Assembly (NCBI GenBank): GCA_016840035.1
Contig: JAEOTC010000160.1
Coordinates: 1-21,882, forward strand
Origin: Candidatus Hodarchaeota archaeon
GTDB lineage: Archaea > Asgardarchaeota > Heimdallarchaeia > Hodarchaeales > Hodarchaeaceae
DNA length: 21,882 nt
Reading direction: 5' to 3'
Shown here: positions 1 to 21,882 of the stretch, in pieces
Position numbering within the stretch: the stretch's first letter is position 1
Layout: the number at the start of each line of letters is the position of its first letter
Made by a program: the position numbers and the translations under genes
Notes under the pieces: generated by a model
Seen by the model: the letters and a program-made list of their open reading frames with translations, nothing else
Database searches by the model: none
Told to the model about the DNA's origin: nothing

Positions 1-30
1 GACACTTGAAAAGTTTTACAGATATACTCC

Positions 31-38
31 TTTATAAA
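31..38 (+). promoter_or_regulatory. Candidate archaeal TATA box (TTTATAAA) upstream of a structured leader and the thiolase gene
   Basis: TTTATAAA at 31-38 matches the archaeal TATA consensus. It is palindromic, so it could equally serve a minus-strand gene outside the window. Confidence 0.35.
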
Positions 39-257
39 TGAATCGTAACCAGAGTCACTCTGGGGAGCGGGAATGAAATTAGCAGATAACTAGCGCATTT
101 CATCGATTCTATTATCAGAATGGTTTCAACAAATTAAAAAAGGTTTCCTGTCTCACCACTCATTTTTGAGTGAAGGTTCTATAGAACGAAGAATTTCTAG
201 GAATAATTAAAATCTTGAGAAATTCGACCTCTGTTAAATATAAATGAGGTCTTATTC

Positions 258-1433
258 TTGAATAAACCTGTAATTGTGAGCTTAGCAAGAACACCTATGG
301 GAAAAATGATGGGAGCATTCGCTAACTTTTCCGCTGCAAATCTAGGTGCAGTTGTCATCAAAGAGGCTGTAAAAAGATCAACGCTTGATGGCAAAGATAT
401 TGATCACGTCATATTGGGGCAGGTAATATCCGCAGGATGTGCCCAAAACACTGCACGACAAGCAACAATATACGCAGACCTTCCAGTTTCAACTGGAGCT
501 ATTACAATCAACAAAGTGTGTGGATCTGGAATGGCATCAGTCATATGGGCTGCTCAAATGATAAAAACTGGAGATATGGATGTAGTTGTGGCAGGTGGAA
601 CAGAAAATATGTCCATGGCTCCTTATTTACTCTTAAAAGGTAGACAGGGATATCGGTATGGGAATAACCAACTGATAGATGCGATGTACCATGATGGATT
701 ATATGATATCTATCATGATATGGCAATGGGAAACACGGGTGACATTGTTTCCAAGAGATTTAAGATCAGTAGGAAAGAAATGGATGTTTTTGCTTTTAAT
801 TCACACCAACGGGCACATAAAGCCACTCAAGAGGGAATATTTAAAGATGAAATCGTTCCTGTCGAAATAAAAACCCGTAAAGGTACAATTTCCGTAACAG
901 AAGATGAAGGTATAAGACCAAATACTTCTGTAGAGGCATTAGCAAAACTACGTCCTGCATTTTCAAAAACAGGGAAAGTAACTGCAGGGAATGCTTCACA
1001 AATCTCAGATGGAGCGGCTGCCGTAGTGGTAATGTCAGAAGACTTAGCAAAGGAAAAAGGGATCCCTATTCTTGCACATATTTCTGCTTATGGTACAAAT
1101 GCCACCAAACCTGAATGGGTTATGGAAGCTCCAATTGAAGGAGTAAAACAACTTTTAGAGAAGACAAATAATACTATTGCTGATTTTGACATAATAGAAC
1201 ACAATGAAGCTTTCGCAGCAGCTAGTTGTGCAGTCAGAAATGAGTTGAATATTCCTGATGAAAAATTTAACGTCAATGGAGGAGCAGTTGCTCTTGGACA
1301 TCCTCTCGGTTGCTCTGGAACTCGTATCCTAGTCACTTTATACCATGAACTCGCAAAACGCAATGGTAAAAAGGGATTAGCTACTATCTGCTTGGGCGGT
1401 GGAGAAGCTATGAGCTTGATTATTGAAAGATAA
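258..1433 (+). CDS. Acetyl-CoA C-acetyltransferase (thiolase)
   Basis: 391 aa. Active-site [22 protein letters not shown] and C-terminal [10 protein letters not shown] thiolase motifs. TTG start preceded by GAGGT at 246-250. Confidence 0.96.
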
Positions 1434-1452
1434 TGTAACAATTTTGTACGCA

Positions 1453-2133
1453 CTAGTAGACGAGAATAGTTTCCTGCTTCTCCTTGTAGAAGAAGTTTAA
1501 GACACGGAAATGTGTCTTTATATTCTCAACAATCGGTTTTATTGGTTGCCAGTCTTCATTCCAATCAATAAACCATACTTCTATTTGGGAACTCCAAGGA
1601 TGTATTCCAGAGAGGACTTCATTTAATAGGATTTGATATTCGGAATGCAAACGATGTAGATAACTCAAAGGGAGAAGAGAATCTTGTTCAGCTTCACGAT
1701 TCCTATCCTTTATTCGCTGAAAAGCCACTTCAGGAGATACATCTAAGAATATCAGTAAGTTAGGAGGATGGATAGTTTGAATAAACATGTTATACGCGTA
1801 TTCATAAATTTTCCAGTTAATGGGATTAATCTTCTTATCCTTCATAAGCATCTGTGTAAATACACGATCTCCTGGTAATGCTCTATCAATTACTGCACCT
1901 TGTTGATGATTAATAGTACGAGCAGCTTCTGATTGAATTGCAAAACGCTTATTGAGCATATCGATTTGAAAAGAAAAACCCCAAGTTGTCTGGTCCTCAT
2001 AATAGATTTTTAATAATTCTTCGTTTAACGGTTCTTGAAAAACATGTAAATTTAGTAAATTACCAATTTCTTTTGCGACTGTCGTTTTTCCCGCTCCAAT
2101 AATGCCATCTACCCAAATTAATGGCTGAATCAT
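1453..2133 (-). CDS. Deoxynucleoside kinase (dAK/dCK/dGK family)
   Basis: P-loop [10 protein letters not shown], 'FQEP', DR..GDRVF (variant of ERS..D), lid [10 protein letters not shown] and LSYL..LH..Y. Start moved from 2166 to ATG 2133 because GGAGGAG (2144-2150, minus strand) precedes it. Confidence 0.88.
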
Positions 2134-2348
2134 TATTGAACCGCTCCTCCAACAGTTAAAACCCACATCAGATTTTTTCCCTATGTATTTACTTTTAATA
2201 AGAAATTGTATTTTAGTGTCTACTAGATGAAAATGCTAAGGGGAGTTAAAAACCTTCGTACTACTACATTCGTACTAGATGAATTGATTTCTGGATTCTT
2301 GGTGATTCCTTTACTCTAATTCAAGATCGATTGCCGATAAAAAATTGC

Positions 2349-2388
2349 TTATAAAGAAAAATGTAAGTGAGTTACACTAATTGAGTGT
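2349..2388 (+). promoter_or_regulatory. Candidate TATA box plus downstream palindrome (possible operator) for the ABC operon
   Basis: TTATAAAG at 2349-2356 after an A-rich stretch; ACACT-aattg-AGTGT palindrome at 2374-2388, where the transcription start would be expected. Confidence 0.45.
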
Positions 2389-2399
2389 GATAGTAAACA

Positions 2400-3458
2400 A
2401 TGTCGACAAGTAAAATGATTGAAGTAAGAGATTTAACTAAACACTACTCATCAAAAAAACGGTTAGGATTATTCAAAAGTAAAAAAAATACAGTAGAAGC
2501 ATTAAAAGGAGTGACTTTTGATGTAGATCAGGGGGAAGTATTTGGATTACTAGGTCCAAACGGAGCAGGAAAAACCACACTTATAAAAATCTTAACCACA
2601 TTATTGCTACCTACTTCAGGTATAGCGAAAGTGAATGGTTATACATTGGATCAGGATAAGGAAATCAAATCCTCTATAGGGGCTATGCTTATGGGGGAGC
2701 GTGGATTATATTGGAAATTGACTGGTCAAGAAAATTTGGAGTATTTCGGGGCATTATACCATGTACCAAAAGCTACTCGGAAGGAACGAATTGAATCTCT
2801 TATCAGTTTACTAGAACTCGAAAAGATAGCAGATAGAACTGTTGAGACATATTCGTCTGGTCAAAAAATGAAGATGGTATTCGCCCGTGCACTTGTTAAT
2901 GATGCACCAATTCTTATGCTTGATGAACCCACCAACACATTGGACGTCAAAGAAGCAAGAAGATTGCGGAAAATTGTGAAGGAACAAAATGAGGATTATA
3001 AAAAGACAATAATCTATTGTACCCATCTAATGGTTGAAGCAGAAGAGTTGTGTCATCGAGTAGGAATTATTGATCAAGGAGAAATCATTGCCCTGGATGA
3101 CCCTATGGATCTGAAACAAGATCTACAAGAGAATGATATCCTTAGTATTGAAGGAACAATACCTGAAAATGCTCAATCAGCAATAGAATCAACTCCCGGT
3201 GTTTTATCGGCTCAAATGCTAGTTAAACAAATAAATAATGGATCAACAGAGACCAGACCATATCTCAATATAACTTGTGAGAACAGTCATCAAAATCTAC
3301 CAGAAATTATTTCAACTCTGACAACAAACGGAGCAGTTATTCGCAATATTGACAAGAAAGAAACTACCCTTGAAGATGTTTTTGTTAATATTACAGGACG
3401 ATCATTGATGGATGACACAAGTCTGGTTATCAAAGCTAAAGTGGGAAGTGAGAAATAG
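2400..3458 (+). CDS. ABC-2 type exporter ATP-binding subunit (DrrA-like)
   Basis: Walker A GPNGAGKTT, signature YSSGQ, Walker B ILMLDEPT, H-loop CTH, C-terminal TLEDVF motif. Confidence 0.95.
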   Translation: MSTSKMIEVRDLTKHYSSKKRLGLFKSKKNTVEALKGVTFDVDQGEVFGLLGPNGAGKTTLIKILTTLLLPTSGIAKVNGYTLDQDKEIKSSIGAMLMGERGLYWKLTGQENLEYFGALYHVPKATRKERIESLISLLELEKIADRTVETYSSGQKMKMVFARALVNDAPILMLDEPTNTLDVKEARRLRKIVKEQNEDYKKTIIYCTHLMVEAEELCHRVGIIDQGEIIALDDPMDLKQDLQENDILSIEGTIPENAQSAIESTPGVLSAQMLVKQINNGSTETRPYLNITCENSHQNLPEIISTLTTNGAVIRNIDKKETTLEDVFVNITGRSLMDDTSLVIKAKVGSEK

Positions 3459-4324
3459 TGTACGCTCCAATCCAAGAAATAACACTTCGAAGCCATTGGG
3501 GTGTGATCTGGGGAACCTTCATAGTTAGATTGAAGACGATTTCTCGCTATAAGGGCATGTTATTGATGGATATCCTAGTTCCAGTATTTTTAGCAGCTAT
3601 GCCAATACTGTTGGGACAAGCTCTGTCGGGTTCCATTTCAGCAGCTTCATCAAATTTTGAAAAAAATACTGGTCTAGTAGGAGCAAATTATGTGGCGTTC
3701 ATTATAATCGGAGCAAATGTATTTGCCACTGTAACAACTTCTCTTTGGCTATTTGGGTTTTTCATAAGGAGAGAACAGACTCTTGGCACATTAGAGGCAT
3801 TATTCATGTCTCCTGCTCATCAGATCTCAATTTTAATAGGACTTACATTATACGTCCAAGTTCGGTCAGTTATCACATTTTTAGGAGGTTATTTCTTCGG
3901 GTGTCTTCTATTCTCTGTTAATCCAATTCAAGGCCAAGTCCTTTTAGCGCTCGGAATTCTTCTATTTGGGTTAATTCCAATTTATGGGTTATCATTTCTA
4001 TTAGGTGCACTTGTTCTGAAAGTAAAACAAGCAAATAGTCTGCTTAGCACACTTCAATGGGTTGTAGGCTCATTAATGGGAGTTTTTTTCCCTGTAACTG
4101 TTTTACCAGTAACTTTCCAAGTCCTTGCCTACCTCTTTCCAGGATTCTGGCTTAATTATAATATTCAAGCTGCATTGATGGGATTAGAATGGTTTTTTAT
4201 CAACATGTACGGACATCTGAGCATTCTTTTTATATTTGCTATAACTTGTCCTCTCATAGGGTACATGATTTTCTCGAAAACTGAATATCGCAGTAAAAGA
4301 GCAGAAGGAATTGGACAGTTTTAG
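3458..4324 (+). CDS. ABC-2 type permease
   Basis: About 6 hydrophobic segments, EQTLGTLEALFMSP motif, GVFFPV..LP motif. GTG start overlaps the ATPase stop. Confidence 0.92.
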   Translation: MYAPIQEITLRSHWGVIWGTFIVRLKTISRYKGMLLMDILVPVFLAAMPILLGQALSGSISAASSNFEKNTGLVGANYVAFIIIGANVFATVTTSLWLFGFFIRREQTLGTLEALFMSPAHQISILIGLTLYVQVRSVITFLGGYFFGCLLFSVNPIQGQVLLALGILLFGLIPIYGLSFLLGALVLKVKQANSLLSTLQWVVGSLMGVFFPVTVLPVTFQVLAYLFPGFWLNYNIQAALMGLEWFFINMYGHLSILFIFAITCPLIGYMIFSKTEYRSKRAEGIGQF

Positions 4325-4335
4325 GAGGAATATGA

Positions 4336-5175
4336 ATGGTACTCGCAACACATAAACAAGAGCGAATTTATGGAAAAAGAGCATGGTGGAACCAATTTTG
4401 GTCTATGACGAAGAAGGAATTTACCGTATTAACTCGTTACAAATTTTCATTTATTCTCAGCTTTGTACAGGTTATGGTGATTATGTTTGTTTTTACTGTA
4501 GCGGCTATGGTACTCACTCCTCCTGACCAAGAAAGCTACGGAGCTGGAATCATGTTTTATTCTTTCATTCTCTTCATGTTTCTTTCTACCGCACTCTGGG
4601 ATATCGGGAACTCACTTCGGGAGGAACAATACCAAGGAACACTAGAGTCCTTATTCATGTCTCCTATTAGTTATTTTTCAACACTGATCTCAAGAATCCT
4701 TTCAAATGTTATCTGGACGAGTTTAAATGTAGCAATCGCGTTCCTCTTTATGTCTCTAGTCTTTGGTCAATTGCCTGTGGAAAATTTAATTTTAGGAATC
4801 GTTGTTCTTATTCTTAGTCTATTTGTTTGTTTTGGATTCTCCTTTGGATTTGCGGGGTTAGCATTACAATACAAAGAGTCAATGAATACTTTAACAAACT
4901 TCTTACAATTTTTCTTTATGATAGTTTGTGCAATGTTTTTCCCGTTTTCTGCTCTACCAGATATCGTCCTGATCGTATCAAGACTTATTCCACTTTCTTA
5001 TTGTGTTGACCTCTTCCGTTCTACGATGATCGGTTCCACACCTGAACTTCTATCATTTGAGCTAGAATTTACCATTGTAGCATTATTTTCGATTATCTTA
5101 CCATTTCTAGGAATTTTATTTTTCCGACGTACTGTTACAAATGCTAGAAGACGAGGGACACTAGCAGAGTACTAA
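4336..5175 (+). CDS. ABC-2 type permease (second subunit)
   Basis: EQYQGTLESLFMSP, FFPFSALP and PLSY..DLFR motifs; AGGAGG RBS directly upstream; paralogous to the preceding permease. Confidence 0.92.
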   Translation: MVLATHKQERIYGKRAWWNQFWSMTKKEFTVLTRYKFSFILSFVQVMVIMFVFTVAAMVLTPPDQESYGAGIMFYSFILFMFLSTALWDIGNSLREEQYQGTLESLFMSPISYFSTLISRILSNVIWTSLNVAIAFLFMSLVFGQLPVENLILGIVVLILSLFVCFGFSFGFAGLALQYKESMNTLTNFLQFFFMIVCAMFFPFSALPDIVLIVSRLIPLSYCVDLFRSTMIGSTPELLSFELEFTIVALFSIILPFLGILFFRRTVTNARRRGTLAEY

Positions 5176-5199
5176 AGAATTATGCTTCAGATAAGTCCC

Positions 5200-5243
5200 A
5201 AAAAAAACTGAAAACTCCACAATATTGATTTTTTGAAATCAAT
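5200..5243. terminator. Probable terminator between convergent genes
   Basis: ATTGATTT-tttg-AAATCAAT inverted repeat (5224-5243) abutting the stop of the 55-aa ORF, plus an 8-nt A run at 5200-5207 (T-tract on the minus strand). Confidence 0.45.
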
Positions 5244-5411
5244 CTATGATAGCAATAAGACGATGTAGTTATTTAACCATGGACAACCAATTGGGTTGAA
5301 TTCTTGACCGACTCCACATCGTTCTAAATGATCACAAATCAGGCATGGACAATCCCATGGTTTAGAAAGTTCCGGATAATTCTCCTGAGTCAGTAATTCT
5401 TCCATTGACAT
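5244..5411 (-). CDS. 55-aa protein resembling the C-terminal 4Fe-4S domain of TFE-beta / RNA polymerase III subunit RPC34(C39); not in the ORF track
   Basis: Manual translation: MSMEELLTQENYPELSKPWDCPCLICDHLERCGVGQEFNPIGCPWLNNYIVLLLS*. Contains PC-x2-C-x5-C-x7-P-x2-C-x2-L. An in-frame TAA two codons upstream means there is no N-terminal winged helix. Confidence 0.72.
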   Translation of the reverse strand: MSMEELLTQENYPELSKPWDCPCLICDHLERCGVGQEFNPIGCPWLNNYIVLLLS

Positions 5412-5616
5412 TGTTTATTCTATCCATTCATCGAAATATCGCTGTAGGAGATAATGAAAAACAGGGAGAGATTCGTATGTATACAAAAATGTCTCTGTTT
5501 GGAGTGATCTACAAATATTTGGTATATATTCGGGTTTTTTATTTTTTTAGTAGCTAATTTACCGCTATTTTACTATCGTCTAGAATATAAAATTCATTCA
5601 TTCTCGAAATTAGCTT

Positions 5617-7230
5617 TCAATCACAATTAGAGGAATTAAAAATCTCACTCCTGACTGATTTTCGGAGTAAAGTATCTTTTATTGTTTTTCGTTTCTTCGG
5701 ATAATCAATTGTATAATGAACTCCTCTACTCTCTTTGCGATGAAATCCCGCATCAATAACCATCTGTGCCACATCAGCTAGATTTCGGAGTTCAATGAGA
5801 TCTGAGGTGATATGAAAATCCCAGTAATACTGATTAATCTCATCTTGAAGAAGATGAATCCGTTGTTGAGCACGACGAAAACGCTTATCAGATCTAACGA
5901 CTCCAACATAATTCCACATTAATAGTCGAAGTTCCATCCAATTCTGGGAAACTACCACAGATTCATCACTATCTACTGCATCTCCAGAGTGCCAAGGAGA
6001 AAATGAACATGCTGGAGGGGCTTTGTCTAGTAGATTTCGACATTCTTGGGCTGCAAAATGAGCCATTACACTAGATTCAAGTAATGAATTGGATGCGAGA
6101 CGATTAGCTCCATGAAAACCAGTACAGGCTGTTTCTCCGATCGCAAGTAATCCTGGAATGTCTGTAGAACCAGAAACAGACGCTTTTACTCCTCCAATAG
6201 CATAATGAGCTGCTGGGACAACAGGAATTAGTTCTTTAGTAATATCAATTCCTAATCCTAAACATTTTGCATGAATTCCTGGAAATCGATTTTTGATGAA
6301 ATCCGAATCTTTGAATGAAATATCCAAAAACAAGCAATCATTCCCCGAACGTTTTAATTCAGCATCCATCGCTCTCGCCACAATATCTCTAGGCGCTAGT
6401 TCTAGCCGAGAATCATAAGCAGCCATAAAACGATTTCCAGATGCATCGATTAACTTAGCACCTTCTCCTCTCAATGCTTCAGAAATTAGAAATGACTTTG
6501 CATGTGGGTGATATAGCAAGGTAGGATGAAATTGGATGAACTCCATATTCATTACTGTAGCACCTGCACGATATGCCATTGCAATTCCATCCCCGCTTGA
6601 AATGTCAGGGTTGCTGGTATAAAGGAATGCCTTTCCTAATCCCCCCGTAGCAAGAACAGTGACTCTCGCGGCAAAATTCTTTACAATATCTTTTTGTTTG
6701 TCTAACACATATGCCCCTAAGCATCTACCTGCTCGAATTTTAAGATTGATTGCAATATGATTTTCCAATACTGTTATACGAGGATCTTCTAAAACACGAT
6801 TAATTAGAGTTTCTTGTATATTTACTCCTGTGATATCTTTTGAATGAACAACACGACGATATGAATGTCCAGCTTCCAAACCTAAGTCATAATGATCAGA
6901 ACCTCGTTTTGAAAACTGAACTCCCCATTCAACTAACTCTTTAATACGTTCAGGACCTGCAAATACTATTTTTCGTACGACATCAGGATGACATAAACCA
7001 TCTCCCACATTTATTGTATCCTGAATGTGTTTGTCGAATGAATCTTCAGAAGACAATACAGCACTAATTCCACCTTGTGCAAGAATTGTCGCGCATTCCT
7101 TGAGGTTCGTTTTTGTCAAGACAATAACTTTACCAACATTGGCAACCTTTAATGCCAATGATAACCCAGCAATTCCCGAACCAATGATTAATACATCACA
7201 AGTTGTGTCTAATGAATCTATTGCGTTCAA
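5617..7230 (-). CDS. nadB: L-aspartate oxidase
   Basis: FAD-binding GSGIAG, AQGGI, LEAGHS.RR, MEFIQFHPT, LISEALRGEG, ELAPRDIVAR, GFHGANRLASNSLLE, ESRGVHY. Confidence 0.95.
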   Translation of the reverse strand: MNAIDSLDTTCDVLIIGSGIAGLSLALKVANVGKVIVLTKTNLKECATILAQGGISAVLSSEDSFDKHIQDTINVGDGLCHPDVVRKIVFAGPERIKELVEWGVQFSKRGSDHYDLGLEAGHSYRRVVHSKDITGVNIQETLINRVLEDPRITVLENHIAINLKIRAGRCLGAYVLDKQKDIVKNFAARVTVLATGGLGKAFLYTSNPDISSGDGIAMAYRAGATVMNMEFIQFHPTLLYHPHAKSFLISEALRGEGAKLIDASGNRFMAAYDSRLELAPRDIVARAMDAELKRSGNDCLFLDISFKDSDFIKNRFPGIHAKCLGLGIDITKELIPVVPAAHYAIGGVKASVSGSTDIPGLLAIGETACTGFHGANRLASNSLLESSVMAHFAAQECRNLLDKAPPACSFSPWHSGDAVDSDESVVVSQNWMELRLLMWNYVGVVRSDKRFRRAQQRIHLLQDEINQYYWDFHITSDLIELRNLADVAQMVIDAGFHRKESRGVHYTIDYPKKRKTIKDTLLRKSVRSEIFNSSNCD

Positions 7231-7376
7231 ATCTCATGCCTACTTGAGTAAACAGTTTTTTGGATTGTAGGTGATAGAACTAATCTTGGATTTAAATCAT
7301 AAATTGTTAATATAAAAATAACCAAATTAGCAAATATCCCATCTTGATCCTTTTAAGTATAGTTTCCTGTTTTTCA

Positions 7377-8033
7377 TCAACTTAAACGATAAGTACATTG
7401 CCCTCTATCCTCACAATTCTTACAGCGAGTTTCCCATTTAGACTTCTTGATATTTGTCCCCAGATTTATGGCAAAAGATACTGATTTAATCGGTTGCATC
7501 ATATATCCATCTGATAAAGTAACTCCGATGTCATCAGCAGGCAAATGTGAGAAAAAAATTCTTTGGTCGTTAACACTCCACTGACAATAACCAGGGCTAT
7601 ATCGAGAAGAGAATGAGAGATCTTGTTTTTCTGCAATTTTTGTGATCTCTAGATTGACAAGATCTGCGACCTTTTCTACACCAGCTGATCCAATAGCATC
7701 GAAAATAACACCATCAACATATTTTCCTTCACTCATCAATCTATTTACTTCAGATGGAAGTTTAACTCCGATTGTAACAATTGCTAAAGCAACTTGTTGA
7801 GTTTCTGCAAAACATTCACGTTTAGGGAGATCATTTACACTGAATAACTGAAAAATACCCTTTGGTGACATAAAATCATTAGCAATATGAAGTAATTGAT
7901 CGATCTGCGATTCGAGATCCTTCGGTATTTCTTTCGCTCTTAATTTCTTTGTAAAATTTCCATTTGGTTGAAGATAAGAAATTACATCCTCTTTTTTAAC
8001 CGAAATCTTCTCATAAGTGCGTCTTTGAACCAA
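7377..8033 (-). CDS. Stand-alone B12-dependent methionine synthase activation (SAM-binding reactivation) domain protein
   Basis: VTIG...E, D.IGSA.VE, RYSPGY, IGVTLS..YMM.P.KSVS motifs and a C-terminal CxxCx5C.YR tail. Confidence 0.88.
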   Translation of the reverse strand: MVQRRTYEKISVKKEDVISYLQPNGNFTKKLRAKEIPKDLESQIDQLLHIANDFMSPKGIFQLFSVNDLPKRECFAETQQVALAIVTIGVKLPSEVNRLMSEGKYVDGVIFDAIGSAGVEKVADLVNLEITKIAEKQDLSFSSRYSPGYCQWSVNDQRIFFSHLPADDIGVTLSDGYMMQPIKSVSFAINLGTNIKKSKWETRCKNCEDRGQCTYRLS

Positions 8034-8049
8034 ATTGGAAACCGAATTT

Positions 8050-9489
8050 CTATTTTTTTCCTGATGATAAATATTCTGAAGAGAGCTTGTCTAATTCTTT
8101 TGATCTACTAGCATCTAACTCGACTTGTGGAGGTTTTGCTAAGAGATTATTGATTTCTAGCCTTGCTCTTTTCCGAGAAGATAGTGATCCTGTACTCTTC
8201 CACTGATCACGGGTCATTCTAGCAAGAATTGGACTTGGAAAAAAGAGTTCTTTACGGAACAATTGAAGAGTAGAGGGATGTGATAATAATTCGTTCGTTT
8301 GATCATAATCTTTCAAAATGTCTTCTGCAAACGGAGAACCATAGTCATGTATTCCTTCTACAAATCGTTTTACCATACCTGCAATCTCATTATCGATAAG
8401 AAGTTTTTCAATTGATTGACAAGATTCGAAATCAAGCATTCCGGGGCCTGAAATCATATTTATTCCAGTTAATCCTGCTAATAATGCACCCATCCCAGCT
8501 TCTAAGCCAGCTTGAGCATCAGGAATTTTGGAATCACTCAAACTCATATAAGCATGAGTGGGTAGATTCAAAAATTTGCCCATTTCAGCATCCCCAATGT
8601 CAATCATCATCGTCTCGATTGCCCCCATAGGGGTTGTACCATGTTTCATGTCCATCACTGCGGGAGAACCTCCCCAGATAATTGGTGCACCTTTTTTTAC
8701 TAATTGGGAGATTACAACTCCAGCTAAAGATTCCGCACAATGTTGAGTAATAGATCCTATTAAAGTAATGGGGGCATTTGCTCCTGACATGGGCATACTG
8801 ATAAATTCAGAAGGTATCATTCTTTCCGCAGCATCAATAACCGATTGGGTTGTTAAATCCGACCATGAAAGTGGAGGAGAGGGGCAGGCATCAAAGATAG
8901 CTAATGGTTTCTCGGCTAAATCCTTTTCAGAAGTTCGACATGTTAGCAATAGCTCATTCATTATAGAAAAACTTTCTTTCCTGAATGTTCCTGTCACGAT
9001 TGGCTTTCGACTATACTTAAGTGTAGTGTACAATCGATGCCAGTCCTGAGCATCTTTTGGTACATCAGAATACACTAAAGATGTGCTCTGGGCTTCAATG
9101 TTTGCTAATTGGTCAACTATCTGAGTAAATCGAATAAAATCTTGGTGGAGAGGTTCCCTAATTTCACCTGTCTTTTCATCCAGAATGAAAATCGCTGCTG
9201 ATCCAGGATCAAAGTGAATCTTATCTTCCTTAAGGAATAGATTGGGATTCCCTTCACGATCATACATTGTGATTTCATGAGGGGGATAAGTGAGACATTT
9301 TTTCACTAAGTCAGAGGGAATGAAATAGCGTTGATTTTGATTTGGTACTCCCACTTCCTTAAGAAGAGTCTCAGCATTTTTATTTTCTATTAAAACCCCT
9401 AAAGATTCAAGGATATGAGTTGCTTCTTCAAAAATTTTCTTTTTATATTCCTCATTGAGTAATGTAACCTTTGGTCTTAGAATTCCCAT
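8050..9489 (-). CDS. Trimethylamine methyltransferase (MttB) superfamily protein, non-pyrrolysine type
   Basis: SPPLSW, MPMSGANAPITL.G, AE.LAG...Q....GAP, MDMK.G, G..E, SDSK.PDAQAG.E, GPGML and EKLLIDNE motifs. Uninterrupted 479-aa frame, with Leu (TTG, 8539-8541) at the position aligning with Pyl. Confidence 0.92.
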   Translation of the reverse strand: MGILRPKVTLLNEEYKKKIFEEATHILESLGVLIENKNAETLLKEVGVPNQNQRYFIPSDLVKKCLTYPPHEITMYDREGNPNLFLKEDKIHFDPGSAAIFILDEKTGEIREPLHQDFIRFTQIVDQLANIEAQSTSLVYSDVPKDAQDWHRLYTTLKYSRKPIVTGTFRKESFSIMNELLLTCRTSEKDLAEKPLAIFDACPSPPLSWSDLTTQSVIDAAERMIPSEFISMPMSGANAPITLIGSITQHCAESLAGVVISQLVKKGAPIIWGGSPAVMDMKHGTTPMGAIETMMIDIGDAEMGKFLNLPTHAYMSLSDSKIPDAQAGLEAGMGALLAGLTGINMISGPGMLDFESCQSIEKLLIDNEIAGMVKRFVEGIHDYGSPFAEDILKDYDQTNELLSHPSTLQLFRKELFFPSPILARMTRDQWKSTGSLSSRKRARLEINNLLAKPPQVELDASRSKELDKLSSEYLSSGKK

Positions 9490-9500
9490 TTAACTACATC

Positions 9501-10385
9501 CTAACGACTATCAATTAACGTTCTAATTTTTCGTATGTGAGTAGGTGTTGTGCCACAACAACCACCGACAATTTTTACTCCAAGATCGATCATCTGACCG
9601 ATATCATTTACATAATCCTCAACAGGTTGATCATAAAGAGTATTTCCTCCAGAAAGACGAGGTTGACCTGCATTCGGTTTTGCTGAAATCGGGATATCTG
9701 TCAGATTTACTAGCTCTTTTATGAGTTCAATCATCTGATCAGAACCCAATGTACAATTTGTTCCAATAACATCCACTTTTTCCTCCTCCAGCTTAGTAAC
9801 GCACGTTTCCACCGAATCTCCCATTATGGTGAAAAAACCTCGCGTTTTGGTTTTCCGATAGGTCATGGATGCGATAATTGGCTTTTCAGACACTTCTTTA
9901 ATTCCCTGAATAGCGGCAGACATTTCTTGAAGGTCAGATATCGTTTCAATATGCCATAAGTCAATACCTGGAGCTAAAATTTTAGCTTGTTTTTGAAAAC
10001 CCGCTTTCCACATGTCTCCCGATGCATTTCCAACAGGAGGTCTAAATTCACCAGAGGGACCAATATCTCCTACAATTAAGTTTTCTTCAGAAGGTAAAAT
10101 GGCTTTTATATTATTAATAGCTTCAACATTAATCTTTTGATATAGATTGCTAATATTATGCCTATTTAAACTTACAACATTTGAACTAAAGGTACAAGTT
10201 TGGACCATATCTGATCCAGCATCGTAATAACTAGCTAAAACCTTCTTTACAACCTCAGGATTTTCAATATTAAGTAAATCAGGGATTTTTCCTGGTTCCA
10301 AGTCTCTATTCATTAACTGTGTACCCATGGCACCATCAAAAAGAATTATCTTTGATTTATCTTCTAACCAGTTGGTAAAAAGCAT
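9501..10385 (-). CDS. Homocysteine S-methyltransferase domain protein (stand-alone MetH Hcy-binding module)
   Basis: FDGAMGTQL, YYDAGSD, GDIGPSG, IETI.D..E, GTNC, KPNAGQP and VGGCCGTTP.HI, giving all three Zn-binding Cys. No pterin-binding domain follows. Confidence 0.94.
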   Translation of the reverse strand: MLFTNWLEDKSKIILFDGAMGTQLMNRDLEPGKIPDLLNIENPEVVKKVLASYYDAGSDMVQTCTFSSNVVSLNRHNISNLYQKINVEAINNIKAILPSEENLIVGDIGPSGEFRPPVGNASGDMWKAGFQKQAKILAPGIDLWHIETISDLQEMSAAIQGIKEVSEKPIIASMTYRKTKTRGFFTIMGDSVETCVTKLEEEKVDVIGTNCTLGSDQMIELIKELVNLTDIPISAKPNAGQPRLSGGNTLYDQPVEDYVNDIGQMIDLGVKIVGGCCGTTPTHIRKIRTLIDSR

Positions 10386-10408
10386 TAGGGTTTCACATTA
10401 ATCCTTAA

Positions 10409-11056
10409 TTATTGAATCAATTCCTTAACAAGCTTGACTGATTCTACCGCATTTTCTGCATACCCATCAGCCCCACATTCATCAACCCACCCTTGTGTCA
10501 CAGGAGCGCCACCAAAAATTACTTTAAATTTATTCCGAATATTTTTCTGGTTTAAAAGATCAATCACTTTTTTCTGGTTTACCATAGTCGTGGTTAACAA
10601 TGTTGACACTCCTATAATATCTATATCCCCTTTAATAGCTTCATCAACAATTTTTTCAGCCTTTACATCTGTTCCCAAGTCAACAACTTGAAATCCATTT
10701 GCTTTTAGCATTGTAGCCACGATCGTTTTCCCAATAGAATGAATATCACCTTCGATTGTAGCTAGTAGAACTTTACCTGAAGATTGACGTTCTGAACCTG
10801 ATGACTGCAAACCCGGGGTAATTATGTCAACAGCTTTTTCCATAATTTGAGCTCCAGACATCAATTCCGGAAGAAAGAATTCTCCTTCATCCCAAAGATC
10901 TCCTACTTTTCGAATACCTTCACCAAATCCTTTCTCAATCACTTGTAAAAGATCCATACTTTCATCAAGAGCTTGATTCGCTAAATGAACAGCTTTTTCT
11001 TGATCTAAGCTTACAATGGAATTCGCCATTTCTCTATAAATTTCTTCTGTATCCAT
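10409..11056 (-). CDS. Methyltransferase cognate corrinoid protein (MttC/MtbC-like)
   Basis: Cap domain F..G...VG.LW..GEFFLPEL, B12 motif GDIHSIGK.IV, S.LLTTTM, and GGAPVTQ.W....GADGYAENA. Confidence 0.95.
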   Translation of the reverse strand: MDTEEIYREMANSIVSLDQEKAVHLANQALDESMDLLQVIEKGFGEGIRKVGDLWDEGEFFLPELMSGAQIMEKAVDIITPGLQSSGSERQSSGKVLLATIEGDIHSIGKTIVATMLKANGFQVVDLGTDVKAEKIVDEAIKGDIDIIGVSTLLTTTMVNQKKVIDLLNQKNIRNKFKVIFGGAPVTQGWVDECGADGYAENAVESVKLVKELIQ

Positions 11057-11099
11057 GGTGAGACATTCTCCTTTTCAGCAATTAAGATCAGATGTTGTA

Positions 11100-11465
11100 T
11101 TAATATCTATAGTTTTCCCAGTTAAAATCAATTTCATGAAGAAAAGATTGGAATTCTAACGCACGACCTTCTGGATCCTTTGCAAAAAAATTGTAGATAT
11201 TGTATTTCGTATTCTTCACTGGTTTAGTGGTAGCCAATTCACATAAACTTTGATAGACCTGGTCAACTTCTTTAGTAGTCTGATAAAAGAATGTTAATAG
11301 TCCATCCATACTGATTTCATCTCTTTCACAAAATCCAAATAGAAAATTATCATGTTTGAATATTATGCAATCCCCTTGATCTATCCAAATTTTAGAATTA
11401 AGATTAGAATAAAAATTTTTCATTTTTCCAAGATTTTTTGTCTTTAAGAATAAAATACCAGCCAT
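11100..11465 (-). CDS. VOC (glyoxalase/bleomycin resistance-like) family protein
   Basis: Two beta-alpha-beta-beta-beta-like repeats, 'NL..M..FY', C-terminal FF.KDPEGR.LEF. Strong AGGAGGT RBS upstream (11474-11480). Confidence 0.82.
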   Translation of the reverse strand: MAGILFLKTKNLGKMKNFYSNLNSKIWIDQGDCIIFKHDNFLFGFCERDEISMDGLLTFFYQTTKEVDQVYQSLCELATTKPVKNTKYNIYNFFAKDPEGRALEFQSFLHEIDFNWENYRY

Positions 11466-11535
11466 CCTGTTTTACCTCCTTAGAGAAAGAAAGAAGTTCA
11501 AAAGCCCTTATCAGACAATCGACTGGCAATACAAG

Positions 11536-11548
11536 TTTATAAAGAAAA
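11536..11548 (+). promoter_or_regulatory. Candidate TATA box for the parA/longin-HTH operon
   Basis: TTTATAAAGAAAA. The same 12-mer as at 2349-2360 and at nearly the same distance from the ATG (52 vs 51 nt). Confidence 0.5.
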
Positions 11549-11588
11549 TTCTCAATGACATACATCTAGAAAAAGAGGAAATACTTCA

Positions 11589-12434
11589 ATGAAATCCCTA
11601 TCAATTCTGAGTCATAAGGGAGGAGTGGGAAAAACTTCAATTGCTGCGAATATAGCAGTGCATCTTGCAAAGATAGGCCAAAATGTATGCCTTCTAGATA
11701 CTGATTTTCATGGTCCGTCCATAATAACCTTTTTTAAGAAAAATCCAGAAACAAAATGGCTCAATGATAATTTACTACGGGATGAACCTCTAGAAAATTG
11801 TCTAGAAGATATTTCTCCTCAACTAGAGGTTTCAGGAAGACTATATATCGGATTTGCAGACCCTTCAGCATCAGCGATTGAAACTAACATAAGAATAAAT
11901 GAAAAAATGTCTTTTAAAATGCTCAAGAATTTGATGAAGATTCGAAAAGAACTAGAAAGTCCCCCGTATGAAGTAACATATCTTATACTTGATAGCTCCC
12001 CGGGTACAACTTATAGTACCGTGAATGCTATGATTACGACTGAAACAAGTCTCTTCATTGTTAAACTTAGCAATGCTGATCTACTCGGTACTTCACAAAT
12101 GATTGCTGGTCTTAATAAGCAATTGAAGAGTAAATCCTTGGTCTTAGCGAACCTCATTCCCAAAAGCGTCATTCAAGATGAAGCAATTATATCCCAAATA
12201 CAGTCACTTATCGAGAATAAATTCACTAAAGAAACACAAGATAAGTATGTCGATTTTATTGGTTGGATTCCGATTGATGAATCGTTAATACAAACGGAAT
12301 TCCTTGAAGCAATAAAGACCTTGCAAAATCAAACCTCCTCCAGACTTATTTACACCCTGAAGCAACCAGATCATCCATTCTCTACAACTCTTGTTGAGTT
12401 AATTCCCACGATTTTCGAGGATAACACCAAATGA
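11589..12434 (+). CDS. MinD/ParA family ATPase
   Basis: Deviant Walker A KGGVGKTS, LLDTDFHGPS, Walker B LILDSSPG, LANL, and WIP.D motifs. Confidence 0.92.
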   Translation: MKSLSILSHKGGVGKTSIAANIAVHLAKIGQNVCLLDTDFHGPSIITFFKKNPETKWLNDNLLRDEPLENCLEDISPQLEVSGRLYIGFADPSASAIETNIRINEKMSFKMLKNLMKIRKELESPPYEVTYLILDSSPGTTYSTVNAMITTETSLFIVKLSNADLLGTSQMIAGLNKQLKSKSLVLANLIPKSVIQDEAIISQIQSLIENKFTKETQDKYVDFIGWIPIDESLIQTEFLEAIKTLQNQTSSRLIYTLKQPDHPFSTTLVELIPTIFEDNTK

Positions 12435-13072
12435 TCGTTTATGCCCTCTACATTATAGATGAAGGAGGAAGACCTTTACTTTCTCAGTATTTCCAATCTT
12501 CGGATGATGTCCCGAATGAAGTGCTTTTTGGAGCGTTATTTACTGCATTTAAAGATCTAGCAGCTGATGTCACAACGCAAAAATCCTGGGAAATGAAAAC
12601 TCTTGGAATAGAAAGATTGTTTTATCATACAAAATCATTTGGGCCATTCAATGTAGTGATCGTAACTAATACTCAAAAAGGCCCTGAGAATCTTCTCCAA
12701 ACAATAGGATTACGGTTTATGAAGGAACATCGAGAGGAAATACTCCAAGATTTCCTCGTAGATTTTAGACTTTTTGACCCGTTTAAGGAAATAATTCAAG
12801 AAATGTTTCAGGCAGAAACTCTCGTAGATGAATCAGGGAAATTATCTCCCACCAAGCGATTTAGCGTGGGGGGAATATTTGATTTACCACCAGATCTACA
12901 AACTACTGCGCTAGCATTAATAACATTGGAAGAGGGAACATTGGAAGATATTTCAAAGGAATGTGGGGAAAATCAAGTACAAACTACTAAATCTCTTAAC
13001 TCATTACAAAAAATGGGATTTATAGGAAGAAAAGAAAAAGAGGGTAAGCAATTATTCTTCTACTCAGCTTGA
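12431..13072 (+). CDS. Longin-like N-terminal domain fused to C-terminal winged helix-turn-helix
   Basis: N-terminus YALYIIDEGGRPLLSQYF...LFGALFTAF...FNVVIVT...LLQTIGLRFMKE...F..F has longin/sigma-adaptin/sedlin-like pattern. C-terminus GTLEDISKECG....TKSLNSLQKMGFIGRK..GKQLFFY is a wHTH. ATGA overlap with parA. Confidence 0.68.
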   Translation: MIVYALYIIDEGGRPLLSQYFQSSDDVPNEVLFGALFTAFKDLAADVTTQKSWEMKTLGIERLFYHTKSFGPFNVVIVTNTQKGPENLLQTIGLRFMKEHREEILQDFLVDFRLFDPFKEIIQEMFQAETLVDESGKLSPTKRFSVGGIFDLPPDLQTTALALITLEEGTLEDISKECGENQVQTTKSLNSLQKMGFIGRKEKEGKQLFFYSA

Positions 13073-13141
13073 TGGGATTAACTTCTTACCCAGATCTCGA
13101 GTTTTTTGAAGAGTACTGTTATTTCTCAGTTCTGAAGACTT

Positions 13142-14311
13142 ATGGTAAACTATGCAGTTTTAGGACTCGGACTAATGGGTTCAGCTCTCTGTTACGATAT
13201 TTTAACGTATGATCCCACTTCCCGAGTTTATGGATTTGATAAAGATCCTAAACAAAGAGATCATCAGAAAAAACAACTACAACAATTCAAAGATCGATTT
13301 CAGGTTCAAGATTTAAATTTAGACGAGAAACAACACCAACATTTAGAAAAAATACTGGTAGATAATGAAATTTGTGTTGCTTTTGGTGCTATTGATTATA
13401 GATTTAATTTTTCATTATCTAAGATTTGTATATCAGCAGGATGTAGTTTTGTAGATCTAGGAGGGAATCCTACAGTCGTTCAACAGCAGCAAGGGTTGGA
13501 TAGTGAAGCTATCCATGCTGGTGTAACCATCATACCAGATTTGGGCCTAGCTCCAGGAATGATCAATATAATTGCAGCTTATGCCATGAGAAAGTTTGAT
13601 ACTCTAGAAGAATGCCATCTACGAGTAGGAGGATTACCTCAGGATCCAGAGACTATTCTAAATTACCAACAGGTTTTCGCTATTCGTGGTTTAACAAATG
13701 AATATCTCGAAGATGCTCGAATTATTCGTAATAGAAAGTTAGAAATAATTCCATCACTAACAGAAGTGGAGGAGTTAACATTTCCTGAACCATGGGGCAA
13801 TCTAGAAGCATTTAATACTGCTGGAGGAACATCATCACTTCCTGATCTTTATGAAGGTAAGATAGAGCAATTGACATATAAAACCATACGATATCCTGGT
13901 CACGTTCAATTTTTTATGTTCCTAAAGGAATTCGGTTTGCTTTCAAGCGAAAAATATCCCCCTAATCCTGTGTTATCTCCACGAGAAGTAATAGAATACT
14001 ATTTAGTTCAAAATCTCCCACATAATCAGCCTGATGCAGTATTAGCACGAATCACAGTAATAGGAAAAATCAATAATCAAAAGATTAAGTACGTATATCA
14101 ATTAATTGACCTTTATGACTTGGAAACAGGTTTTTCAGCCATGGCACGAACAACTGCTTTTCCTACGAGTATCATAGGCCAATTTATTGCACATAATGAG
14201 ATTTCAAAGGATGGCGTTATCAAAGGTGAGGAATATGTACCCACCGAGAGACTAATTGAGGAGCTTGAGAAGAGAAAGATTTTTTTTGATTTTCAAGAAT
14301 ATCAAGAGTAA
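13142..14311 (+). CDS. Saccharopine dehydrogenase family protein, probable lysine 6-dehydrogenase
   Basis: GLGLMG Rossmann motif, VDLGG, DLGLAPG, VGGLPQ.P...LNY..VF...GL.NEY, EAFNT.GG, YKTIRYPGH, SAMARTTAFP. Confidence 0.88.
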   Translation: MVNYAVLGLGLMGSALCYDILTYDPTSRVYGFDKDPKQRDHQKKQLQQFKDRFQVQDLNLDEKQHQHLEKILVDNEICVAFGAIDYRFNFSLSKICISAGCSFVDLGGNPTVVQQQQGLDSEAIHAGVTIIPDLGLAPGMINIIAAYAMRKFDTLEECHLRVGGLPQDPETILNYQQVFAIRGLTNEYLEDARIIRNRKLEIIPSLTEVEELTFPEPWGNLEAFNTAGGTSSLPDLYEGKIEQLTYKTIRYPGHVQFFMFLKEFGLLSSEKYPPNPVLSPREVIEYYLVQNLPHNQPDAVLARITVIGKINNQKIKYVYQLIDLYDLETGFSAMARTTAFPTSIIGQFIAHNEISKDGVIKGEEYVPTERLIEELEKRKIFFDFQEYQE

Positions 14312-16410
14312 ACAATTTCAGATTCTAAATGAATATCTTGAGAAGAACTACCTACCAGAATTTTAATCGTGCCCGGGTCTAGATTCCAATCGTGAATATT
14401 TACATCGTAATAAGCAAGATCTTTACCTTTTATCTCAATTTTTACGGTCTTCGTATCATTGGGATCTAAGTGAATTTTTTCGAATCCAATAAGCTCTTTG
14501 AAAGGCCGATCAACCTTAGCTTCGACATCATGTGCATAAACTTGTACAATTTCTGATCCAGAACGGCTGCCAGTATTTGTAATATCCACAGATAGGAAAA
14601 GAGAGTCATTAAGACCCTTTAGCTCATTTTTCTCAAGGGAAAGACTATCATATGAAAAAGTTGTATAACTTAACCCAAACCCGAATGGGAAAAGAGGTGA
14701 AATGTTATATTTCTCAAAATGACGGTAGCCAACAAAGATACCTTCATCATAAAAGACTTTCAAGGATTCTAGATCCCCAGGATACATTTCGGACGACTTA
14801 TGTGCAGGTGAATCTTCAATTTTTTCAGGGAAAGTGATAGGTAATTTTCCAGAAGGGTTGATTTCTCCAAGAATCACCTTTGCAATGGCGTTTCCTGCTT
14901 CCATTCCTCCGTACCATGCTTCTAGAACAGCTGGAACAGATTCGATCCAGTTGTTCATTCCTATTGGACTGCCATTTATCAGTATAACAATTGTTTTGGG
15001 ATTTTGCTTTATAGTATTCTCTATAAGTGCAATTTGTGAATGAGGAAGCTCTAGTTGTGCACGATCTGCTCCTTCGGAATCATGACCATACTTAAGTGCC
15101 TTTTTCCGCTTTAGAAAAGGGATAGGGAAAAATTCCCTTCTACCACCATCTTTATCATGGTTCAATCCCAAAAAAAGGAGAGTTACATCTGCTTTCGATG
15201 GATCTTGAACCAGCTTAACTCTATCAGGAAGGTAATTCTTAATTCCAACTTGAGGAGTAACCTCATATGGAGGTTTAACAGCAGAACTTCCTCCATATAG
15301 TAACTTTCCAAATTTTTTATTTTTATTTGGACCTAGAATTGCAATCGAGTTTATAGATGCGATATCAAGAGGTAAAATACCATTATTCTTTAGAAGAACC
15401 ATTCCCTCTTCTGCAATCTGTCGAGAGAGTGATTGATGGTCATATGAGTTCGTAATCCCTATTGGTAAAGAATCTGGATTATCAAAAACTCCAGTCTTCC
15501 CTGCAACTAAGAGAATTCGTCTAACTGCATCATTAATCCATTCCTCCTCGATTTCATGATTTTGAAGTGCATCATGGAGTAATTTTTTCTTATATTTTCT
15601 ACCAGTAGGCATTTCTAAAGACAAACCAGCCTTTAAACAAGATTTTGGTGTCAATTCATCATGATAGGTAGCCCCCCAATCAGTAACAACAACACCCTGG
15701 AACCCCCACTTTTCAAGAAGAACTTCTCGAATAAGATACGAATTATCGCTACCATAAATGCCATTAACTTTATTATAACAAGTCATCACAAAGTATGGAT
15801 TCGCTTCTTTAATAACAGATTCAAATGAACGTAGATATACCTCATGAAGAGTTCGTTCGTCTATCTCGACACTTATCGTTTTTCGTAATATTTCTTGATT
15901 GTTTACCACAAAATGTTTGATACATGCGCCGATATTTTTATCCTGAACCCCTTTTACGAACTGAATTGCAAATTCTTTAGTGATGTATGGATCTTCTCCA
16001 TAATATTCAAATGTACGACCATTTAAAGGAGTTCGATCAATATTTATTCCTGGCGCAAGTAATACATGTCTCCCACGCGCGCGTACTTCATCAGCAATAG
16101 CTCCTCCAAGCTTATTTGCCAAATCACGGTTCCAAGTGGCAGCTAATGATTTTGTACATGGGAAACGTGTATTCTTTGTTAAACCGCCAGAAAGCATCGA
16201 CACTCCAAAGGGTCCATCGGTCATCCTCATCGATTCCAAACCAACTCGGTTTATAGGAGCAGTATTGAAGATGCGATGACCTGATAATAAGCGAATTTTT
16301 TCATCTAGAGTAAGGCGTTTGAATAAATCTTCCACTCGTTTTTCAACATCTAACTTGTTATTTCGATAAGGAAGATGAGCAATCTCTTGTTTAGAATAAA
16401 TAACGTCCAT
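14302..16410 (-). CDS. Glycoside hydrolase family 3 beta-glucosidase (cytoplasmic, with Fn3-like domain)
   Basis: TDGP.GV, LAATW, LAPGINI.R.PLNGR.FEYYGEDP, KHF, nucleophile VVTDWGA, VLLKN, SEG.DR, WYGG.E.G, NPSGKLP.TFP, FPFGFGLSYT, ELIGFEK. No signal peptide. Start ATG 16410 or TTG 16413. Confidence 0.96.
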   Translation of the reverse strand: MDVIYSKQEIAHLPYRNNKLDVEKRVEDLFKRLTLDEKIRLLSGHRIFNTAPINRVGLESMRMTDGPFGVSMLSGGLTKNTRFPCTKSLAATWNRDLANKLGGAIADEVRARGRHVLLAPGINIDRTPLNGRTFEYYGEDPYITKEFAIQFVKGVQDKNIGACIKHFVVNNQEILRKTISVEIDERTLHEVYLRSFESVIKEANPYFVMTCYNKVNGIYGSDNSYLIREVLLEKWGFQGVVVTDWGATYHDELTPKSCLKAGLSLEMPTGRKYKKKLLHDALQNHEIEEEWINDAVRRILLVAGKTGVFDNPDSLPIGITNSYDHQSLSRQIAEEGMVLLKNNGILPLDIASINSIAILGPNKNKKFGKLLYGGSSAVKPPYEVTPQVGIKNYLPDRVKLVQDPSKADVTLLFLGLNHDKDGGRREFFPIPFLKRKKALKYGHDSEGADRAQLELPHSQIALIENTIKQNPKTIVILINGSPIGMNNWIESVPAVLEAWYGGMEAGNAIAKVILGEINPSGKLPITFPEKIEDSPAHKSSEMYPGDLESLKVFYDEGIFVGYRHFEKYNISPLFPFGFGLSYTTFSYDSLSLEKNELKGLNDSLFLSVDITNTGSRSGSEIVQVYAHDVEAKVDRPFKELIGFEKIHLDPNDTKTVKIEIKGKDLAYYDVNIHDWNLDPGTIKILVGSSSQDIHLESEIVYS

Positions 16411-16526
16411 CAATGATCACTTTTTAAGAAAAAAGGAATATATCGCCAAATCAAGGAAAATAAGCTTTGAAATATTAACATTCACAAAATTATTCAGTTT
16501 GATTCGTTAAAAGACAATCTTCATCT

Positions 16527-16534
16527 AAAAAAAA
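16527..16534 (-). terminator. T-tract downstream of htpX
   Basis: 8 T on the minus strand about 40 nt after the htpX stop. Confidence 0.35.
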
Positions 16535-16571
16535 TTGGAAATTCCCCCTCCCGATAACTGAAATCGGAACG

Positions 16572-17426
16572 TTAATAGTTCATCTGTTCAAGACGGGAAA
16601 TTCGTTCAGCTACAGGGGGATGCGTGGAAAACATACCTGCAAAGCTCTTTGAGGATAACGGATTTGAAATGTATAAATGACTTAAACTTGGACTTGGTTG
16701 TCCGCGTCGTCCACGTCTATATGAATATCGAGAATGAGATTCAAGTTTCCTAAGAGCATTTGCTAAACCAATTGGATTTCCAGTAATCTTAGCAGCTTCA
16801 TGATCAGCTGCATATTCACGACTTCGAGAAATGGCCATTTGAACCAGTAAAGCAGCGATAGGGGCAACAATCCACGTAACCAGAAGAGCAATTCCATTAG
16901 CATTACCATCTCTATCTGTAAGGCTGAACCAAAAAGCCATTCGAGATACAAACATGATTGCAGTTGCGAACATGGCAGCAATTGTCTGAATAAGGGTATC
17001 CCAATGTTTTACATGACTAAGTTCATGTGCTAAAACTCCATCCAACTCATCAGGAGACATGATATCCAAAAGACCTGTATGAACAGCAATAACGGCTTTA
17101 CCAGGCGAACGGCCTGTTGCAAACGCGTTAGGAGTAGGATTCTGTACAATAGCAACGCGAGGTTGAGGAATACCAGCTCTTTGAGCTAAATCTCTAACAC
17201 GATAGTATAATGCAGGTGCTTGATGTTCGTCCACAATTGTAGCTCTTGTCATTTTTAGAACTAAAGAGTCTGAAAACCAGTAGGAAAAGAAAACAAATAA
17301 TCCCGAGAATACCAAGAATACTAGAGGAGAAATATTGAAGACTAACGAGATCACATAAAATAATCCTAATAAGACTCCGAATAACATTCCAGTTTTCAAT
17401 AGATTTGTAATATCCATGTTTATCAT
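16572..17426 (-). CDS. htpX: Zinc metalloprotease HtpX (M48)
   Basis: PNAFATGR.P, VLAHELSH (HExxH), SRSREYAAD, FSTHPP..ERI, two N-terminal TM helices. Start may be ATG 17417. Confidence 0.95.
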   Translation of the reverse strand: MINMDITNLLKTGMLFGVLLGLFYVISLVFNISPLVFLVFSGLFVFFSYWFSDSLVLKMTRATIVDEHQAPALYYRVRDLAQRAGIPQPRVAIVQNPTPNAFATGRSPGKAVIAVHTGLLDIMSPDELDGVLAHELSHVKHWDTLIQTIAAMFATAIMFVSRMAFWFSLTDRDGNANGIALLVTWIVAPIAALLVQMAISRSREYAADHEAAKITGNPIGLANALRKLESHSRYSYRRGRRGQPSPSLSHLYISNPLSSKSFAGMFSTHPPVAERISRLEQMNY

Positions 17427-17518
17427 CGTTTATTGAAGTTTATATAATACTTTCAAGCAATTAAAACAAAAATATCTCTCCTTAAATTGACTAGCTTTGA
17501 GGAATCACTTAATTTAAA

Positions 17519-17571
17519 TCCTAGGAGTACTAGGAATAAGGGGAAAAGAGGTCAAAACAAGAAAAAAAAAA
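17519..17571 (-). terminator. Probable terminator of the small membrane-protein gene
   Basis: 10-T tract (17562-17571, minus strand) 14 nt after the stop, followed by the TCCTAG-gagta-CTAGGA inverted repeat (17519-17535). Confidence 0.45.
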
Positions 17572-17584
17572 GAAAGGTGGAAGT

Positions 17585-17965
17585 TTAAATGAAATTATCA
17601 ATTATTAAGACAATTCCACCAATAAAGACTAACAGACCACCAAGGCCAAGGCCTACGATACCTACAACAATATAAATGATACCCCAGATAAGTAGATCGC
17701 CTTTACTTTTACCAGCAAGTTCCCTGTAGCCGTAAATAGCAATAAGACCACAGATAATCATTATTGCGGCCAAAAATAACCATTGAAGGTCTCCTAGATC
17801 AACATTCTCACCTATGAGATTTGTACCAAAATTAATACCACCTATATCAAGGGATATAGCCATGTCAGGTAATAATTCATTGATAGCCATAATGATCCCA
17901 AAGATGACCAACAGAATTCCACCAATGACACCAAGTATTCTACCTATAAATTTTAAATCAGCCAT
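17585..17965 (-). CDS. Small glycine-rich multi-pass membrane protein, unknown function
   Basis: About 126 aa with 3-4 hydrophobic Gly-rich helices. ATG 17965 is preceded by GTGA on the minus strand and is preferred over TTG 17995. Confidence 0.8.
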   Translation of the reverse strand: MADLKFIGRILGVIGGILLVIFGIIMAINELLPDMAISLDIGGINFGTNLIGENVDLGDLQWLFLAAIMIICGLIAIYGYRELAGKSKGDLLIWGIIYIVVGIVGLGLGGLLVFIGGIVLIIDNFI

Positions 17966-17990
17966 TTTTATCACGTTTAATGTTTTATTT

Positions 17991-18028
17991 CTCAAAATCG
18001 AAGAAAAACACTCGATTTTGAGTATAAA
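17991..18028 (-). promoter_or_regulatory. 11-bp perfect inverted repeat adjacent to a TATA box
   Basis: CTCAAAATCGA-N10-TCGATTTTGAG (17991-18022) directly beside TTTATA (18023-18028, minus strand). Confidence 0.5.
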
Positions 18029-18224
18029 TCATGACTGACAATTTAGAAAACTAAATACATTTCGGTAAACAAAATCGAAATTTCAGGGGTAAATTGAAAT
18101 TTCTTTCAATTTTCGAGATTTGGTGATATAGCCGCTCTACATGTGATTTTCTTCATCTGAAAGATTAATATCTCCAAGATATTATTTGTAAAAACACAAT
18201 TCCTAAATGTTCTAGGGAGAAATC

Positions 18225-18489
18225 ATGCCATCAATCTTGACTAAAATCGCAAATATCTTCTCTGTAACATATTACCTCAATAAACAAAACCGTAAAGCAC
18301 TTTTAGTAACAAGTATTGGATTATTGATATCCTTTGCAATTGTATTAGAGAGTACAGTGCTAGCTGATACACAAAACAAGTTAATTATCGATAATTATGG
18401 ATAATTTAGCAAATCAAGAGGAATTTGAAGATATCACAATCATAGCAAACCATTCATCAAATTTTCATCAATGTCTGATAAGTCGTTAA
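18225..18489 (+). pseudogene. Probable N-terminal fragment of an FtsX/MacB-type ABC permease (frameshifted, truncated); not in the ORF track
   Basis: GGGAGA RBS, then 59-aa ORF 18225-18404 MPSILTKIANIFSVTYYLNKQNRKALLVTSIGLLISFAIVLESTVLADTQNKLIIDNYG* (amphipathic helix, basic patch, one TM helix). A plausible continuation MDNLANQEEFEDITIIAN.. lies in another frame (18397-18489). Confidence 0.45.
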
Positions 18490-18701
18490 AAATTAAAGAT
18501 GGAAGATTTGCTGGTTTTTATGAAAACAAGATGAAAGCTAATTACTCCGATTTTGATGAACTCACGTATGTGGACCAATATGGTACTCTTACAATTCCAG
18601 AAGAATATCGAAAACTTGCGAAGATCCAAGAATATATACAATTTAAATATGAGGGCGGAAAATTAATCATAAAACCAGTTAATTCTAAAGAAGAATCTTA
18701 A
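18471..18701 (+). CDS. AbrB/MazE-like swapped-hairpin domain preceded by the C-terminal tail of a LolD-type ABC ATPase (likely gene remnant)
   Basis: VDQYGTLTIPEEYRKLAKI...IQFKYEGGKLIIKP is AbrB-like. N-terminal (KFSS)MSDKSLKIKDGRF resembles the 'aDR...lkDG.i' end of ABC ATPases. Confidence 0.6.
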   Translation: MSDKSLKIKDGRFAGFYENKMKANYSDFDELTYVDQYGTLTIPEEYRKLAKIQEYIQFKYEGGKLIIKPVNSKEES

Positions 18702-19011
18702 TTTAAGATTTACACGTACTTTTGAACACGTGGTTCTTTCGAGATACCATGCAATAATTTTGATAAAAGTAGGAGCATGAAGTATCTATAGAAAGGACTT
18801 ATTTTTCTACAAAATTAGTGTTGAAATAACCCTGTTAATGGCAGGAAAGAAAGAATAAAGTCATCAGAATTGAGGAAGGCAACTTCTTACCATATGAACA
18901 AAGTTCATATGTTCACATGCACTTTCACATTTGTTCATAGAAGTTCCAGTAGCGTAACCAGATCTTCCAATGGAAAAATGCAAAAAGTATAGTCCTGTAC
19001 AGAAATTTGTA

Positions 19012-20490
19012 TTACTCACTATCTCGAATACCTGTGGCTTTTGTAGCTGTTTTCTTTTGCTTATACGCATAAAAAAGTTCTGACAGCTCTTGAATCTGTT
19101 TAAGTACATTATTAATATCAATAGTTACGAATTGATAATCGTTTATAACTATTTCGCCATTGGAAATTACGTACTTCATCTCATTACCATTTGCAGCCCA
19201 AATTAGGTTTTCAATAACGTTGTCGATTCGAGTAGGAGTTAAATTTGGAGCAGAAAGATCCACTACGGTGATATCCGCGCTTAGACCATTAGATAATGAC
19301 CCTGTATTATAGTTTAGAATTTGAGAAGGAACAATTGTAATCCTTTCCAAAACATCCTGAGCAGTCATCATGGTTGCATCTTTATGAAATGCTTTCTGGT
19401 ATTGAGCTGCTAAACGTGCGGCATTTATTATATTCTGATTATCTGCACTTCCTGATCCATCAGTGGAAATCGCAAATGGAATATTTTTTTCTTTAAATTT
19501 TTGTAATGGTGGCATCCCAGAACCTAAAATTGTGTTTGCCAATGGATTATGTACTACGGAAGTTTTTGTTTTTGTTAGAATCTCTATATCCTCTTCAGAA
19601 CTCTGTACTTGATGACCAACGAATGTATTTTTATCTAAAAAACCAATAGAATCTGCATAAGCGATGGGTGTCATTCCATACTCCTTTGTAAACCATTGTG
19701 TTGTTGCGTACTCTTCACTGGAATGTATGTGTATCATCGTCTGATGGTCATCTGCCCATATTTTCAACTGTTTAAGCAATTCTGGTCCATTTGAAAAGAA
19801 TTGATCTGGCCCAGGAATAATCCTGACATCGGATTCGTCCTTAAATTTCTCATAAAGCTCATCCATTCTATTTATGGCTACTTCTGGCGGTGTATCAAGA
19901 ATTCGGGGATCGTAATGTCTATCCTGAGAGCCCACGGCAATTGTAATCTTAGTTTTCGCAACACGATTTGCTTCAACCAGTTCAGGCACATGATATTTAT
20001 TGAAATTACAATGATGAACCACAGCTGTTGTGATTCCGTGTTGTAAATCATCAATACGTGCTTTTAGATAGGTAAGATAATAGGGTGAACATCCAAATCT
20101 CTCTGTCAGCGTTTTTTCCTCTTCATGGAGAAACCCAGTGAAATGGTTAACTGCTTCATCAAGCCATGTTGTTAGAGGAACATCTTTTGCCATTCCAATA
20201 AGAGGTGACTCGTGATCATGACCATGAGCTTTCACAAATCCAGGTAGTGCAACCCCATTTATCTGAGGTACCTCTTCGCTGCGATTAATTTGCCCATCCT
20301 TAGTCCCTAACACGGTTAAATCAAACTTAGAATCATTTAGAATTTTATCAATTCGTTCAGGGTTAAATTTTCCAACTTCTTTGATCAATACTCCTTCGGT
20401 TAGGACATATCCATCCTCAATACGCGTTTCTCTTCCTAAGGAGTCTGAAAGGGGGACGAGTAGCCTTGTACGGATCAGTATGCGCTTCAT
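19012..20490 (-). CDS. Metal-dependent amidohydrolase, MtaD/SAH-deaminase/AtzA/8-oxoguanine deaminase-like
   Basis: PGFVKAHGH (HxH), GITT, HIHSSE, GHQV, HNPLAN..LGSG, STDG.GS, GSL..G..AD. Substrate cannot be determined from the sequence. Confidence 0.9.
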   Translation of the reverse strand: MKRILIRTRLLVPLSDSLGRETRIEDGYVLTEGVLIKEVGKFNPERIDKILNDSKFDLTVLGTKDGQINRSEEVPQINGVALPGFVKAHGHDHESPLIGMAKDVPLTTWLDEAVNHFTGFLHEEEKTLTERFGCSPYYLTYLKARIDDLQHGITTAVVHHCNFNKYHVPELVEANRVAKTKITIAVGSQDRHYDPRILDTPPEVAINRMDELYEKFKDESDVRIIPGPDQFFSNGPELLKQLKIWADDHQTMIHIHSSEEYATTQWFTKEYGMTPIAYADSIGFLDKNTFVGHQVQSSEEDIEILTKTKTSVVHNPLANTILGSGMPPLQKFKEKNIPFAISTDGSGSADNQNIINAARLAAQYQKAFHKDATMMTAQDVLERITIVPSQILNYNTGSLSNGLSADITVVDLSAPNLTPTRIDNVIENLIWAANGNEMKYVISNGEIVINDYQFVTIDINNVLKQIQELSELFYAYKQKKTATKATGIRDSE

Positions 20491-20687
20491 ATATCGATCA
20501 ACTTTTTCTCTGGGATGAATTGAACTTTTTAAGAAGAAATTTCTCCAGTTTGTGGTTCGGAATGGTGGTTGAAAAAGCTAGAGGCTAGGAACTTTCTAGA
20601 TTCTAATATATTGAACTTAAATCATAATTAGATTATCAAAAAAAACTAAAGAGGAATATGTTAACTTGTCTAAGTGGTGGGTAAATT

Positions 20688-21882
20688 ATGTTTGATCTCC
20701 TTATTACAAATGGAACACTTGTAGATAGTCATGGAATGTACCAAGCAAATCTTGGGATTACAGCAGGTAAAATTTCAAGCATTTATCAGGGAAATAAGAA
20801 AGTTTCTGCAGAAAGAACTATCGATGCATCTAAGAAATTAGTTTTTCCAGGAATTGTTGATACCCACGTCCATTTTCAGCTCCAGGATCTTGGGAAAATT
20901 ATTTCGACTGACACTTTTAGTACTGGAACTCAAGCTGCTGCATTTGGTGGAGTCACTACATTTATTGACTTTGCAGATCAAACACGTGGTGAGTCACCCT
21001 TAAAAGGATTCTTAGCACGTAAAAAATCAGCAGATGGCCAGGTAGCGATTGATTATAGTCTTCACGTTTCAAAAACTGATTTAGAATATTTAGATGAAAT
21101 TCCAGAATTAATCAAACAAGGAGTTTCGAGTTTCAAGTTTTTTACAACCTACGACTGGAGAAATCTTGATTTAACTGATGCCCAACTTGTACAATTCTTT
21201 AAACATGTCAGAAAACATCGTGGGTTTGTCATTGGCCACTGTGAAAACAATTCTATGGTTAAAACTTATCGTAATCAATTAATTGATGAGGGAAAAGAAG
21301 ATCCAATATATCACGCACACTCACGGCCACATCTTTCAGAGGAAGAAGCTATCCAAAGGGCCATTCTCTTTGCCCGTCGAACAGGTGTCCACCTTCATAT
21401 TGCACATATTTCTACGAAAGAAGGAGCTAATCTCCTAGCTCAAGCTAAACAGAGCAATCTACGGGTTTCGGGAGAAACGTGCCCTCAATATTTACTTTTA
21501 AATGAGAAAGCATATACGACTCCAGAAGGTTATCTTAACCTTCTATCACCCCCTCTAAGGCATACGAAGGATCAACAGGGATTGATTCACTATATTGAAT
21601 CAGGAATAATCGATATTATTATTACTGACCATTGTGAATTCTCCCGAGAGAAAAAAGGGAATGGTACATTACCTTTCCATCAAGTTACCAATGGAATTCC
21701 TGGAATTGAAACCTCACTTCCATTAATTCATGATTTTCTAGTAAATTCAAAGAAAATCAGTTATCCTGGCTTAGTAAATTTACTCTCCACAAATCCCGCC
21801 AAACTTTTCGGCCTTTATCCTCAAAAAGGATCCTTACAGACGGGGACAGATGCAGATATCGTAATTTTTGATCCTTCTGTAA
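20688..21882 (+). CDS. Dihydropyrimidinase / D-hydantoinase (cyclic amidohydrolase), 3' end outside the window; not in the ORF track
   Basis: Manual translation MFDLLITNGTLV...PGIVDTHVHF...GTQAAAFGGVTTFIDF...GVSSFKFF...HCEN...HIAHIS...GETCPQYL...SPPLR...TDHC...NGIPGIE...NPAKLFGLYPQKGSL..G.DADIVIFDP; frame open to the window end. Confidence 0.9.
   Translation, partial: MFDLLITNGTLVDSHGMYQANLGITAGKISSIYQGNKKVSAERTIDASKKLVFPGIVDTHVHFQLQDLGKIISTDTFSTGTQAAAFGGVTTFIDFADQTRGESPLKGFLARKKSADGQVAIDYSLHVSKTDLEYLDEIPELIKQGVSSFKFFTTYDWRNLDLTDAQLVQFFKHVRKHRGFVIGHCENNSMVKTYRNQLIDEGKEDPIYHAHSRPHLSEEEAIQRAILFARRTGVHLHIAHISTKEGANLLAQAKQSNLRVSGETCPQYLLLNEKAYTTPEGYLNLLSPPLRHTKDQQGLIHYIESGIIDIIITDHCEFSREKKGNGTLPFHQVTNGIPGIETSLPLIHDFLVNSKKISYPGLVNLLSTNPAKLFGLYPQKGSLQTGTDADIVIFDPSV

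Follow-up and report, generated by a model that had tools for sequence, protein, structure and literature searches.

A 55-residue four-cysteine microprotein as the probable winged-helix-less TFE-beta of Hodarchaeales

Both TFIIE-beta and the RNA polymerase III subunit RPC34/RPC39 have their archaeal root in TFE-beta, a factor that, according to reviews, is present in Asgard archaea (PMC7289017). The contig analyzed here (a stretch of 21,882 nt, referred to below as the window) originates from the Asgard order Hodarchaeales and contains, within an intergenic gap, an open reading frame (ORF) of only 55 codons with the cysteine spacing that typifies the C-terminal domain of this factor. The locus thus raises the question of whether such a small ORF is a gene at all and, if so, whether it encodes an accessory relative of the initiation factor or the factor itself.

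The ORF occupies positions 5244-5411 of the minus strand, with an ATG start codon and a TAG stop codon at 5246-5244; the original prediction gave the same position and length, without the strand, and the peptide that it quoted is encoded here. The gap that accommodates the ORF, about 440 nt in that prediction, spans 441 nt from the stop codon of an ABC-2 permease gene (plus strand, 5175) to that of nadB (minus strand, 5617). Three parts can be distinguished in the predicted protein, all encoded on the minus strand: a conserved N-terminal lead, MSMEELLT.ENYPELS.PW, delineated from the alignment of homologues (residues 1-21; 5349-5411), a P-C-x2-C-x5-C-x10-C-P-W core found in the same alignment (residues 22-45; 5277-5348), and a C-terminal helix taken from the AF2 model, which assigns a helical state to residues 44-54 (residues 44-55; 5247-5282). 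The cysteines C23, C26, C32 and C43 follow the C-x2-C-x5-C-x10-C spacing; P22 directly precedes C23, P40 is located three residues ahead of C43, and P44-W45-L46 come directly after it. The spacing, both prolines and L46 had all been correctly read in the original prediction, and the same cysteine spacing is found in Saccharolobus solfataricus (Sso) TFE-beta and in human RPC6.

Upstream of the ORF lies an A/T-rich spacer of 205 nt (5412-5616, minus strand), which presumably carries the ORF's own promoter, followed by nadB (L-aspartate oxidase; 5617-7230, minus strand), a same-strand neighbour that provides context only. Farther in this direction, window positions 7377-11465 (minus strand) encode a MetH activation-like domain, an MttB-family methyltransferase, a homocysteine S-methyltransferase and a B12-binding protein. 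An in-frame stop is located two codons 5' of the ATG, as originally noted (the frame reads WIE-stop-TMSM), and a search of the spacer for a winged-helix (WH) remnant found none, with stops interrupting the frame. An assembly error or a decayed upstream WH had been named as circumstances that would undermine the prediction. A second sample of this study (X3) yielded contigs that are identical to the window over positions 5106-5645, and another study (X5) contributes two 151-nt pieces that are identical as well, with no indels seen; an assembly artefact or a frameshift is therefore unlikely. Contigs of two runs (X1, X3) carry an A>G difference at window position 5071, within the ABC-2 permease gene, which is either a strain variant or a consensus difference.

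About 100 nt immediately 5' of the ORF (window 5412-5520, minus strand) are conserved among the closest relatives and constitute an open frame in some of them; the start codon of a 90-aa version annotated by NCBI (P0002) is an ATG farther upstream that lacks conservation. In the window, and likewise in two other species, stops interrupt the frame of this extension, so that a conserved 5' leader or a promoter is a more plausible interpretation of the region than coding sequence. On the 3' side (5200-5243, minus strand), the ORF is followed by an 8-bp hairpin consisting of A/T pairs only (5243-5224) and a run of eight T residues (5207-5200) that was read directly in the sequence. Both elements had been pointed out in the original prediction and both are present, but the hairpin is not exceptional (z = -1.13; 29 of 200 shuffled sequences fold equally well) and was not called by the terminator scan because it contains no G-C pairs. 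The T run is in keeping with oligo-T termination in archaea, and the hairpin together with the tract is a likely terminator of this type.

A word-indexed protein search retrieved at least 19 close homologues of the ORF product (53-90 aa, 71-93% identity, E-values from 1e-18 to 1e-29), most of which are labelled as a 'hypothetical protein' of a Hodarchaeales MAG. Their alignment contains 20 invariant columns, including P22, C23, C26, C32, C43, P44 and W45; C21, the additional cysteine ahead of the core, is variable. Among 12 orthologues from the genus, dN ranges from 0.04 to 0.19 and dS is at or beyond saturation, with a median dN/dS of about 0.06 for the computable pairs. The original prediction had proposed homologues, conservation of the cysteines and dN/dS as checks, and all three are favourable: given the 19 homologues, the four invariant cysteines and the median dN/dS of 0.06, the resemblance is far beyond chance, and the ORF is a real gene under purifying selection. 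The notion that this gene is hidden and missed by annotation is correct in part, in that it has been called by NCBI/PGAP in the public annotation, but without a name. In 10 of the 12 loci from the genus, nadB is located directly upstream; the arrangement is not shared by the sister family or by one locus of the genus itself and thus looks like inherited gene order.

The affinity of this protein becomes apparent only at the level of profiles. A comparison of the window ORF with Pfam and NCBIfam yielded no family match, the only hit being a chance match to ATX_III (E = 0.058), and a search of PDB with the profile of the close family did not reach RPC6; the PDB entries that this search did return, the LIM domain of testin (E = 0.066) and PhnJ (E = 0.7, through a 'WDEPCAIC' stretch), are not significant and were rejected as relatives. 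An exhaustive phmmer search identified distant small relatives of 56-93 aa that share the pattern P-C-x2-C-x5-C-G-x-G-Q...P-x2-C...N-x-W, and the named ones carry labels of Asgard MAGs, mostly Hodarchaeales or Hodarchaeota. The same search also matched actinobacterial-type proteins of 300-900 aa with 4-15 'YPG..PW.C.C..C' repeats, over query residues ~8-30 only, which we judged to be a resemblance to a zinc-ribbon-repeat motif rather than homology. For several of the distant short relatives, the best family is PF05158 (RNA_pol_Rpc34), matched over the last ~45 positions with E-values from 7e-5 to 9e-3. These scores of 16-23 bits cover profile positions ~276-332 only and all fall below the gathering threshold of 28.4 bits; the PF05158 model spans WH domains that the short form does not contain, and the window ORF itself has no match to it.

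A PF05158 scan of the relatives' genomes uncovered 146-aa proteins in another family of Heimdallarchaeia that end in the same cysteine motif, and the set of such long forms (alignment A3) comprises 18 Heimdallarchaeia proteins of 131-185 aa in which a WH precedes the four-cysteine domain. The short family aligns to the C-terminus of the long forms with an hhalign probability of 96.6% (E = 5.9e-10), the LS..W part of its lead coinciding with the linker that precedes the Fe-S domain in the long forms. The best PDB match of the long-form profile is human RPC6 (POLR3F; E = 0.0026, residues 279-315). With a joint profile of 40 short forms and long-form C-terminal domains, RPC6 is again the best match (E = 1.5e-4), through a gapless alignment of 32 residues to residues 284-315 in which the four cysteines fall on C287, C290, C296 and C307 of RPC6 (positions counted in the alignment). 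The P-C-x2-C-x5-C-x10-C-P-W core is invariant in all 40 sequences. The original assignment is thus borne out: on transitive profile evidence, the domain is a four-cysteine domain of the TFE-beta/RPC34 (RPC39, RPC6) type.

Structural models are compatible with this chain of similarities. The AF2 model of a long form shows a winged helix with the H-S-H-H-S-S order of elements at pLDDT of ~90, followed by the cysteine domain, and its top four Foldseek matches are RPC6 chains (E-values from 2.7e-3 to 8e-3), ahead of TFIIE and other WH proteins. The model of the 55-aa protein (pLDDT 78.6), a tiny metal-dependent domain modelled without its cluster, gave no match with either Foldseek or VIA-align.

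The phyletic distribution of the two forms suggests how they are related. A TFE-beta-like match, nearly always a single one, was detected in 75 of the 83 genomes of the class and in 239 of the 251 Asgard genomes of the phylum. Within the order of the window (families f1 and f2), matching frames are 56-107 aa long and match the short-form profile as a whole; in the other families of the class, the match is the C-terminus of a frame of 131-202 aa, and elsewhere in the phylum almost all frames (110-225 aa) hold a WH and an Fe-S domain, the usual architecture (108-153 aa) also in the 30 phylum matches that were read individually. The genome from which the window comes (87% complete) contains a single match to the short-family profile, and the PF05158 scan of this genome found nothing besides; four genomes of the genus (71-94% complete) show no match at all. 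Neither in this genome nor in 24 genomes of the order was a full-length TFE-beta found. In the same 24 genomes, the long-form profile matches through positions ~96-130 only, within the short ORFs, and its N-terminal half has no match better than E = 0.1 that would indicate a separate WH gene. The absence of the N-terminal winged helix, as originally predicted, extends to these 24 genomes of the order. One long-form match (G015) that runs upstream through two stops was considered as a possible WH relic and discarded, since the matched sequence belongs to the C-terminus of nadB, which shares the frame. Because there is one gene per genome, short in the window's order and long in other families, the simplest reading of these comparisons is that the short form, apparently the sole TFE-beta-like gene of the order, is an orthologue that lost its WH.

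Several other architectures came to light in the course of this survey. In families f14 and f27, Asgard TFE-beta proteins of 205-224 aa contain, ahead of the WH and the Fe-S domain, an additional N-terminal zinc-ribbon-like C-P-Y-C-G...H-K-C motif (L071:1453-2124, minus strand; L072:1117-1731, plus strand; L067:257-895, plus strand). In G031, the single genome of family f6, a 156-aa TFE-beta with a WH and an Fe-S domain (L037:2800-3267, plus strand) is followed ~180 nt downstream by a WH-less copy of 87 aa with the same cysteine motif (L037:3446-3706, plus strand), a tandem that may be a duplication intermediate toward the short form; a tree built from the 42 columns of the domain does not resolve the deep forks, the branching of the short forms or their relation to this tandem copy. 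A 128-aa TFE-beta-like protein from G105 (family f22; L048:860-1243, plus strand) has no recognizable WH and consists of a lysine-rich low-complexity lead, a central Fe-S domain and a C-terminal extension. Finally, the TFE-beta frames of G087 and G138 (L045:929-1153, plus strand; L046:989-1204, minus strand) are cut inside the WH, the tail of which can still be read; the probable cause is a frameshift or an assembly error, and these frames are unlikely to be short forms by design.

Detailed biochemical evidence on this domain is available for Sulfolobus. The cluster ligands of Sso TFE-beta, C92, C95, C101 and C112, are spaced exactly as the cysteines of the ORF product (Blombach et al. 2015, PMC4495717), and both Sulfolobus TFE-beta and hRPC39 contain a cubane 4Fe-4S cluster (PMC4495717); by this likeness of sequence, C23, C26, C32 and C43 are predicted to bind a 4Fe-4S cluster as well. 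The Fe-S domain and its cysteines are essential for dimerization with TFE-alpha (PMC4495717), in agreement with the original prediction, which had taken this domain to be the TFE-alpha-binding part, and the TFE-alpha side of the dimer interface requires its WH and C-terminal tail (PMC4495717). With its WH removed (delta 1-73), an engineered Sso TFE-beta can still form the dimer with TFE-alpha, bind to the clamp of RNAP and support the formation of the open complex, from which the authors concluded that the WH of TFE-alpha and the Fe-S core of TFE-beta can trigger DNA melting, with the beta WH adding PIC stability (PMC4495717).

The partner required for such a dimer is encoded in the same genome as the ORF, on the minus strand of contig C100 (L041:1270-1884); it is a TFE-alpha of 204 aa (PF02002) in which a WH is combined with a degenerate zinc ribbon and a C-terminal helix. 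TFE-alpha is a single-copy gene in all 12 genomes of the genus that were checked, and its length shows no gross change between the lineages with the short and the long form. When the ORF product was co-folded with the TFE-alpha of its own genome, the pair scored 0.83, compared to 0.00 for the best of three controls, a result that comes from a model only and pertains to a pair for which a like complex has already been solved. The mark applied here is reached by 58 of 80 solved complexes and by 2 of 110 mismatched pairs, counts that hold only roughly in this case because the alignments were custom-made. At least 92% of the contacts are shared between runs, and the partner has a pLDDT of no less than 83. 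The modelled interface involves residues 5-14, 112-126 and 168-183 of TFE-alpha, that is, the edge of the WH, the next helix and the C-terminal tail; on the microprotein, it lies within residues 13-54 and includes residues 13-21 of the lead as well as residues 46, 50 and 53-54 of the C-terminal helix. The regions of TFE-alpha that appear in this model match those found to be necessary by the published biochemistry. Given that the RPC3-RPC6 pair of human Pol III, which we take to be the like complex, has been solved, the score may reflect this likeness rather than binding by the ORF product itself. With this reservation, we infer that the ORF product forms a heterodimer with TFE-alpha.

An Fe-S domain that binds TFE-alpha could nonetheless be employed in more than one way. 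The original prediction viewed the protein as a paralogue that, without a WH, competes with full-length TFE-beta for TFE-alpha, or as a redox- or iron-sensitive switch that titrates TFE-alpha. The sufficiency of the Fe-S domain for TFE-alpha binding and the oxidation sensitivity of the Sulfolobus TFE-beta cluster (PMC4495717, PMC7289017) are compatible with such a function, and the G031 tandem shows, in another family, that a long form and a short copy can coexist, but a decoy would need a competitor, and no full-length TFE-beta was found in the genome analyzed here or in the 24 genomes of the order, whereas one gene with a WH and an Fe-S domain takes the place of the short form in every other Asgard family sampled. 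The short form therefore appears to be the sole TFE-beta of the lineage and not a competing paralogue, and any redox sensitivity of a gene present once per genome would modulate that sole TFE-beta, so we do not regard the paralogue claim as supported and consider a decoy or titrating regulator quite unlikely.

It is highly improbable that the gene has been split, with the winged helix of TFE-beta encoded elsewhere and the two products reassembling. WH domains diverge fast, too fast for a safe negative, and a separate WH partner gene could therefore have escaped the profile search, all the more in a genome that is 87% complete; against this stand the failure of the N-terminal half of the long-form profile in the 24 genomes and the immediate surroundings of the ORF, where nothing WH-like is adjacent and the upstream side is taken up by nadB and a spacer with in-frame stops. 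The recurrent proximity of nadB, together with the strong conservation of the 20 N-terminal residues, which are specific to the short form, might instead point to a microprotein derived from TFE-beta and recruited to another job, for example, as an Fe-S or Zn protein associated with NAD synthesis, or to another partner. Such recruitment would leave these genomes with TFE-alpha yet without any TFE-beta, the linkage to nadB does not persist in the sister family or throughout the genus, and the difference in the co-folding model between TFE-alpha and the controls also speaks against it, so we see little likelihood in this alternative.

The reading that we prefer, with a rough probability of 0.78, is that the ORF encodes the TFE-beta of Hodarchaeales, a homologue of eukaryotic RPC34/RPC39/RPC6 reduced to the C-terminal four-cysteine domain and ~20 linker residues. 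By analogy with the Sulfolobus factor, its product would function in transcription initiation. C23, C26, C32 and C43 would coordinate a cubane 4Fe-4S cluster around which the domain folds, and the folded domain would dock on the TFE-alpha winged helix, the helix after it and the C-terminal tail; this minimal TFE-alpha/beta core would then sit on the RNAP clamp and promote open-complex formation, while the contribution of the beta winged helix, additional stabilization of the PIC on DNA, would have been given up in this order. A bolder version of this scenario, which we put forward tentatively and consider rather doubtful, is that Hodarchaeales run all initiation with TFE-alpha and a 55-residue Fe-S microprotein, that the cluster is the whole point, coupling the global efficiency of initiation to the status of iron or oxygen, and that the WH was lost after the split from the eukaryotic stem. 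Hodarchaeales is the Asgard order often placed nearest to eukaryotes, and if the loss of the WH indeed followed that split, crown Hodarchaeales would be a poor guide to what the ancestral TFIIE/Pol III subcomplex looked like.

The TFE-beta family and its domain are known; for the WH-less natural form, a literature search found no paper that describes it. If the assignment is correct, an entire Asgard order has kept only the Fe-S, TFE-alpha-binding module, a natural version of the delta-WH mutant that would isolate the Fe-S domain as the indispensable part of the factor and allow the in vivo need for the beta winged helix to be tested. The initiation factor of Hodarchaeales would then be derived and reduced, which matters when the order is used to reconstruct the transcription machinery of the archaeon from which eukaryotes arose, and the unnamed public gene calls of the short form could be named.

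Among the characterized systems, the closest is TFE-beta of Saccharolobus solfataricus (Sso0944), which has the C-x2-C-x5-C-x10-C domain and the single copy per genome in common with the ORF but is ~125-160 aa long with an N-terminal winged helix, compared to 55 aa, no WH and a conserved 20-residue lead of its own in the ORF product. The latter would be the natural counterpart of the engineered Sso delta-WH variant. Human RPC6/RPC39 (POLR3F; e.g., PDB 7a6h chain P) shares the proline before the first cysteine, the P-x2-C element and the W-L motif, but it contains three WH domains and is a stable subunit of Pol III, unlike the ORF product, which has no WH and belongs to a single-RNAP system. 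The TFE-beta proteins of Heimdallarchaeia and other Asgard archaea possess a homologous Fe-S domain and are encoded by one gene per genome, as is the ORF, and differ from it in having kept the WH. Lineage-specific reduction has also affected TFE-beta of Haloferax volcanii, which still pairs with TFE-alpha and continues to do so when its WH is deleted, that is, the WH is dispensable for dimerization (PMC5861453). Haloferax TFE-beta is thus a mirror image of the Hodarchaeales form: in the former, the WH is kept and the cysteines and the cluster are lost, whereas in the latter, the cysteines are kept and the WH is lost.

Follow-up and report, generated by a model that had tools for sequence, protein, structure and literature searches.

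A four-gene cassette of the kind described here, together with the hypothesis that it synthesizes methionine, has already been published for Electryoneota and diverse bacteria (Williams et al. 2022, Environ Microbiol, PMC9324843). The related MtgBCDE system has been genetically characterized in Ruegeria pomeroyi, Phaeobacter inhibens, and Sinorhizobium meliloti, where the pterin-binding subunit MtgD is genetically required for methionine synthesis (Mausz et al. 2025, PMC12478193). The earlier note on the present DNA knew of no characterized system with this composition. We found no biochemical or genetic tests of the four-gene cassette in the literature, and in this sense the statement holds; the cassette and the hypothesis themselves, however, have been in print since 2022, and MtgBCDE since 2025.

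The window, by which we mean the whole stretch of 21,882 nucleotides analyzed, contains a cluster of five genes, which we confirmed to lie on the minus strand with intergenic gaps of 43, 23, 11, and 16 nt. In transcription order, they encode a VOC-fold (glyoxalase/bleomycin-resistance fold) protein (121 aa, 11465-11100), an MtgC/MttC-type corrinoid (cobamide-binding) carrier (215 aa, 11056-10409), a stand-alone MetH-type Zn homocysteine S-methyltransferase module (HcyMT; 294 aa, 10385-9501), a non-pyrrolysine (non-Pyl) MttB-superfamily homologue presumed to be a methyl-donor:corrinoid methyltransferase (479 aa, 9489-8050), and a stand-alone TM0269-like MetH reactivation (AdoMet-binding) protein (218 aa, TTG start, 8033-7377). 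Domain searches, profiles, and fold matches all agreed with the module composition given in the earlier note, and its statement that MtbA and RamA are missing from the window stood as well: of the remaining ORFs of at least 90 aa, none encodes a URO-D (MtbA/MtaA), pterin-binding, or RamA protein. The nearest relatives carry the label Hodarchaeota, which fits the suggested Asgard origin.

We observed the identities of the domains, their catalytic and ligand motifs, and a conserved gene order, and did not find alternative routes in the genome; our preferred reading, which we hold to be somewhat more probable than not, is that the four genes between 11056 and 7377 specify a methionine synthase made of several proteins, dependent on a cobamide, and without a pterin module. 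In this pathway, whose flux direction, protein contacts, and donor we infer, the MttB-like TIM-barrel enzyme would demethylate a small N-methyl compound and load the methyl group onto the Co(I) corrinoid protein, and the MetH-type zinc enzyme would pass it from methyl-Co(III) to homocysteine, yielding methionine. Cofactor oxidized to Co(II) would be restored by the TM0269-like protein through reductive methylation with S-adenosylmethionine. SAH hydrolase is present in the genome, and homocysteine should therefore be produced. The earlier interpretation stands as to composition, missing pterin module, and co-localization; it was not supported as to the glycine betaine example and the membership of the VOC gene.

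The corrinoid, HcyMT, and MttB genes form a triad. In about 50 of 55 Asgard loci its order and strand are unchanged amid unrelated flanks (HisRS, aconitase, EamA, GDSL, POR), with no pterin-binding gene among the scanned conserved neighbor families. These three genes and the activation gene also occur together in MAGs of Zixibacteria, Aminicenantes, Acidobacteriota, and Eubacteriales, and in the bacterial loci that we fetched the MttB homologues are about 50% identical, with identical invariant active-site residues. The synteny survey proposed in the earlier note therefore shows conserved co-localization in related genomes, across about 50 Asgard loci and several bacterial phyla. This conserved set of neighbors does not include the VOC gene. 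The VOC protein itself matched no Pfam or NCBIfam model, while 33 of its 47 homologues matched PF00903 (Glyoxalase), and its AF2 model (pLDDT 96) had glyoxalase/bleomycin-resistance structures as top PDB matches (TM ~0.74). A homologue lies about 1.5 kb upstream of the cassette in L009 and G122, with an opposite-strand gene in between, and is missing from the Loki loci. Since it is not conserved beside the cassette, the VOC gene is probably peripheral to the four-gene machine.

The corrinoid protein carries B12-binding (PF02310) and B12-binding_2 (PF02607) domains, scored 222.8 against TIGR02370 (cutoff 215.3) and 205 bits against the MtgC model, and has a DxHxxG motif (D104-x-H106-x-x-G109) that does not vary among 22 orthologues. 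With this protein as query, tblastn turned up no other corrinoid protein of its type in the genome; a single weak B12-binding match was on C28. HcyMT, the only PF02574 protein found in this genome, scored 210 bits against that model, and 22 orthologues all keep its D17-G18, E147, and zinc ligands C211 and C276-C277. We predicted the complex of the corrinoid protein with HcyMT and obtained a score of 0.58, with 0.01 for the best control; solved complexes passed the mark in 58 of 80 cases and mismatched pairs in 2 of 110, and scores of 0.60 or below come from just 7 of the 80 solved complexes plus both passing mismatches. Runs agreed on at least 84% of contacts, with a partner pLDDT of at least 88. 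The prediction lends weak support to a contact between the two proteins, and the pass may reflect resemblance to solved MetH structures.

It is also conceivable that these genes are adjacent without sharing a pathway, with HcyMT working alone on S-methylmethionine (SMM) or SAM in the manner of MmuM/YitJ, or with flux reversed from methionine to the corrinoid protein. Stand-alone PF02574 enzymes with such donors exist, and among NCBIfam models HcyMT scored best against the bifunctional one of YitJ type (233.5 bits, under the cutoff of 453). However, HcyMT is far nearer to the MetH Hcy module than to HMT or BHMT (162 bits to its best PDB relative 1Q7M, the Hcy domain of T. maritima MetH, as opposed to 54 and 46 bits, respectively), its gene is flanked by the corrinoid gene on one side and the MttB gene on the other, at gaps of 11-23 nt in this cassette, the order and strand recur in two domains of life, and reverse flux would have no acceptor module. 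We consider this explanation very improbable.

The MttB homologue, the only MTTB gene product found in this genome, is encoded by a single open frame without a stop and scored 249 bits against PF06253 and 337.6 against TIGR02369, under the cutoff of 525; Leu317 aligns with Pyl334 of M. barkeri MttB. The glycine-betaine-binding residues of MtgB have been experimentally validated as Y97, R312, H348, and F356, with R312 common to all characterized members (PMC13080624). In pairwise alignments at about 30% identity, Y97 and H348 both correspond to Ser (S97 and S347), R312 to His (H312), and F356 to E355, all invariant in 77 orthologues, though the invariant F354 adjoining E355 could replace F356. 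The canonical betaine transporters BCCT and OpuAC were not found in the genome. To our knowledge, all characterized MttB-superfamily members act on methylamines or quaternary amines. From its active-site signature, which differs from that of MtgB, glycine betaine and acidic betaines in general are disfavored, and the methyl donor is, judging from the aligned residues, probably a different compound.

The reactivation protein scored just 21.5 bits against PF02965, under the cutoff of 25. Its family profile (A1) matched PDB 1J6R (T. maritima TM0269, MetH activation domain; E value 2.6e-12), which was also the top Foldseek match of its AF2 model (pLDDT 84, TMq 0.72); MetH activation domains also made up the 18 matches after it. 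The RxxxGY AdoMet motif (R144-x-S-P-G-Y149) is invariant, and a C-terminal tail with C-x2-C-x5-C has a pLDDT below 50 in the model. RamA, a genome-wide search for which had been suggested in the earlier note, was not found in this genome or in G003, and both have the activation gene inside the cluster. Among the 27 triad-holding Asgard genomes, the activation protein was found in G003 and G020 only and RamA in 23. In most Loki-type genomes RamA is present and the reactivation protein missing, the reverse of what is seen in this genome and its closest relative. Most Asgard triad genomes thus appear to depend on RamA, and the reactivation gene, while part of the present cassette, is lineage-specific among Asgard archaea.

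We then consider other routes to methionine. In this genome, which is 87% complete, we found no MeTr/MetH pterin module, MtrH, MTHFR, MetE, or full-length MetH. The single protein with a Pterin_bind match is DHPS, scoring 218.7 against TIGR01496 (cutoff 162.6) and only 24.9 against the MeTr model (cutoff 259). The pterin module is missing from the cluster, as first noted, and was not found by the genome-wide search for MeTr/MtrH; the MetE search proposed alongside it likewise returned none. Given the 87% completeness, the missing part could hold a gene for MetE, MTHFR, or a pterin methyltransferase.

This matters for the possibility that the cassette is an ordinary, housekeeping, pterin-dependent split MetH, in which the corrinoid protein is methylated from methyl-H4MPT or methyl-THF by an enzyme that is unrecognized, unassembled, or the MttB-like TIM barrel itself acting on N5-methyl pterin. 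Since 17 of the 27 triad-holding genomes have no MetE-family match and 26 have a single PF02574 copy, the triad looks like their only methionine synthase, for which a central metabolite would be the expected donor. MttB is structurally related to MeTr and to the pterin domain of MetH, all three being TIM barrels (PMC9842639), and the active site is not of the betaine type and is invariant in Archaea and Bacteria. Mer-like F420 oxidoreductases, under the Mer cutoff, are present in this genome, so methyl-H4MPT could be the methyl source and the MttB-like protein its user; the MeTr search also gave CdhD-like weak matches in Loki genomes. Yet MTHFR was not found in this genome, G003, G005, or the closed genome G001, no MeTr match exceeded the cutoff in the 27 genomes, MtrH was not found in this one, and the donors of the characterized MttB superfamily, as far as we know, are not pterins. 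The cassette-bearing bacteria have full-length MetH too, which argues for a different donor (PMC9324843). We regard a pterin donor as unlikely.

Asgard MttB homologues have also been interpreted as quaternary-amine methylotrophy into the Wood-Ljungdahl pathway (PMC11291895). The cassette could accordingly be dual-purpose or mainly catabolic, as in MtgBCDE, with a quaternary amine demethylated for carbon or energy, most methyl groups handed to a C1 carrier by a partner from another locus, and HcyMT as a side branch. Three Loki loci (L010, L012, and L013) have a second MttB paralogue immediately upstream of the triad, and in two of them, L012 and L013, this paralogue in turn follows an MFS_2 transporter. 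Against this, the cluster has no methylcorrinoid:pterin or methylcorrinoid:CoM methyltransferase, the MeTr and MtrH searches described above offer no such partner, the URO-D homologues of this genome have no adjoining corrinoid-protein gene, and the homocysteine enzyme is the strictly conserved partner. Catabolism as the main role seems to us rather unlikely.

Read as a pterin-free methionine synthase, the cassette most resembles that of Williams et al. (PMC9324843): the same four components adjoin, the MttB is of the same kind of clade (non-Pyl, apart from MtgB and MttB), and corrinoid-dependent methionine synthesis was proposed there with the methyl donor left unspecified. The present cassette is archaeal (Hodarchaeota-like), and its activation gene follows MttB, unlike the bacterial order. 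Those bacteria have MetH as well, whereas MetH, MetE, and MTHFR were not found here, so the cassette may be this genome's only methionine synthase; most other Asgard genomes hold the triad alone, with RamA instead. MtgBCDE likewise combines an MttB-family MtgB, a corrinoid MtgC, and a stand-alone homocysteine module, MtgE, around one common cobamide carrier, coupling demethylation of an N-methyl donor to methionine synthesis (PMC12478193). Its need for the pterin subunit MtgD counts against a pterin-free reading of the present cassette. It is, however, aerobic and bacterial, uses glycine betaine and RamA plus DUF1638 reactivation, and its genes are often dispersed (PMC12478193), whereas here neither MtgD nor RamA was found, the reactivation protein is MetH/TM0269-like, and the glycine-betaine-binding residues are not conserved. 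With MetH, including the split T. maritima TM0268 and TM0269 (1Q7M, 1J6R), the cassette shares homologous Hcy, cobalamin-binding, and AdoMet reactivation modules with conserved motifs, but an MttB-family protein stands in for the pterin (methyl-THF) module and every module is a separate polypeptide. In Desulfitobacterium hafniense MtgB-MtgC-MtgA (glycine betaine:THF methyl transfer) and the Eubacterium limosum MtpB/MtcB/MtyB/MthB systems, a non-Pyl MttB-superfamily enzyme, in MtgB also with Leu at the Pyl position, loads a cognate MtgC-like corrinoid protein; the acceptor enzyme here is a homocysteine, not a THF, methyltransferase. Finally, BHMT and the MesA-MesD "core" methionine synthases (Price et al. 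2021, PMC7857596) also make methionine without methyl-folate. BHMT uses an N-methyl donor directly, binding betaine itself with no need of a corrinoid, and the Mes enzymes are MetE-family proteins, whereas the cassette HcyMT is PF02574; for MesA and MesB, the methyl group is thought to come from corrinoid proteins (PMC7857596).

We found that the window carries five co-oriented open reading frames, all on the minus strand and spaced by 43, 23, 11, and 16 nt. These encode a VOC protein (11465-11100, 121 aa), a corrinoid protein (11056-10409, 215 aa), a homocysteine S-methyltransferase (10385-9501, 294 aa), an MttB-family protein (9489-8050, 479 aa), and a reactivation protein with a TTG start (8033-7377, 218 aa). 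Shine-Dalgarno-like motifs, GGAGG and GGAGA, lie upstream of the first two genes. The co-oriented five-gene cluster described in the earlier note was thus confirmed by ORF calls, Pfam and NCBIfam matches, a family profile, and structure models; Pfam and NCBIfam identified three of the five proteins directly (corrinoid, homocysteine S-methyltransferase, and MttB-family). No URO-D, pterin-binding, or RamA genes were found among the remaining ORFs of the window, which encode a thiolase, deoxynucleoside kinase, ABC-2 transporter, flavoprotein, ParA, saccharopine dehydrogenase, GH3 enzyme, M48 peptidase, and amidohydrolases. At 11589-13072 (+), a divergent ParA/MinD-type ATPase gene overlaps that of a C-terminal winged-helix protein by 4 nt; this pair appears unrelated to the cassette. 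The stretch is present only in marine-sediment DNA runs, and no RNA dataset is listed.

The VOC gene, which the same note had included in the cassette, did not hold its place there. The 121-aa protein itself had no direct family match; 33 of its 47 homologues matched PF00903, and its structure model (pLDDT 96; TM ~0.74 to VOC structures in the PDB) shows the paired beta-alpha-beta-beta-beta fold that defines the VOC (glyoxalase/bleomycin resistance) superfamily. The gene was seen in the closest relatives only, where an opposite-strand gene separates it from the cassette. It is therefore probably peripheral and is left out of the system, which we define as the four genes from the corrinoid protein to the reactivation protein. 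A VOC paralogue on another contig of this genome (G000:C75:2-151, minus strand; 64% identity over the first 50 aa, truncated at the contig end) immediately follows a URO-D-family (MtaA/HemE-like) gene (C75:216-1364, minus strand; locus L107), so this small VOC family occurs twice beside methyltransferase-type genes in the genome.

The corrinoid protein scored 222.8 on TIGR02370, the MttC/MtbC/MtgC family model (cut-off 215.3), and matched both the B12-binding_2 cap (PF02607) and the Rossmann B12-binding domain (PF02310). The family's DxHxxG motif is present as D104-x-H106-x-x-G109 and was invariant in 22 orthologues; tblastn returned no further corrinoid protein of this type in the genome. The homocysteine enzyme matched PF02574 at 210 bits. 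Its C211, C276, and C277 align with the cysteine motifs of 1Q7M, the three zinc ligands of the MetH homocysteine module (C207, C272, and C273 in T. maritima), and were invariant in 22 orthologues, as were D17-G18 and E147. Its similarity was greatest to the homocysteine module of T. maritima MetH (162 bits vs 54 for plant-type HMT and 46 for BHMT). A predicted complex of the corrinoid protein with this enzyme scored 0.58 (best control 0.01), a range in which scores of 0.60 or less were given by just 7 of 80 solved complexes plus both passing mismatches; the mark it passed was reached by 58 of the 80 solved complexes and 2 of 110 mismatched pairs. Contact agreement across runs was at least 84% and partner pLDDT at least 88. 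We take this modelled pairing as weak support for contact, and the pass may reflect likeness to solved MetH.

Assignment to the MttB superfamily (PF06253/COG5598) calls for a full-length model match above the curated cut-off, and the MttB homologue matched PF06253 at 248.8 bits (cut-off 25) over model positions 29-489 of 500. Its relatives in the PDB include MtgB (2QNE, 174 bits) and MttB (7XCL, 165 bits). True trimethylamine methyltransferase MttB, recognized by an in-frame UAG pyrrolysine at the active site (Pyl334 in M. barkeri) together with its equivalog score, was ruled out: the frame is open without TAG, the Pyl334 position is Leu317, and the protein scored 337.6 on TIGR02369, under the cut-off of 525. 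Leu317 was invariant in 77 orthologues, and D. hafniense MtgB likewise has Leu at the Pyl position. Apparent in-frame TGA codons in two same-genus orthologues were rejected as an artefact of a match that extends beyond the true stop.

Glycine betaine, offered in the earlier note as an example donor, was not borne out. Mutagenesis and a bound structure show that MtgB holds glycine betaine through Y97 and F356 (cation-pi) and R312 and H348 (carboxylate) (Picking et al. 2026, PMC13080624). The authors also report R312 in every member of the family that has been characterised, and the substrates of these enzymes are without exception acidic quaternary amines (PMC13080624). In a pairwise alignment with 9YCE at ~30% identity, with a numbering offset of 2 checked on all four residues, the aligned positions of our protein are S97, H312, S347, and E355, and we therefore do not identify it as MtgB. 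These four residues did not vary among 53 archaeal and 24 bacterial orthologues; an invariant F354 beside E355 may yet provide an aromatic contact. Searches for BCCT or OpuAC betaine transporters found none in eight genomes, one of them closed. Given the replacement of the betaine-binding residues by an invariant set and the missing transporters, the clade appears to bind one specific substrate other than glycine betaine, and, judged from the aligned residues, this substrate is probably not an acidic betaine.

We fetched 80 loci using the window's MttB homologue as query. The nearest (87-90% identity) are labelled Hodarchaeota, and about 50 more (63-72% identity) are labelled Promethearchaeota (Loki), Hermod-, or Odinarchaeota. 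The proposal that these genes are merely neighbours without a shared pathway, or that flux through them runs in reverse, is one that we consider unlikely, and it has to be read beside the co-localisation that this survey recovered: the triad of corrinoid protein, homocysteine methyltransferase, and MttB homologue kept its order on one strand in ~50 of 55 Asgard loci, with unrelated flanks (HisRS, aconitase, EamA transporter, GDSL hydrolase, and POR). MAGs of Zixibacteria, Aminicenantes, Acidobacteriota, and Eubacteriales supplied the bacterial loci, at ~50% MttB identity; many of these loci combine corrinoid, activation, and MttB genes, joined by the homocysteine methyltransferase gene in at least eight (L064, L073, L078, L079, L080, L082, L084, and L088). 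Among 151 sampled Asgard genomes, 67 carried an orthologue, clustered by family (for example 6/7, 13/17, and 20/29) and near-missing elsewhere (1/32). A distant second MttB paralogue (~27% identity) lies directly upstream of the triad in three Loki loci (L012:4830-6269, L013:2859-4298, and L010:818-2188). It is preceded in L012 and L013 by an MFS_2 transporter, a family found near the triad in 11 loci and whose protein could be the donor importer.

The fourth cassette protein was assigned to the TM0269-type MetH reactivation domain by family profile, fold, and the RxxxGY AdoMet motif. PF02965 alone gave 21.5 bits against a cut-off of 25 and is a weak detector, leaving the T. maritima control without a match; the family profile was substituted for it in related genomes. 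This profile (A1, 15 family members) matched PDB 1J6R, which is TM0269, the stand-alone activation domain of the split Thermotoga maritima MetH, at E = 2.6 × 10−12. In a Foldseek search with the AlphaFold model (pLDDT 84), 1J6R again ranked first (TMq 0.72), and the top 19 matches were all MetH activation domains. The AdoMet motif, R144-x-S-P-G-Y149, is invariant. At the C-terminus (window 7377-7440), modelled at low confidence, is a C-x2-C-x5-C tail (C204, C207, and C213) that the Hodarchaeota orthologue and some of the bacterial proteins (L064, L084, L085, and L088) also have and others lack; the tail may bind a metal or an Fe-S cluster through which electrons enter.

Of 27 triad-bearing Asgard genomes, just two (G003 and G020) yielded the reactivation protein, whereas 23 yielded RamA. 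The pattern is reversed in the genome studied here and in G003, its nearest relative, where the activation gene is in the cluster and RamA was not found. The near-reciprocal distribution suggests two interchangeable routes, RamA or activation protein, by which the Co(II) carrier would be repaired.

A canonical four-module MetH includes a pterin/methyl-THF module (PF00809, MeTr type), which is absent from the window. The genome-wide search proposed in the earlier note, covering pterin MeTr/MtrH, RamA, and MetE, was carried out on the 4.3 Mb assembly (293 contigs, 87% complete) and found none of them, nor MTHFR. The sole PF00809 protein is a dihydropteroate synthase (TIGR01496 218.7 vs cut-off 162.6; MeTr model 24.9 vs 259), and canonical MetH was rejected. 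The DHPS gene overlaps one for a CofE-like gamma-glutamate ligase (L003:8898-10576, on G000:C112), which scored 180.3 on TIGR01916 (cut-off 180.65) and 110.8 bits vs 350 on a putative folate gamma-glutamate ligase model; the pair hints at pterin or folate cofactor synthesis, though MTHFR was not found in this genome. LLM-family proteins matched Mer (TIGR03555) under the cut-off only (best 158 bits vs 348.7). No further MttB or PF02574 gene turned up in the genome beyond those of the window, and the presence of SAH hydrolase means that homocysteine has to be recycled. The four URO-D homologues were rejected as MtaA/MtbA partners on context, as none adjoins a corrinoid protein gene. At L108:5500-7790 (on G000:C228), the gene for a 452-aa URO-D homologue that bears a thioredoxin-like extension at its C-terminus runs into the start of a CobW/HypB-type GTPase gene, with no corrinoid protein nearby.

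Across the 27 triad-bearing Asgard genomes, none had a MeTr match above the cut-off (the sole matches were weak, ~523 aa, and CdhD-like), 26 had a single PF02574 copy, and 17 lacked a MetE-family match, the other ten having weak matches of core-MetE size. That the triad looks like the sole methionine synthase in most of these genomes lends some weight to a rival reading, in which the cassette is a pterin-dependent housekeeping enzyme and the MttB-like barrel possibly acts on methyl-pterin itself. Against it, MTHFR was not found in this genome, G003, G005, or a closed Loki genome.

Our functional reading of the cassette, which we consider reasonable, is a relay that draws on an N-methyl donor. 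The MttB-like enzyme would move a methyl group from this donor to the Co(I) corrinoid protein, the MetH-type zinc enzyme would pass it to homocysteine, and oxidised cofactor would be repaired by the TM0269-like protein using SAM and a reductant. Should this relay operate, many uncultured anaerobes, including Asgard archaea near the eukaryotic ancestor, would have their methionine synthesis and SAM cycle uncoupled from folate/methanopterin C1 pools and dependent instead on cobamides and a methyl donor. This would bear on nutritional dependencies in sediments, attempts at Asgard cultivation, and the range of substrates used by the non-Pyl MttB superfamily, which is large and mostly uncharacterised. 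The S97/H312/S347/E355 signature is a concrete handle for finding the donor. A more specific proposal, which we hold only tentatively and think rather doubtful, is that the donor is a single compound other than an acidic quaternary amine, perhaps an endogenous metabolite, and that many Loki- and Hod-type Asgard archaea have no methionine synthase besides the triad; if this donor is real, methionine synthesis would have a new class of methyl donor, and the MttB superfamily a new class of substrate.

Our literature search found no paper on the Asgard triad together with the homocysteine enzyme, none tying a "folate-independent methionine synthase" to MttB, and no biochemical test of the cassette. 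Published discussion of MttB homologues in Asgard archaea reads them as quaternary-amine methylotrophy tied to MtrH, without a homocysteine link (PMC11291895). Genetic work in Ruegeria pomeroyi showed that one corrinoid protein, MtgC, serves both the MttB-family MtgB and a split MetH (Mausz et al. 2025, PMC12478193); that MtgBCDE system requires the pterin subunit MtgD and uses RamA (PMC12478193). A mainly catabolic or dual-purpose module of this MtgBCDE-like kind is a further alternative for the cassette. The Ruegeria type is defined by MtgD and RamA/DUF1638 reactivation, and membership was rejected, as neither an MtgD-type protein nor RamA was found in this genome. The closest precedent is a cluster in Ca. 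Electryoneota and "diverse bacteria" containing a non-Pyl MtgB/MttB homologue, a homocysteine S-methyltransferase, a corrinoid protein, and an activation protein (Williams et al. 2022, PMC9324843), for which corrinoid-dependent methionine synthesis from an unknown donor was proposed (PMC9324843). The window encodes the same four components together, adjacent and co-oriented, and its MttB homologue recovered bacterial four-gene loci. To this precedent we add the genome-wide negatives against a pterin route, the reciprocal RamA/activation-protein pattern, the peripheral status of the VOC gene, and the invariant non-betaine active-site signature. The cassette adds a new archaeal case to a kind that others had already put forward as a hypothesis, and does not define a new kind.
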